Counted from the stretch's first letter, positions 1 to 64,000 are shown. The stretch: 64,000 bases of DNA from Aulosira sp. ZfuVER01 (GCA_034530615.2 JAVRCV020000039.1:53863-117862); one strand, 5' to 3'. Translations and numbers: made by a program. Notes: generated from the sequence alone by a model not told the origin.

Positions 1-582
1 AAGTAGCACTCTATCTTGGTCAGAGACGATTTCTTGAGATGAAAATACTCCCTCTCCTGCATCAGCGATTTCTTCTTCCCATTCCGCAACTAAAATATCA
101 AATTCTTGTTCAGTTAAGTCATCTAAAGTTAGAGGCGGTGAAATCACCCAAGGATTTTCGGAATCGGGGAAAAGGTAAGCTAAAAAAGTGTCTTTTGCTT
201 CGCCATCAACTACAGTTAATAAGACAAGAGCATCTAAGCGCTGACGTGTCATTGCAACTAATGCTGCTTCATCAGGTGATTCTGATTTAAATTGAGTACT
301 AATACAACGAATTCCGCTTAAACGTTCTGCACTGCGACGAGGCAATTCTTCAGGTGGAATTTGAGTTTGACTTTGTGTTCCTACGGCAATTCGGATAACT
401 TGACCACGCCGATTGATATAACAACAAATTGGGTGATGGATGTCTGTACTTACCTTAGCTAAGGCTTGAGCAAATTCTGGCGTAATAAATCTATCTTGGG
501 GTTGCCGTTGTTCATAAAGCTGCTGTAATCGTTTGATTTGACTTGCTTTTATTCCCTGAATATTGCCATAAATATTTTGCAT
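1..582 (-). CDS. hflX: GTPase HflX family protein, N-terminal part (runs off the left edge)
   Basis: Not in the ORF track. Manual translation from ATG 582 stays open to base 1: MQNIYGNIQGIKASQIKRLQQLYEQRQPQDRFITPEFAQ...INRRGQVIRIAVGT...ERLSGIRCI..., the cyanobacterial HflX N-terminal extension. Confidence 0.85.
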   Translation of the reverse strand, partial: MQNIYGNIQGIKASQIKRLQQLYEQRQPQDRFITPEFAQALAKVSTDIHHPICCYINRRGQVIRIAVGTQSQTQIPPEELPRRSAERLSGIRCISTQFKSESPDEAALVAMTRQRLDALVLLTVVDGEAKDTFLAYLFPDSENPWVISPPLTLDDLTEQEFDILVAEWEEEIADAGEGVFSSQEIVSDQDRVLL

Positions 583-775
583 ACTACTATCAGTTGAAAA
601 AAATTTTTTAATCCTGTGTTTTTAAGTCAAAGGTAGAAGCGAAAATTCTCTACAAAAGAGGCTTATATTATGTCTACCTACTTATAATTAGCTATCTTAA
701 ATATTGATTGTATCTACCAAGCGGAATAAGAAAATTTCTAATACCTCTACAACTTGATAACTTTAAGATTGATTA

Positions 776-967
776 ATATCCTCTTCGGAGGATTAGTGAG
801 AAAACGTCATTGCGAGTGGAACGAAGCAATGGCAGAGACTTTGTGATGCTACTCTACCCTTCTCCTGACGGAGACGCTATGCGAACGGGAACGCCTAACG
901 GCGAACAAGAAACCACTGTGGATCTACGCTTCGCTCGCAATGGCAAGTATTTAGCCGAACACGATAT
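776..967. mobile_element. MITE-like dispersed repeat with imperfect TIRs and an internal GTCATTGCGAG...CTCGCAATG palindrome
   Basis: Ends ATATCCTCTTCGG / CCGAACACGATAT. The interior resembles the copy at 57490-57691, including a nested GGGAACGCCT(A/G)ACGGCGAAC unit. Confidence 0.65.
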
Positions 968-1058
968 AACCTGGTAAATAATATTTGCTGCCTGTTTGAT
1001 GCTGCCTGCTTGTTGAATTGATTGCTGAATTTTTTGCGTTTTCTTTCTATATCTTGCC

Positions 1059-3329
1059 CTAGCTTCTTTCTGCCACGTAGCGAGAAATTGCACTATCAAG
1101 GTGTGGCATTAACTCACCTCGACTACTACCGAGAACGCTGTAAGCTGGGCGGGGAGCAATAAAACCTAGTTCTTGCGTAGGCACAGAAATTAAACTGCTG
1201 ATACTCACACCTGCTTTTTTCGCTGCTAACCGTGCCAATTCGTCCCAAGCTACAGCACCTTTGTTAGCCAAGTGCCACAGACCTTTCTCGCCATCAATCA
1301 GCAAATCAAGGCTGGTATGGACTAGATCGGGTACATAGGTAGGTGAGATGATCGCATCTTCTGCGGCTACAAAAGTATTACCTGCTGCTAATTGTTGCAA
1401 GGCGATGGTGACGAAGTTGTACTCATCCCACGGGCCGAAAAATGCACTGGTACGAATCACCAGAGATGCTGGATGCGCCTGCAATACTAGCTTTTCTGCC
1501 AAAACTTTGCTGCACCCATATATATTGAGGGGGGCAACGCTATCCGTTTCGATATAAGGATTAGAGACAGCACCATCAAATACTAAATCTGATGAAAATG
1601 TTAGCAGTGCCAGATGATGTTGAGCGCAAGCGGCAGCTAGAATTGCTGGGCCTTCAGCATTCACCTGCAAACAAATATGGGGTTCGCGTTCTGCATCGTC
1701 TACTCGCACGTATCCCGCAGCGTTCACAACTGCCCACGGTTTTAACTCAGCAAGCACTGCTTCCACAGAAGCAAGATTAGCAATGTCCATATCTTGGCGT
1801 GTCAGCAAGCGGTATGAAATTCCTCGCACTTCGCACAACCGCGCAAAAGCCTTGCCTAGAGTGCCTGTAGCTCCCACTATCACTAGAGGACGAGGGGAGG
1901 CAGGGGAGCAAGGGAGCAGGGGAGCAGGGGAGATTGTAGAACCTAATTCTCCTCTGCCCCTCTGCCCCTCTGCTCCTGTGCTTTTGCCACAGCTAACTGC
2001 TGGATAAGCCAAACGCACTGGTCGATGCCACCATCCTGGTGTGTCAAGTATTGGGTGATTGGGTTGACGCCCTGCGGCTAAATCTTGCACCATTTTAGCG
2101 ATCGCTGTCGGGCGGGGACGTAACGAACGCAAATCAAATACGCCTGACTCGTAGTGTCCTAAAGAGCGAGTTAGCAAACTATTCCAATCGTAGCTGCCCA
2201 GAAGCGCCCAAGCCGTCACAGCACGAACATCTACACCCCGATCTCGTAGCTCTTGGGCTGCATTCCACACTTCATTGAGCCAGCGTAATTGCTCTTCACG
2301 GGTGCAACTGAGGTGAACTTCAGTGATAGCTAGGGGCAGTTGATAGCGTTCCCATGCTTCTTTGAGCAATGTCCGCGGCCCTGCTGCACCTTCAGCACAA
2401 ACTCGCACTGCCTCAATATCTGCATAGTTGTCCCGCCCATTGCCTCCATGTGTCCAAACTGGATAATTTTCTAGATGTTCATCCAAAAAGCGATCGCTAG
2501 TCAGGTAATGATTAATGCCGATAATGTCGGGCGGACAGGGATTTGGTAAAAATATTTCTAGTTCAGCCTCGCTGATACCACAGTAACGTAAGTAACTCCA
2601 CATGGCATGATTTGGAGTAATTCGACCGCACAATAAATCAAAACTCAACCAGCGGCGTTCGTTCTCAAATTCTGCTTGATAAGCCAGCTTTGGTGTACTG
2701 TAAATCTTACCCAAATCCTCGGTTTGTACGAGTTGGGCATTGGGGCTTACTTCGCGGATTGCTTGCATTGAAAGTGCGATCGCCCGGCACTCGCCCAACA
2801 AAGCACGGGCGAAAGTTAAATCGTCCTGTCCGTGAGGATACCAGTGTCCGTACATCCCACTAAATCGTGCTGTTGTTAGCGGCTCGTTTATTGGTGTGTA
2901 ATGTGTAACCCAAGGATAGCGTTTCGCCACCGCACGGGCAAAAACTGCTAATTTCTCAGGAAATTCTGGGTCTACCAAGCTCGTATTACGCGGGCCGCTG
3001 CCATGATGTACTAATCCCACAATCGGACGGATACTGAGTTCGCGTAAGCGTTCTAGTCGTTCATCCGCCCACGACCAGTCAGCATTCTCCAATCCGTTCG
3101 GTGCTATGCGTTCCCACAGCACTGGGTAGCGGATAGCCTGTATACCTAGTTCAGCGAATAAATCTAGGTCATCCAAACGCATTGCATGACCATTGCGTTC
3201 TAACTGATCGAAATACTCTTCACCCACACGATTAACCGTACACTCAACACCAGCCCACACTTCTAGGGGAAGCTGTGATTTAGTAGTCCTGAGCGTCGAG
3301 TCGAAAGCAGAAGCCATATTAAAATTCAA
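1059..3329 (-). CDS. Fusion of a family-1-like glycoside hydrolase and an RmlD-like (dTDP-4-dehydrorhamnose reductase) SDR domain
   Basis: N-terminal half has GH1-type INEP and ITEV glutamate motifs. C-terminal half has GATGTLG, VVNAAGY, SSDLVFDG and YGCSK (YxxxK). The linker is encoded by 8-bp tandem repeats. Confidence 0.85.
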   Translation of the reverse strand: MNFNMASAFDSTLRTTKSQLPLEVWAGVECTVNRVGEEYFDQLERNGHAMRLDDLDLFAELGIQAIRYPVLWERIAPNGLENADWSWADERLERLRELSIRPIVGLVHHGSGPRNTSLVDPEFPEKLAVFARAVAKRYPWVTHYTPINEPLTTARFSGMYGHWYPHGQDDLTFARALLGECRAIALSMQAIREVSPNAQLVQTEDLGKIYSTPKLAYQAEFENERRWLSFDLLCGRITPNHAMWSYLRYCGISEAELEIFLPNPCPPDIIGINHYLTSDRFLDEHLENYPVWTHGGNGRDNYADIEAVRVCAEGAAGPRTLLKEAWERYQLPLAITEVHLSCTREEQLRWLNEVWNAAQELRDRGVDVRAVTAWALLGSYDWNSLLTRSLGHYESGVFDLRSLRPRPTAIAKMVQDLAAGRQPNHPILDTPGWWHRPVRLAYPAVSCGKSTGAEGQRGRGELGSTISPAPLLPCSPASPRPLVIVGATGTLGKAFARLCEVRGISYRLLTRQDMDIANLASVEAVLAELKPWAVVNAAGYVRVDDAEREPHICLQVNAEGPAILAAACAQHHLALLTFSSDLVFDGAVSNPYIETDSVAPLNIYGCSKVLAEKLVLQAHPASLVIRTSAFFGPWDEYNFVTIALQQLAAGNTFVAAEDAIISPTYVPDLVHTSLDLLIDGEKGLWHLANKGAVAWDELARLAAKKAGVSISSLISVPTQELGFIAPRPAYSVLGSSRGELMPHLDSAISRYVAERS

Positions 3330-3379
3330 GCCGATATTTGGTTTTTTAGGAAAGGCAGAGGGCAGAAGGCAGAAGTTTT

Positions 3380-3459
3380 GTAGGGTGCGTTATGGACATT
3401 AGTCCTAACGCACCGAAAATCTCGGATGGTGCGTTGCGCTACGCGACAACACACCCTAC
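3380..3459. repeat. REP/REPIN-like doublet with GTAG ends
   Basis: GTAGGGTGCGTTA..TAACGCACC, spacer, GGTGCGTTG..CAACACACCCTAC: two hairpins in inverted orientation, bounded by GTAG and CTAC. Confidence 0.7.
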
Positions 3460-3474
3460 TTACTTACGAATTAA

Positions 3475-5913
3475 TTAAGCCTTAACTGCAATTTGCTTGT
3501 ATACAGAAAGAGCCTGAGCGACACATTGATCCATGTTGTAGTACTTGTAGGTCGCCAGTCTGCCGACAAAATATACTCCTGGTGTGGTATCAGACAGCAC
3601 CTTATATTGCTTATACATTTCGTTATTTTCCGGACGTGGTATAGGGTAGTAAGGATCGCCCTCACCCTTGGGAAATTCGTATACAATACTGCTTTTAGAG
3701 TGTTCTTGACCAGTCAAGTACTTAAACTCTGTCACACGGGTATAAAGGTGTTCATTGGGATAGTTAATCACTGGCGCTGGTTGAAACACAGTAGTGTTGT
3801 GTGTCTCATGCTTAAAATCGAGCGATCGATATGGTAGTTTGCCGTAGCGATAATCAAAGAACTCATCAACTGGGCCTGTGTAAACCATTTCCCGGCAAGG
3901 GATGGCTTTTTGAATTTCTCGGTAATCTGTGTTCAGCATTACCTTAATATTCGGGTGATTGAGCATATTCTCAAACATCCGAGTAAAGCCGTGTAGTGGC
4001 ATTGCTTGGTAAGTATCTGTAAAATAGCGATTGTCGCGGTTATTGCGTGTAGGTATCCGGGCAATTACTGATTTATCCAGTTCTGATGGGTCGAGTCCCC
4101 ATTGCTTGCGGGTATAACCCCGGAAAAACTTTTCATAGAGTTCTCGACCAACTTTACTTACCACCACATCCTCACTATTGCGGATGTGTTCTATTGGTTC
4201 AGCAAGTGATTTGTAAAATTCCTGCACCTCAAATGAATTCAGATTCATGCCATACAGCTTGTTGATGGTGTCGAGGTTGATGGGAATCGGAACAAGTTGT
4301 CCGTCTACACTTGCAAGAACGCGATGTTCGTAAGACCGCCATTGAGTAAAGCGTGAGAGGTATTCAAAGACTTCGCGAGAGTTGGTGTGAAAGATATGAG
4401 GGCCGTATTTGTGTACGAGAATGCCATGATCGTCATAATGATCGTAAGCATTGCCGCCGATGTGATTGCGCTTGTCTACAATCAATATTTTTTTACCGGA
4501 CTGACTTGCCAAACGTTCCGCGATCGCGCTACCAGAAAAACCAGCGCCGACAATCAAGTAATCAAAGACAAAATCTCTGGTAATGATATTTGGTGCTTGT
4601 GTACTCGCCGCACCTGTGGAGTTAGCTTTGTCTTCACTATCACGGGCTGCGATCGCAGAGTCAATCAGTTTCATCATTGATGCCCAAGTCCGATCCCAAG
4701 AAATCTTTTCTAAAAAAGCATCTACTCGACTCAACCATTCTGATGTTCTTGTGTCCTCTTGCATTGCTTGTTCGGCGGCGGTGACGAACTCAGAAACTGT
4801 GTCTGCAATTCGCACCAGTTTCGATTCTCCGTAAGGGCGCACTACATCTCTAATTGAGGTAGATACTACAGGCCTACCTGCGGCAAGATATTCTGGAGTT
4901 TTGGTAGGGCTAATAAAGCGTGTTGACTCATTACGCGCAAATGGCAACATTGCTAAATCCCACCCTGCTAAATATGCAGGTAGCTGTTTATAGTCTCTAC
5001 CACCGAGATAATGTATATTCTCGCGCTGTGGTAGAGTTGCTGGATCGATTTTGACAACTGGCCCAATCATCACCAGATGCCAATCTGGACGTGCTTCAGC
5101 AATCCCAGCAAGCAGTTCGATATCCATCCGTTCATCAATTACGCCAAAGAATCCCAGGCGAGGATGGGGAATATGGGCTTGATCTGCTGGTTCGGAAATA
5201 GTTCTTGCTTGCGCAAAGTGTGGAACATCTACACTGCTGGGAAATGCATAGACGTTTGAGTGCTGGTTAACTTTACTTTCATAAAGGCTTTGTCCCCCTG
5301 TAAATACTAGGTCTGCAATGCGGAATAGTTCAGCTTCGTAATTCTTTAAAGTGGGTGATGCACCTTTGAATGCAGACAATTCATCCATGCAATCGTACAC
5401 CACGGCTTGGGGTTGCAAATGGCGAGTAAAAGCGATCGCCATTGGTGTGTAATACCAACAAATGTATTTGTTTATTTTATGCTCGACAAGCAAAGCATCA
5501 ATTAAAACCTGTAAATCTGCGTTGATTGCTTCTTCGCTCATACCTTGTGGTAAGTGTGGCACAACCACAACTACGCCACTAGAATCTTCGTTGATATCTA
5601 ACCTTGCTAAAGGTTCTGGGGAGAAAATTGGCTCCTCAATAAAGAATACTCGCTTTCCTTGAGCGCAGCGGCTAAGAAGATGTTGTGGTCTTTGATAGAC
5701 GAAATTCCAACGCAAATGAGATAAGCAAACTATGTCAGGTGTATCTTTAAAAGTTTCTGTTGGTTGAATCTTTTTATTTGATGAACTTGAATGCACCAGT
5801 GATGTACTTGATGATTGCATTTCTTCTAGCTGCGATCGCTTCCTTGTACGCTGGTTGGGCGAAATAATATTACCGACACCGTTGTTTTTGACTTTAGCTT
5901 TTTCACTTTGCAT
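3475..5913 (-). CDS. glf: Fusion of a glycosyltransferase (GT-B) and UDP-galactopyranose mutase
   Basis: N-terminal SHLRWNFVYQRPQHL...ISPTKTPEYLAAG GT domain. C-terminal DYLIVGAGFSG, HIGGNAYD, HKYGPHIFHTN and GRLATYKYYNMDQ Glf motifs. Confidence 0.92.
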   Translation of the reverse strand: MQSEKAKVKNNGVGNIISPNQRTRKRSQLEEMQSSSTSLVHSSSSNKKIQPTETFKDTPDIVCLSHLRWNFVYQRPQHLLSRCAQGKRVFFIEEPIFSPEPLARLDINEDSSGVVVVVPHLPQGMSEEAINADLQVLIDALLVEHKINKYICWYYTPMAIAFTRHLQPQAVVYDCMDELSAFKGASPTLKNYEAELFRIADLVFTGGQSLYESKVNQHSNVYAFPSSVDVPHFAQARTISEPADQAHIPHPRLGFFGVIDERMDIELLAGIAEARPDWHLVMIGPVVKIDPATLPQRENIHYLGGRDYKQLPAYLAGWDLAMLPFARNESTRFISPTKTPEYLAAGRPVVSTSIRDVVRPYGESKLVRIADTVSEFVTAAEQAMQEDTRTSEWLSRVDAFLEKISWDRTWASMMKLIDSAIAARDSEDKANSTGAASTQAPNIITRDFVFDYLIVGAGFSGSAIAERLASQSGKKILIVDKRNHIGGNAYDHYDDHGILVHKYGPHIFHTNSREVFEYLSRFTQWRSYEHRVLASVDGQLVPIPINLDTINKLYGMNLNSFEVQEFYKSLAEPIEHIRNSEDVVVSKVGRELYEKFFRGYTRKQWGLDPSELDKSVIARIPTRNNRDNRYFTDTYQAMPLHGFTRMFENMLNHPNIKVMLNTDYREIQKAIPCREMVYTGPVDEFFDYRYGKLPYRSLDFKHETHNTTVFQPAPVINYPNEHLYTRVTEFKYLTGQEHSKSSIVYEFPKGEGDPYYPIPRPENNEMYKQYKVLSDTTPGVYFVGRLATYKYYNMDQCVAQALSVYKQIAVKA

Positions 5914-6734
5914 AAAAGCTCGCTATCATTGCTTATGTTTATTAATCTTGCCTAGCAAATCTTTAATACCTTTTCTTTATCAGGCAGCGCCAAACCAACT
6001 TTCAGTCACAAGCTGGTAATATATTTTGGCGCATATTTATATAGAATTGCTACAATTGATTTCGTTGTACACTTATTAATAATAAGAATTTTTATAGCTT
6101 TCTCATCTGCCAAAGTAAATATAAATTTTAATTTTAAAATAACTCTAGAGTATTATATTTTTATCCATATCTAAATAATTAAATATAGCTCAAATGCCAC
6201 ATAAATGAATATTTATGTATGTGGCATATATGTGAAAAAATATTTAATATTATGTCTCTATGAATAACAGTGCTACAGCAATTTAAAGAATGTTTGTAGC
6301 ACCTATCACATTATTTGTTATTGCAAGGCTTTTTCTAAATTTACTGATAAAATTAGTTTTAGTCTGTTCGGTTGCGTACACAATAAATTTAAAATTATTG
6401 GTTGGTAATAGCTATAGGAAATTTGATAAATAGAGTAGATTTACTACCTAATTGTCTGACTCCTAAGAGCTAATTTGTAAACTAGAGTAAAATCTTTGTC
6501 TGGTAAGGATTTCAGGAATCTGAGCCAATCAAGCCTTTATTCCTTGAAAGTCATACTCAGCAATAAACTTAAAATCCAGACGTTGCTGATTGATGGGACA
6601 AATTTTGTTTCGTGCATAGACACGCAGCGCCTACCCTAGGGGAAGCTGCAAAGGCGCGAGTGTGCCATACTTGTGTGTTATACCTCAGGCTAACATACTA
6701 AAATCTGGGAATGGTGCGTTAGCCTACGACTGGA

Positions 6735-6959
6735 TTAATAAGTAAAACCAAAGAAAAATCCGAACACAGTACCTATTAATGCACATACCTGCATAACCTT
6801 TATCGGCTCTACGTATTTATCTATGTATTTATTTATCCTAAATTTCGGTTTGACTAAAGATAAAAATGTACTCAGTACTAAATAAAAGACCAATGGAGTA
6901 ATACCTCCTAGAAGAAATCCTTGAAAAGCCCAAGCTAATCCAAAAAAAATCGAGGACAT
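6735..6959 (-). CDS. Small hypothetical membrane protein (two hydrophobic segments)
   Basis: 74-aa ATG ORF with two TM-like stretches in an AT-rich accessory gap. No family recognised. Confidence 0.4.
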   Translation of the reverse strand: MSSIFFGLAWAFQGFLLGGITPLVFYLVLSTFLSLVKPKFRINKYIDKYVEPIKVMQVCALIGTVFGFFFGFTY

Positions 6960-7032
6960 AGTTCTACTTATTTTTAATTAAGTACTTATACTTATTTACC
7001 ATAAAAGTGCGCTTAAAAATACTTCATCTACT

Positions 7033-7062
7033 AAAAAACCAAGTAGTATCAAGCTACTTGGC
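7033..7062 (-). terminator. Probable intrinsic terminator
   Basis: On the minus strand, a CCAAGTAG-loop-CTACTTGG stem is followed by a T6 run, downstream of the vWA/Slr1339-like genes. Confidence 0.5.
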
Positions 7063-7166
7063 TGTTCTATCTTGAGCCGTTGGAGGCGTATTATTAGGAT
7101 CTGTAAAGCGTATTCCTAGAGAAAACGAATTCAAACTAAAAGTATTGAAATAAGCTCCGGATAGAT

Positions 7167-7205
7167 ATGAAAGCCTACTCGCTTAACTTGCATCAAAAGA
7201 TAGCT
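7167..7205 (+). pseudogene. N-terminal scrap of an IS630-family transposase
   Basis: MKAYSLNLHQKIA resembles the MKAYSLDLRQKI start of cyanobacterial IS630 ORFs. The similarity stops after about 13 codons. Confidence 0.5.
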
Positions 7206-7272
7206 CAGCAGAACAAGTACATACAATTGAACAAACTCGGACTAATAATAATCAGCACCAAATCTGAGCTTA

Positions 7273-7677
7273 CTAACTATTTTGTAAATATTCAATTGCT
7301 GCCTCAAATTTGGAAGGATATCCTTCAGCAAATCTTTCAAACCACAGCCCTTCCGGTGAGAATGGATCTAGTTTGTCTAGCCATTCTTTTGCTTGACTTT
7401 TTAAAGCTTCTCGTTGTTTCGCTTTGAGTTTTTCTTGGCGAATTCGTTCTTGTTCTAGCTCTTGCTTTCGTTTCAACTCCTCAGCCATATCCCGTTCAAC
7501 AAAATCAGCTTTAACTTCCTCCAATAGGCTATCTATTAAAGATGCTGCTTTTGGTGGAGCTTGGATGAATGCTTGGGTTATGTTTAGCTGAGATTGTGGC
7601 TGTGGCTGTGGCTGAGAGGGCTTTCCTTCTTCGTATTCAGTTTTGAGTTCGGCTAACAGCTTATCAATGCTATCCAT
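7273..7677 (-). CDS. Slr1339-like (salt stress) family protein
   Basis: MDSIDKLLAELK start, coiled-coil middle, and AKEWLDKLDPFSPEGLWFERFAEGYPSKFEAAIEYL C-terminal motif. Confidence 0.75.
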   Translation of the reverse strand: MDSIDKLLAELKTEYEEGKPSQPQPQPQSQLNITQAFIQAPPKAASLIDSLLEEVKADFVERDMAEELKRKQELEQERIRQEKLKAKQREALKSQAKEWLDKLDPFSPEGLWFERFAEGYPSKFEAAIEYLQNS

Positions 7678-7702
7678 TTTTTCAGTCCTGTAAAAAAGAT
7701 AG

Positions 7703-7798
7703 CTAGTACATCACGACGTAAATCAAACGACCATTTAAAATAGAGCAAAAGCACAGAATATAATTCTTTTGCCTTTTGACTTCGCGCAGCAGTACTAG
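7703..7798. mobile_element. ~100-bp CTAGTAC...GTACTAG MITE-like repeat, copy 1
   Basis: Terminal inverted repeats. Aligns by eye with the reverse complement of 38037-38140. The terminal CTAG overlaps the vWA stop codon. Confidence 0.7.
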
Positions 7799-8415
7799 TC
7801 ATTAATGGCATTCAGCAACACTTCCGATAGGCTCATATCTTCCATCTCTTCCATTGTAATGGTATCGCAGATATCAAATTTAGCTCCAGCACTCTGGAGT
7901 TCGTCATCTAGGACTTTGAGAAAGCGTGTAGCTTGGGCATCTGTACCAACTTGAATGAAGGAAATAGCTAGTTCTTCATCGCGATCCATGTGGCGGGAAG
8001 CTTCAATAATGACTCTCATTACCGCTTTGCGATCGTCTGGTTCACCATCGGTAACAACTAAAATTGTTTCACCATTGGGCTTGGTTTTTTTAGCAGCTTT
8101 GCGTTGAAAGTAATCATCAGTTGCATGTTTTAATACGGCTGCTAAGTCAGTGGTTCCAGAGGGGTCATTTTCTCGAAAAATTTGTGAAACCTTAGCCGAA
8201 GTTACATTTTCATAACGCTTGAATTTTCCAGAAAATACATAAATAGTAATACCATCTGGGTCAAATTGTTCGCATTTGCTAGCTAGGGCTAAGGTAGATT
8301 CTTGGGCGGCTACCCATCTACTTCTACCACCTTTTTGATCTGGGGTAGCCATGCTGCCGCTTTTATCGATAATCAAGGTGTAATCACGATTTTCTAGCAT
8401 TTCTAAATTCTCCAA
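7795..8415 (-). CDS. Stand-alone vWA domain protein (paralog 3)
   Basis: MIDAS motifs IIDKSGSM, SGTT and VVTDGEP. Confidence 0.9.
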   Translation of the reverse strand: MENLEMLENRDYTLIIDKSGSMATPDQKGGRSRWVAAQESTLALASKCEQFDPDGITIYVFSGKFKRYENVTSAKVSQIFRENDPSGTTDLAAVLKHATDDYFQRKAAKKTKPNGETILVVTDGEPDDRKAVMRVIIEASRHMDRDEELAISFIQVGTDAQATRFLKVLDDELQSAGAKFDICDTITMEEMEDMSLSEVLLNAIND

Positions 8416-8444
8416 GTATTTAATAACAACTTCTAAACTCTTAA

Positions 8445-9050
8445 TTAGTCAGTTATCGCCTTGATTAATACATCGGTAAGGCTCATCTCTTCTAATTGAT
8501 CTAAAGTTATAGTGTCACAAATATCAAATTTAGCCCCAACACTTTGCAATTCATCATCGATAGCATGAAGAAACTTTGTAGCTTTGGTATCTGCACCTAC
8601 TTGAATCAGAGAAATTCTTAATTCTTGGGGGTTATCTAAACGCTGAGTAGCATTGATAATGACTTCATATACTGCTTGGCGATCGCCTGGCGCACCATCA
8701 GTGACAACTAAAATTACTTCTCCTGCTGACTTGGTTTTGCCATCTGCTTTGCGTTTAAAGTAGTTATTAATTGCGTCTTGCAGTACACCTGCTAAGTTAG
8801 TTGTATCTCCTGGTATATTTTCTGTGAAAATTTGCTTGATTTGATCTACACTGACATTATCGTAACGCTTAAATCCTTTAGCAAACAGATAAATCGTGAT
8901 TCCATCGAGGTCAAATTCTTCGCATCTAGCAGCTAAAGCAAATGTCGATTCTTGTAGTGCTGTCCATCTACTTCTACCATCCCTTTGATCTGTAGTACCC
9001 ATGCTGGCACTTTGATCGATAATTAAGGTGTAATCCCGATTTTCTAGCAT
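8445..9050 (-). CDS. Stand-alone vWA domain protein (paralog 2, most diverged)
   Basis: IIDQSASM, GDTT and VVTDGAP. Clearly paralogous to both neighbours. Confidence 0.9.
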   Translation of the reverse strand: MLENRDYTLIIDQSASMGTTDQRDGRSRWTALQESTFALAARCEEFDLDGITIYLFAKGFKRYDNVSVDQIKQIFTENIPGDTTNLAGVLQDAINNYFKRKADGKTKSAGEVILVVTDGAPGDRQAVYEVIINATQRLDNPQELRISLIQVGADTKATKFLHAIDDELQSVGAKFDICDTITLDQLEEMSLTDVLIKAITD

Positions 9051-9110
9051 TGCTAATTCCTCAAAACTTGCTCATAATTAATTAGATAAAACTAACAGAC
9101 TTAGTGAAGA

Positions 9111-9716
9111 TCAGTCAGTGATTGCATTCATCAAGACATCTGCAAGGCTCATTTCTTCTAAGTCGTCTAAAGTCACAGTATCGCAGATATCAAATTTAGC
9201 GCCTACACTTTGTAACTGATCGTCTAAAGCTTTGAGAAACTTAGTAGCCTGGGGATCGGAACCAACCTGAATAATGGAAACGCCTAATTCTTCATCTCGA
9301 TCCATTTGGCGGGTAGCATGGATAATGACTTCAAAGACGGCTTTGCGATCATCTGGTTCGCCATCGGTGATTACTAAAATTGTCTCGCCATTGGTTTTGG
9401 TTTTACCCGCTGCTTTCCGCTTAAAGTAATTATTGAGTGCGTCTTGGAGTACACCTGCTAAGTTGGTTGTACCAGCAGGATCGTTTTCTTGGAAAATCTG
9501 CGCAACTTTAGCTGATGTTACATCGTCGTAGCGTTTAAATCTCCCAGAAAATACGTAGACTGTAATCCCATCAGGATCGAATTGTTCGCACTTTCTTGCC
9601 AACGCCAGAGTGGATTCTTGGGCTATATCCCATCTAGTTCTCCCACCGGCTTGGTCAGGAGTGGACATACTACCACTCTTGTCAATAATTAATGTATAGT
9701 CACGGTCACTCATCAT
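9111..9716 (-). CDS. Stand-alone vWA domain protein (paralog 1)
   Basis: IIDKSGSM, AGTT and VITDGEP. Start moved to MMSDRDYTL (9716) to match the paralogs. Confidence 0.9.
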   Translation of the reverse strand: MMSDRDYTLIIDKSGSMSTPDQAGGRTRWDIAQESTLALARKCEQFDPDGITVYVFSGRFKRYDDVTSAKVAQIFQENDPAGTTNLAGVLQDALNNYFKRKAAGKTKTNGETILVITDGEPDDRKAVFEVIIHATRQMDRDEELGVSIIQVGSDPQATKFLKALDDQLQSVGAKFDICDTVTLDDLEEMSLADVLMNAITD

Positions 9717-9830
9717 AGTATTCCTTTGATTGTTACCCTGTGGTTCTAGTCTAACCACCGGAATCGACGTTGATATAGGTATTCTCACCCTTATTGTGAT
9801 AACTGCTACTGATTTGCTACTCAAATCAAC

Positions 9831-9866
9831 TTATTTTAATACCGTTTTCAGTATTTGATCTGCTGT
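9831..9866 (-). pseudogene. Orphan 3' tail of another Uma2-type gene
   Basis: Reads TADQILKTVLK*, starting 5 bp after the stop of the Uma2 gene, whose own end is LTAQQIFNTTS*. Confidence 0.45.
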
Positions 9867-9871
9867 TGCAA

Positions 9872-10489
9872 TTATGAAGTAGTATTAAAAATTTGTTGTG
9901 CGGTCAGGTTGAGTTCTGGGAATGCAGTAGATATAATCCGGTCATCCCCCCTAAATTGAGTAACCTGATATTCGTCATCAACTAGTTTATAAATTGATAA
10001 AGTTGGTTTTTTGGGGCTACCTATATATTTAATCCCACCTAATCCAAGGTAATCTACAATCCAATATTCAGGTATTTTAATCTCTTCATACTCACCCATT
10101 TTTTTATAATAATCATCGCGCCAGTTAGTACTAACTACTTCAACTATTAAAGGAATAGAAGTACCACGTTGAACAGTAGAATATTTAGCCCAAAGTTCTT
10201 CTGATTTTAAAGCAGGCTTATTGAGAACTAATATGTCTGGAGAATAAGTGGATTGGCTAATTGCAGATTGTACCAGCGCAGTTTTGGGAACTGAGTAAGG
10301 CAACTTTAAGCGTTTGATTTCTGAAGATATTTCAATATTTAAAAATCCCGTAACATCTTCATGCTCTCCTGTTGGCTGTGACATTTCAACTATTGCCCCA
10401 TCATGTAGCTCGTAACGTTTATTTGAATTTTCTGGAATCCATTCCAAAAATTCTTTAACTGTTATTGGTTTAAATAATGCTTGACTCAT
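9872..10489 (-). CDS. Uma2 family (DUF820) restriction-endonuclease-fold protein
   Basis: RYELHDGAIVEM, PDILV, LIVEVVSTNWRDDY and IPEYWIVD motifs. Confidence 0.92.
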   Translation of the reverse strand: MSQALFKPITVKEFLEWIPENSNKRYELHDGAIVEMSQPTGEHEDVTGFLNIEISSEIKRLKLPYSVPKTALVQSAISQSTYSPDILVLNKPALKSEELWAKYSTVQRGTSIPLIVEVVSTNWRDDYYKKMGEYEEIKIPEYWIVDYLGLGGIKYIGSPKKPTLSIYKLVDDEYQVTQFRGDDRIISTAFPELNLTAQQIFNTTS

Positions 10490-10522
10490 ACCTTTTAATC
10501 ATCTCTTGCAAAAATAGATTTA

Positions 10523-10637
10523 ATATCGTGTTCGCTGAAAGACTTATCATTAAGGCCGCAGAAGAGCAGAGAGAGAAAGGGTTTTGACGTTTTTGCACAG
10601 ATGGGGGAATTATAACTAAATTATCCGAACTGGATAT
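10523..10637. mobile_element. MITE-like element with ends similar to 776-967 but a different interior
   Basis: Ends ATATCGTGTTCG / CGAACTGGATAT. Confidence 0.45.
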
Positions 10638-10714
10638 CAGAGGAAAAAATAAATTTAGAGACATTGCAGGCAACGTCTCTAAAATTCAAAAGTTGGTATA
10701 GCCTTTAAATATAG

Positions 10715-11452
10715 TTAATGGTGACTTTTAAGAACTCCGAGTTCTTGCTGTATGGGCAACACATCTAAAATATCGGTTTGAGAACAATATTTTAGATCTT
10801 CATAGCATTCCAGTCGCAACAAACGTTTGCCGTGACTGGCTTGGTGTAAAAGTCCTAACAAGTTATCTTGCCATTGAGTGTACAGTGCGATCGCACTAAT
10901 CACTTCATCATTGCCAGCAATTTCTGCTGCTGATAGTTGAGTATGTTGCAAAATACTATGAGCGATCGCACCTGCACATACTGTATCTTCGAGAGAAAAA
11001 CTACCTTCCCAACCAGAACCAACAATCCAGACGGTTTCCGGTTGCTTTTCTAGGAGAAAGTTAACTACCGCAGCACGGTTGATCAAGGCTGCTGCTAGTA
11101 CAGTGGGGGCATCTTGTACCCGTTGTAAGGCACGAGTGCCATTAGTGGTACTGATAAATAAGCGCCGTCCTTGTACCAGTTCTGGGGTGCAATCAAGGGG
11201 CGAATTACCCAAGTCAAAGCCAGCTACTTTTGAGCCACCGCGTTCTCCAGCTCGCAGCCGTTTAACGGGAGACCATTTGTCGCTAACTTCTATGAGTCGA
11301 TCTAAGTCGCTGAACACTTGTACAGCTTCGCCCCCAGCTGCCAAAACCGTCGCCATTGTGCTAGTAGCACGCAGAACATCGACTGCGATCGCACATTCTG
11401 GGGCTTCATCCGTTGGAGTCAATTCCGGGGTATGGTATACGAATAGCTTCAC
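10715..11452 (-). CDS. comB: 2-phosphosulfolactate phosphatase family protein
   Basis: [29 protein letters not shown] and [10 protein letters not shown] motifs. Confidence 0.9.
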
Positions 11453-11588
11453 GTTTTAGATAAGCCTGATCTAATGCTGCCGAGAAACATTCTAACCAGT
11501 TGATGTCATTTAAAGTAAGTAAGAATTCTCAAGGGTTATGAATGAGAATGCTCTATGATCGCTCTCTGACGCAGAGATTGATGTGGAA

Positions 11589-11675
11589 TTGGGCATGGGG
11601 CATGGGGCATTGGGCAACATTAGTTATTTCCCCCTTGTCTTCCTTGTCCCCCTTGTCCCCCTTGTCCCCCTTGCT
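11589..11675. repeat. STRR-type short tandem repeats (GGGGCAT heptamers and TCCCCTTGT nonamers)
   Basis: Tandem units are directly visible downstream of the wzc-like gene. Confidence 0.85.
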
Positions 11676-11708
11676 GCCTAGTTGTATGAATCTTAAAGTG
11701 AAACAGTA

Positions 11709-13928
11709 TTACACTTTGGGGGCATCTTTGACATCATTAGCGATCGCGCCAATTAAATTCAACTTGCTTAAAATGTCTCTGGCTTGAATTAGTTCGCTTT
11801 GGGTAATCTGTCCAATTCGCCCTACTAGTACAATCCCATTACATAAGGATGCGACAATTCTGGCATCAACTGTATCTAAAATTGCCGGAGTATCTATGAT
11901 TACTAAATCGTAGGTTTCCTCAAACAGTTCAATTAGCTCTTTCATCCGCGCCGAACTCAGTAGCTTGACTGTATCTTCTGGTGTCGGGCCAGCAGTTAAT
12001 ACGTCAATGTCTGGATGAATGGGTTGGATGTAATCTGCTACTGGGGTATTGCTTTCTTCGACTAATAACAGAGATAAACCCCAGTCATTGGAAAGTTCCA
12101 AGATTTTGTGCAAACTGGGATGCTGCAAATTAGCATCAATCACTAATACCCGGCGGTGCATGTGCGCAGCACTAGCCGCAAGTCCTAACGACAAGGTGGT
12201 TTTTCCTTCACCAGCTAGTGTTGAAGTCAACATTAGCGATTTAAAAGGTAGAGGATACTTTAATATTTGAATATTTTGGTAGACCATATCCAAATTTTCG
12301 TGATATGGCAACCTAGGGCTAGTTTCTACTAAAGGAGTTAGTGTTTGCTGCTGATTCCTAGCCAGCCTAAAAAGCCGCTTTCTCAAACCACCTTCGGTAA
12401 GATTTGGCACAGTTCCCAATAGTCGCAAATTTGTCAGTCTTTGGAATTGTCTTGCCGAATAAATGACATCATGAAACAGTTCCCAAATTAGGGCTGCCAT
12501 AATACCTAAAATCGGCCCAATAATTAATCCTCCACCTAACAGAAATGTTCTGCCACTACCTAGATACATTCCCTTATCTGGTGCTTCTAATACTTGCCAA
12601 TCAAACCCTCCTTGAGCAATTTTTAGCCCTAAAGACTGTTGCGCTTGCAGCAGTTGTTCGAGTGTTTTACGATTGGTTTCTACCTCTGGCAATAGACGAT
12701 TATACTCAGCAATGAGGCGGGGATATTTGCTAAGTTCAGTGCGCAGTCGCTGTTCGGATTCAACTAAACTTTTTTCATTAGCCAGAAGTCCTAAAGAAGT
12801 TGTTTGGACTTGAATTACCTCTTCTACTAGCTTTAAGTCAACCCCTACCATTTGCCCTTGAGTTAATAGCGGTTGCTGAGGATTTACGGTATTTGTAATT
12901 TTATCTCCTAAGGATCTTCCCGCTTCTTGTCGGAGTAACGCCACTTGACTCTGGCGTTGCTGCTTGAGATTTTGTATCTTTGGAGAACTATCTGTATACC
13001 GTAGCCGTTCTTCTGCTAAAGCTAGTTCAGTCTTTTGAATTTCATTGAGTAGCGTTTGGTAGCGAGTTGATTGACTCAAACGCGAAGAAACTACGGCGTT
13101 TTGGGCTGAAGATGCCATTTTTCGCTCTAAGTTGGCTTGGCGAGCGCGGATGTCTTGAAGTTGAGCGCGAGTAGTTTCTAACTGTTTTTGAATATCCGCC
13201 AAAGATTCTAAGAGAATTTTGCTTTGTACTTCTGGGTCAAGTAAATTATGTTTCTTACGGAATTCTTCTAAATTTTTTTCCGATTGACTAACTTCTTTTT
13301 TGATTTCTGGTAAGCGAGCATTCACAAAAGAAAGTCCTTTATGTAAACGCTCGTTTTGTTGTTCTATGTTGTAGTTTTGATAAACAGTTTGTAGCGCTTG
13401 CAGTACTCTTTGTGCTTTGACTGGATCTTTATCTTTGAAGGAAACCTCAAATACTTGACTGGGTACTTTATTAATTCCCGTTCCACCTTCTATTTGAGTT
13501 ACATCTAGAGGTGATTTTTGTCCCCTTTGTTTTTTTCCTTTGATATCTTCTAGGGTTATATTTGGATAATTAGGACGGAGCAAATCTACAGCTTTTTGGA
13601 GTAACTTAGAACTCAGCATCAGTTTTAACTGAGCTGTATAGTCCACAACTTGAAAGTTAGGATCTGTAAACTCACTATCTGTGCCTCCCTGAACATTAGT
13701 TGAGCGTACTCCTTCATATAAATTGGAACTTACCAGTATCTGCATTGAGCTTTGGTAACTCGGTTTAGCAAAGATAGCCAAAAGGCTGGCAACTGACATC
13801 ACTACACAGGAAATACCCAATATAAGATAACGCCTGTGAAACAGAATTGTAGTGAGTTGTTTGATATCAACGGCGCTTTGTGGAGAGTTATTGACCATTT
13901 GCCCTTGATTTAGACTAGTGTTAGTCAC
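11709..13928 (-). CDS. GumC/Wzc-like polysaccharide co-polymerase with a BY-kinase domain
   Basis: N-terminal TM segment, long coiled coil, second TM segment, Walker A STLAGEGKTT, and VLVIDANL and VIIDTP motifs. Confidence 0.9.
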   Translation of the reverse strand: MTNTSLNQGQMVNNSPQSAVDIKQLTTILFHRRYLILGISCVVMSVASLLAIFAKPSYQSSMQILVSSNLYEGVRSTNVQGGTDSEFTDPNFQVVDYTAQLKLMLSSKLLQKAVDLLRPNYPNITLEDIKGKKQRGQKSPLDVTQIEGGTGINKVPSQVFEVSFKDKDPVKAQRVLQALQTVYQNYNIEQQNERLHKGLSFVNARLPEIKKEVSQSEKNLEEFRKKHNLLDPEVQSKILLESLADIQKQLETTRAQLQDIRARQANLERKMASSAQNAVVSSRLSQSTRYQTLLNEIQKTELALAEERLRYTDSSPKIQNLKQQRQSQVALLRQEAGRSLGDKITNTVNPQQPLLTQGQMVGVDLKLVEEVIQVQTTSLGLLANEKSLVESEQRLRTELSKYPRLIAEYNRLLPEVETNRKTLEQLLQAQQSLGLKIAQGGFDWQVLEAPDKGMYLGSGRTFLLGGGLIIGPILGIMAALIWELFHDVIYSARQFQRLTNLRLLGTVPNLTEGGLRKRLFRLARNQQQTLTPLVETSPRLPYHENLDMVYQNIQILKYPLPFKSLMLTSTLAGEGKTTLSLGLAASAAHMHRRVLVIDANLQHPSLHKILELSNDWGLSLLLVEESNTPVADYIQPIHPDIDVLTAGPTPEDTVKLLSSARMKELIELFEETYDLVIIDTPAILDTVDARIVASLCNGIVLVGRIGQITQSELIQARDILSKLNLIGAIANDVKDAPKV

Positions 13929-14232
13929 TATAAAATCCTCTAATCGTGAAATAATAAATCAGGAAGATTTGGAGAAAATCTCTTTGAGGTGAATTTTGAT
14001 TAAACTATAGACGCCATTTTAGTCTAAAGGATTCCTAGCGCAAACAAATAAATGATTTTCAAGGATTACACTGAGACTAATTATAATTGATGTTTTCTAT
14101 CTAACTAAAGTCAAAAGAACTTGATAAAAATATCATGCTGTAATTGATACAAAGATTCTATGTAAAAATCTGCATACCGAACAGATTAACAATTGTTATT
14201 AGCTAAAATATTAGCAAGCAAATAAAAAGCAA

Positions 14233-15165
14233 TTAGCTGGTTTTTAATAATCGAAAATAACTCTTGTGAAGGATTTGTTTAATTTTTCGTTTTAGTCTAT
14301 ATATCAAACTCAAATGAAACTGAGTTTGCTGTGTAAATTTATCAGCCTGTGCATCACGAATCATAAACTCTGGATGTTGAAGAGGAAATTCCATTGCTTG
14401 AGCAGGATGATTGGCAAAAGGGCTGTAAATATCTTTTGTATTAGCAGCTCCTGTACTAAAGCCAATGTTAGAAACTAAGTTGACATTGGGCAAAATATTT
14501 AAACCATTTTGCAGCCAAGATGTCAAAGTCCAAGGATAATCCCAAGTATTAATCTTGCCTTCATAGCAAGTTTGAAAAATTTCAGTCCAGTAGCGAACAG
14601 CAGTTGAATCATTAAGTATATCTTGTAGCCAGTTATTATTTTTGATGGCTACCCATTGTTTCATATCTAAATCATACTGTTGCCATGCTCTGCGCCAAGT
14701 TGCCCATCCCCAAATCAGGGGATAACGAGAAAAGTAATAGCTATCTTCGGTACGTCGGCGACCAAACTGAAAATTATTGCCGGAGATTGTCATGATGCGT
14801 TGGTCGTGGCGATATTTATCTAATAATTCCTCACAATAGGCAAAAAATGTCGGATGTGGTAAGCAATCATCTTCGAGAATAATGGCTTCTTCTACTTGCT
14901 GAAATACCCAGTTTAGCCCTGTTGCTATACGTATCTTTGCTCCTAAATTTTTCTCAGCATAGTTTTTTAGTATTTTGCAATCCCAATCAACTTGCTCAAT
15001 AATTTTTCGCGTAGCAGCACACTGTTCTACATCATCAGGGAAATCTGAGCGATAGCCATCAGCAATTACTAATAGTTTGGCAGGTTTAACTTGACGAATT
15101 ACCTCAAATACTTTGGCTGTAATATCTGGTCTATTAAAGATGATAAAAACAACAGTAGTATTCAT
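14233..15165 (-). CDS. GT-A fold glycosyltransferase (HlpA-like), tandem paralog A
   Basis: FIIFNRPD, AIILEDDCLP, IWGWATWRRAW and NLVSNIGF motifs. Confidence 0.85.
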   Translation of the reverse strand: MNTTVVFIIFNRPDITAKVFEVIRQVKPAKLLVIADGYRSDFPDDVEQCAATRKIIEQVDWDCKILKNYAEKNLGAKIRIATGLNWVFQQVEEAIILEDDCLPHPTFFAYCEELLDKYRHDQRIMTISGNNFQFGRRRTEDSYYFSRYPLIWGWATWRRAWQQYDLDMKQWVAIKNNNWLQDILNDSTAVRYWTEIFQTCYEGKINTWDYPWTLTSWLQNGLNILPNVNLVSNIGFSTGAANTKDIYSPFANHPAQAMEFPLQHPEFMIRDAQADKFTQQTQFHLSLIYRLKRKIKQILHKSYFRLLKTS

Positions 15166-15255
15166 AATTTATGTTGGTAATAAAATATTTACAGGATGTG
15201 CATTGCCCACAATATTTGAGTTTTAATAATGCCTAACCTACTGGTAAACAATAAA

Positions 15256-16167
15256 TTAACTGAAAAATAGCAGTTTTTTTTTGACTAAACTTTTCAGATG
15301 AGATATCAAACTGAGATGAAACTGAGTTTGCTGTGTAAATTTATCAGCCTGTGCATCACGAATCATAAACTCTGGATGTTTGATTGGAAATTCCATTGCT
15401 TGAGTAGGATGATTAGCAAAGGGGCTATAAATATCTCTGGTATTAGCGGCTTCGGTACTAAAGCCAATGTTAGAAACTAAGTTGATATTTGGCAGAATAG
15501 TTAAACCATTTTGTAGCCAAGATGTCAAAGTCCAGAGAAAAGCCCAAGAATCAATATTGCCTTGATAACAATTTTGAAAAATTTTTTGCCAGTAACGAAC
15601 GGCGGTGGCATCATCAAGGATATCTTGTAGCCAGTTATCATCTCTGATGGCTAGCCAATGCTGCATTTCGATATCATACTGTTGCCATGCCCTGCGCCAA
15701 GTTGCCCATCCCCAAATTAGTGGATAACGAGAAAAGTAATAGCTATACTCTGTACGCCGACGACCAAACTGAAAATTATTGCCGGAAATTGTCATGATGC
15801 GTTGATCGTGGCGATATTTATCTAATAATTCCTCACAATAGGCAAAAAATGTTGGATGTGGTAAACAATCATCTTCAAGAATAATTGCTTCTTCTACTTG
15901 CTGAAATACCCAATTGAGTCCTGTTACTATCCGCTGTTTACAGCCAAGATTGATATCAGAAGAGTTTTTAATTACTTGACAGTTCCAATCAATTTTATCC
16001 AAGATTTTATTGGCAGCAGCGCACTTCTCAACATCTTGTGGATATTGCTGACGCGGGCCATCAGCAATTACTAACAGCTTAGGAGGTTTAACTTGACGAA
16101 TGACCTCAAATACTTTTGCTGTGGTGTCTGGTTTATTAAAGATGATGAAGGCGACAGCAGTATTCAT
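15256..16167 (-). CDS. GT-A fold glycosyltransferase (HlpA-like), tandem paralog B
   Basis: Same motifs. The central block is nearly identical in protein to 14233-15165. Confidence 0.85.
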   Translation of the reverse strand: MNTAVAFIIFNKPDTTAKVFEVIRQVKPPKLLVIADGPRQQYPQDVEKCAAANKILDKIDWNCQVIKNSSDINLGCKQRIVTGLNWVFQQVEEAIILEDDCLPHPTFFAYCEELLDKYRHDQRIMTISGNNFQFGRRRTEYSYYFSRYPLIWGWATWRRAWQQYDIEMQHWLAIRDDNWLQDILDDATAVRYWQKIFQNCYQGNIDSWAFLWTLTSWLQNGLTILPNINLVSNIGFSTEAANTRDIYSPFANHPTQAMEFPIKHPEFMIRDAQADKFTQQTQFHLSLISHLKSLVKKKLLFFS

Positions 16168-16292
16168 AACTACATTTTCAAATCTATGTGATTCATAAAA
16201 ACATTAGATTTCCTGAATATGAGTTAAAAATTGCAAAGGGAATGGGGAATAAGGAAATTAATTCCGCACCAGCGGATTCATTTGTAGGATGA

Positions 16293-18167
16293 TTAATTTT
16301 GAATTTTGAATTTCTCGGAAGAAGGTTGACCTAACTCATATTGCATTTGGTGATATTGCCAGAACTTACCACGCTGTTGCAAAAGTTCTTGGTATCCTCC
16401 CTGTTCTACGATGTGTCCTTGTTCGAGTACGATAATTTTGTCGGCTCTAAAAATAGTAGATAGCCGATGAGCGATCGCAATTACTGTTCTACCCACTGCT
16501 AGCTTTTCCAGGGAATCCTGAATTAAGCGTTCGGAAACCGAGTCGAGGGCAGAAGTGGCTTCATCGAGAATCAAAATTTCTGGGTTGCGTAACAAGGCGC
16601 GGGCTATAGCAATGCGTTGGCGTTGTCCGCCAGATAAACGAATTCCGCGATCGCCTAGTTTGGTATTAAATCCTTGGGGTAACTCTAAAATAAATTCCAG
16701 CGCATTCGCTTGTCTAGCAGCTTCTTTGATTTCCGCATCGTCCACACCTTCTAAGCCATAGGCAATATTGTTGTGTACGGTTGTATTGAAAATAAACGTA
16801 TCTTGGCTGACTACCGCCATGCGCGATCGCAGTGATTTTAGCTGAAATTGCCGCAAGTCTATGCCATCAACCAAAATTTTGCCTGCTGTGGGATCGTAGA
16901 AGCGCATCAGCAAGTCTGCTAAGGTTGTCTTACCAGAACCAGAAGCCCCCACCAGTGCTACCATCTGATTGCGTTCGATGCTGAGGTTGATATCCTCTAA
17001 TACTAACTTGCGATCGTCGTAGCTAAAATCTACACCCATAAATTCAAGCGATCGCTTTAAGCCAGAAAACTCACGTTCTCCATCTGGCATATAAGTTTTA
17101 TTATCATTTCTTAAAAGTTCGTGGACACTTATTATTGAGCCGTAATAAGTAGCAATTAAGCCCCAGGAACTGTTCATGTGCGAAATGATCGGTAGCAGGC
17201 GGAATAAAGCAAACAGAAAAGCTAGTAACAGCACTACATGGAGTTTACCGCTAGCGACGAGGGTAGTAACTGCTACCAGAATTATGGCAATTAAAATTGT
17301 GGTGGCGATCGCTTCAATTAATGGTTGAACAACTCCACCAATTGAATTCATTTTCATCCAAGCTTTGACAACTTGCCCAGCCACTTTGTAAAAACGTCTA
17401 CGTTCAAAATCTTGAGTCCAAAATGCCTGCACAGTGCGCACACCACCCACAAATTCTACAGCCGTGGATGCTAACTCACTAGCAGCAGTTGTCATTTCCA
17501 CGCTAGCTGCGCGTACTCGCCGGATCAAATTTGATGCGCCTGCTGCGAGTAAACTAAATAAAATGATTGTGGCTAGGGTCAATTGCCAAGAAATCACAAA
17601 CATGGCAATAGTGTATGCCAAAATAATGCAGCTTTTGCTAACAAAATTAATTACTTCATTGAAAACATAACTAATTTCATTCACCTCAGTAGCAAAAGTG
17701 TGAAAAAGTTCTCCAGAACGCTTTTGTGTGTAGTAACTTAAGCTGAGATTTTGCAACTGTGCAAAAATTTGTTTGCGCAGATTATCTATTAAACGCACTT
17801 CACAGTATTTTGCGCTATAACGTCCTAGGTAGCTGAAAATAGCACGCGCCCAAACATTTACTAAAATTAATCCTGATATGCGATATATTCGCTCAGATGC
17901 AGTAGCTTTCGTCCCTAAAACCCCAATATCTAACCAATCAATTCCTGTATGTAGCGGTGGCTGGTTACTATTTGTTAAACTTTGTAATAAAAATGCCACC
18001 AAACCTATTCCAGTAGCTTCTAGAAATGCTCCTATCAAGGTGAGTAATATTGCTGTAGAAGCAATACCCCTCAATGGCTTAAACGACTTGATAATTAGAT
18101 AGTTTTCCTGCCAGAATTTGGTTTTGACTATTAGTTTACGGATGGGTTTAGGTAGCTCAATTTGCAT
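16293..18167 (-). CDS. HepA-like ABC transporter (permease + ATPase)
   Basis: HepA-type N-terminus (TKFWQENYLI..., TGIDWLDIGVLG..ERIYRISGLIL), plus [16 protein letters not shown] and [10 protein letters not shown]. Confidence 0.85.
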   Translation of the reverse strand: MQIELPKPIRKLIVKTKFWQENYLIIKSFKPLRGIASTAILLTLIGAFLEATGIGLVAFLLQSLTNSNQPPLHTGIDWLDIGVLGTKATASERIYRISGLILVNVWARAIFSYLGRYSAKYCEVRLIDNLRKQIFAQLQNLSLSYYTQKRSGELFHTFATEVNEISYVFNEVINFVSKSCIILAYTIAMFVISWQLTLATIILFSLLAAGASNLIRRVRAASVEMTTAASELASTAVEFVGGVRTVQAFWTQDFERRRFYKVAGQVVKAWMKMNSIGGVVQPLIEAIATTILIAIILVAVTTLVASGKLHVVLLLAFLFALFRLLPIISHMNSSWGLIATYYGSIISVHELLRNDNKTYMPDGEREFSGLKRSLEFMGVDFSYDDRKLVLEDINLSIERNQMVALVGASGSGKTTLADLLMRFYDPTAGKILVDGIDLRQFQLKSLRSRMAVVSQDTFIFNTTVHNNIAYGLEGVDDAEIKEAARQANALEFILELPQGFNTKLGDRGIRLSGGQRQRIAIARALLRNPEILILDEATSALDSVSERLIQDSLEKLAVGRTVIAIAHRLSTIFRADKIIVLEQGHIVEQGGYQELLQQRGKFWQYHQMQYELGQPSSEKFKIQN

Positions 18168-18204
18168 AAATAGTTTTAGGTTGCGGTTTTATTAATTAAA
18201 TCGT

Positions 18205-19131
18205 TCACCTCAGAGAAACAATATTTTTTTGCAACCTGCGAGGTACTATTGACTTGATAAACCGCCGAGAATTTTTTACTGGAGAATTTAACGTTAGCAG
18301 CCAGAGTACCAACTGCCATCTTTTTTGATAAGGTCTATATTTAGCAAAAAACTTCAGGGCGGAAACTATATGTACTAGCCGCAGGTAGTTAAATAGGGAA
18401 CTGGTACTTGAGCGTTGATAAAGATGTAGTGCCGATGCTTCGGGTTGAAATAACACTCGATAACCATTTTGCCAAGCATCCAAACATAAACTTACATCTT
18501 CAAAATATAAGAAAAAACGTTCATCAAATAAACCATACCGCCTAATGTACTCTCCCGATACCATCATAAAAGCGCCTATTGCCCAGTTGACCTCCACGGC
18601 TTTTTGCGGAGGAGGCATTTGATTGTAGTAGTAGTCAAAGGGATGTAATAAAGTTTGTAGCGTTTCACCTAATAACTGCTTGAGCAATAAGTAAGTAAAT
18701 GTAGGGAATCGACGGATTGAAGGTTGTACTGAACGATCTAAGTAAACTAGCTTGGGGCAAACGATCGCAATATCTCGATCTGAGTTTAATGTTGTAGCTA
18801 ACTTGGTAATTACCTCAGGCTTAAATGTAACATCTGGATTCACCAATACATACATTCTGCTGGGTGAAGCTGCAACTGCCCGATTATTACCTGTAGCGAA
18901 ACCCAAGTTTTGTTTGCCTTTAATTCCGATAAACGTCTGGGGATATTTTCTGCTAAATTCATCGAGAATTTGCGGACAGGTATCAGCAGAGGCATTGTCA
19001 TAAACTACAATTCTGCCTGTACGTGGATAGTATTTTTGAACTGCTATCAAGCATGACTCGATTGCAGCTCTTAAAGTCTGAGCCGAGTTCCAGGAAACAA
19101 TAATAAAAGAAAGCTCGTTGATCGATGTCAT
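18205..19131 (-). CDS. Family 2 glycosyltransferase (rhamnosyltransferase-like)
   Basis: FIIVSWNS, VYDNASAD, NLGFATGNN, VNPD and FDERFFLYFED motifs. Confidence 0.88.
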   Translation of the reverse strand: MTSINELSFIIVSWNSAQTLRAAIESCLIAVQKYYPRTGRIVVYDNASADTCPQILDEFSRKYPQTFIGIKGKQNLGFATGNNRAVAASPSRMYVLVNPDVTFKPEVITKLATTLNSDRDIAIVCPKLVYLDRSVQPSIRRFPTFTYLLLKQLLGETLQTLLHPFDYYYNQMPPPQKAVEVNWAIGAFMMVSGEYIRRYGLFDERFFLYFEDVSLCLDAWQNGYRVLFQPEASALHLYQRSSTSSLFNYLRLVHIVSALKFFAKYRPYQKRWQLVLWLLTLNSPVKNSRRFIKSIVPRRLQKNIVSLR

Positions 19132-20384
19132 TATCTACACACCCTCATAAACACTCCTCGTGTGTAAAGGCAATAAGGCTACCATCCACATCTAATTAAC
19201 TAAATTGATACTAAGAATAATGTACAGTTTTGGCATTTACGAAGTTAATTTGGAAACATCGTGATAGTCAAATTCAACGTTTAATTACTGAATTATTTTT
19301 TATCTATATATAGCTATATAGAGAGCAATCCATACCGCACACTAAGGATATTCAAGCAAATTTGTCAACCAGTTCTGTTAGATAATCACAATTTTCCTCA
19401 TCGAAGTATTAATTTTATTCAACTGAGAATATCAATACTAGAATCAGAGTCCTTACAGAGTCAACTTTGTCTACTAAATTTTACTATTTTCTCACTAATT
19501 TACTACTTTATAGCCTCAGTGGTGTCATATTTTTTTATACATTTTTTTATCAGGGATATTGGAGAAAATTCTGTTGACTAATGGAAAAAATTTAGATTTA
19601 ACTGCCGACATCAAATATTTGTATGTACTTTATTTTACTTAAAAATATTTATTTGTATAAATTTTTAGATGACAAACTAATACGAATTTGAAAAAATATT
19701 GTCAGGACTGGATTTAGCAAAACCAGGCACAGCAGGCGATTCCCAATCCCAAATCCCAAATTTTCCATCCAAAATGGTATGAGTAAAATCAAGCTTTTTG
19801 AGAAGATACACATAAGTACTCAGTTAATAAGTTAACTTTCCTGTATAATCAAAGTTATAATTCCATAGAGAATTTATTTGGCAAGTAAAAAAGTAGATTT
19901 GAGAAATTGCTTGCTGAAAGTTATATACCAATGAGGCTTGATTAATCTACTTAAGGATCTCTGCGGTAATATAGCTAGAGTTTTGGATCGTGTTGTGTTA
20001 TGTCAAGCAATGGAGTTAGTGAGATGCTCATTAATTGTTCTTATCTTTATCTCAAAAAAGTTATAGGTATTACTAATCAGTAGTGATTAGTGGAAACATA
20101 TCTGCTGAGGCTGTTGAAGATGTTTAAAATACAACAGAATATATAACCTTGCTTTGCGAACTTCAAATTGATTCTTTATTCCGATTACCAGTATTGAATT
20201 AAGCAGGGTATACAGTATTTCAGCCAGGTTTGATTTACCTGATGCAGATATTCGATTGTTTAAGATTTTTGGGTATCTATCCAACTGTGATTGGGATAGC
20301 AAAGTCTATGCAATCATCAGCTTTAGCAGATAACCTTGCAAACGGCCTGCATACATAAGCGATCAAAATATTACTCTGCAAACT

Positions 20385-21308
20385 ATGGCTGATTCACACA
20401 AGTCAAAATCTGCGACGGCTACACCTGAATTGGATAAAGAGTTATTTGGCAATAACCAATTTTTAGCACAGGTGAAATCTTGGGATTATCAAGTTACTGG
20501 CTTTAAAGACTACGCTACTCAATCTAGTGTCGGAAATACCAGCCCCAGTTACAAAATCAAACTTTGTCAAGGACAACTGCTAGTTAGACAAGCTGAGAAA
20601 CTAGAAGATATTCATCTGTTATCGTACCGCAATGAGCAATTTTTGGCTGAGTGGTTGCAATACTCTCCAGCTGGTTTGGTGCGTATAGATACAGCTTTTG
20701 GTGAGTTAAGACTGAAAACCTGGGCAAATCTATGCAAACGCTTTGGGAAAAGAATATTTTTGCGGATACCGCCATACCAACAACTACCTGAATACTCTAG
20801 CCCAATCCGCTGGTGCTTAAAGCGATCGCTTGACTTGATTACTGCTGCAACTCTATTAATTATACTTAGTCCGCTTTTATTAATGCTGGCGGCGGTAATT
20901 CGCATCAGTTCACCAGAACCAGTAATAACGAAGCAATGCTGCGTAGGCAAACGAGGCAAACTATTTTACCTTTACAACTTTAGCAGCACTTGGGGGGGCT
21001 GGATGGTGAAATACAACTTAGATAAATTACCCCAGTTGTTCAATATCCTTCAAGGTGACATGAGTTTTGTGGGAGGATACCCTAAGACATTGCACGAAGC
21101 CATCAATATCAGCCCACAACAGCAGCAGTTATTAAACACTTTGCCAGGTATTACAGGAGTATGGCAAGTAAAACAGCAATTTAATTTACTGCAAGCCGAC
21201 AAAATTGCTATTGAACAACAGTATTTAAAAAATTGGTCTTTGTGGGAAGATTTAAAAATTATCCTGCTCACAATTACCCAAATATTTTTCGATAAAGCCA
21301 ACTCTTAA
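20385..21308 (+). CDS. HepC-like sugar (phospho)transferase with a degenerate active site
   Basis: HepC-type N-domain (GQLLVR..., VRIDTAFGELRLKTWANLC..KRIFLRIP) followed by a PGT domain (KRSLD, GKRGK, LDKLPQLFNIL, PGITGVWQ). Confidence 0.8.
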   Translation: MADSHKSKSATATPELDKELFGNNQFLAQVKSWDYQVTGFKDYATQSSVGNTSPSYKIKLCQGQLLVRQAEKLEDIHLLSYRNEQFLAEWLQYSPAGLVRIDTAFGELRLKTWANLCKRFGKRIFLRIPPYQQLPEYSSPIRWCLKRSLDLITAATLLIILSPLLLMLAAVIRISSPEPVITKQCCVGKRGKLFYLYNFSSTWGGWMVKYNLDKLPQLFNILQGDMSFVGGYPKTLHEAINISPQQQQLLNTLPGITGVWQVKQQFNLLQADKIAIEQQYLKNWSLWEDLKIILLTITQIFFDKANS

Positions 21309-21327
21309 TTACACCTCTGTACCCACC

Positions 21328-21454
21328 GAAGTTTACTCAACGGGGGGAACCCCCCTTCGGGTGACGCTCCTTCGTCGCTAACGCTGCGCTAACACCACTT
21401 TGCTTATGCCGGGAAAACCTTCCACCGCAAGTGGTTCACCGCACCGCAACTTCT
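21328..21454. repeat. Triply nested small hairpin repeats
   Basis: The outer unit GAAGTTTACTCAACGGGGGGAACCCC..GCACCGCAACTTC contains the unit seen at 61996-62052, which in turn contains GACGCT..ACGCTGCGCTAAC (compare 45387-45414). Confidence 0.65.
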
Positions 21455-21528
21455 ATCTGCGTTCTCTGCGTGAAAAAAATATCGCAAATTTCAATAGAGT
21501 GTTTGCATCCACTACCAAAGATAGCCAG

Positions 21529-22293
21529 ATGAAACTTATCAATGCAATTCACAAAGTTATTCAAAATTTAGGCAACCACCAATTTGGCAAATGTAATATA
21601 TGTGGTAGTCTGACTACTTTTTTATGTATTGATGTTCAAGCAGTCCGCAATAATATGTATTGCCCTTTTTGCCGCAGTTCATCACGCAAAAGGCACGTTG
21701 CTAAAATCATTATTCATGAAGTTATTAAAACTGCCTCTACAATAGCTGAGATTCCCCAAACACAGGCTTTGAGTATTTATAATGCCGATGTCGATGATGC
21801 CTTCTACCAAAAATTACATCATCACGAATTATATACCTGTTCTACATTTTCTCCCGAATTTAAACTGGGTTCGGAAATGCGTCCTGGGGTATTTTGCCAA
21901 AATTTAGAATATTTGACCTTTGCAGATGAAACATTTGATATTGTCATTACTGAAGATGTATTTGAACATGTCAGAAATCACGAACAAGGTTTACGGGAAG
22001 TACACCGGATTTTAAAATCGGGTGGCTACCACATTTTTACAGTACCTTGTAATTTCGATAGAGAAACTATTGTTCGTGTTGATACTTCCGGAAAAGAAGA
22101 TATTCATCTTCTACCGCCAGAATATCATGGAGATAAAATTCGCGGCAAGATTCTGGCTTATCGCACATTTGGGATAGATATTTTTGATTTTCTGAAAAAA
22201 ATCGGTTTTGAAACGAAAGTAGATTTTTCTAATTATCTTGATAGAAAAAATGGCATATTCGATAGCTACGTTTTCTGCTCTCAAAAGGTGTAA
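21529..22293 (+). CDS. Class I SAM-dependent methyltransferase with an N-terminal CxxC..CxxC motif
   Basis: CNIC..CPFC, FDIVITEDVFEHV and LKSGGYHIFTVP. The longer ORF-track start lies in repeat DNA, so the start was set to MKLINA. Confidence 0.8.
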   Translation: MKLINAIHKVIQNLGNHQFGKCNICGSLTTFLCIDVQAVRNNMYCPFCRSSSRKRHVAKIIIHEVIKTASTIAEIPQTQALSIYNADVDDAFYQKLHHHELYTCSTFSPEFKLGSEMRPGVFCQNLEYLTFADETFDIVITEDVFEHVRNHEQGLREVHRILKSGGYHIFTVPCNFDRETIVRVDTSGKEDIHLLPPEYHGDKIRGKILAYRTFGIDIFDFLKKIGFETKVDFSNYLDRKNGIFDSYVFCSQKV

Positions 22294-22298
22294 TTTAA

Positions 22299-23540
22299 AT
22301 GAAATCTTTACTTCTTAGTACTTTTGATATTACTGGAGGCGCAGCGCGTGCAGCTTTTCGTCTTCACCAAGGACTAAGAAAAATAAATATAGATTCCCAA
22401 ATGCTAGTACAGTATAAAACTAGTAGCGATCGCACAGTAATTGGCGCACAAAATAAGCCAGAAAAATGGCTTAATCAGATGCGACCAACTTTAGATAACT
22501 TACCACTAAATTTGTATGTAGGTGATACATCTGGGAAATTTTCGCCCCAATGGTTTCCTGATTTCATTCAATCTAAAATCAAACCCCTATCTCCAGATAT
22601 CATTAATATCCACTGGGCTTGCGGTTATCTCCAGATTGAGACTGTTGCCAAATTTACTCAGCCAGTAGTTTGGACACTGCATGATATGTGGATGTTTACA
22701 GGTGGTTGCTACTATAGTTTAGATTGCGATCGCTATCTGCAATCCTGTGGTGCTTGTGTACAACTTCAAAGCCAAAAACAGCAGGATTTATCGCGGTGGA
22801 TCTGGCAACGCAAAGCTAAAGCATGGCAGCAGCTTAATTGTACAATTGTCACACCGAGTATTTGGTTGGCTGATTGTGCTAAAAAAAGTTCTCTATTGCA
22901 GAACTTTCGCATAGAAGTTATTCCCAACGGTTTAGATCTTCAAAGATACAAACCGATAGAAAGAAAAATAGCACGAGAATGGTTAAATCTACCCCAAGAT
23001 AAGCAACTACTAATATTTGGTGCAGCCTCAACCAATCACCCAAGGAAAGGTTTTCACCTTTTATTATCAGCGCTACAAAATTTACAGCAAGCTGGATATC
23101 AAGACAAGATTGAATTAGTTGTCTTTGGTTCATCTCCACCCGACGAACAGAAAAATTTAGGCTTTAAGTTGCATTACTTAGGCAACCTCAATGATGATAT
23201 AACCTTGGCGCTAGTATATGCAGCCGGAGATATTTTTGTCGCCCCATCCTTGCAAGATAACTTACCAAACACCGTCATGGAAGCGCTAAGTTGCGGTACT
23301 CCCTGCGTCGCTTTCAACATTGGCGGTATGTCCGATATGATTGAACACCAGCAAAATGGCTACCTTGCGCAACCCTTTGAAGTAGAAAGCTTGGTGCATG
23401 GTATTGCGTGGATTTTAGCAGATAGCGATCGCCTACAACGCCTCAGACAACGCGCCCGTGAAAAAGCCGAACAAGAATTCTCCCAAGATTTGCAAGCACA
23501 ACGTTACTCTCATCTATTTAGTGAGATGCTTAATAAGTAA
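22299..23540 (+). CDS. Family 4 glycosyltransferase (WcaC-like)
   Basis: GGAARAAFRLH, WTLHDMW and PSLQDNLPNTVMEALSCGTP motifs. Confidence 0.9.
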   Translation: MKSLLLSTFDITGGAARAAFRLHQGLRKINIDSQMLVQYKTSSDRTVIGAQNKPEKWLNQMRPTLDNLPLNLYVGDTSGKFSPQWFPDFIQSKIKPLSPDIINIHWACGYLQIETVAKFTQPVVWTLHDMWMFTGGCYYSLDCDRYLQSCGACVQLQSQKQQDLSRWIWQRKAKAWQQLNCTIVTPSIWLADCAKKSSLLQNFRIEVIPNGLDLQRYKPIERKIAREWLNLPQDKQLLIFGAASTNHPRKGFHLLLSALQNLQQAGYQDKIELVVFGSSPPDEQKNLGFKLHYLGNLNDDITLALVYAAGDIFVAPSLQDNLPNTVMEALSCGTPCVAFNIGGMSDMIEHQQNGYLAQPFEVESLVHGIAWILADSDRLQRLRQRAREKAEQEFSQDLQAQRYSHLFSEMLNK

Positions 23541-23600
23541 AACTCACAGCTATACCAACACTAAACTCAGCATCTAAAATCAAATCATAGAGAGGATATC

Positions 23601-24743
23601 TTGAATATCAACACCAACATAACCAAGACAGAAACCAACTATTTCTTCTATAGCTTAGTTTTTTATAGCATAGCAGTGTTATATCTGATTCCCTATGACT
23701 TAAAACTGCCATACGCTAAGTTTTGCTTACCTTTACTGACAATTATTTTAATTCTCCAACTCTGTTATTACAAAAGTAAGTTACTAATTACCGATATTTT
23801 AGCTGTATGTCTTGTCCTATTAGTAACGTTCTTAAATTTTTCTACATATCAGCTATTTCGCTATAGTTTACCTATCTGTTTAATTGCCATCTGTTTTAGT
23901 GGTAGCCCTCAAATTCGGATCAAACGCAGCTATTTAATTGGTTTATGTTGGTGCGCTACTGTGGCGATGATTTACCAAATGGTATTTTATAGACGGTTAG
24001 AATTTGACGGTAGCCAAAGAATTGCTTTAAGCAATGGCGATCCTAATGTTTCTGGCTTATTTATGCTCGTTTTCTTCTTTTTATGCGTAAAAATTAAATT
24101 TACACCAGGTATTATTTTAGGTTTAGTGTCTACAGTTTTATTCGCTAGCCGTAATTATTTTCTCACTTTATGTATATTCTTCATTTTAACTTTTTTAGAA
24201 AAACCATTATCAAGAATAGTAAATATAATTAATATTTCTGTAATTTTTATCATTTCCAATTTATTTGGTTTACTTATAGGAGAGTTTTTTTTAAACACTG
24301 TAGAAGTTGGATTTACTTATGATACAAGTGTAAATCGCTTATTTTCTTTCAATGACCAATCCAACTTATTTAGATTTGAAGCAAATCGATTTTTAATTAA
24401 TTCTTACGCTAACAATTTAGATTTAGCATTAAAAGGCTATGGTGAAAACTACGAACCTGTATTCAGGCCAATTGGCGCGATTATCCATAACTCTTTTCTA
24501 GAAGTAATGGCATATACTGGTATTCCTCTGGGAATTCTTTACTTCTACATCTTTTTAAAAGTAGTTAGTGGCTACTGTACTCAAGAGAACTTGAAATTTA
24601 TTTTGTCCTACCTATTTTTTTGCTTATTCCTACATACTGGACTTCAAGGAATTGCACCCTTACTCTTTATCAGTATCTTAGCCATGTCTGTTGATAATGA
24701 GAAACAAAATAGAATATCATTATTTAATAGGCTTGGATATTGA
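23601..24743 (+). CDS. Multi-pass membrane protein, probable Wzy polymerase / O-antigen ligase-like
   Basis: Many TM segments, DPN, ASRNY and IHNSFLEV motifs, AT-rich, inside a GT operon. Confidence 0.65.
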   Translation: MNINTNITKTETNYFFYSLVFYSIAVLYLIPYDLKLPYAKFCLPLLTIILILQLCYYKSKLLITDILAVCLVLLVTFLNFSTYQLFRYSLPICLIAICFSGSPQIRIKRSYLIGLCWCATVAMIYQMVFYRRLEFDGSQRIALSNGDPNVSGLFMLVFFFLCVKIKFTPGIILGLVSTVLFASRNYFLTLCIFFILTFLEKPLSRIVNIINISVIFIISNLFGLLIGEFFLNTVEVGFTYDTSVNRLFSFNDQSNLFRFEANRFLINSYANNLDLALKGYGENYEPVFRPIGAIIHNSFLEVMAYTGIPLGILYFYIFLKVVSGYCTQENLKFILSYLFFCLFLHTGLQGIAPLLFISILAMSVDNEKQNRISLFNRLGY

Positions 24744-24744
24744 G

Positions 24745-25593
24745 ATGAAAATTACTGTAATCACTCCCAGTTTTAATTCGGAAAGAACTATTGAAAAGAC
24801 AATACTGAGTGTGATTTCTCAAAAAAATAATTCATCGATAGAATATATCATCATTGATGGAGGTTCTACAGATAGCACTTGTGAAATAATCAAAAAATAT
24901 TTAGAGAAGATAGATTTATTTATTTCTGAGCCTGACTCTGGGGCTTATGATGCCATGAACAAAGGAGTTAGCCGTGGCACAGGCGACATTATTGGCATTA
25001 TTAACTCTGATGATTGGTATCATGAGAATACAATTAAAATAGTAGAAACTGAATTTAGTAAAAATCCAGATATTGATATACTTTATGCACCTGTAGATAA
25101 CTATTTCTCTGGAAAGTATATTGCCACATTTCTTCCTGGGAGTTTAAATAAGTTACCCATCAGGTTTACATTAAACCATCCTAGCTGTTTTATTAAAAAA
25201 ACAGCTTATGATTTAGTCGGATTGTACGATTTACGATATAAAATTACCGCAGATTACGACTTAATTTTGCGTTTATATTTGTCTAATCTTAAGTTCCACT
25301 TTGTTAATATTCCCCTGGCTGCTTATTCACTTAATGGAATGAGTTCCTCTACTAAACCTTGGGATAGAGCCAAATTAATTAGAGAATCTTGGTTAATTAG
25401 TAGCAAAGCAGCGTTACACTTAGGCGGGGACTTCAAACTACAACAGATACAAGCTTATATAATATGGATATTTCATGAGTTATTTGCAATTCCTGCCCGA
25501 TATTTTCTCAAGCCACCCTTAGCAAGAAAGGTAAAAAAATTCATCAATACATACATCAAAAGCCCCATTGCTGATGAATACGGTAAGTGGTAG
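24745..25593 (+). CDS. Family 2 glycosyltransferase
   Basis: MKITVITPSFNS, IIDGGSTD, GAYDAMNKG and INSDD motifs. Start set at ATG 24745. Confidence 0.88.
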   Translation: MKITVITPSFNSERTIEKTILSVISQKNNSSIEYIIIDGGSTDSTCEIIKKYLEKIDLFISEPDSGAYDAMNKGVSRGTGDIIGIINSDDWYHENTIKIVETEFSKNPDIDILYAPVDNYFSGKYIATFLPGSLNKLPIRFTLNHPSCFIKKTAYDLVGLYDLRYKITADYDLILRLYLSNLKFHFVNIPLAAYSLNGMSSSTKPWDRAKLIRESWLISSKAALHLGGDFKLQQIQAYIIWIFHELFAIPARYFLKPPLARKVKKFINTYIKSPIADEYGKW

Positions 25594-25600
25594 TTAATTT

Positions 25601-26695
25601 ATGCCAAGAATTTTGTTTCTCTGTGCCCATGCTCCCACAGAACGCTATCCTCAAGCTGGGCAAAAGATAGCATTGAGACATCTTGAAAACTATATTACTA
25701 CTGGGGCGAGTATTGATGTGGTAGTTATTGCTAATCAAGCAGAAATCACTGCTGCTACAGACTTATTTTCCTTAGTTAATATTAACCTTTATACCTATCC
25801 AATTCAAAAAATCGATAAAATTATTAGTTGCTTGGCTAATTTTTATACTCCCTTGAAATTTGCTACTCGTTGGCAAAATGTAGTATTAGACAAATTACTA
25901 GAATTGATACAAAACAATCACTATGATTTAATTCATTTTGAATATCCCCATGCTGCTGTTTACCTTGAATATATAAAACAGCTAACTAGCTCACAGTCAA
26001 CTAAAATTATAATTAGCATACATGACATTATTTTTCAATCTTTTTTAAGAAAAGCAGAGAATAATCTAATTTTTGGCATAGAAGCAGCTAGATTATTTCA
26101 TTATGAAAGAAGCTTATATTCTGCTGTAAATGAACTATGGGTCTTGTCTAAAAAAGACCGCGATATTCTCAATTCTTTATTTGGCATCCCTGAAACTAGA
26201 ATTTTTATTAAACCACCTAAACTCAGTAATTTTGTTTATCAAGTCCAGCGTCATTCAGCCAAAATTGAAAACAAGAGTCTGCTATTTTGGGCAGCAATGA
26301 ATAGACCAGAGAATGAACAAGCAATTCTTATATTTATCAATAGATGTTTTAAAGTTTTGCAGCAGCAATATCCAAAATTCAAACTTTATATTGTTGGTGC
26401 TAGTCCCTCTAAAAAAGTTTTAGCATTAGCCAGCCAGCAGATTATTGTCACAGGTTTTGTAGAAGACCCTACTCCATATTTTGAGAAAGCAGAGATAGGC
26501 ATTGTACCTTTATTACAAGGGGCTGGTATTAAGTTAAAAACTCTAGAAATGTTGGAGGCTGGCTTACCTGTAATTGCTACTACGGTAGGATCTGAAGGAG
26601 TAGACACTACAGCTAATAATTTACTGGTAAATGATAACTTTGATGAATGGTTAAGTTTGCTGATAAATTCTGAATTATGGAAGCAAAATTTATAA
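25601..26695 (+). CDS. Family 4 glycosyltransferase
   Basis: VTGFVED and PLLQGAGIKLKTLEMLEAGLPVIATTVGSEG motifs. Confidence 0.85.
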   Translation: MPRILFLCAHAPTERYPQAGQKIALRHLENYITTGASIDVVVIANQAEITAATDLFSLVNINLYTYPIQKIDKIISCLANFYTPLKFATRWQNVVLDKLLELIQNNHYDLIHFEYPHAAVYLEYIKQLTSSQSTKIIISIHDIIFQSFLRKAENNLIFGIEAARLFHYERSLYSAVNELWVLSKKDRDILNSLFGIPETRIFIKPPKLSNFVYQVQRHSAKIENKSLLFWAAMNRPENEQAILIFINRCFKVLQQQYPKFKLYIVGASPSKKVLALASQQIIVTGFVEDPTPYFEKAEIGIVPLLQGAGIKLKTLEMLEAGLPVIATTVGSEGVDTTANNLLVNDNFDEWLSLLINSELWKQNL

Positions 26696-26864
26696 TCATA
26701 CATCTGATAAATTTGTGAGTTGACGAGTTACAGTGACATTTTCATCCAAGCTAATAATATCTCTCCAATTGTTACTAGTAATAAATATAAAGTAAAAAAA
26801 TTTCTTGGAAACTTTTACCTTTAAAATCGCTAAAATCAAAATGTTTACTTATTTATGCTTAGTT

Positions 26865-27236
26865 GTGGCTACTGTATCTTGTCCCCGTTGTCATCAAGCC
26901 GTCAATGGTCAAGCTATCACTTGTCCTTATTGCCGCACGACTCTCAAAGCTTACGGTCATCCTGGTATTCCATTGCACCGTGCTAGCAAAGATGAGTATC
27001 TGTGCGATAGTTGCACCTATCACGCTGACGATACTTGCAATTTTCCCCAACGTCCCTACGCTAAAGATTGCACTCTTTACCAAAATATTGAAGAGAGTAA
27101 AATACAGTCACAACAGCAGCTTGCTCATCAAAGCTTTGGTGTAACTGTGAAAAGTTGGATAAAACGCAATCAAGCCTTGCTGTTATTACTAGGTTTAATA
27201 TTCATCTGTTTACTCATTGCGCTATCAACATCCTAA
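26865..27236 (+). CDS. Zinc-ribbon domain membrane-anchored protein
   Basis: CPRC..CPYC and CDSC..C..C motifs, C-terminal TM segment. GTG start inferred. Confidence 0.75.
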   Translation: MATVSCPRCHQAVNGQAITCPYCRTTLKAYGHPGIPLHRASKDEYLCDSCTYHADDTCNFPQRPYAKDCTLYQNIEESKIQSQQQLAHQSFGVTVKSWIKRNQALLLLLGLIFICLLIALSTS

Positions 27237-27242
27237 ACAAAT

Positions 27243-28415
27243 TTATGAAACTAATTTAATTTTATTGGCTGCTCTGGTTGCTTTTTCTCTGGCCTCTTGC
27301 ACATTTCCACCTTTAGCTAAAGCTACTCCCATGCGTCGATAAGGATGAGAACTCGGTTTACCAAATAGCCGGATATCTACATCTTTTTCGGATAAAGCTT
27401 CTGCTACACCCGTAAAGGCAATAGAATCTGATTTGTCTGAGGCTAAAATTACCGCACTAGCTGATGGACCAAATTGTTCTATATTAGGAATAGGTAAGCC
27501 TAAAACGGCTCTTAAATGTAGTTCAAACTCATTGAGATTTTGTGAGATTAATGTCACCATTCCTGTATCGTGGGGTCTGGGAGAAAGTTCCGAAAAAATG
27601 ACTTCATCTTTGGTAATAAAAAACTCAACGCCAAAAATTCCGGCTCCTCCTAAAGCATCAGTGACTTTTGTAGCAATTTCTTGAGCTTCTAATATTTTGG
27701 CTTCAGAAATACTTGCTGGTTGCCAAGATTCTTGATAGTCTCCTCGTTCTTGGCGATGGCCAATAGGCGCACAGAAAATTGTCGGTGCATTCCACTGTTT
27801 AATTGTGAGTAAAGTAATCTCAATTTCAAAGTCAATAAATTCTTCAACAATTACCTTTTGAGTATCTCCGCGAGAATTAGCGATCGCATAATTCCAAGCC
27901 TGCTCAACCTCATCTTTATTATGCACTACAGACTGACCTTTACCAGAGGATGACATCACAGGTTTCAACACATTAGGAAACCCAATTAAATCAGAGGCTA
28001 CTATCAACTCTTCTAGACTATTTGCATAACCATACCTAGCAGTTCTTATAGATAATTCCTGATTTGCTAAGTCCCGAATTCTGTCACGATTCATTGTATA
28101 GTTAGTTGCCGCAGCAGTGGGAATAACTATAATTCCTCGTTGTTCAAATTCTACAAGTTTTGCGGTTCTGATCGCTTCAATTTCTGGTACGATCAAATCA
28201 GGTTGATGCTTGCTAACAATAGCTTCTAAATCTTCAGCGCTGAGCATAGAAATTACTTCCGAGCAATCAGCAACTTGCATCGCTGGTGCATTAGGATAGC
28301 GATCGACAGCAATTACATAATTACCCAGGCGTTGAGCAGCAATTACAAACTCCTTGCCCAATTCTCCTGCACCCAATAGCATCAATTTTTTAGGTAATTT
28401 AATTGAATTATTCAT
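27243..28415 (-). CDS. purT: Formate-dependent phosphoribosylglycinamide formyltransferase
   Basis: [30 protein letters not shown] and RRMGVALA motifs. Confidence 0.96.
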
Positions 28416-28436
28416 AAATCTGATAATATTTGACGT

Positions 28437-28934
28437 TTAATTATCATCTGCTGAAGTGCTAAACCTAGCACCACGCAGTTGTAAATCTTTACGTTGTTGA
28501 TGAGATAAACCAGTACCCATGCCTAACTGACATTCATCTACTAGTGCATCTAACCAAATAGTCTCATTTAACGTTGCACCCCTTAAATCTGCATTTCTTA
28601 AGTCGGCTTTAGTAAAATTTGCAAATAGCAGGTCTGCATTGACTAAACTGCTACCTTGCAGGTTTACCCCCGATAAATTACCGCGAATCAAATTTACAGC
28701 ATCTAAATTTAAACCAGATAAATCTGCACCGCTTAAATTAGGAAACTTGAGTTGACGGGGATTATTTAAAAACCTGATTATACAAATAATATTCGCTTCA
28801 TTCAGACGAATTTGAGTTAAAAAACTATACCGAGCTATTCCCAATTGCTGGAGAATTTGCAGACGTTGTACTGGAGTTTGTTCTAAAAATTGAATAGCGC
28901 GATCGCGTAACTCTTGAGTTGGGAGATTGAGCAT
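28437..28934 (-). CDS. Pentapeptide repeat protein
   Basis: A(D/N)LxG-type repeats ([12 protein letters not shown]...[13 protein letters not shown]). Confidence 0.9.
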
Positions 28935-29037
28935 AATTAGATAAATATCAATGATATATTTTCTTTCAAGAATTTACGGCAAAAATCTTAACGCTGAGAT
29001 GGAATAGAATGAAAGGGGTATTAAGTGAGTACATTAA

Positions 29038-29214
29038 ATACCAACTGATGCCCAATTGAGAGGTCTATACCGTCTCAGCTATCGATTAACATATATTATG
29101 TTCCAGCCTATACACCTCGTCTGTATTGATGAACGAACACGCAACTTGTATATTTTAGCTGGAAATACTGAAAATCTTGAGATCCAAATTACAGCAGAAG
29201 CGGAGGTATGTTGA
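29038..29214 (+). CDS. DUF6888-like small protein with an apparent ATA start
   Basis: Not in the ORF track. (M)PTDAQLRGLYRLSYRLTYIMFQPIHLVCIDERTRNLYILAGNTENLEIQITAEAEVC*. An in-frame TAA directly precedes ATA. TGATG overlap with the next gene. Confidence 0.6.
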   Translation: MPTDAQLRGLYRLSYRLTYIMFQPIHLVCIDERTRNLYILAGNTENLEIQITAEAEVC

Positions 29215-29426
29215 TGAGTCAGATCAATTATGCTGCTATGTCTGACAAGGAATTGAAACAATATTTTCTACAACACCGTGAAGATAAAATCGCCCTCCAA
29301 ACTTATTTAGATAGGCTTAGTACACGCCCACGCGAGATGATTACGACTGTAGACGAGCCGGACTTTGATGCCAAAATGCAAGCAGCTATTCTTAGAAAAA
29401 TCGAAACAGTAGAAGATAATGAGTAG
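29214..29426 (+). CDS. DUF6887-like small protein
   Basis: MSQINYAAMSDKELKQYFLQHREDKIALQTYLDRL pattern. GGAGG lies upstream. An alternative ATG is at 29208. Confidence 0.7.
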   Translation: MSQINYAAMSDKELKQYFLQHREDKIALQTYLDRLSTRPREMITTVDEPDFDAKMQAAILRKIETVEDNE

Positions 29427-29457
29427 ATAACAGGCTAATAATATAAACGAGTCAAAG

Positions 29458-29772
29458 CTACCCTATCTGTGCAATAACTGTGCCAATTTCTTGAGGAGTT
29501 GCACCTGTCGCTAACATTGCCCGAATTAAAAGTTCAATGGAAACAGAAGCATCTCCATTTTCTGCTTTAGCAATCCGAGGCTGGCTTAAATAAAGTTTCT
29601 CTGCTAATTCTGTTTGAGTCATTAATTTTTGTCGTCGCTCTTTTAAGTTGCGGCTAAGTGCGAGTTTAATCTCAATGAGAGTAGCTTCTTCTGTTGTTAG
29701 TTATAAAAATTCTGAAACAGTTCCAACTTTCCAGCCTTTTTCTTCTAAATGTTTTCTTTTGACTTCATCCAT
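29458..29772 (-). pseudogene. XRE/HTH antitoxin (HigA-like) with a premature stop
   Basis: MDEVKRKHLEEKGWKVGTVSEFL*LTTEEATLIEIKLALSRNLKERRQKLMTQTELAEKLYLSQPRIAKAENGDASVSIELLIRAMLATGA...; TAA at 29701-29703. Confidence 0.85.
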
Positions 29773-29776
29773 AATA

Positions 29777-29833
29777 TTAATCCTGTGAGTCCCGATCCTA
29801 CCTACTAAGCCGTTTTTTGCTGTTGTCTATTAT
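29777..29833 (-). pseudogene. 3' remnant of the cognate RelE/HigB-like toxin
   Basis: IIDNSKKRLSR*DRDSQD* ends 4 bp before the antitoxin ATG and resembles the usual toxin C-terminus. Confidence 0.45.
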
Positions 29834-29883
29834 GCTACTTCGTTTTGGGCTTATTGTTTTATCTGCTTTCCCTGTGGTTTATA

Positions 29884-29912
29884 GTGCCATTTTGGCACCA
29901 CTGAGCTAAAAT
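29884..29912 (+). promoter_or_regulatory. Putative TA operator palindrome and -10 box
   Basis: GTGCCA-TTT-TGGCAC (29884-29898) followed by TAAAAT, upstream of the DUF1778 antitoxin. Confidence 0.55.
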
Positions 29913-29938
29913 TAAGAGAACACAAGGCTTAATTCTCC

Positions 29939-30226
29939 ATGTCTAACAGACACGAAAATACAGTTAGGATAACAGCCAGAGTTCCTGTGAAGATTCAAGA
30001 AACTCTACAAAAAGCGGCAGAATTATCGGGTGCTACCTTGAATCAGTTTATGATTCAGGCGGCGTTGAAAGAAGCAAAAAAACTGATAGAAGATGAACGA
30101 GTTATTATTTTGTCACAAACTGATGCTGATACGGTATTTAGCCTGATTGAGAATCCTCCTGTAGCAAATGCAAATTTAAAAGCAGCTTTAAAAAAGCACA
30201 AGGAATTTTTTAGTGAGAGCCATTGA
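29939..30226 (+). CDS. DUF1778 (TacA/AtaR-like RHH) antitoxin
   Basis: RITARVP..LQKAAELSGATLNQFMIQAAL..IENPP pattern. Overlaps the GNAT gene. Confidence 0.88.
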   Translation: MSNRHENTVRITARVPVKIQETLQKAAELSGATLNQFMIQAALKEAKKLIEDERVIILSQTDADTVFSLIENPPVANANLKAALKKHKEFFSESH

Positions 30227-30707
30227 ATTACTGGGTAAGCAGCATGACCGAGATTGCTTTGACTGTGGTAATGAAGCACTAAATCAATTTCTTAAACAAA
30301 CAGCAAGACAGCACAACCAAAAAGGCGTTTCTCGTACTTTTGTCCTAGTTAATACAGAACAGCCAGAGATCATAATTGGTTTCTTCACATTGACATTATC
30401 TGAAGTGCGTGTAGACAAATTTCCAGCGAAATTCTTCAAGAAATACCCTTCTAAAGTTCCTGGTGTCAAACTAGCAAGATTAGCAGTTGACCAAGCCTAT
30501 CAGCGACAAGGAATTGGAGAAGTTTTGATGATTGAGGCGATGCAGCGTGCTTTAATTGTTGCGGAGAATGCGGGAGGTATTGGCTTATTTGTTGATGCAA
30601 AAGATGAAAGTGCAAAAACTTACTACTCTCGTTATGGTTTTGTAAGTTTGGAAGATGCGTCTTTGGAACTATTTTTGCCATTGTCAGTAATTCAGCAAAT
30701 CTTTTAA
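30213..30707 (+). CDS. GNAT acetyltransferase toxin (TacT/AtaT-like)
   Basis: FDCGNEALNQFL, LARLAVD..QRQGIG and VDAKDESAKTYYSRYGF motifs. Confidence 0.88.
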   Translation: MRAIELLGKQHDRDCFDCGNEALNQFLKQTARQHNQKGVSRTFVLVNTEQPEIIIGFFTLTLSEVRVDKFPAKFFKKYPSKVPGVKLARLAVDQAYQRQGIGEVLMIEAMQRALIVAENAGGIGLFVDAKDESAKTYYSRYGFVSLEDASLELFLPLSVIQQIF

Positions 30708-30722
30708 TTCCAAAACTGTAAT

Positions 30723-32651
30723 TTAAGACTCCATCTCAGCTAATTCCAACCACCTCTCAGTCGCCGCATCAATTGCTTGCTTGAGTGCTTCTACCTGGTG
30801 GTACAATTTTTGTACCTGGCTATAATTTCCCGGTGTGACATTCAATAAAGCTTTTTCTACTTCTGCTTTCTCTGTTTCTAAATTGGCAATTTTTCCTTCC
30901 AACTCTTCAAACTCTTTCTTTTCCCAATTTGAGAGCCTGCGACGCTTTTTAGTTTCTGACTCTTGCGGTTGAGATGCAGTTTTTTCCACCTCTACCTTGA
31001 TTGGCTTTTCTTTAATAGCAGTTTCTTGTTGTGTTGCTTCTTCAGCTTTTTTATAATCAAGATAAACTGAGTAATTGCCAGGATATTGGCGGAGCATCCC
31101 ACCTTCTTCCAAAGCAAAAATGGTGTCTACAGTCCGGTCTAAAAAGTAGCGATCGTGAGAAACTACAATTACACAGCCTGCAAAGTCTTCTAAATAATCT
31201 TCTAAGACGGCTAATGTCTGCACATCTAAATCGTTGGTCGGTTCATCTAAAATTAAGACATTAGGTGCGCTCATGAGTATGCGCAACAAAAATAACCGCC
31301 GTTTTTCACCACCAGATAGTTTATGAATGGGTGCATACTGCTGATTTCCAGGAAATAAAAATCGCTCCAGCATTTGCGAAGCACTAATTTTAGTGCCATC
31401 AGCTATGGGCACAAATTCGCCTTCTTCTTTGATGTAGTCAATCACGCGCTGATTTTCGTTTAAAGCTGTCAGTAATTCCTCAGAATGCTGGTCAAAATAA
31501 CCAATATGAATTGTAGAGCCAATTTCTACATTACCGTCATCAGGCTGCACTCGCCCGGTAATCATATCCATTAATGTGGATTTACCTGCACCGTTACCAC
31601 CAATAATTCCAATTCGGTCTTCTGGACTAAATTCGTAGGTGAAATCCTTGATTAAAGTGCGGTCATTGTAGGCTTTAGAGATGTTGTTGATAACAATAAC
31701 TTTTTTGCCAATCCGCCGACTAACTGTAGAAATATCCACTTTACCATTAGTCTGCTTAAACTCAGTTTCTCGCATTGCATGAACGCGATCGATTCTAGCT
31801 TTTTGTTTGGTACTGCGGGCTTTGGGGCCGCGTTTGAGCCATTCTAACTCTCGTCGCAACACGCCTTGGTGTTTACGTTGAGTACTAACAGCAGATTCTT
31901 CAGCTAGAGCTTTCTTTTCGAGGTAATATGAATAATTACCTGTATAGGTGTAGATATCACCTCGGTCAATTTCAATAATCCGATTGGTGACACGATCCAA
32001 AAAGTAGCGATCGTGGGTAATCAAAAATAATGCACCACGATAGCGATTTAAATAACTTTGCAACCACTCTACAGAAAGCGCATCAAGATGGTTTGTTGGC
32101 TCATCCATGAGTAAAACATCTGGTTCTGATAGCAAAGCTGTTGCTAGAGCAATTCGCTTGCGATAGCCTCCAGATAATGTACCGACGATGGCATCAAAGT
32201 CGGAAATACCTAATTTTGTGAGGATAATTTTAGCATTGGTTTCTAGTTCCCAAGCACCAGTCGCATCCATCTTTTGCATGACTACTGAAAGACGAGACAT
32301 TAGCTGACTGTCTTCTGGATAATGAGCTAATTTATCAGACAGTTCTTCATATTCTCGTACCAAAGCCATGTGTTCGCCACTATCGGCAAAAACCTGCTCT
32401 AAAACTGTGTGATTTTCGTCTAAATCTGGTTGCTGGGGCAAATAGATAATTTTAGAACTAGAGTTAACTAAAATTTGACCGCTATCAACTGGTTCTAGCC
32501 CAGCAATCATTTTTAATAAAGTTGATTTACCAGAACCATTAGTACCAATTAAACCAACTTTATCAGTAGCATCTAAGCTAAAGTTAGCATCTTTCAAAAT
32601 TTCTTTGATGCCAAAGTCTTTTTTAACTGATTGTAGGGTAATAATACTCAT
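30723..32651 (-). CDS. ABC-F family ATPase (Uup-like)
   Basis: Two ABC cassettes (GTNGSGKS, GGNGAGKS), WLKRGPKARSTKQKARI linker and C-terminal coiled coil. Confidence 0.92.
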   Translation of the reverse strand: MSIITLQSVKKDFGIKEILKDANFSLDATDKVGLIGTNGSGKSTLLKMIAGLEPVDSGQILVNSSSKIIYLPQQPDLDENHTVLEQVFADSGEHMALVREYEELSDKLAHYPEDSQLMSRLSVVMQKMDATGAWELETNAKIILTKLGISDFDAIVGTLSGGYRKRIALATALLSEPDVLLMDEPTNHLDALSVEWLQSYLNRYRGALFLITHDRYFLDRVTNRIIEIDRGDIYTYTGNYSYYLEKKALAEESAVSTQRKHQGVLRRELEWLKRGPKARSTKQKARIDRVHAMRETEFKQTNGKVDISTVSRRIGKKVIVINNISKAYNDRTLIKDFTYEFSPEDRIGIIGGNGAGKSTLMDMITGRVQPDDGNVEIGSTIHIGYFDQHSEELLTALNENQRVIDYIKEEGEFVPIADGTKISASQMLERFLFPGNQQYAPIHKLSGGEKRRLFLLRILMSAPNVLILDEPTNDLDVQTLAVLEDYLEDFAGCVIVVSHDRYFLDRTVDTIFALEEGGMLRQYPGNYSVYLDYKKAEEATQQETAIKEKPIKVEVEKTASQPQESETKKRRRLSNWEKKEFEELEGKIANLETEKAEVEKALLNVTPGNYSQVQKLYHQVEALKQAIDAATERWLELAEMES

Positions 32652-32722
32652 AAAAGTTAGTAATTGGTCATGCAAATTTAGTTTATAGGTAAGGCAATTG
32701 CCCTACCTAGCACTGCCAAATT

Positions 32723-33139
32723 TTAGACAAATAAATCCAGGGGTAAATGTCCATACATTTCGTTGATTCCCCCAGGATTGTGAGATTGGCAAGAGACTAA
32801 TACACCACGATGATGTCCTGAATAGGAATCGATATAACACAAGCCATTCTTGCCATTTAATTTGATATAAACTGGGCCATCAATGTCAGGTAAGTTGCTA
32901 GGTACTTCATAACCCAAAGCTTGGGAATAAGTTTTCATTGACAGCTTTCCTTCCTCAGCTGTATCAGCACAAATACCCAAAATTTTGTAATCAGCAAGAC
33001 TAGCGATCAAAATTAACGCCCGCCGCACTGAAGCTTTTTCTGATGGCTTGAGAATTGGAGCAATATCGAGACAGTTGAATTTATTGAGAATTTTTCTTGC
33101 GTCTTCAGCTGTGAGATTGGGATGATTAGGAGTTGACAT
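32723..33139 (-). CDS. DUF1824 family protein
   Basis: ILGICAD, GPVYIKLN, RGVLVSCQ and YGHLPLDLF motifs. Confidence 0.8.
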   Translation of the reverse strand: MSTPNHPNLTAEDARKILNKFNCLDIAPILKPSEKASVRRALILIASLADYKILGICADTAEEGKLSMKTYSQALGYEVPSNLPDIDGPVYIKLNGKNGLCYIDSYSGHHRGVLVSCQSHNPGGINEMYGHLPLDLFV

Positions 33140-33221
33140 GAATCTAGTTTATTGGGGGTCTTGGTGATTATTTTGGATCTGAGGTTGAGATTGCCTACTA
33201 TACTAAGATGATTTCTTCAAA

Positions 33222-34070
33222 TTAGGGTTGATTTTGAGTATTACCTAGATTGAAAATAAAGGGCACGCTGCTTTTTGCGTCGTTCCCCATAACTAGAACG
33301 TTTGGCATGTGAGAACCGCCAGCCTTCCAAGCTTCGATCGCTTCTTTTTGCAGAACTAATTGCCCACCTTGGGCTTTGAGCGTTTCTGCCAAGAGTCTTT
33401 GAGCCTCCGCTTTACCTTTAGCGCGATTAATTTCCGCTTGTGCTTCCTGTTCTGCTTCTCGTGCTACATAAACGGCTCTTTGCGCCCGTTGTTCGGCAAT
33501 TTGTTTTTCTTCCACTGCTCTGGCAAACTCTGGGGAAAAAGTCAAGTCAACTACACTAGTATCCAGCACGATTATCCCATATTTATCTAAGCGATCGCCT
33601 AATGCATTATCAAAGTCTTCCTTCAACTCGCTACGTTTGGTAATTGCTTCTTCTACAGTTCTTCTTGCAGCTGCTATTTTAAATGCTTCTTGGGTTTGGG
33701 GGGCAATAATTTTCGAGACAATATTTTCTAAAGTACCTTGTTTTCTTCTCACCTCTACTACCTGGGTAGGATCGAGGCGAAAGTTAATGGCAAATCTCGC
33801 AGATAAGTTTTGTAGATCCTTAGTAGAACTCTCCGCTGGCACTTCAAATTTTTGCACAGTTAAATCATATACATCTATAGCCGAAATGAAGGGTGGTTTT
33901 AGGTGGATACCCTCAAGTAAGGCTCCATCTCTCGCTTTACCCAAGATACTGATTACTCCTGCTTGTCCTGGGTTAATAATGATAAACGAATTGAGGCTAA
34001 TACTCACCAGTATTGCCAACAGTACTCCTAAAACAGTAGTTTGCCAATTCGCAAATTGCTGATTTTTCAA
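33222..34070 (-). CDS. Prohibitin / SPFH (band 7) family protein
   Basis: N-terminal TM segment, STKDLQ and FSPEFARAVEEKQIAEQRAQRA motifs. Confidence 0.92.
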   Translation of the reverse strand: MKNQQFANWQTTVLGVLLAILVSISLNSFIIINPGQAGVISILGKARDGALLEGIHLKPPFISAIDVYDLTVQKFEVPAESSTKDLQNLSARFAINFRLDPTQVVEVRRKQGTLENIVSKIIAPQTQEAFKIAAARRTVEEAITKRSELKEDFDNALGDRLDKYGIIVLDTSVVDLTFSPEFARAVEEKQIAEQRAQRAVYVAREAEQEAQAEINRAKGKAEAQRLLAETLKAQGGQLVLQKEAIEAWKAGGSHMPNVLVMGNDAKSSVPFIFNLGNTQNQP

Positions 34071-34177
34071 GATTTCATCTCCACAAGCAACTCCTGTATT
34101 ATGGTGGCACGTAGTCAGCCTACCGACATAGACAAATCTGAGTGCTGAGTCAAGAGTCCAAAGTCATTAGTTATTTC

Positions 34178-34233
34178 TCCCTTGTCTCCCCACACTCCCC
34201 ACACTCCCCACACTCCCCACACTCCCCACACCC
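34178..34233. repeat. Tandem 9-bp repeat (CCCCACACT)
   Basis: About five consecutive units are visible. Confidence 0.85.
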
Positions 34234-34282
34234 TTCGCTCCCCTCTCGTGCTAATATCAGTTGCACGCAACTGTAACGAAAT

Positions 34283-36091
34283 GTGGCTACTGCATTGAAA
34301 TCTCATCAGGTATCAAGAAGGCGTAGACATTCTGTACATCCCCTCCAGCGTCTGCTTGACTATGGGCATCAGTATCGTAAACAAATTTGGCTTGCAACTG
34401 GTTCTTCGATTTTAAATAAACTTTTTGACTTAGCACCACCGGCGTTAGTGGGGATTGCCGTAGATGTGGTAGTTAAGCAGCAGGATTCGATCATTGCTCA
34501 GTTAGGAATCAAGGATATCTTTGGGCAATTTTTGATTCTTTCTTTACTTACGGTGATTACTTGGATACTCGAATCAACTTTTGAGTACCGCTACAAGTTG
34601 ATTTGGCGCAACTTGGCGCAGAATGTTCAGCATGACTTGCGTCTGGATGCATACAAACACCTTCAAGAGTTGGAGTTAGCTTATTTTGAAGAACGTAGTA
34701 CTGGCGGTTTAATGTCCATCCTCAGTGATGATGTTAACCAATTAGAGCGCTTTTTGGATGTGGGGGCAAACGACATCATCCATGTACTCACGACTATTGT
34801 AGTAGTTGGCGGTGGCTTCTTTATTTTGGCTCCCAACATAGCTTGGATGGCAATCATACCTATACCTTTTATTCTTTGGGGTTCGGTAGCTTTTCAGAAA
34901 TTGCTAGCACCGCGTTACGCTGATGTGCGGGAAAAAGTCGGTTTACTCAATGGACGGTTGTCGAATAATCTGAGTGGGATCACGACGATTAAAAGTTTCA
35001 CCGCCGAAGATTATGAGTCGGCGCGAGTGGCGGAGGAAAGTAACGCCTATCGCCAGAGTAACGTGAAAGCGATCGCACTTTCTGCGGCTTTTATCCCCTT
35101 AATTCGGATGCTGATTTTGGCAGCTTTCACTGTATTGCTGCTGTTTGGGGGTATGGAAGCCGTCGCCGGAAGAATTTCTGTTGGTGCTTACAGTTCTTTA
35201 GTATTCTTAGTCCAGCTTTTACTTTGGCCTTTAACTAGATTAGGAGAAACCTTCGATTTATATCAACGGGCAATGGCTTCTACCAATCGCGTTATGGATT
35301 TGTTAGATACTCCTATTGCCATTCATCCAGGAAATATCGCCTTACCTGCTGAGACGGTAAGGGGAGAAGTGGAATTTAAAAATGTCACTTTTGCTTATAA
35401 AGATAGATTACCAGTAGTTAAAAATCTGTCTTTGCACATTCCCGCAGGTAATACCATTGCGATTGTCGGTTCTACTGGTTCCGGTAAAAGCACCTTAGTC
35501 AAACTTTTGTTGCGATTGTACGAATTGCACACCGGCAGCATTACTTTAGATGGCATTGACTTACAAAACTTAAATTTGCGAGATTTACGCCGTTGTATTG
35601 GCTTAGTCAGTCAGGATGTATTTTTATTTCATGGCACGGTAGCGGAGAATATTGCTTATGGCAGCTTTGACGCTACAGAACCAGAAATCATCATGGCGGC
35701 TAAGGTAGCTGAAGCACATGAATTTATTACTCACCTACCCCAAGGTTATGAGACAATCGTCGGGGAGCGAGGGCAAAAGTTATCTGGGGGACAACGACAA
35801 AGAATTGCGATCGCGCGTGCAGTATTGAAAAATCCGCCCATTTTGATTTTAGATGAAGCTACCTCAGCAGTAGATAATGAAACAGAAGCCGCAATTCAGC
35901 GATCGCTCGAACGGATTACAGTGAATAGGACAACAATTGCGATCGCTCATCGTCTTTCTACCATCCGCAATGCCAATTGCATTTATGTGATGGAACATGG
36001 AAAACTAGTAGAGTCCGGAACCCATGAACAATTGCTAGAGGAAGATGGCATTTATGCTAGTCTCTGGCGTGTACAATCTGGTTTGAGATAA
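34283..36091 (+). CDS. ABC transporter permease/ATP-binding protein (MsbA/MdlB-like)
   Basis: TM domain followed by [17 protein letters not shown] and ILDEATS. Confidence 0.92.
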
Positions 36092-36143
36092 AGTCAAGAG
36101 TCAAGAATCAATATAGCAATCTCATTTGATATACAAATACAAG

Positions 36144-36266
36144 GGACAAGGAGGACAAGGAGGACAAGGAGGACAAGGAGGAAATAACTACTCTCTTCAC
36201 CAATACCCAATGCCCAATGCCCAATGACCATTTAATTACGAATTACGAATTACAAATTACGAATTA
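36144..36266. repeat. STRR cluster (GGACAAGGA, TGCCCAA, AATTACG units)
   Basis: Tandem units are directly visible. Confidence 0.8.
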
Positions 36267-36270
36267 ATTT

Positions 36271-36699
36271 ATGTTTTTTGGTAGTACTCAGCCGGAATCA
36301 GCAGATAACAAGTGGCGTGGCCAGTTGGATAGATTTGTCAAAGAAAACCAACCAGAATTGGCGGCGCTGTTTTGGGGATTGTGGTTAGAAAATGGTAATA
36401 GCCAAGGTACTATCGGTATTGATTTGCAACCAGCACCGCATTTTGTTTATTGCCCCAAAGATGAGATAGAGAAGTTAAATAGTAAAGTTGAGAATCGGCT
36501 GCAAGAAATATTAGGAATCGTCGAGAATCACAAACCAGAAGTAGAAGTTGTGATGATTGGTATTGGTAAAGGTGAAATTAAGTTAATTCAGTTTGCACCG
36601 CAACCAGCACCACCTGATTGTTTTGCACAAGTTGGTAAGGATGTGGATGGGTTATTGGAATTGTTGGAACAGCGGATGAGGGCGCAGATTGTTTTTTAA
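36271..36699 (+). CDS. ccmS: Probable beta-carboxysome assembly chaperone CcmS-like protein
   Basis: WRGQLDRFVKENQPELAALFWGL..GIDLQPAPHFVYCP pattern, recalled from this cyanobacterial family. Confidence 0.6.
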   Translation: MFFGSTQPESADNKWRGQLDRFVKENQPELAALFWGLWLENGNSQGTIGIDLQPAPHFVYCPKDEIEKLNSKVENRLQEILGIVENHKPEVEVVMIGIGKGEIKLIQFAPQPAPPDCFAQVGKDVDGLLELLEQRMRAQIVF

Positions 36700-36729
36700 C
36701 GCAGAGGAGAACACTGTTCAAACAACCTC

Positions 36730-37044
36730 TTAACTCGCTGCTACAATATCGCTATCTGTAGCATCGTCATTTAAACCAAACTTATCATATAGTTCATCAA
36801 CATTTTGCGGCTCAATTATTCCTGCTTTTGCCCGTTCTAGAGCAGTTAATAAACGAGTAGAATTTGCAGGTGAACGAAGTAAGTATAGAGTTTCTAATAA
36901 ACTATTTAATTCTGCTTCAGCAATTAAGACAACATTTTTACCGTCTACTTGGCTAATAATTACAGCTTCACCTGTCTCTAAAACTTGACTGCAAAGTTTT
37001 TCTAGATTTCCATTCGCTTCAGCAGATGTAACTTTGACTGACAT
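36730..37044 (-). CDS. Phd/YefM family antitoxin (no intact toxin next to it)
   Basis: SAEANGNLEKL..VII..NVVLI..LLETLYLLRSPANSTRL motif. Confidence 0.85.
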   Translation of the reverse strand: MSVKVTSAEANGNLEKLCSQVLETGEAVIISQVDGKNVVLIAEAELNSLLETLYLLRSPANSTRLLTALERAKAGIIEPQNVDELYDKFGLNDDATDSDIVAAS

Positions 37045-37069
37045 AATTATTTAACTCAAAATAGTATTT

Positions 37070-37123
37070 TTATTCGTAATGATAGCGAGCTTTAAGAAAA
37101 TCAATTCGGTCATCACTAACTAA
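37070..37123 (-). pseudogene. 3' tail of a Txe/YoeB toxin
   Basis: LVSDDRIDFLKARYHYE* matches the YoeB C-terminal ...DRIDFLQARYHY motif. No upstream part is present. Confidence 0.7.
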
Positions 37124-37242
37124 ATTTTGTTTGGCTGGTTACTAGAGTGAGTTACGATCGCACTGTTAACGTTACCACTCAAAACTATCCGGGAACGCTA
37201 AAAACTAACCGTATTACCTGTGTTTATCTGTGGTTCTAATCC

Positions 37243-38040
37243 ATGAAAATTTGGCAGGCTGATTTTTACCGGAGTCCGCAACAAAATCCAACTGGACAAA
37301 TTATTTGGGAGTTGTTGATTTGTGATGCAACTCGCAACTTAGAGTATGTAGCTACTTGTCCCCAGTCAGAAGCAAATTCCAGTTGGTTGACAGATCAAAT
37401 TCAGCTAGCAGCTAGCGAACATCTACCAAATGCGATTCAAGTATTTCGTCCGCAATCTTTGAGCTTAATTGAGGCGGCTGGACGTAATTTAGGTATTAGT
37501 GTCGAACCTACCCGCCGGACTTTGGCATTGAAGCAGTGGTTACAAGAAAAACAATATCCCACAGCCATAGATAAACCACCTCCTGTACCTCTACCAGAAA
37601 ACCTTTGGGGAGAACAATGGCGCTTTGCTACTCTGAGTGCAGGTGATGTAGAAACAGCATTTAGCGATCGCCCGATTCCGATTCTGCATCTGCCAGAATA
37701 TCTTAAACCCCTAAATCTGGGTTTAGCCTCAACAACCCCAATTCCCGGTGTGGTAATTTATGGTGGACGGCAATCAATGCGTTTAGCACGGTGGTTGCAT
37801 GAAGCCCGTCCCGTAGCTTTGAATTATGTTGCTGGTGCGCCCGATGGCTTAATATTAGAAGCCGGTTTAGTAGATAGGTGGATTGTCGCTACTTTTGAAG
37901 ATGCAGAAGTGACTGCTGCTGCTCAGGTATATCAACAGCGCCAACAACTAAGTAAAGGAATACACTTTTTATTAGTGCAACCTGATGATTCGGGAATGAC
38001 TTACAGTGGCTTTTGGTTATTGCAGACAGAAGATTCCTAG
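37243..38040 (+). CDS. Tab2/Atab2 family RNA-binding protein (DUF1092)
   Basis: IWQADFYR, WELLICD, PLPENLWGEQWRF, LEAGLVDRW and GIHFLLVQPD..GFWLL motifs. Confidence 0.88.
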   Translation: MKIWQADFYRSPQQNPTGQIIWELLICDATRNLEYVATCPQSEANSSWLTDQIQLAASEHLPNAIQVFRPQSLSLIEAAGRNLGISVEPTRRTLALKQWLQEKQYPTAIDKPPPVPLPENLWGEQWRFATLSAGDVETAFSDRPIPILHLPEYLKPLNLGLASTTPIPGVVIYGGRQSMRLARWLHEARPVALNYVAGAPDGLILEAGLVDRWIVATFEDAEVTAAAQVYQQRQQLSKGIHFLLVQPDDSGMTYSGFWLLQTEDS

Positions 38041-38140
38041 TACCGCTACGCGGAATTCGTAATTCGTAATTCGTAATTAGCTTTGCGCAAGTGTTTTAGA
38101 CATTTGGAATGGGTGGTTTATTTACGCCATGCTGTACTAG
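38037..38140. mobile_element. CTAGTAC...GTACTAG MITE-like repeat, copy 2
   Basis: TIRs and internal AATTCGT heptamers. The terminal CTAG supplies the Tab2 stop codon. Confidence 0.7.
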
Positions 38141-38150
38141 GAAAAGCAAT

Positions 38151-39110
38151 TTAATAGTTATAGTATTCGGGCTTAATATCACGCAGCATTAATTCATCGA
38201 GAGCTTTTTGAGGAGTCAGTTCGCCTTGAAGTACACGATAAACTTGCTCGCTAATGGGAACTGGAATATTTTGCTGTCTAGCTCGATGCACTAAGACTTG
38301 GCAAGTGTTGACTCCTTCAGCAGTTCCTTGTAGCTCGGCAAGAATTTCTGTTAGTGTCTTACCACTAGCTAGCCGATAACCAACTTGATAATTGCGACTT
38401 AAAGAACTGTTGCAAGTTGCTAGCAAATCCCCTAAACCGGATAAACCGTAAAATGTCTCTGTTTTCGCACCCCAGAAGTTACCAATGCGAACCATTTCTG
38501 TGAGTCCACGAGTGACTAAAGCAGCTTTAGCATTGGTTCCCAACTGTAAACCATCACATACACCAGCTGCGATCGCAATTACATTCTTGAGTGTTCCCCC
38601 TAGTTCCACTCCCACAGGATCGGGATTAGTATATACCCGAAACCGATTAGAAGAAAACACCAGCTGCACCGCTTCAGCAGCAGTAGTATTGCTACTAGCT
38701 ACCACTGTTGCAGCTGGCAATTCCATCTCAATTTCTTTCGATAAATTCGGCCCGGAAAGGACAACTACCGCATGGTTAGGGAAAGCTGTTTGCCAAATTT
38801 GCGACGGCGTACAGGTAGTTTCTGGCTCTAAACCCTTCGTCGCCGTCACAAAAATTGTCTCTGAAGAAAGGGGGAAAGACTTGACTTGTGTCACCACATC
38901 TCTCACACCTTTCATCGAGATTGCAGATAAGATAATTTGGGCATCTTCTAACACTGCTTCGAGAGTAGCTGCTCCCCAACGCGACCAGACACGCACCTGA
39001 TGACCATTAGCCGCAGCCAAATTTGCTAGTGCTGTACCCCAAGCACCTGCTCCTAAAATTGCTACAGATTGTGGATTGTCATTGGTCATTGGGCATTTGT
39101 CATTGGTCAT
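38151..39110 (-). CDS. gpsA: NAD(P)H-dependent glycerol-3-phosphate dehydrogenase
   Basis: GAGAWGTALA, ATKGLE, LSGPN, GGTLKNVIAIAAG and GLGDLLATC motifs. The N-terminal MTNDK/MTND is STRR-derived, so the exact start is uncertain. Confidence 0.93.
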   Translation of the reverse strand: MTNDKCPMTNDNPQSVAILGAGAWGTALANLAAANGHQVRVWSRWGAATLEAVLEDAQIILSAISMKGVRDVVTQVKSFPLSSETIFVTATKGLEPETTCTPSQIWQTAFPNHAVVVLSGPNLSKEIEMELPAATVVASSNTTAAEAVQLVFSSNRFRVYTNPDPVGVELGGTLKNVIAIAAGVCDGLQLGTNAKAALVTRGLTEMVRIGNFWGAKTETFYGLSGLGDLLATCNSSLSRNYQVGYRLASGKTLTEILAELQGTAEGVNTCQVLVHRARQQNIPVPISEQVYRVLQGELTPQKALDELMLRDIKPEYYNY

Positions 39111-39169
39111 TTGTCATTTGTTATTCTCCGCGTCCCCGCGTCCCTGAGTCCCCCCGTCTCCTGATCTCC

Positions 39170-40048
39170 TCATCCTCGACTCCGGGGGTAACGTTGCATT
39201 AGCTCCCGCACTTGTTCGGCATGATATGAGCTTCTTGTCAATGGAGAAGAAACTACTTGCAGAAATCCCAGTTCATCACCGAAGGCTTGCCAAGCAGCAA
39301 ATTGTTCTGGGGTGATAAAGTTATCTACTTTTAAGTGTTTTTGACTGGGTTGGAGGTATTGCCCAATTGTCAAAATATCGCAATCTACAGATCGCAAGTC
39401 TTGCATAACTTGACGAACTTCGGCATCAGTTTCACCCAGTCCAACCATAATCCCGGATTTAGTGTAGATCCAAGGAGCAATTTGACGCGATCGCAAAAGT
39501 AATTCCATTGTGCGATCGTAGTTACCTTGGGGACGCACACGGCGATATAGGCGGGGTATGGTTTCTGTATTGTGGTTTAATACTTCTGGTGCAGCTTGGA
39601 TGATCATCTCCAGCGCATTCCAATTGCCGCACAAGTCAGGAATCAACACCTCAATTGTAGTTTTGGGTGAGACCGTGCGAATTGCTGCAATACAATGCTC
39701 AAACTGAGACGCACCACCATCCGGTAAATCATCTCGGTTTACAGAGGTAATCACTACATGATTGAGTTTCATGCGGCGAACAGCCTCCGCCAATCGTTCT
39801 GGTTCGGTGGGGTCTAAAGGCTTGGGCTTTTTCTCAAAATCTATATCGCAATAGGGACAGGCACGGGTACAAGCTGGCCCCATAATCAAAAACGTGGCAG
39901 TACCAGCTTGAAAACACTCACCAATATTCGGACAGGACGCTTCCTCACAAACCGTATTGAGCGCTAAATCCCGCAAAATTTCTTTAACGTTACCGACGCG
40001 CTCCCACTGAGGCGCTTTCACCCGCAACCAGTCTGGTTTAACAGTCAC
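39170..40048 (-). CDS. lipA: Lipoyl synthase
   Basis: [20 protein letters not shown] and RSSYHA motifs. Confidence 0.96.
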
Positions 40049-40192
40049 AATCCGTTTTTCTTAATGAAGTTATACACATCTAATCCTAGCAAGCAACGCC
40101 CTGATAAAAGTAATCTATATATATAGATGTGAGATTAGTTTTGTACTTTATCATTAGTTGTGATATTTTGGATATATAGTGCCGTTTTTCGG

Positions 40193-40266
40193 CGGGATGT
40201 AGCGCAGCTTGGTAGCGCACTTCGTTCGGGACGAAGGGGCCGCTGGTTCGAATCCAGTCATCCCGA
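40193..40266 (+). tRNA. tRNA-Pro (CGG)
   Basis: 74-nt cloverleaf with anticodon arm CTTCG-TTCGGGA-CGAAG and a GGTTCGAATCC T-arm. CCA is not encoded. Confidence 0.96.
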
Positions 40267-40401
40267 TTGTTGTTGTCGATTAACTAATTATTTGTCCGTG
40301 GCGATGACTGCGGTGGGCAAGGCTGATGCTATGTAGCTTGGCAGAAGCTAAACGAGGAATATGCGATCGCATTTCTTGAGTTGATGGGAGAGAGTGCGAT
40401 G

Positions 40402-40605
40402 TTAATCCACCACTTTAATCAATCCTCTTTGCAAAGCATCAAAAACTCGGCTGATTTGCAACCTTTCTTGTTCGTTCAAATCTTCTTTAGATAGCAGTGC
40501 TGACATCAAAAGCTGCTGATCGTGGCGCGTAATTCTACGAATAGCAAATATATGCTCTAAGACTGTTTCTAACTGCAATTGGGTTGAGTTGGCAGTAGTT
40601 AGCAT
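40402..40605 (-). CDS. Small conserved cyanobacterial hypothetical protein
   Basis: RITRHDQQLLM..LNEQER..ISRVFDALQRGLIKVVD pattern. Confidence 0.75.
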   Translation of the reverse strand: MLTTANSTQLQLETVLEHIFAIRRITRHDQQLLMSALLSKEDLNEQERLQISRVFDALQRGLIKVVD

Positions 40606-40851
40606 ATTCTTTAATAAAACTTTGTCGATTAATATAAATAACTCTTGTTAAAATAACAATTTTTGACAAAGCTTGACATTGGTAGCTACACGGAATCCCT
40701 ACTTATCTGTCAAGCATTATGCAGAACGAATATTTTCACAATTTATCCCACTAATGGCGACGCGATTCTGATTCCAGTTTCGCAGTCAGCCAATCTAACT
40801 TGATGTATTAGTGAACTCAGTACTTATCGGTATAAATTCTAATTCACATTC

Positions 40852-41226
40852 CTATTTCAGCACTTGATCCAAAAAGTCTCTAGCCGATTGTGCTTTAGCC
40901 AACGCTGTTTGATGGTCGCTATAAGCACGAACGAGGCGTAAAAGACCGCTGATACCAGACTTGAGTTGCTCAAGTTCTTCACCAGCAACCACTTCACCAT
41001 CCAGCATTCGCCCGATCAAAGGTTTGATCTCACCCACTTCCTGGCGGGCTTTTTGTAGCTTTTCTAAGGCACTCAGTAAGCTTTTTAATGAGTTCAAAAT
41101 CTCATCAATATCCTGAGTTACCTCAACTGGTTCCGCCGAATCTTGTACTGTCGTCGTATCTTGTTCTGTGGACAATTCCTGTGCAGATGCTTCCGTCGTT
41201 TTCACCTCGGTTGGCTTTGCCATCAA
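40852..41226 (-). CDS. Hypothetical coiled-coil protein
   Basis: 124-aa ORF with GAGG upstream and helical composition. Confidence 0.7.
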   Translation of the reverse strand: MMAKPTEVKTTEASAQELSTEQDTTTVQDSAEPVEVTQDIDEILNSLKSLLSALEKLQKARQEVGEIKPLIGRMLDGEVVAGEELEQLKSGISGLLRLVRAYSDHQTALAKAQSARDFLDQVLK

Positions 41227-41383
41227 CGCTTCCTCAAGAAATTTTCCTTAGTTTATCGTTCTTCTCGCCAGTTGCCAAACTTGATTTTATCGTTTGTCAA
41301 TCTTGCCATTAGAAAGCGTAGCTCCTTGGACATGGGCTTCTTGCAGGCTTTGTGGACTGAGATTCGCTCCTTGAAGGTTGGCG

Positions 41384-42433
41384 TTACTCCCTCTCAATCT
41401 GGGTTCTCATCAGCTTTTGTACGCTCACTAAAGCTCGATTTAATTCATAATTCCGCGTATCTGGATTTTGTAAATACGCCTGCTGTTCTTCTTCAATCAT
41501 TTGTACATCTTGAATGACTAACCCATCAAGTAGCTTCTGGGCTGCACCAAATAAACTATCTTTAACAAAGCGGCGAAACCACACAGGTAATTTGTGTAAT
41601 CGCCAAAATGCATTTAATGATGTGAAATGTATTAAATAAGCTTTTGTCTGCGTTTCATTAATTGGACAAAGCAGACAGTAAATTTTAAAATCTTGTCCCA
41701 ATTTTGATGCCCAATGGGGATAAATATAACTTACATCCAAAGGTTCAGGATGTAACCGTCGCAAAGCCGGAAAAAATAACTGGGATATCGACCAAATTTT
41801 ATCGATTTTATAATAACTTTGGGCTGTGTAATGGGCATCTACGCGATTAGCATCTTCATCGATATCTTGTAAAGCTGCTTCTGCCCAAGCTTGCAAATCC
41901 TGATGTAAATGTCCGTGATACATATCCATCAGATTTTCAATTAAATAAGAATAATGAGCCTGACAATTAATCACTGAAACTGTGGCAATGTAATTGAGAT
42001 GTTCCCACTCTGGTAAACCCAGGGGTTCTATAGCTGGTGCTTCATCTCCAGGAAATAGCCAGATAAAACCGTCTTGTTCTTTGACTGGGTAGGATTTAAT
42101 TTTACAACTTGGTAGTTTCTGATTTTCTGCTAGATAGGGAACGGCTGCACATTCACCGGATGCATCGAAGCGCCAACCGTGATAAGCACATTCCAATTCA
42201 TGACCAACAACTTGCCCATGACTGAGTTTAACTTGGCGGTGGGGACAACGGTCTTCTAAAGCGTGGATTGTGCCTGTACTATCTCGATAAAGTGCGATCG
42301 CCTGCTGCCAAAGTACTACACCCACAGGCTTATTAGTTACTTCACTACTACGAGCAACTACATACCAGTGATTTGGGTTAATACCCAACTGACGAATATT
42401 ACGACTTTGCACAGCTTGGGAAATAGAGGACAT
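41384..42433 (-). CDS. Rieske [2Fe-2S] oxygenase (aromatic ring-hydroxylating / VanA-like alpha subunit)
   Basis: CPHR..CAYHGW Rieske motif and ENLMDMYHGHLH mononuclear Fe motif. Confidence 0.9.
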   Translation of the reverse strand: MSSISQAVQSRNIRQLGINPNHWYVVARSSEVTNKPVGVVLWQQAIALYRDSTGTIHALEDRCPHRQVKLSHGQVVGHELECAYHGWRFDASGECAAVPYLAENQKLPSCKIKSYPVKEQDGFIWLFPGDEAPAIEPLGLPEWEHLNYIATVSVINCQAHYSYLIENLMDMYHGHLHQDLQAWAEAALQDIDEDANRVDAHYTAQSYYKIDKIWSISQLFFPALRRLHPEPLDVSYIYPHWASKLGQDFKIYCLLCPINETQTKAYLIHFTSLNAFWRLHKLPVWFRRFVKDSLFGAAQKLLDGLVIQDVQMIEEEQQAYLQNPDTRNYELNRALVSVQKLMRTQIERE

Positions 42434-42811
42434 AGAATCGCGTATTCTTGTAGGCGTCTCAAGTCAATTTGACATGGTTGAAAACCAGACTATCATTTTA
42501 GGAGCTAAAACTACCTGGTTTCGATTAGGTATAATGCTTTGACAGCAGAGTTTTCTTGTGCATAGGCGTCGCTCACGAGATAGTTAATAATGCGATCGCT
42601 ATAAATCATTATTTTTTGTCAGGTGTCTTAGTACTGAGATTACGGCATCATATATTCATCACAATATTTCCAGCGATCGCCTGAAGGTGCGTGACGGTAA
42701 ACAACAATTTTTTTACTGTGTCTCCTCTTCTGCGTATTTTCGCCAATTCAAAAAGGCATCAGATCGTATTACATCTGCATAGGCGATGCCAAAGGCTGGT
42801 TACGCTTACGC

Positions 42812-42951
42812 CATTGCCATTTCTGATACTACAATTGCCATTTCGGACACTACAATTGCCGTTTCAGACACTACAATTGCCATTTCTGATACTACAATTG
42901 CCGTTTCTGATACTACAATTGCCATTTCTGATACTACAATTGCCGTTGTTG
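42812..42951. repeat. 21-bp tandem repeat, about 6.5 copies (ACAATTGCCRTTTCNGAYACT)
   Basis: Directly visible. Confidence 0.9.
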
Positions 42952-42975
42952 ATGTAACTCTTGAATCTGACTCAT
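42934..42975 (-). pseudogene. N-terminal stub of the partner gene (MSQIQELHQQ...), cut by the 21-bp repeat
   Basis: ATGA overlap with the upstream ORF. The frame enters the repeat after about 10 codons and stops. Confidence 0.5.
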
Positions 42976-43235
42976 TTTTCTACAATAAAAGATTGAGGTC
43001 TGCTGAATTCAACCACAATAATGTAGGCGGGAAATTTACCATCTGAAGGATTAGTTTGCTCGATCTTTTGTTTGATTCTAGCTCTAATCCTGCTATTGTC
43101 TGCTTTACGTATACCTGAAACTTCCAACCTCACTTTATTTTGAAATGGAAGTTCACCTGCTGTATCTTCGCTACCCAACCAATAGTCAAATCCAGTACCT
43201 TTGCGCGATCGCTCAATCACTATAAACTTAGTTAC
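42972..43235 (-). pseudogene. 5'-truncated conserved hypothetical gene with a PD-(D/E)xK-like motif
   Basis: VIERSRKGTGFDYWLG..RLEVSGI..AYIIVVEFS is a recognisable C-terminal half. The N-terminus of the ORF looks unrelated. Confidence 0.55.
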
Positions 43236-43292
43236 ATAAACGCACAAGCATTTCTCTAACAGCGTTGTCATCTAGCAAGCAATCTTTTTCTT

Positions 43293-44036
43293 TTATTTAC
43301 CGTTACCTGGTAGTAGAAGTGGAACAATGTCTTTCAAACCTTCAGGTAGCTTAGATAATCTCTCACTTACATTAATCATGCTGTTAGTTTTTATAGCTAT
43401 ATTTATAACTTTTCCCGCCATTTCTCTAGGTTTTTCTAACAGTTGTAACCATTTTACAAATGTTCCTCCTATCACTTCTTCACTTACTTTTGAGAGGCCG
43501 CTTGAGCTTCTGATTTGATAATTGAGAATTACGTCTTCTATTTTTCTAAGTTCATTAATGAGAAAAACCTTCGTATCTTTATCTATTTCTGCCTCCCGAA
43601 TTTCATCTTGCAAATTTCTTATTTGTTGTTGTAATTCTTCTAATTCACTCGGTAAAATCTCATAAAAACCCTTATTCTGGGCTATAATTAAATCTCCACA
43701 AGCATCTATTAAATCTAAAGTCTCTTCTGCTATTTGTCCTTTAATATCTGCCCAATTTGCATTCAGCAGTGGGCTATTTAGAAGAACTATTTGTATTTTA
43801 TTTAGCGGCTTTAAAAATTTTTCTTTATTAGAAATATCTAAGCTATCAATATCATTCCTTAAATTATTAAATAATTCTATTAAATATCCTATTTTTATAG
43901 ATATATCAGCCTGATTAGAAGGGTCTGCTTCCAGCACTTTAGCCCATACTTGCACTATATGTATCTTTCCATCTTCATTCCATGCCTTTTTAAGGATACT
44001 GTAAATTTTTTTACCTGAACTTGTGGATTGCAGCAT
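43293..44036 (-). CDS. Hypothetical AT-rich helical protein
   Basis: 247-aa ORF in the accessory hotspot, with no HIP1 inside it. Confidence 0.75.
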   Translation of the reverse strand: MLQSTSSGKKIYSILKKAWNEDGKIHIVQVWAKVLEADPSNQADISIKIGYLIELFNNLRNDIDSLDISNKEKFLKPLNKIQIVLLNSPLLNANWADIKGQIAEETLDLIDACGDLIIAQNKGFYEILPSELEELQQQIRNLQDEIREAEIDKDTKVFLINELRKIEDVILNYQIRSSSGLSKVSEEVIGGTFVKWLQLLEKPREMAGKVINIAIKTNSMINVSERLSKLPEGLKDIVPLLLPGNGK

Positions 44037-44089
44037 ATAAATAAAGAGCTATTCTAATTTTACTTAGTTGTTATTCTAACTAATTTTTT

Positions 44090-44149
44090 GGCGTTACTGA
44101 AGTATGGGATGATTTTAACAGTTAATTCATCCCGCATTTATGCAACGCC
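44090..44149. mobile_element. 60-bp miniature element with an 8-bp target-site duplication
   Basis: Ends GGCGTTAC..GCAACGCC, flanked by AATTTTTT at 44082-44089 and 44150-44157. Confidence 0.75.
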
Positions 44150-44208
44150 AATTTTTTAAAGGTTCTTTCACATTATTGTTATGGTAGTATGCTCGCTGAC
44201 AATTAGTA

Positions 44209-44386
44209 CTAATTCTCCTCCAATATCAATGTAGACTCAGCCGCACGCCCAAATTCTTCGGGTGCATATTGCAAATGTGCTTCGCACCAGGCCAGAGGAA
44301 TTTACCGGGAGTAACGGAACGTACTAAATAATGCAGGCTATAAACTCCTGGTTCGAGGTGGTCGGCGTAGGCGATAATGCGATCGC
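44209..44386 (-). pseudogene. Displaced copy of the alpha-2-macroglobulin 3' end (HIP1 to stop)
   Basis: Aligns with 45531-45712, with a 1-bp deletion near 44283. Similarity ends at GCGATCGC 44379-44386. Confidence 0.92.
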
Positions 44387-44540
44387 TATTTGTGATTTTT
44401 AGAGCAATAGTGCGATCGCTTTTCTAATTTATTTTGAACTGACTAAAAGCTATATATCAAGTGCATCTAAGTTACTTTACCAAAGCAAAAGTTAAAATTA
44501 GCCTAAAATATCGATAATATGCCCTTCGCACCTAATTTAA

Positions 44541-45356
44541 TTGATGAGCAAGCATACTAGACAAGACTTCTTAGGATTACTGAAAGACCAGGATAATGAT
44601 GTGCGTCGCAGGGCTGCCGAAGCGTTAGGTGAGTTAGGCAATGCTTCCGAGCCAGTATTGCAAGGGCTACTAGCACTACTCAAAGACCAGGATAATGATG
44701 TGCGTAGCAGCGTTGCCTACGTGTTAGTTAAGTTAGGCAATGCTTCTGGGCCAGTATTGCAAGGTCTACTAGGACTGCTTAAAGACCAGGATAATGATGT
44801 GCGTCGCAGGGCTGCCTACGTGTTAGGTAATTTAGGCAATGCTTCTGAGCCAGTATTACAAGGGCTACTAGGACTGCTTAAAGACCAGGATAATGATGTG
44901 CGTGGCAGCGCTGCCAATGCGTTAGGTAAGTTAGGTAATGCTTCCGAGCCAGTATTGCAAGGGCTACTAGCACTACTTAAAGACCAGGATCAATATGTGC
45001 GTAGCAACGCTGCCGAAGCGTTAGGTAAGTTAGGCAATGCTTCCGAACCAGTATTGCAAGGGCTACTAGCACTACTTAAAGACCAAGATCAATATGTGCG
45101 TGCCAATGCTGCCTGCGTTTTAGGTAAATTAGGCAATGCTTTCGAGCCAGTATTGCAAGGGCTACTAGCACTACTTAAAGACCAAGATAATGATGTGCGT
45201 GGCATCGCTACCGAAGTGTTAGGTAAGTTAGGCAATGCTTCCGAGCCAGTATTGCAAGGGCTACTAGCACTACTTAAAGACCAAGATAATGATGTGCGTA
45301 GCAGCGCTGCCTACTTGTTAGGTAAGTTAGGCAATGCTTCCGAGTCATCCACTTAG
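44541..45356 (+). CDS. HEAT/PBS-lyase-like repeat protein, 8 x 33 aa (99-bp units), possibly a fragment
   Basis: Unit LLKDQDxxVRxxAAxxLGxLGNASEPVLQGLLA. The stop codon is supplied by the MITE end at 45353. Confidence 0.8.
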   Translation: MMSKHTRQDFLGLLKDQDNDVRRRAAEALGELGNASEPVLQGLLALLKDQDNDVRSSVAYVLVKLGNASGPVLQGLLGLLKDQDNDVRRRAAYVLGNLGNASEPVLQGLLGLLKDQDNDVRGSAANALGKLGNASEPVLQGLLALLKDQDQYVRSNAAEALGKLGNASEPVLQGLLALLKDQDQYVRANAACVLGKLGNAFEPVLQGLLALLKDQDNDVRGIATEVLGKLGNASEPVLQGLLALLKDQDNDVRSSAAYLLGKLGNASESST

Positions 45357-45460
45357 CACCGTTGCGCGAAATTCAAAATTTAAAATGACGCTCTCTACGA
45401 GACGCTGCGCTAACAAAATTTAAAATGAAGACAGCGTAAGCGTTTCGTTGATTTAGAAAA
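45353..45460. mobile_element. Truncated copy 3 of the CTAGTAC-type MITE with a nested small repeat
   Basis: TTAGCACCGTTGCGCGAAATTCAAAAT resembles the 38037 end. GACGCTCTCTACGAGACGCTGCGCTAAC is nested inside. Confidence 0.55.
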
Positions 45461-45461
45461 C

Positions 45462-45522
45462 AAGTAATGCAAGCTATAAACTCCTGGATCGAGGTGGTAG
45501 GCATAGGCGATAATGCGATCGC
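45462..45522 (-). pseudogene. Second, partial displaced copy of the alpha-2-macroglobulin 3' segment
   Basis: Aligns with 45652-45712 and ends at GCGATCGC 45515-45522, 8 bp from the live gene's stop. Confidence 0.88.
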
Positions 45523-45530
45523 TTTTTTAG

Positions 45531-48500
45531 CTAATTTTTCTCCTCTAGTATCAATGTAGACTCAGCCGCACGCCCAAATTCTTCGGGTGCATATTGCAAA
45601 TGTGCTTCCGCACCAGGCCAGAGGAATTTACCGGGAGTAACCGAACGTACTAAGTAATGTAGGCTATAAACTCCTGGTCCGAGATGGTCAGCGTAGGCGA
45701 TAATGCGATCGCGGTAAATATTTTTAAACCCAAGTTGCCAACTATCGGCTTTTGCTTGCAATGCGGCTGTGGTCGTTTGGAAACTTGCATCTACTGCTTC
45801 TAATCCTGCTGGTAAGGGATCTGTAATTACTACATGATCCACAGGATGGTCGCTAATAATTTCTAAACCAATATCAAATACTTGTCCTGGTGTTAAAGTC
45901 AAGGGTTTATCAGAAGCGTAAAGTCCTAATTTTTGCAGAACTTTTTCTTCACCAACTTTCTGGATTTCTCTTGTGACTCGTAAACCGTTAAACTTTCCTG
46001 GTTGATTTCCTTGCAAGCGATAATTATACGCAACCAGATAATGTAATTTACCTGTACCTGATTTCCGTAATACTAAATCGTGACGACCACGAGGTAATTT
46101 ATCCATTGGTACGTTTAGCTGCAAGCTAGGATTGCTGTAGCCTTCAAAACGATTTTCTCCTAACTTTTTCCCAGCTAATTGTACGAAGGTAACAAAATTA
46201 GGTGGTGTGGGTTGTAGTTGACTATATTCTACTAAAGCTGTGAGTGCTTGGGCGTTGTTATAACTAGTTTGCCATGTGCCATCTCTTCGTTGTGCTAGCA
46301 AACTTTGAAATAATCTATCTACTACTTCGGGTTTAGCTTTGTTAGCAATAAATAACCGTAAAGCTTGCGCTTGCGCTGTTGTCGAAGAACTCATCCATCC
46401 CCAACTCTGAGGTAAACTAATAACTGCTGTGCGACCAGTTTCATAAATATTTTGTTGTAACTGGTTCAGCATGGTTTGGGATTCGTCTTGCCATTCAGGG
46501 AATTGAGATAAATATCGCGCTAGTTTGATTTGATTGACTAAATCAAAGTTATTGCGCTGTTGGTAAATATCTGCTAAGAAACTATTGCGTTTATCACCCA
46601 GTTCTGCTAATGCTATCAAGGCATTTAGTTGCAGTTGATTTTTACAAAGTTGCTGTTTGCAAAAATCATATTGTCCGGGGTTAGCGAGGACTTTTTGCAA
46701 ATAACCCTTGAGGCGTGAAAGCATTCCCGAATTAATTAAACTGGGGAAGGCTTGATTCGCCTTAGCTAAAGATTCTGCTGCGTAGGAAGAAATCCAAGGA
46801 TCGGATTTTTCTTGTTCGGGGTAAGAAGCAAAACCACCATCGGCTACTTGGAGTTTTTGCAGTTGTTCAGTTGCTAGATTTGCTTGTTGGCTGGTGTTGA
46901 ATTCTGCAAATGTCTGTGCATATTTTTGGGAAAGTGTTTGCAAATTCGCCGCAATTATTAATTGACTGGCTGCTGGTTCGGCGAATGGTAATTCGTTATC
47001 GGCTAAAACTTTTTTGGCTGGTGCTTTAATTTCTGGTACTAGAGTACTCGCTAGTTGAATATCTAAGCCTCCCGCATCTGAGAAGGTATTTTTATCAACA
47101 TTTACAAGAATCTTCGCTTGCTTTTCAGTGATTCCTGTTTCCACAACTTGTTCGGTAATTTCCAGCGGCTTAACTTCTAAAGGTACTTCAAAAGCATCGG
47201 CTGTGTTATTTAACTGGGTGGTAAAGCGAACTTTCCCAACTCCTACATTCTCCGCCACCATAGGAAAGCGATAAGCCTGGGTAACGGTTTCGGCTTTGGT
47301 TTGTAAAGCAGCGCTTGTGGGGTTTTTATCAGCAAATTTTACTGTACCGCTAAGTTCGCCGTTAATTGAGAGATTTCCGGTATTTCCAGTGTTGTTGGTG
47401 ACTGATAAACCAGCGAGAATGCGATCGCCTGGACGGGCAAATTGTGGCAGGATGGCATTGGTTAGCAGTGGTTTGGTGGTAATGAATGTGTTGTCACCAT
47501 TGCCAAAGCGCAGATTTCCATCGGTAGTTACAGCCATGACTCGCCAGGTGGTTAAGTCATCGGGGAGTTTAAATGTTATCTGTGCTTTACCGCTAGCATC
47601 TGTCACCACAGAACCATTGTAGTAAGCTAAGGCTTGAAAATCTGTGCGGACGCGGGTATTAGCTGCGCCAGATGAAAAGCCACCGCCGTAACCCCAGCCT
47701 TTGGGTTTGGGGATATCTTGAGGTTGAATGACGACATCGGGACGGTTATCACTGAAACGAGTTGCGATCGCTTGTTCGGCGTATACTGTATTTACCAAAT
47801 CCGGCGGACGATAGCCAGATAGTTGCAATACCGCTTCATTCACCACCATGACTGTAAATTGTCCTTGGGTGGGGATATCTTGATTATCTGTGAGTTCTAG
47901 TTGTACGGTTTCCTCTGCACCAGGTTCGAGTGATGCTTGTAATGGCTTAACTTGCACTTTTAAATATTTATTCTGCAAGTTGACTTTAAAAGGTGCAAAG
48001 CCAATTTTGACTAATTTATCTAAACTTCCCGGTTCCACTTCATTCAGTGGTGCGCCTTGTCTGACTAACACAGCTTGTACTGCTGCATTGGGTAACATTT
48101 CTGGCGTAATTTCAAACTGAATTTGGGGTGCGCCTCCCTTGACTTTGATAGTTTGTTGATAGAGAGGTTTGTCTTTAATGACTGCAAAATATAATTCTGC
48201 TTCTGGATAGGGAGATTGAATTAATGCGGTGGCAATTTCACCAGCTTGAAATTCTTTTTTATCTAGTTTAACTTCTAGCCGGTCTTCTTCTGGAGAACCC
48301 CAGAATACTTGATTGTCTCCTGTCACCCAAATTTGTAAATCTGTGGCGCTTAATTCATCTTTTGTATCGCTAAAATTCGCTCTAATTCTGTAGGAACCTG
48401 ATTCTTTTGGTGTTAAGGTTACTGATTGGGGCTTATCAGCAGATGTAACTTCTGCTTGTCCCACTGTCTTATATTCGACTTGATTTTTTGGTGTGCGGCT

Positions 48501-51248
48501 ACCTTCTACTACCTTGGTGACACTACTATATTTTATTTGTTGTAATTCCAAACGCAGCCGTTGACCTGTGATAGGTTTTCCTGTAGGGTCAGTAACAATG
48601 GTTTCAAGAGAAAAGGGTTTGCCAGCATCAGCAACAAAATTACTTTTTAACCCAATCAGACGATTACTAGGTAAAGCTGTAAAACTTTGCGAATTCGCCA
48701 CAGATAAATTAGACACATCTGCAACTTGCACATCTACCCGATAAGTCATTGGGTATGGTAAATCCTTCGCTACCGTCAGACTTTGTTCGCTTTTACCGTT
48801 CTCATCTAATTTAGAGTTTGCCTGCAAGACATCGCTAGTTAAAGTTGGGCTTTCTTCCGGCCAAAACCATTGTCTACCAAAGCTAAATTCTTCCCAACCT
48901 TTAGGAATAAAATTAGCCTGCTGGCGCGTAACAAAGTATTTGGCTTCTCCTCCTTGTACAGGCGCACCAAATAGATAATTACTAGCAGCTTTAGCCTCAA
49001 CTTTCTCCCCAATTAAGGCAAATTCTTTATCTAAGTTGAGTTCGACTTTAAAGTTGGGTGGTTTAAATTCAGCTACTCGGAACTCTCCCGAAATTTCTTG
49101 TCCGCTTTTACCTTTAGCCTCGATTGTATAGTAGCCTAAACGTTGAGTTTTATTTATGGGTAACTCTAGGGAAAAAGTACCAAACTCGTTGGTTGTCTTT
49201 GTGCCTAAATTAGTTCTTTGCCCATCAGGATTAACTAGAGTTAATTGGTAAATAGCATTTTTATCTTGCTGAATTGTACCGTTTTGTAAGTAATCGGCAA
49301 AGCCAGTTAACCAAGCTTTTTCTCCTGGTTGATATAATTGCCTATCTGAGAATATCACTCCCCGTGATTCTGGTTTCCCTTCTTGCCAACCTGTATCAAT
49401 ACCATAACCATAGGCACCGCTATATTCTTCTGTGCGGGTAAATGCCCAATCTTGATTTTCACGGGCAATTATTAGCAATTCTGGTGCTTTGGCAAATCTT
49501 TGAGTACCAGGAAAACATTGCTGTAAATCTTCACGTTTAATGCTTAAATTACCACTATCATCAGTTTTCCCAGTTGTGCAAGGTGAAGCTAGCGAACGAG
49601 ATTTGTCGTTTAATTTTGATTGATAAATTTCTACAGTCGCAGCTTTCACAGGCGAACCATCGCTAAGATGATGCACCCGAATTAAGCCGGAATCAGGAAA
49701 CCACTGAGAAAATACACCCAAATTTGTTAATTGTACTAAGCCGTAAGTTGTGGGTTCACGCCAAAGTTCTTTACCATTTTCTTGATATTTATTAGTACGT
49801 GCTTGCACTCCATAAGCTAACATCCCTGTTGGAGAAGATAGCTTTTCTCTCAGAGGAATACTGATATCAACTGATTGATTTTTCTTCCCTGTCACCGGGA
49901 AACTTTGCCATTCAACTGGTTGAGATAAGAAATTATTCGCATAATTATTGTAAACCAAATCTGTGGGTTGAATTAGTTTATAAGCGGCTTTGTACTTCGC
50001 CTCTGGCAGATTTATTGTATTAATATTTAGCTGTAAATCCTTACCTGAAGGGAAAATATTTAAATCTGAGGGAACCCAAATATCCCCAGCTAAATCACCG
50101 GTTTCATATTTAACTGTGACAGGTTTACCCAAAGTCTGTCCAAATTTATCTTTGAGATTTGCACCAAGAGTAATGTTATAAGTAGTGTCTGGTGCTAATG
50201 CATAAGGATTAATGCTGACAACCCTATCTTCGTCACCAATTTGGAAAAGTCTCGGAATATCTTTTGGTTCAGGATTAATTTTAATATTTTCTCTAGCAGA
50301 ATCTGCTACTAAGATGTTATTAAATTCTAACTGCGGGCTACCTTGAACAAATCTCCCATAGGTTCCACCTGCATCTGGTTGTCCATATAAATTAATTCCC
50401 TGAAATGCTAAAGGTGAATAGGTTGCTAATTTACTAGCAAATTCTTTATCGCTAGGTAAATTACCATAAGCAGGACGGATACCAGGCGCAAAATTTAAGC
50501 GATAACGAGTTGCTTGTGCAAGAGTTTGCTGGGGAATAAGCTGATAAATCCAGTTTTTTACTGAAGGGTCAAATTTTTCTAAGGGATCTTCGTTTTCTAT
50601 GGGTTTATCTTCTTTAGCTAATTCAACTTTGAATCCAATACCTTGATTTTTACCTTCAGGTACTAACTGTAAATGTTCTTCAACTGAAGCTGTATCTAGT
50701 TCTACATTGGAGGTAAATTGTAATTTAGGCTGCAAATCAATTGGTTGAATATCAGCCTTTTCCATCGGATTTACGCCAGGTAAATTAGTTAGCTTAATCG
50801 GTTGAGTATTAAAAGTCCAAGCTAAATCTTTATCTAAGCGATGATTTTTTAGATCGGCTAAACCAGATTTTAAGGTTACTTGAAATCTGGTAGCTTGTGG
50901 TAATGCTTTATCTGCTTGAAATCCCACCATGCGCGGTGTTAAAAAGCGAAATCTACCGGATAAAAGTGGTACAAGTTCAAATTTTTGCAGTAAGTTTTGC
51001 TGTTCTGGGCTATCCAGACTTTCAACTGGGATTAAAGCTTCTTTAAATCGGATGCGAATTTGATTGAGAGGTTTCGCATCACCAATAGGACTAATTTGTT
51101 CAATCCAATCTGGTAATTTGGGTGGGGACAGAGGCGCAACTGTTGGTAATTGTTCTTTACCTGAGCCAATTCCAAAAAAATTACAACCTGCTATTCCTAG
51201 GATAAGTGTTAGGGTAAGTAAGAAGTTAATTAAAATTTTAATTATCAT
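45531..51248 (-). CDS. Bacterial alpha-2-macroglobulin family lipoprotein
   Basis: Lipobox IAGC, FSDRQLYQPGE, FRVAEFKPP, LPDDLTTWRVMA and DPLPAGLE motifs, with pbpC nearby. No CxEQ thioester motif seen (FAEP at the probable equivalent site). Confidence 0.93.
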   Translation of the reverse strand: MIIKILINFLLTLTLILGIAGCNFFGIGSGKEQLPTVAPLSPPKLPDWIEQISPIGDAKPLNQIRIRFKEALIPVESLDSPEQQNLLQKFELVPLLSGRFRFLTPRMVGFQADKALPQATRFQVTLKSGLADLKNHRLDKDLAWTFNTQPIKLTNLPGVNPMEKADIQPIDLQPKLQFTSNVELDTASVEEHLQLVPEGKNQGIGFKVELAKEDKPIENEDPLEKFDPSVKNWIYQLIPQQTLAQATRYRLNFAPGIRPAYGNLPSDKEFASKLATYSPLAFQGINLYGQPDAGGTYGRFVQGSPQLEFNNILVADSARENIKINPEPKDIPRLFQIGDEDRVVSINPYALAPDTTYNITLGANLKDKFGQTLGKPVTVKYETGDLAGDIWVPSDLNIFPSGKDLQLNINTINLPEAKYKAAYKLIQPTDLVYNNYANNFLSQPVEWQSFPVTGKKNQSVDISIPLREKLSSPTGMLAYGVQARTNKYQENGKELWREPTTYGLVQLTNLGVFSQWFPDSGLIRVHHLSDGSPVKAATVEIYQSKLNDKSRSLASPCTTGKTDDSGNLSIKREDLQQCFPGTQRFAKAPELLIIARENQDWAFTRTEEYSGAYGYGIDTGWQEGKPESRGVIFSDRQLYQPGEKAWLTGFADYLQNGTIQQDKNAIYQLTLVNPDGQRTNLGTKTTNEFGTFSLELPINKTQRLGYYTIEAKGKSGQEISGEFRVAEFKPPNFKVELNLDKEFALIGEKVEAKAASNYLFGAPVQGGEAKYFVTRQQANFIPKGWEEFSFGRQWFWPEESPTLTSDVLQANSKLDENGKSEQSLTVAKDLPYPMTYRVDVQVADVSNLSVANSQSFTALPSNRLIGLKSNFVADAGKPFSLETIVTDPTGKPITGQRLRLELQQIKYSSVTKVVEGSRTPKNQVEYKTVGQAEVTSADKPQSVTLTPKESGSYRIRANFSDTKDELSATDLQIWVTGDNQVFWGSPEEDRLEVKLDKKEFQAGEIATALIQSPYPEAELYFAVIKDKPLYQQTIKVKGGAPQIQFEITPEMLPNAAVQAVLVRQGAPLNEVEPGSLDKLVKIGFAPFKVNLQNKYLKVQVKPLQASLEPGAEETVQLELTDNQDIPTQGQFTVMVVNEAVLQLSGYRPPDLVNTVYAEQAIATRFSDNRPDVVIQPQDIPKPKGWGYGGGFSSGAANTRVRTDFQALAYYNGSVVTDASGKAQITFKLPDDLTTWRVMAVTTDGNLRFGNGDNTFITTKPLLTNAILPQFARPGDRILAGLSVTNNTGNTGNLSINGELSGTVKFADKNPTSAALQTKAETVTQAYRFPMVAENVGVGKVRFTTQLNNTADAFEVPLEVKPLEITEQVVETGITEKQAKILVNVDKNTFSDAGGLDIQLASTLVPEIKAPAKKVLADNELPFAEPAASQLIIAANLQTLSQKYAQTFAEFNTSQQANLATEQLQKLQVADGGFASYPEQEKSDPWISSYAAESLAKANQAFPSLINSGMLSRLKGYLQKVLANPGQYDFCKQQLCKNQLQLNALIALAELGDKRNSFLADIYQQRNNFDLVNQIKLARYLSQFPEWQDESQTMLNQLQQNIYETGRTAVISLPQSWGWMSSSTTAQAQALRLFIANKAKPEVVDRLFQSLLAQRRDGTWQTSYNNAQALTALVEYSQLQPTPPNFVTFVQLAGKKLGENRFEGYSNPSLQLNVPMDKLPRGRHDLVLRKSGTGKLHYLVAYNYRLQGNQPGKFNGLRVTREIQKVGEEKVLQKLGLYASDKPLTLTPGQVFDIGLEIISDHPVDHVVITDPLPAGLEAVDASFQTTTAALQAKADSWQLGFKNIYRDRIIAYADHLGPGVYSLHYLVRSVTPGKFLWPGAEAHLQYAPEEFGRAAESTLILEEKN

Positions 51249-51741
51249 AATAGTTTTATATAGATATATCTCTTCTCTTTGCGCTTTTGCGTGAGATTAT
51301 TATATAGATAACCAATGCAATACGATTGTTCCTAACAATTACTACAATTCTTAACGATGGTAATATGCTGGGAAGTGAGAGACTTTTTTTAACGACCCAC
51401 AAAGACACGTTCGCCTAAAGCCTGCGGCATAGCTACGTTTAGGGCGTAGCCTCTCGTAGAGAAGAGAAGGACAAGAAGAGGAAGAGAAGTTTGCAAAAAA
51501 TTAGATATTTATATTAAGAAGTATTGACTTTTTGGATGCAATGTTTGAAATGTTTAAATACATCCTCTAACGGTCTCTCACCATTTGTAAAAAACTACCA
51601 ATTACAAATGACAACTTGATGAAAAATTTTACAACTTAAATTATATTACTATCGCAAATTAAGTTATTACAGATTAAAAATATAGCCGGAATTTAGTTTG
51701 CTGCGAGAATCTGGGAAAACTAACTTAATCCAGAAGCGATT

Positions 51742-52993
51742 ATGGCTGACTTATTAGGTATGAAAATTGCTCATAAACTGGTTGGAAGCTTTGTTGGTGT
51801 TTCCTTTTTAACGAGTATTGTTGGTGTGGTGGCGATCGCGCAATGCCAAAAAATAGCTGAAAGTTTGGCGATCGCAGAAGCTGAAAACGTTGCCCAAGTG
51901 ATTGCTATTTCAACTACTCGCCATTCTGACGATCAAAAATTTATTTCTGTTGAACCTTCTGAGGCAATGCAAAACTACATCATGCTGCTGCATAAGTTGC
52001 AACAGCGGGATATTGAGGTGGTCAATCGACAGAAAGTGATTATAGCAGATGCTGTGCCCGAAGATATTGGAACTATTCTTGAGCATGACCAAGGCAATGA
52101 AGTTCAGCAAACAATGCAGGATGGAAAGGCTAGAACTTTTTTGGAAAAGAGTGACGATTATCCCCAAGGAATTAAATTAATTGTTGTCCCCTGGAAAACC
52201 AATCAAAATCAGATTAGTGGTGCAGTTATTTTAGAATGGTCATCGCTATTTGATGAGGCAATCGCCCAAGCTAAACCCACAATGGTGTTGATTGCTATAA
52301 CCAGTTTAGGTTGTGTGATGTTGGCATTGATTCTCGGGTTGCAAATTTCTAGTAGCATATTTTCTGCATGAAGACCTGATCAAGCTGCTGCAATCCATGA
52401 AGATTGGTACTGAACGGATTCGGCAAATTGTGTTATCTCTGCGTAACTTCTCCCGCTTAGATGAAGCTGAATTTAAAGCTGTTGACCTACATGATGGCAT
52501 TGACAATACACTACTGATTTTAAAACATCGCCTCCAGGCAAAACCAGAGTCTTCAGGAATTGAAGTGGTGAAAAACTACAGCAAATTACCTTTGGTTGAG
52601 TGTTATCCTGGACAACTCAATCAGGTATTTATAAACTTACTGGCGAATGCAATTGATGTGCTGGAGGAATCTGCACAAAAACAGACAAAAATTGCTCAAC
52701 AAACACAGCCCAGTACAATTTGGATTTCTACTCAAGTAAAAGCTGATAATTTAGTGCAGATTGCGATCGCAGACAATGGTTTAGGGATAAATGAAAAAGT
52801 GCGATCGCGCATTTTTGATCCCTTCTTTACTACCAAACCAATCGGTCAAGGTACAGGCTTAGGCTTATCCATCAGCTACAAAATCATCACAGAAAAGCAT
52901 CATGGCAAGATTTGGTGTGATTCTACAGCAGGAGAGGGCACCAAATTTGTGATTGAAATCCCAGTTCATCAACCTAAACTCATGGCGAGTTGA
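51742..52993 (+). pseudogene. Sensor histidine kinase split by an internal deletion
   Basis: 51742-52371 encodes TM-sensor-TM. In another frame from about 52361 the sequence reads FLHEDLIKLLQSMKIGTERIRQIV..., followed by a HATPase (NAID, DNGLG, FFTTK, GTGLGL). HAMP and H-box are absent. Confidence 0.8.
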
Positions 52994-53082
52994 AAGACTT
53001 ACTCAAGTATCAAAGATTTCCTGATTACAGTGCGATCGCTACGTCAAAATTAAAGTAGTTCGACAGGGTAGGGGATTCGCTG

Positions 53083-55461
53083 ATGCAACTAACTTCACGT
53101 TGGCCGATCCAAATTATGCAAAAAGTTTGGCGGGGGTTGAATCGCAGCAAAAAAGGTAAAGTGATTTTAGCTTTGCTGTTGATGTGCTTGGCGGTGCGCT
53201 TAATGCCATATTTTGCGCCTGTTCGCGCTACAGATATTCAGCAAAGTCAGCTAGCGATGCAATTTAGCGATCGCAATGGGCTACCCTTAGGAACTATACT
53301 CACCCGCGATCGCGAACATACAGCAGTAGTCCCGTTAGATCGAGTCTCCCCCCAATTTATTCAGGCGATTTTAGCTGCTGAAGATGGTAGCTTCTATGAT
53401 CATGGGGCGTTGGATTTAAAAGCAGTTGTCCGCGCTATGAAAGAAGCGATTCACGCGAAAAAAGTTGTCTCTGGTGCTTCGACAATTACTATGCAATTGT
53501 CGCGGATGTTAGATCCCGTTCCTCGCAATCTTGGGGGTAAGCTGCGGGAGATTTGGTTAGCTTGGCGGTTAACTGCTGGGATGAATAAGGATGAAATTCT
53601 CGCGGCTTATGTTAATCGTTTACCAATGGGGGGAAATATTTATGGTGTGGAAGCAGCAGCCCGTACTTATTTTTCTATCCCAGCCAGCGATTTGAATCTG
53701 GCTCAAGCTAGTCTGTTAGCAGCTATCCCTAATAATCCCACTTATTTTGACCCTTTAGAGCATTGGGAACGGTTAAAGCAGCGTCAAAAATACGTTCTCA
53801 AGCAGATGGTACAGGATAGCTACATTACTTCCTCCTTAGCAGAACACGCAGCTACAGAAAAAGTTGTATTTCAATCTCGTCAACGAGGAATTATTGCTGC
53901 ACCTCACTTTTTATTTTGGTTAGCGAGTCAGCAAAGTACTCCAACAGAGGAAGGGGAGGGAATAATCTGCACGACAATCAATCGCCCCTTACAACAATTT
54001 GTAGAAGCACAGGTAAAGCAGGTAATTTCTTCACTCGCGCCGAATAATGTCCATGATGCAGCGGCTTTGGTAATTGACAACCACACTGGGGAAGTTTTGG
54101 CTTATGTCGGTTCGCCCGATTACTTTAACGAAGCCAAACTCGGACGTAATGATGGCGTACAGGCTTTACGTCAACCAGGTTCTACCCTGAAGCCGTTTGT
54201 GTATGAATTGGCGTTAGAAAAAGGTGCAATTCGCCCAAATACTATTTTGGCTGACGTACCTGCTTACTACGCAATTCCGGGTGCGAAACTTTATAGCCCT
54301 ACAGATTATACTCAAACCTTTCTCGGCCCGGTACGGGTGCGCGTTGCTTTGGCAAATTCCCTCAATGTCCCCGCCGTTAGGGTATTAGAAAAGGTAGGCG
54401 TACCAAATTTTCTAGAATATCTGCATCAATTGGGGTTTGAACACCTCAATCAAACCCCAGAATATTATGGTTTGGGTTTAACTTTGGGTAGTGGCGAAGT
54501 CAGTCTTTGGGAATTAGCCAGGGCTTACGTGACTATGGCGCGACAAGGTGAAGCTATCTCGCTGGTTACTACTTTCTCCAATTCCTCAATCCGTCTTGGA
54601 AAGTTTGCTACGGAGGGAAACCCTCCTGGCAACTTTCCGCAAAATCCAAAATCTAAAATCCAAAATCGAACGGCTTGGCAATTAATTATTGATATGTTGA
54701 GCGATCGCCATGCCCGTGCTACCGCTTTTGGTGTAGACTCGGTATTAAATTTACCCTTTCCATCTGCGGTTAAAACTGGCACATCTTCAAATTTCCGCGA
54801 TACTTGGACAGTAGGCTTTACTAGCGATTACACCGTCGCTACCTGGGTAGGAAATTTTAGTGGCGAACCGATGCGACAGGTATCAGGAGTTACAGGAGCA
54901 GCTCCTTTGTGGAATCGGATTATGTTACATCTGCACGAGCATCAAGAACCATCTAGCTTTACCCCTCCTGAAGGTTTAGTGCAATTACCTATCTGTGCGA
55001 TATCTGGGTTAAAACCTACACCAAATTGTGCTTCAGTGGTACAGGAATATTTTTATCCAGAAGACAAAATTGCCTACGAAACTCAACAACCAAGCAACTT
55101 ACCGCCAGAATATGATGAATGGTTAGCTAAACAGCAACAATCAACTTTTAATACTAGTAATTTGCGGATTTTATCTCCTCATAATGGCGATTTATTTTTG
55201 CTGTATCCAGGGGAACAAACAACACAGAAACTAGAGTTTAAGCTAGTAGGAAAGGCAGCTGAACCTGTAGAGTGGCTATTAAATGGAGAAAAGCTAGCTA
55301 TAGATTCAGCTAATTCTTTATTTTGGTATCTGCGCCCTGGTAAATGGACATTGGAAGCCAGAAGTGGAGAAAGTAGCGATCGCGTCAACTTTCAAGTCCA
55401 GTTAGCCAGTAGAAAATCCACACGTCGCGGCTTTTCGGTTGTGAATTCCTCAGGTGGGTAA
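53083..55461 (+). CDS. pbpC: Penicillin-binding protein 1C
   Basis: Transglycosylase AAED and GASTITMQ motifs. Transpeptidase STLK, SLN and KTGTS motifs. Confidence 0.93.
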   Translation: MQLTSRWPIQIMQKVWRGLNRSKKGKVILALLLMCLAVRLMPYFAPVRATDIQQSQLAMQFSDRNGLPLGTILTRDREHTAVVPLDRVSPQFIQAILAAEDGSFYDHGALDLKAVVRAMKEAIHAKKVVSGASTITMQLSRMLDPVPRNLGGKLREIWLAWRLTAGMNKDEILAAYVNRLPMGGNIYGVEAAARTYFSIPASDLNLAQASLLAAIPNNPTYFDPLEHWERLKQRQKYVLKQMVQDSYITSSLAEHAATEKVVFQSRQRGIIAAPHFLFWLASQQSTPTEEGEGIICTTINRPLQQFVEAQVKQVISSLAPNNVHDAAALVIDNHTGEVLAYVGSPDYFNEAKLGRNDGVQALRQPGSTLKPFVYELALEKGAIRPNTILADVPAYYAIPGAKLYSPTDYTQTFLGPVRVRVALANSLNVPAVRVLEKVGVPNFLEYLHQLGFEHLNQTPEYYGLGLTLGSGEVSLWELARAYVTMARQGEAISLVTTFSNSSIRLGKFATEGNPPGNFPQNPKSKIQNRTAWQLIIDMLSDRHARATAFGVDSVLNLPFPSAVKTGTSSNFRDTWTVGFTSDYTVATWVGNFSGEPMRQVSGVTGAAPLWNRIMLHLHEHQEPSSFTPPEGLVQLPICAISGLKPTPNCASVVQEYFYPEDKIAYETQQPSNLPPEYDEWLAKQQQSTFNTSNLRILSPHNGDLFLLYPGEQTTQKLEFKLVGKAAEPVEWLLNGEKLAIDSANSLFWYLRPGKWTLEARSGESSDRVNFQVQLASRKSTRRGFSVVNSSGG
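54593..54640. repeat. 48-bp hairpin element inserted in frame in pbpC
   Basis: GGAAAGTT..GGAGGG-AAA-CCCTCC..AACTTTCC, embedded in AAAATCC heptamer repeats. Confidence 0.7.
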
Positions 55462-55504
55462 TTAATGCCCATAATAAAGTGAGGCAATTAACGAGCAAAC
55501 AATC

Positions 55505-55822
55505 ATGACATTTACCGCCACCGAACATAAATACGTACAACTAGATGAGCGTGGTATACCTTTCATTGCAGGTACAACCATGAAAGTTGTGGAATTGATA
55601 ACCTCTCAGTTTGCTTATGGTTGGAGTCCGGAAGAATTACACCTCAACTACCCTCATCTCAGTATGAGCCAGATTCATTCTGCACTAGCTTATTACTGGG
55701 ATCATAAATCAGAAATTGATTTAGACATGGAGCAACGCTTTCAATTTGCTGAGAAATTACGCAAAGAAGCAGGAGAATCACCTTTAGCTGCTAGACTCAG
55801 GGCACAAGGACTGTTGAAGTGA
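55505..55822 (+). CDS. DUF433 antitoxin-like protein
   Basis: GIPFIAGT..GWSPEEL..YPHLSMSQIHSALAYYWDH motif. Confidence 0.88.
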   Translation: MTFTATEHKYVQLDERGIPFIAGTTMKVVELITSQFAYGWSPEELHLNYPHLSMSQIHSALAYYWDHKSEIDLDMEQRFQFAEKLRKEAGESPLAARLRAQGLLK

Positions 55823-56175
55823 GTATAGCTCTATATATAGATGAAAATGTCCCTCGTTCTATTACGCTTGGATTACGCCTGCGAGGAGTTGATGTTTTAA
55901 CAGTCCAGGAAGATGGCTATAGTGGCCTGGAAGATTTGCAAGTACTCGATCGCGCAAAACAACTACAACGAGTGGTATTTTCTCAAGATGAAGATTTTCT
56001 CATTGAGGCTAACCGCCGTCAGACTGAGGATATCGATTTTTCAGGTGTAATTTATGCCCATCAACGCAGTATTTCGATTGGTGATTGTGTCCGCGATTTA
56101 GAAATAATTGCCAAAGCTGCTAATTTTCAAGAATTTGTTAACCGTGTTTTATATCTACCTTTATATAGTGCATAA
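55819..56175 (+). CDS. DUF5615 PIN-like toxin
   Basis: LYIDENV..GVDVLTV..D..RVVFSQDEDF motif. GTGA overlap with the DUF433 gene. Confidence 0.85.
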   Translation: MSIALYIDENVPRSITLGLRLRGVDVLTVQEDGYSGLEDLQVLDRAKQLQRVVFSQDEDFLIEANRRQTEDIDFSGVIYAHQRSISIGDCVRDLEIIAKAANFQEFVNRVLYLPLYSA

Positions 56176-56298
56176 AAGAAGAGGTCGCTATTCCCGTAGG
56201 ATTACTGAAAAAAAATAATTTACTTCTTCAGAAATTTGCAGTTTTGAAATTGATGTTATAAATTAGTCCTGAAGTTTTAATTAAAGGTTCATGTAACT

Positions 56299-56463
56299 AT
56301 GACAAACACACCGACTACCTCTAAAACACAAGAAAACAAATCTGCCAAGAAGAGACAGCAGTCCTTCCCCAAAACAGATATTGGTTCTCCTAGAGTCCCT
56401 ATCCGTAAAAAGCAGACAAAGCAACAGTATGAATTACTTAGTGACTGGGAACACTCAAGTTAA
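56299..56463 (+). CDS. Putative 54-aa basic small protein
   Basis: Below the ORF-track cutoff: MTNTPTTSKTQENKSAKKRQQSFPKTDIGSPRVPIRKKQTKQQYELLSDWEHSS*. Its stop overlaps the convergent gene's stop (TTAA). Confidence 0.45.
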   Translation: MTNTPTTSKTQENKSAKKRQQSFPKTDIGSPRVPIRKKQTKQQYELLSDWEHSS

Positions 56464-57062
56464 CCTGCTGCTGTTAAATTCCACTTACATAGTTGAGAAG
56501 CAGTTGTCATGCGAGGGCGATTATATTGATAAAATCCATCAATATTCAACAAAGCATTGCGATAAAAAATCCACTCAATCGGATCTTCCCCATCTTTGGT
56601 AGTACGAATGATATTTCCTTGGCTAATTGTCAGACGTTTCTCTGAGTCCCAATGAAATGCAGATTCAGGTATTTGATTCTGCTGATGTACGGCCCATGAT
56701 ATCGCTAACGCTTCACCTGCGATTCGATTGCCATCAACTTTACCCCGAAGACAAATAAAGTCATCTGAATGGGGATATCCATAATATCCATCAACGCGAT
56801 TACCTATTTTGGCGAAGACAAAACAAACTCCTGCACCATCTCGCCAATCTTGAGGAGCGCTTTGGCTACAAAATTGGTAGTTGTCATCTGCTAAATCCGC
56901 AACTTTGACTGATTTTGCTCCTATTTGGGCTGCAATCTCGAAGTCTTGGCTTGGGGAATAAGGAATTTCTTGGCTGTTAACTTGACTGCATGAAATTGGC
57001 AAGCCTGCTAATAGGGCTAGATAAACTATAGCTAGCTGCGAGAGATGGCTTTTATTAAGCAT
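56460..57062 (-). CDS. Hypothetical exported protein / lipoprotein
   Basis: GGAGG before MLNKSH, a hydrophobic signal ending ISC, and YQFCSQ..GAGVCFVFAK..GYYGYPHSD..C motifs. Confidence 0.75.
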   Translation of the reverse strand: MLNKSHLSQLAIVYLALLAGLPISCSQVNSQEIPYSPSQDFEIAAQIGAKSVKVADLADDNYQFCSQSAPQDWRDGAGVCFVFAKIGNRVDGYYGYPHSDDFICLRGKVDGNRIAGEALAISWAVHQQNQIPESAFHWDSEKRLTISQGNIIRTTKDGEDPIEWIFYRNALLNIDGFYQYNRPRMTTASQLCKWNLTAAG

Positions 57063-57146
57063 CTTCTCACCTCCAGATTTCTGGAAGGCTCGCACTTTGA
57101 TGAGATATCAGAGTGGAACTATCACAAATTCAAAAGTGACGTATCT

Positions 57147-57260
57147 TTAAATAGCAGGGGCAGCAGATACAATCATCAACACCAAAAGTGCCAAAATCAA
57201 CACAGAAATTTTGATGATGAGATAAGTACCAACATCAGGTACTAGAGTATTGTGTAACAT
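57147..57260 (-). CDS. Putative 37-aa single-TM small protein
   Basis: GGAGGTAAAA-ATG followed by MLHNTLVPDVGTYLIIKISVLILALLVLMIVSAAPAI*. Confidence 0.55.
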   Translation of the reverse strand: MLHNTLVPDVGTYLIIKISVLILALLVLMIVSAAPAI

Positions 57261-57489
57261 TTTTACCTCCATTTGCGTGTCTCTACAAGACAAAAAACAT
57301 TTGAGGTGTTTGTAGATAAGCTGAACTGACTTGTTAAGTTCAGTTTCTCTTTAAGTTTATTTTCCCTCAAAAATAGATACAAAAAATGAACGGTAAACTT
57401 TAAGTAACATTTTTTAGCCTACTGAAACTAAGTTGTGACAGATTTAAACCGTATAGCCATTTATTTTTTGTAAACACAAATGACCAATG

Positions 57490-57691
57490 ATCTCATGTCC
57501 GCCAAATTACTTGTGATATGTCATTGCGAGAGGAACGCAGTGGAACGACGCAATCGCAAAGTTGTTGGGATTGCTACCCTACTCTGCGGGAACGCCTGAC
57601 GGCGAACGGGAACGCTTTCAGCGCTAAGCGAAGCTATGCCGAAGGCTTTACGCTTCGCTCGCAATGAAGACTGTTTAACCGGACATGATAT
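57490..57691. mobile_element. MITE-like element with nested small repeats, inserted in an ATGACCA STRR tract
   Basis: Ends ATCTCATGTCCG / CGGACATGATAT, with internal GTCATTGCGAG..CTCGCAATGA. Confidence 0.7.
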
Positions 57692-57708
57692 GACCAATAA
57701 CTCATGAC

Positions 57709-58203
57709 TTAAAGTGCAGCTCTTTTGTGTGCTGGTAAAAGTTTTTTACTAGCAAGATACTCATGCAATTCATGAGCTTTAAGATGACAAAGCTCTTTTG
57801 CTATTTCATGAATCTTAATATTTCTGGGTAATACAGGCATTAATCCTTCTCGAATCAAACCTAATATTCGAGGTTCGGAAATTATCACGACTTGCTGAAT
57901 TTGATGAGTCTGAATTAAGTTAACTATCTTAGTAGTGATGCTTTGGGTAAAGCGGCGTTCAGATTCAATTAGATGACTGTCGCGGCCATCATCATAGCTA
58001 TGTGCTTGACCAGCAACACCTCGATTCCGTCCAGTTTTAGTACTTGTCCACAGTTCTTGACCTTGTAGTTCGTTATTAGAACTCAACAAAGCTTCATGTT
58101 CGATTAAATGCGGGCCAGAATCATATCCCGGTAATTCTGATGGCTTTAAGGTGAAAAAACGTGCTTTCGTACCATCAATCACAGCAACAAGGTATTTATT
58201 CAT
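57709..58203 (-). CDS. Host attachment protein family (AtsE/baeRF-like)
   Basis: LVAVIDGTKARFF, GRN..HSYDD..ERRF and EPRILGLIR motifs. Confidence 0.8.
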   Translation of the reverse strand: MNKYLVAVIDGTKARFFTLKPSELPGYDSGPHLIEHEALLSSNNELQGQELWTSTKTGRNRGVAGQAHSYDDGRDSHLIESERRFTQSITTKIVNLIQTHQIQQVVIISEPRILGLIREGLMPVLPRNIKIHEIAKELCHLKAHELHEYLASKKLLPAHKRAAL

Positions 58204-58420
58204 AACAACCTACTTTCAATGCTGGATCTCTAAATACTAGCAGTACTAATGAGCATCTTAAACTCTTTGCTCATAAAGCTTTAAATAGACGTAGAACTAG
58301 GGAGACTATAACTATCAGCAAACTAAACGGTATAGTTAAAAAAAATGAGCAATCAGTTAACGCCTACAACAATCTCATTGTGTTTACTCAAGCTTAAAAA
58401 GCGATCGCTTATCCATAACT

Positions 58421-59293
58421 TCAATTCTTGATTGGGTGTCGTTGTATATGATTGAGAATTTCATCTTTTACACGCGCAAACTGTTCCTGCACTAGCGTGT
58501 GTCCGGCATCAAGTTCAATCAGCGAATACTCCCCTTTCATATATTGTTTTGTCATTTCCACACCTGCACGGCCAACGGCAATATCTTGGTTTCCCCATAT
58601 CAGTATCGACGGCTGAAAAACATCACCGTATTGAATAGGAAGCTCTTTATTAGCTCTGTACCAGTTGATTGTGGCTTGGCGAGCATTAAACTCTTTAAAA
58701 ACAGTTAAGTAGTCTGCTACTTCTCGATCGGAAGAGAATTTCCAAAGCAAGGGGCGCTTCCCGGAAGCGGCGAAGCCCAAAACTGTTTCCGGAATGATTG
58801 AAGTCTGGAAGAAATTTATATACCAGCTTCGCTTTTTTTGATCTGTATCCGTTCTTCTAGCAGTAGCAAATGCAGCCATGTGAGGTATGGATAAAGCAGC
58901 CCAGCTATTTACTCGTTCAGGATAAAGTTGAACAACAGTCCAGCCGCATCCAGCCCCCCAGTCATGTCCTACTAGATGAAATTTTTGAAACCCTACCGCA
59001 TCTGCAAGTGCTACGATATCGGATGCAATTTCATTGATACGATAGCTTTTTACATCTTTGGGTCTCGCACCTGGACTGTATCCACGCTGATCTGGAGCTA
59101 AACATCTGTATCCTTGGGATGCAAGAGCAATTAAAATGCCTTCCCACATCTGAGACGTTTCCGGAAAGCCATGAAGTAAGATAACAGGCTCTCCACTATT
59201 TTCCAGACCACAAATCCGACACCGGAATGTCATTCCCTTAACTTGCAATTCCTCGATCTCAATTTGATATTCTTTATCGGTTTTGCTCTCCAT
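58421..59293 (-). CDS. Alpha/beta hydrolase (epoxide hydrolase-like)
   Basis: LLHGFPE, APDQRGYS, VGHDWGA, WGNQD and AGH motifs. Confidence 0.92.
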   Translation of the reverse strand: MESKTDKEYQIEIEELQVKGMTFRCRICGLENSGEPVILLHGFPETSQMWEGILIALASQGYRCLAPDQRGYSPGARPKDVKSYRINEIASDIVALADAVGFQKFHLVGHDWGAGCGWTVVQLYPERVNSWAALSIPHMAAFATARRTDTDQKKRSWYINFFQTSIIPETVLGFAASGKRPLLWKFSSDREVADYLTVFKEFNARQATINWYRANKELPIQYGDVFQPSILIWGNQDIAVGRAGVEMTKQYMKGEYSLIELDAGHTLVQEQFARVKDEILNHIQRHPIKN

Positions 59294-59334
59294 AAACTCC
59301 TGTGGTTATTTTGTGTTAATAGTTCTGATAGGCA

Positions 59335-59638
59335 CTAAGCAATACAAGCACGTAAACCATTCAGAGTAATCATCAATGTCATCGGTTCAAGAGGAGACAC
59401 ATTAAAACCTAAAGCCAAATAAAAATCCTTGGCTGACTTGGAAATAGCATGAACAATAATTCCTCGAATTCCAATCGTATCGGCAGCTTGAACAACCCGT
59501 AGCGCAGCATCACGAAATAAAATCAGTTCTATTTTTACCTTGCACTTTGGCTGCCATATCTATTAAATCGCATTCTTCTGGCTTAATTCGCAAATTTAGG
59601 GTGTTACGCGGAGTCTTACTTTTTGTTTTCTCGCTCAT
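59335..59638 (-). pseudogene. Collapsed DUF1778-GNAT TA operon (antitoxin head fused to toxin tail)
   Basis: MSEKTKSKTPRNTLNLRIKPEECDLIDMAAKVQGKNRTDFI joins out of frame at TTTATTT (~59515-59521) to LFRDAALRVVQAADTIGIRGIIVHAISKSAKDFYLALGF..PLEPMTLMITL..*. Confidence 0.85.
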
Positions 59639-59687
59639 GCTTGCTTTATTGCTTTGCAATTCCTAATTAAATTAATTTAAACCTCAT

Positions 59688-59706
59688 GTAATGACAATCA
59701 CATTAC
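59688..59706. promoter_or_regulatory. Putative operator of the decayed TA operon
   Basis: GTAATG-N7-CATTAC palindrome about 50 bp upstream of the antitoxin ATG. Confidence 0.5.
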
Positions 59707-59778
59707 GATATCCCTCGATCAATCGTCCAATCTGCGATGCCTACGCAAACGGCATAGTGTGCCAGTTCACGCTTAAAT

Positions 59779-62700
59779 TTAGACTGTCACACCTTCCAAC
59801 TCTTCATCTGTTAAGTCATACAACTGGCGTAACTTATCTAACTTATCCGAATCAGCTTGCCAAAAACCCCGGCCATGCGCTTCTAACATCCTCCCAACAA
59901 TATTGCGGAATGCTTCCGGGTTTGCCTTGCGTAATTTTTCCGCCATCTCTGCATCTAAAGCATAAGTATCAGCTGCTTGGTCATATACCCAATCATCAGT
60001 AAAATCCGCAGTACCGCCCCAACCAATCAACGCCGTCATCCGTTGAGATATTTCAAACGCACCACCAGAACCTTGATTAGCCATTGCTTGCGCCCATTTA
60101 GGATTTACCAACTTCGTGCGGTACTCCATCCGCAGTAAATCATCTAAGTTGCGGGGTGTGGTGTCTTTGGAGAAACTTTCGACAAAACTAGTGGTGATTT
60201 TCTTACCGCGTTGTTTTTCTGCCGCTTTCTTCAACCCACCAGTATTGGCGTAATATTCTTGAATATCGGTAATGCCATATTCTACCGAATCAATTTCTTG
60301 GACAATGCGATCGCTTGTTTTCAACAAAGTATTCAACACCTCAGGCCTAGCCTGTCCCTTATCTTGTCGCCCATAGCTGAAAACATTGCGACTTTGCCAA
60401 GTATTACCTAACTCCTCTCCAGATTCCCAATTCCCATCCACAACTTGGTCATTCACCAAAGAACCAAAATCTCCCGCAGGGTTAGAAAACAACCTTGCAG
60501 ATACATTCTCTACCCCTTGCGCCTTCAAAGCCAAAGCGTGTTTTTTAATAAAATTCTCCTCTTCCGGTTCCTCAGCATCAGCAGCACGTTGAAACAAATC
60601 ATCTAATAACTCGATGATATTCACAAAACTATCGCGGAAAATTCCCGATAGATTTCCTAACACATCAATGCGGGGATGTCCCACCTCAGCTAAGGGTTTC
60701 AACTCATAACGAACAATTCTCCCCGTTCCTTCCTTCACAGCTTCAGCGCCAACTAATTCTAATAGAATTCCCAACGATTCACCCTTAGTTTTAATCGCAT
60801 CCAAACCCCATAACATCACCGCCACAGTCTCCGGATACTTCCCATGTTCTGCTAAATGTTGGGCGATAATTTTTTGCGCAATTTCCCTCCCTCTTTCATA
60901 AGCAGCAGGTGAAGGCATTCTATAAGGATCTAAAGCATGAATATTCCTACCCGTAGGTAACACACCAGGCCCATCCCGCAACAAATCACCACCAGGCGCA
61001 GGCGGAATATATTCCCCATTCAAACCCCTCAATAAATTCGCTAACTCATCCGTAGATTGCATCAACAAATCTCTAATTAGCCCTTCCTCCTCTCTGCGTT
61101 CTCTGCGCCTCTGCGGTTCGTCTCCAAAATAAGCCTCCAAATACCCCGCCATTTTTTCCTCATTCGGTTCTTCCCCCAAAGTATGCAATCCAGAAGAAAA
61201 CAACCGACTTTCTAAAACCTGCAAATACTCATACAACTTCACCAAATAGTCATCAAAAACATGGGCACTAAACATCCGCACATTTTCATAACTAAAAGAA
61301 ATCCCCAACTTCTTCGCATCTTCCAACGGACAATCTGCATCCAAACCAGTGTCCACAATTTTGCGACAAATAGCTTCCTTCAGCGCATAATTCTTTTGCG
61401 GATCTTCCCGATACTCAGAGATTAAATCCCTTAGCGCCAACAACTCCTTATACAAACCTGCACGACCATAAGGCGGCACATTATGGGAAATTAACACCCC
61501 ATAACCGCGACGCTTCGCCAAAATCGACTCCGAAGGATTATTCGCCGCATATATATATAGATTAGGCAAATCTCCTAACAAAATATCCGACCAAGAATAA
61601 CCCGTATTTCCTAAAGGCGAACCAGGCAACCATTCCACAGTCCCATGCATTCCAAAATGAACCACAGCATCAGCTTTTAACTCATTTTGTAGCCATTTAT
61701 AAAAAGCAGCATATTGAGGATGAGGTGTTAAATCTCGCTCAAACATTAACCGCATCGGATCGCCTTGTAAACCCAAAGGCGGCTGTACACCTATCCAAAC
61801 ATTTCCTAACTGTACACCCCCAATTTGAAACTCATCACCATAAGTTTTAATCCCCGCCCCCGTGAGAGATTTCCATTGTTTTTTAATGCGAGAAGTGCGG
61901 AGATATCCTAACCATTTTTCTAGAGTCCGGGCGTTAACAGACGCGGGGACGCGGGGACGTTCTGACGCGGGGAATATCTCTGTCTCCGTGTCTCCCTTCG
62001 GGTTCGCCACTTTGCTTATGCCGGGAAACCCGTCCACCGCAAGTGACTCACCGTGTCTCCGTGTCTCCGCGTCAATCACATTTTCATCCGCCTCCTTCAC
62101 CCAGCGAATTAACTCTTCGCCATCCTCAGGTAAATCTCCTACTTTGTATCCTTGTTCTTTCAGTGCTTGCAACAACTTTAATAAACTACGCGGCACATTT
62201 AATAAAGCTGCTGTCCCCACAGCACCATAACCAGGAGGAAACCCATATAAAATAATTGCAATCTTACGTTCCGATGCAGGTTTTTGTCGCAAATTAATCC
62301 AGCTTTTTACCCTGCCAATTAATCGCTGTACTCGTTCGGGAACTAAATAAATATCTTCACCCACCAAACCACCAAGGGGAACAGTATCAATCGCCCCATC
62401 GAGTTCTGGTAAAGCGTATAACACCACACTTTGCAACCCACCAATACCTTGGCGCGTCCAAGAATAAATATCTTGAATTAACAACGGTGCAGCAACAAAA
62501 TAAGGGACATTTTTAGCTGAAAGAATCCGCTTTGCAACTTCTACTTGTCGCCCTGCTTCCATTGAACCAGCCGGGCCGCCAACTAAAGAAAAACCAATTG
62601 TCGAAACAACAGCATCCACCTTCACTGCTTCTTGTGAAAGTGAGGGGGTTTCAATATTGCCAACTTTTCTTTGCTCAAGTTCGTAGTCAGTTGTCATCCA

Positions 62701-63537
62701 ATCTCTGACAGCCACGTGTCCTTCCACACCATTAATAAAAATTGGTAAAGGAATTAACCCAGCTGCTTCAAAACGACGAATTAATTGGGGAATATATTGT
62801 TGTTTGGTAATAACGTGTTTGCGATACAGCAGAATTCCCACAACCGGATTTTGAATTTTGAATTGCTGCTGATACCATGACAAATATGCTTTTGGTGATT
62901 CAAAAAATCCTGGATAATCTGGATGTAATAGCCCCATATTCGGGGTTTCCACAGGCGCGGGAATATCGCCAACTTTTAACCCCAAATATTTTTCTGCCAG
63001 AGTCCAGAATAGTGACGCGACATTTTCAGGGCCGCCAGCATTCCAATAACCATAGATAATTAGCCAGTTGCGTAAATCTTGGACTTTTTGTACTGGTATA
63101 TATTTGAGTAGTTTCGGCCCTACTTTTAAAAAGCTAATATAACCAGCGAGTTTGTCTTCTTCTCTACCGTTACTAAATTTATCCAGAATGAATTTAACAG
63201 GCTTGGGCATACCTTTGGGTTTATTGCCAATGGCAAAATCGCCCAGCTTGGTTAAACTCATCAATTCCAAAGCCGACTCGAACACTAGCCGGATGGGAAT
63301 TTGGGAGATGCGATCGCGCAACCACAAAATCTGGTCATAATCAAATAGCAAGCTGCCAAAAAAGACATCAGCGTCTTGGAGTGCTGCTTCTACTTCCTGG
63401 CGCTTGGTGGTAATATCGCGATCGCTAAACACGCGAATGTCCAACTCAGAACAGCGAGAGTTAGCGACAAAAGCTGCTTTTCTATACAAGTCAGCGTTAA
63501 AGGATTCAAATCCAGCAATCAAGACGATGCGTTTCAT
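59779..63537 (-). CDS. bchH: Magnesium chelatase subunit H family protein (BchH/ChlH paralog)
   Basis: GFSLVGGPAG, HFGMHGTVEWLPG, YAANNPSE, VLPTGRNIHALDP and NPKWA motifs. Confidence 0.9.
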   Translation of the reverse strand: MKRIVLIAGFESFNADLYRKAAFVANSRCSELDIRVFSDRDITTKRQEVEAALQDADVFFGSLLFDYDQILWLRDRISQIPIRLVFESALELMSLTKLGDFAIGNKPKGMPKPVKFILDKFSNGREEDKLAGYISFLKVGPKLLKYIPVQKVQDLRNWLIIYGYWNAGGPENVASLFWTLAEKYLGLKVGDIPAPVETPNMGLLHPDYPGFFESPKAYLSWYQQQFKIQNPVVGILLYRKHVITKQQYIPQLIRRFEAAGLIPLPIFINGVEGHVAVRDWMTTDYELEQRKVGNIETPSLSQEAVKVDAVVSTIGFSLVGGPAGSMEAGRQVEVAKRILSAKNVPYFVAAPLLIQDIYSWTRQGIGGLQSVVLYALPELDGAIDTVPLGGLVGEDIYLVPERVQRLIGRVKSWINLRQKPASERKIAIILYGFPPGYGAVGTAALLNVPRSLLKLLQALKEQGYKVGDLPEDGEELIRWVKEADENVIDAETRRHGESLAVDGFPGISKVANPKGDTETEIFPASERPRVPASVNARTLEKWLGYLRTSRIKKQWKSLTGAGIKTYGDEFQIGGVQLGNVWIGVQPPLGLQGDPMRLMFERDLTPHPQYAAFYKWLQNELKADAVVHFGMHGTVEWLPGSPLGNTGYSWSDILLGDLPNLYIYAANNPSESILAKRRGYGVLISHNVPPYGRAGLYKELLALRDLISEYREDPQKNYALKEAICRKIVDTGLDADCPLEDAKKLGISFSYENVRMFSAHVFDDYLVKLYEYLQVLESRLFSSGLHTLGEEPNEEKMAGYLEAYFGDEPQRRRERREEEGLIRDLLMQSTDELANLLRGLNGEYIPPAPGGDLLRDGPGVLPTGRNIHALDPYRMPSPAAYERGREIAQKIIAQHLAEHGKYPETVAVMLWGLDAIKTKGESLGILLELVGAEAVKEGTGRIVRYELKPLAEVGHPRIDVLGNLSGIFRDSFVNIIELLDDLFQRAADAEEPEEENFIKKHALALKAQGVENVSARLFSNPAGDFGSLVNDQVVDGNWESGEELGNTWQSRNVFSYGRQDKGQARPEVLNTLLKTSDRIVQEIDSVEYGITDIQEYYANTGGLKKAAEKQRGKKITTSFVESFSKDTTPRNLDDLLRMEYRTKLVNPKWAQAMANQGSGGAFEISQRMTALIGWGGTADFTDDWVYDQAADTYALDAEMAEKLRKANPEAFRNIVGRMLEAHGRGFWQADSDKLDKLRQLYDLTDEELEGVTV
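61996..62052. repeat. 57-bp hairpin element inserted in frame in bchH
   Basis: CTTCGGGTTCGCCACTTTGCTTATGCCGGGAAACCCGTCCACCGCAAGTGACTCACC inside CCGTGTCT 8-bp repeats. A near copy lies at about 21355-21440. Confidence 0.75.
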
Positions 63538-63684
63538 GCCGTAAGCTAAAAAATATTGTCTTTACCTCGATCATAATTCGCCTTTCAAGGTAAAACCTGA
63601 CACTGTTAGGTTAATGTCCTGTCTTTTTTGGGAATACGCTAACATACCATTGTATAAATAACAGTGGTTAAACCGCGTAAATCT

Positions 63685-63750
63685 ATGGATATTGCTTTAA
63701 TTGTTAAATTTCTCGCCCCTTGTCTGCCATTTTTGTTGAATGTGGGTAAT
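63685..63750 (+). pseudogene. N-terminal fragment of a conserved cyanobacterial hypothetical gene interrupted by MITEs
   Basis: MDIALIVKFLAPCLPFLLNVGN, followed directly by element DNA. Confidence 0.55.
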
Positions 63751-63751
63751 A

Positions 63752-63925
63752 ATCCCTCTTTTGTTACCTTCGGCAGAGAATAATCTGAGACTCCTATTTT
63801 TACGTCTCTTCTCAACAAAGGTATTTAAATGATAAAGTGGGCTGGCGATCGCACAATTCATTATTTTGTTTAGCGTTCAGAAGTGGGACAGTATTTTTCT
63901 CTCCTCGTAGTAACAAAAGAGGGAT
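63752..63925. mobile_element. 174-bp MITE with perfect 16-bp TIRs and an AATA target duplication
   Basis: Ends ATCCCTCTTTTGTTAC / GTAACAAAAGAGGGAT. AATA is present at 63748-63751 and 63926-63929. Confidence 0.8.
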
Positions 63926-64000
63926 AATACCAATTCTCTAAAATTCGGCAACAGATAGAGCCTCAAGAATGTGCTTTCGTCCAGCAATAGATGCAATGAT

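What the first reader, a model, noticed from the sequence alone, without database searches (positions are those of the whole stretch)
44209..45712. Serial HIP1-anchored 3'-end replacement of the alpha-2-macroglobulin gene, trapping cargo DNA
Seen: the last ~180 bp of the A2M gene (HIP1 at 45705-45712 to the stop at 45531) is present twice more downstream, in full at 44209-44386 and in part at 45462-45522. In both copies the similarity ends exactly at the same GCGATCGC octamer. The copies differ from the live gene at several synonymous sites (GCT/GCC, CAT/CAC) and read YADHLEPG and YAYHLDPG versus YADHLGPG, so they look like different alleles rather than fresh duplications. Between them lie a HEAT-repeat ORF and a further HIP1 (44412). 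Inference: incoming DNA from relatives recombined by homology inside the gene and was joined at its other end through an 8-bp HIP1 match. This pushed the resident tail downstream, at least twice, and no integrase is visible in the window. That would be a recombinase-independent, cassette-accumulating gene-capture route and a concrete role for HIP1, whose function is still debated.
Basis: partly seen in the sequence, partly recalled or inferred. Interest (0 to 1): 0.82.

Follow-up and report, generated by a model that had tools for sequence, protein, structure and literature searches.

The report
Gene-tail fossils joined at HIP1
Behind a conserved cyanobacterial alpha-2-macroglobulin gene lie leftover copies of the gene's own last ~180 bases, each starting at the same 8-base palindrome (HIP1), with small gene cassettes between them; this is natural evidence that HIP1 can serve as a DNA joining point.

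Summary
The last 182 nt of the A2M gene (45712 to 45531, minus strand) recur as ghost A (44386-44209, 95% identical, frameshifted) and ghost B (45522-45462, 87%). All three start at GCGATCGC, and the genome holds no other copy.

The pattern is not private to this genome:
- 9 of 15 genomes of the genus carry ghost tails.
- Ghosts starting at the octamer were confirmed in four more genera.
- One genome without A2M keeps an orphan tail.
- At least 8 different sequences abut the ghost on its 5' side.

Downstream of A2M lies a hypervariable array, mostly toxin-antitoxin cassettes. Seven junctions there are HIP1-sited recombinants whose two parental arrangements survive in other genomes. No integrase was found.

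Best reading (0.55): cassettes linked to a tail copy enter by homologous crossover in the gene plus a HIP1-to-HIP1 join, which pushes the old tail downstream.

Not shown: that donors were other strains, that no enzyme is involved, or that the effect is general. In an ordinary 20-kb region, 0 of 22 breakpoints lay at HIP1.

HIP1-flanked deletion and HIP1 plasmid recombination are already published. This scan has also noted similar gene-end fossils in other genomes (four unchecked notes). This is a new variant of a known kind.

The parts
45531..51248 (-). Bacterial alpha-2-macroglobulin gene, 1905 aa, intact
   Evidence: ORF. Pfam hits to bMG10, A2M_BRD, MG2, A2M, bMG5 and bMG3. Orthologues are 74-94% identical in relatives.
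45705..45712 (.). In-gene HIP1 (GCGATCGC, codes R-D-R); the left boundary of every tail copy
   Evidence: The octamer is present at this site in all 15 genomes of the genus and in four of the other genera inspected. One genome has GCGATCGG instead.
45531..45704 (-). Live tail: the last 57 codons plus the stop
   Evidence: It carries 3 states private to this genome.
45515..45522 (.). HIP1 lying 8 nt after the live stop; start of ghost B
   Evidence: G013 has the same tail end plus HIP1, followed by different DNA.
45462..45514 (-). Ghost B: truncated tail copy (61 nt counting its HIP1), 87% identical to the live tail
   Evidence: Its states at columns 20 and 35 are shared with the G001/G011/G012 clade. 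An orthologous, shorter remnant lies before the HEAT gene in G013.
45370..45458 (.). Short dispersed repeats (about 45-nt units) inserted between ghost B and the end of the HEAT gene
   Evidence: This stretch matches dozens of places in all relatives (query positions 2171-2259). It is absent at the same place in G013.
44541..45356 (+). HEAT-repeat ORF (probable ATG at 44544) made of 99-nt tandem units. It is a shortened form of a 932-aa gene in G013 and keeps the same promoter and the first 14 codons.
44379..44419 (.). Two HIP1 sites separated by a 25-nt spacer; the second one starts ghost A
   Evidence: G013 and G089 also have an octamer, a 25-nt spacer and then a HIP1 before a tail remnant (in G089 the first octamer is the variant GCGCTCGC). 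The spacer has no relatives elsewhere in this genome.
44209..44378 (-). Ghost A: full-length tail copy, 95% identical, with a 1-nt deletion (frameshift), its own stop codon and one AAA codon fewer
   Evidence: It has no private substitutions.
43293..44036 (-). ORF of 247 aa downstream of ghost A, of unknown family
   Evidence: No Pfam or NCBIfam hit. No homologue in the 19 other arrays.
42972..43271 (-). 3' fragment of a cassette gene (family F10) with a HIP1 at 43205-43212

Best explanation
The 3' flank of the A2M gene is a hot spot where small cassettes come and go. Most are toxin-antitoxin modules; in this genome the cargo is a HEAT-repeat gene. The last HIP1 inside the gene, 174 nt before the stop, acts as the first joint of this array.

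Proposed steps:
1. A DNA molecule carrying A2M sequence, a tail and a cassette recombines with the resident gene. The molecule could come from another chromosome copy or another strain.
2. One crossover is homologous, within the gene.
3. The far end joins through a HIP1 that pairs with the resident in-gene HIP1. The simplest version is a short-homology (8-14 bp) illegitimate exchange, as in homology-facilitated illegitimate recombination.
4. The gene stays whole because the incoming piece brings a tail. The resident tail is pushed downstream as a ghost.
5. Repetition stacks ghosts. Later HIP1-to-HIP1 deletions and ordinary decay trim them.

Shown: the anatomy, its recurrence, the fixed boundary at the octamer, and recombinant junctions at HIP1 whose parental forms are both observed. 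Inferred: the order of events, where the donor DNA came from, and how the strands are joined.
For: 1. The boundary is fixed. Every ghost whose 5' end survives starts at the octamer:
   - G000 A and B, G001, G008, G009, G011, G012 and G013.
   - G004 and G010 start at GCAATCGC, after a 27-nt insert in the HIP1.
   - G089 (two ghosts), G082 and G129 start at the octamer's first base (G089 ghost 1 now reads GCTATCGC); G067 starts 2 nt in. This was tested with a query that included 388 nt of upstream gene.
   - The orphan tail in G022, a genome with no A2M match.
2. At least 8 unrelated 5' partners abut the ghost octamer, so the events are several.
3. Tail and cargo stay linked while their order is permuted:
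   - tail plus hicB is live in G009 and G012 but a ghost in G011;
   - tail plus the vapBC-like module is live in G011 and G001 but a ghost in G009, G004 and G010;
   - tail plus the Phd-like gene is live in G002, G004 and G007 but a ghost in G001.
4. Seven junctions are HIP1-sited recombinants with both parental arrangements seen in other genomes (rechecked by eye): G011 2962, G004 3296, G010 3151, G000 45515-45522, G006 2384 (two unrelated genes fused at HIP1), G009 3808 and G014 3264.
5. In 16 arrays, HIP1 sites with one flank conserved elsewhere have a discontinuous other flank more often than control positions:
   - 44 of 86 against 330 of 2121;
   - 20 of 61 against 165 of 1849 after dropping repeats and tail sites.
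   Sites in related genomes are not independent, so these figures are descriptive.
6. G000 differs from G013 at ghost B by an indel bounded exactly by two HIP1 sites.
7. No integrase or transposase was found.
8. Published work supports the idea: a HIP1-flanked deletion, HIP1-sited plasmid recombination, and HIP1 in homology arms raising transformation up to 7-fold (passages, abstract and Discussion read).
Against: - The effect is not general.
  - 0 of 22 alignment breakpoints between G011 and G001 in an ordinary 20-kb region lie within 18 nt of a HIP1.
  - Among 104 local low-copy direct repeats in this genome, about 6 end at HIP1 in both copies. Two of those belong to this locus, and about 3.5 are expected by chance.
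  - Most one-sided HIP1 pairs genome-wide are paralogous protein-domain repeats.
- Most homology-block ends in the arrays are not at HIP1: 52 of 693 noisy ends are. For example, the borders of the ParE cassette are not.
- Import from other strains is not shown.
  - Tails cluster by clade rather than by cargo.
  - The live tail has 3 private changes, against a gene-wide mean of 6.3 per 175 nt.
  - No foreign tract is visible upstream of the HIP1.
- For the hicB-type junction, no parental form with a HIP1 was found.
- One candidate, G013 6872, proved on inspection to join about 11 nt from the HIP1, not at it.
- Elhai 2015 (passage) says HIP1-mediated illegitimate recombination between cloned sequences occurs at a much lower efficiency.
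Confidence: 0.55

Rival explanations
1. A HIP1-directed enzyme encoded elsewhere in the genome cuts and rejoins DNA at the octamer. It could be a nuclease with cohesive-end rejoining or a dedicated recombinase. On this view the cassettes are moved by site-specific exchange rather than by chance short homology.
For: - The junctions are exact, and a perfect octamer is kept at most joints.
- HIP1 sites in the array are joints about 4-5 times more often than other positions.
- Elhai 2015 (passages) cites evidence for HIP1 site-specific recombination in PCC 7002 and for precise insertion of SDR5 between bases 3 and 4 of HIP1.
- A 27-nt insert at exactly that position occurs here, in cassette gene F19.
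- Kamoku and Nielsen (Discussion) suggest a Chi-like hot spot served by an unidentified nuclease/helicase.
Against: - No candidate enzyme was identified here.
- No extended motif surrounds the joints. HIP1 followed by ATTAT ranks only 49th among 5-nt flanks.
- HIP1 sites in ordinary regions are not breakpoints.
- One joint uses GCAATCGC plus ATTATC, which fits homology better than a strict recognition site.
Confidence: 0.22
2. There was one ancient duplication of the tail. Ordinary homologous recombination between tails and between strains, together with gene conversion, then shuffled the cassettes. On this view the HIP1 boundary reflects a single historical accident that was inherited.
For: - The hicB-type junction is shared by G008, G009, G012 and G089, and the double-octamer junction by G013 and G089, so some joints are old or were inherited.
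- Ghosts cluster with the live tails of their own clade, as gene conversion would produce.
- Once a ghost exists, it supplies 178 nt of flanking homology for cassette swaps.
Against: - At least 8 different sequences abut the octamer, including joints in genera with otherwise unrelated arrays and an orphan tail in a genome without the gene. One accident cannot produce these.
- Joints at other HIP1 sites that do not involve the tail, such as G006 2384, G009 3808 and G014 3264, are left unexplained.
Confidence: 0.12
3. The ghosts are attL/attR-type scars of integrative elements that used the A2M 3' end as attB and carried a replacement tail. The elements have since decayed to small remnants.
For: The architecture matches integrase-mediated insertion into gene ends: direct repeats running from a fixed point to the end of the gene, with the gene kept whole. 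The known examples at icd and at tRNA genes are recalled, not taken from any call.
Against: - No integrase, excisionase or transposase was found among 44 window ORFs or 38 array ORFs.
- Where both tails lie on one assembled contig, the intervals between live and ghost tails are only about 0.2-1.3 kb; in G001 and G129 live and ghost are on different contigs, so the interval is unknown.
- The intervals hold self-contained toxin-antitoxin modules.
- Other joints in the array lie at other HIP1 sites.
Confidence: 0.05

Closest known systems
Homology-facilitated illegitimate recombination (HFIR) in transformable bacteria and in E. coli conjugation (definition read in the abstract of PMC3240628, search listing)
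   Same: One end of the incoming DNA recombines by homology and the other joins illegitimately at a short match. The result is insertion of foreign DNA next to the anchor.
   Different: - Here the short match is one recurrent, genome-wide palindrome rather than an arbitrary microhomology.
- The join lies inside the anchored gene, so a gene tail is duplicated.
- The events stack into arrays.
- DNA uptake and RecA dependence are untested.
HIP1-associated recombination already in print: the 352-bp smtB deletion flanked by HIP1 (Gupta 1993, as cited in PMC13756078); HIP1-sited plasmid recombination in PCC 7002 (Akiyama 1998) and HIP1-promoted excision (Robinson 1997), both as cited in PMC4390886. 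Only the citing passages were read; the original papers were not seen.
   Same: Exchange between two HIP1 octamers. Deletions bounded by HIP1 are seen here too (G000 against G013; G006 2384).
   Different: The published cases are laboratory deletions or plasmid events. Here natural genomes show insertions, gene-tail displacement and cassette shuffling across many species.
Integrative elements that insert into the 3' end of a gene and carry a replacement end, such as e14 and phage 21 at icd or islands at tRNA genes (recalled, from no call)
   Same: Direct repeats run from a fixed crossover point to the gene end. The gene stays functional, and the displaced original end persists with synonymous differences.
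   Different: No integrase is present, the inserts are 0.2-1.3 kb, several different small cassettes are involved, and the crossover point is a ubiquitous octamer.
Orphan C-terminal modules downstream of rhs and cdiA genes (recalled, from no call)
   Same: Serial displacement of a gene's 3' end, leaving a stack of old ends with small genes between them.
   Different: In those systems the displaced ends encode different toxin domains with immunity genes. Here every tail encodes the same A2M C-terminus, and the cargo is unrelated to the gene.
This scan's own earlier notes on other genomes (e1-7328818, e1-3730377, e1-2769767, e1-5290353; unchecked AI notes)
   Same: They describe copies of a core gene's 3' end bracketing small cassettes, with breakpoints at HIP1 or its CGATCG core.
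   Different: They concern other genes (a glycosyltransferase, acs, others) and other cargo (xisHI, HNH). I did not re-examine those loci.

Membership tests
Homology-facilitated illegitimate recombination | A homologous anchor on one side of the insert | tested here: met
   Each insert is preceded by A2M sequence plus a complete tail that runs continuously from the gene.
Homology-facilitated illegitimate recombination | An illegitimate join at a short microhomology shared by both parent molecules | tested here: met
   For 7 junctions, both parental arrangements carry the octamer at the crossover point, or GCAATCGC plus ATTATC in one case. For the hicB-type junction no parental form was found.
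Homology-facilitated illegitimate recombination | Linear donor DNA from another cell, taken up by transformation, and RecA-dependent | not testable with these tools
   Allele patterns hint at different alleles, but no imported tract is detectable.
Integrase-mediated insertion at a gene 3' end (attB) | An integrase gene within the element or beside it | tested here: not met
   No integrase or transposase family was found in 44 window ORFs or in 38 ORFs from the arrays of 19 relatives.
Integrase-mediated insertion at a gene 3' end (attB) | Direct repeats from a fixed crossover point to the gene end, with the gene restored | tested here: met
Integron cassette array | An adjacent intI gene, attC recombination sites, and promoterless cassettes all in one orientation | tested here: not met
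   No integrase was found. The joints are plain octamers. hicAB and the HEAT gene lie on the opposite strand and have their own upstream regions.
Simple tandem duplication | Copies are each other's closest relatives, and the duplicated unit includes the DNA between them | tested here: not met
   The cargo after each tail differs. Ghost A has no private substitution while the live tail has 3. Five or six of the differences sit at sites that are polymorphic across the genus. Statistical power is low, with only 175 nt.

The most novel reading that the evidence does not exclude
HIP1 is the crossover site of a cassette-exchange system found across cyanobacteria. It would be analogous to an integron but without a linked integrase, served by an unidentified HIP1-recognising nuclease or recombinase. 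Stacks of gene-tail fossils would then be a readable, layered record of its imports.
Probability: 0.18. Interest if true: 0.85.

Novelty: new variant of a known kind. Interest (0 to 1): 0.6.

Why it matters
The function of HIP1 has been debated for thirty years. Recent work points to roles in DNA uptake and recombination during transformation.

This locus and its relatives give sequence-level natural examples. HIP1 octamers are the exact joints of insertions, deletions and gene fusions. In several cases both parental forms are preserved in sister genomes.

That turns a vague idea into a testable prediction. A donor with one homology arm and a terminal HIP1 should integrate at the nearest resident HIP1 and leave a ghost of the intervening sequence.

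The locus also shows how toxin-antitoxin cassettes can accumulate beside a core gene without any visible mobile-element machinery. The limits matter equally: the effect was not seen at ordinary breakpoints, so HIP1 is at most one route among several.

Tried and rejected
- **Intragenomic repeats.** Self-megablast of the genome and a search for HIP1 pairs with one-sided homology gave mostly tandem repeats and paralogous GAF, TPR and HEAT domains. They gave no clear second case. One candidate at C15 39632/42523 was not followed up.
- **Window-wide synteny test.** Only the A2M, kinase and PbpC block (about 45.5-58 kb) is collinear with five relatives. Too few breakpoints were available.
- **Generic breakpoint test.** G011 against G001 over 20 kb gave 0 of 22 breakpoints at HIP1.
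- **Tree of tails.** It follows the species clades, with weak support from 176 nt. It cannot date or order events.
- **Search for an imported tract upstream of the HIP1.** No signal.
- **Extended motif around HIP1.** None.
- **Family of HIP1-bracketed mini-elements like the 25-nt spacer.** None in this genome. Close HIP1 pairs number 476 against 432 expected.
- **Rfam scan of 43000-46500.** No match at E up to 0.1.
- **NCBIfam on the 247-aa ORF and four unnamed cassette ORFs.** Nothing.
- **Sequencing runs.** No RNA holder was listed. The contigs laid showed no joint that skips the insert. Contigs can show presence only, not absence.
- **Literature.** Searches found no paper describing gene-end ghosts at HIP1. 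The library lacks most subscription journals, and the 1993, 1997 and 1998 papers were seen only as citations.
Full report
**Observation**

The gene at 45531-51248 on the minus strand is a bacterial alpha-2-macroglobulin of 1905 aa. It hits Pfam bMG10, A2M_BRD, MG2, A2M, bMG5 and bMG3. A PbpC-type penicillin-binding protein lies nearby at 53083-55461.

The gene's last 182 nt run from the HIP1 at 45705-45712 to the TAG at 45531-45533. They recur twice downstream:
- Ghost A, 44386-44209, is 94.9% identical over 175 nt. It has a 1-nt deletion that shifts the frame, one AAA codon fewer, and its own stop.
- Ghost B, 45522-45462, is 61 nt long and 86.9% identical.

All three copies start at GCGATCGC, and the DNA 5' of the octamer is unrelated in each. 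The 8.03-Mb genome holds no other copy.

HIP1 occurs 56 times in the window against 0.36 expected, and 7724 times in the genome, or 0.96 per kb.

Public contigs bridge all three junctions. A run from a second study carries the ghost B arrangement at 95-99% likeness. Misassembly is therefore unlikely. The three best runs belong to one study and may be the source sample.

**The pattern recurs in relatives**

Among the 15 genomes of the genus, 9 carry ghost tails downstream of A2M:
- G000 has two.
- G001, G008, G009 and G011 have full-length ghosts.
- G010 has 109 nt, G004 123 nt, G012 about 43 nt and G013 about 20 nt.
- None was found in G002, G003, G005, G006, G007 or G014 within 9 kb downstream.

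In an even sample of 121 genomes of the family, 69 have the tail and 8 have two or more copies.

I repeated the search with a query that included 388 nt of gene upstream of the octamer. The ghosts of G089 (two), G082 and G129 start at the octamer's first base, and that of G067 starts 2 nt inside it. G073 keeps only an internal fragment.

G022 belongs to another genus and is 99% complete. It has no match to the C-terminal 599 aa of A2M except an orphan tail. That tail begins exactly at a HIP1 and still reads in frame.

At least 8 unrelated sequences abut the ghost octamer:
- the hicB upstream region (G008, G009, G012, G089);
- a dispersed repeat that follows a PIN gene (G011, G001);
- the middle of cassette gene F19 (G004, G010);
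- the live tail's own end (G000 ghost B);
- an octamer (HIP1 in G013 and possibly G000, the variant GCGCTCGC in G089) followed by a 25-nt spacer;
- private flanks in G082, G067, G129 and G022.

**What lies between and behind the tails**

Everything downstream of the A2M stop is non-syntenic between species, whereas A2M, a histidine kinase and PbpC are collinear.

The variable stretch is an array of small modules:
- HicA/HicB;
- a Phd-like antitoxin with a PIN protein;
- a second small ORF with a PIN protein;
- an unnamed ORF with ParE;
- HigB with an HTH protein;
- two DUF488 proteins with a DuOB protein;
- unnamed ORFs F10 and F19.

In G000 the cargo between ghost B and ghost A is a HEAT-repeat gene. 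It keeps the promoter region and first 14 codons of a 932-aa gene of G013 but has lost most of its length in frame.

No integrase or transposase family was found in 44 window ORFs or in 38 array ORFs.

Each tail stays linked to the cassette that follows it, down to the last 2-4 codons. Homology between tails stops at ...CTGGAGGAG. The order of these units differs between genomes:
- tail plus hicB is live in G009 and G012 but a ghost in G011;
- tail plus the vapBC-like module is live in G011 and G001 but a ghost in G009, G004 and G010;
- tail plus the Phd-like gene is live in G002, G004 and G007 but a ghost in G001.

**HIP1 as a joint beyond the tail**

I clustered the flanks of 115 HIP1 sites in the 16 arrays. 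Left and right flanks re-assort at the octamer. After checking by eye, seven junctions are recombinants whose two parental forms, each with the octamer, exist in other genomes:
- G011 2962: dispersed repeat | HIP1 | tail.
- G004 3296: F19 5' part | GCAATCGC-ATTATC | tail.
- G010 3151.
- G000 45515-45522: tail end | HIP1 | tail. The parent is in G013.
- G006 2384: the 5' part of the Phd-like gene fused to the 3' part of F10.
- G009 3808.
- G014 3264.

An eighth candidate, G013 6872, joins about 11 nt away from the HIP1, so I dropped it.

G000 and G013 differ at ghost B by an indel bounded exactly by two HIP1 sites.

As a count, I took HIP1 sites with one flank conserved in another genome and asked how often the other flank is discontinuous. 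The figure is 44 of 86, against 330 of 2121 for control positions taken every 20 nt and more than 55 nt from any HIP1. After dropping repeated flanks and tail sites it is 20 of 61 against 165 of 1849, an odds ratio of 5.0. Sites in related genomes are not independent, so this is descriptive only.

**Limits**

The effect is local.
- In an ordinary 20-kb region compared between the close pair G011 and G001, 0 of 22 breakpoints lie within 18 nt of a HIP1.
- Intragenomic repeats show no clear excess.
- Most block ends in the arrays are not at HIP1: 52 of 693 noisy ends are.

**Where did the tails come from?**

The tree of tails follows the species clades, so ghosts resemble the live tails of their own clade.

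Ghost A has no private substitution. At all 9 differing columns its state occurs in other species. The live tail has 3 private states. Ghost B shares two states with the G001/G011/G012 clade.

The live tail is not unusually diverged, however: 3 private changes against a gene-wide mean of 6.3 per 175 nt. No imported tract shows upstream of the octamer either. Whether the partner DNA came from another strain or from another chromosome copy stays open.

**Comparison with what is known**

The closest mechanism is homology-facilitated illegitimate recombination (abstract of PMC3240628).

HIP1-to-HIP1 events are already in print:
- a 352-bp deletion at smtB (cited in PMC13756078);
- HIP1-sited plasmid recombination;
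- low-frequency HIP1-promoted excision;
- SDR5 insertion between bases 3 and 4 of HIP1 (all three from passages of PMC4390886).

A 27-nt insert at exactly that position within a HIP1 occurs here in F19.

Kamoku and Nielsen report that a HIP1 in the homology arms raises transformation up to 7-fold, and more than 100-fold when methylated. They propose a Chi-like role that does not depend on addAB (abstract and Discussion).

This scan has four earlier, unchecked notes of gene-end fossils with HIP1 joints at other genes in other genomes. They agree with this report but are not independent proof.

**Verdict**

Independence from a recombinase, import from relatives and generality are not shown.

This is a new natural variant of known HIP1-associated and one-sided-homology recombination, not a new category.

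Noticed in passing
L043 (G022:C23, about 100168-100350): A genome of another genus has no A2M match to the 599-aa C-terminal query, yet it keeps an in-frame orphan A2M tail that starts exactly at a HIP1, in a stretch with no ORF of 100 aa or more upstream.
   Followed up: partly
window 42792-42980: A 21-nt tandem repeat (7 or more copies, unit ATTGCCATTTCTGATACTACA-like), open on both strands. Related repeat blocks (ORF families F03/F06) lie in the arrays downstream of A2M in many relatives.
   Followed up: no
window 45370-45458: Two units of about 45 nt from a short dispersed repeat that matches dozens of sites in every genome of the genus. Here it is inserted between ghost B and the end of the HEAT gene, and it is absent at the same place in G013.
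   Followed up: partly
window 51742-52993: A histidine kinase appears split into two ORFs: 51742-52371 with a weak Cache-like hit, and 52397-52993 with HATPase_c. G003 and G013 carry about 430 extra nt at window position 52358-52361.
   Followed up: no
L034 (G007), L033 (G004), L029 (G010): cassette gene F19: A 27-nt insert sits between bases 3 and 4 of a HIP1 inside F19, giving GCGATCGC, 19 nt, then GCAATCGC. This matches the insertion position described for SDR5 (passage of PMC4390886). The same insert-bearing site has three different flank combinations.
   Followed up: partly
L026 (G006, gene-sense position 2384 of my oriented copy): The 5' part of a Phd-like antitoxin gene is fused at a HIP1 to the 3' part of the unrelated cassette gene F10. 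Both intact parents, each with the HIP1, exist in other genomes. This looks like a HIP1-to-HIP1 deletion.
   Followed up: yes
L037/L038 (G001 contigs C28 and C118): The assembly breaks 10 nt upstream of the ghost's HIP1, where an unidentified element is inserted relative to G011. It is probably a multi-copy insertion sequence.
   Followed up: no
G000 contig C15, 39632-39778 and 42523-42669: A 147-nt direct repeat, 95% identical, 2.7 kb apart. It starts at GCGATCGC in one copy and at GCAATCGC in the other, with unrelated left flanks. It may be a second HIP1-started fossil in this genome.
   Followed up: no
window 7795-10489: Three consecutive vWA-domain ORFs are followed by a Uma2-family putative endonuclease.
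   Followed up: no
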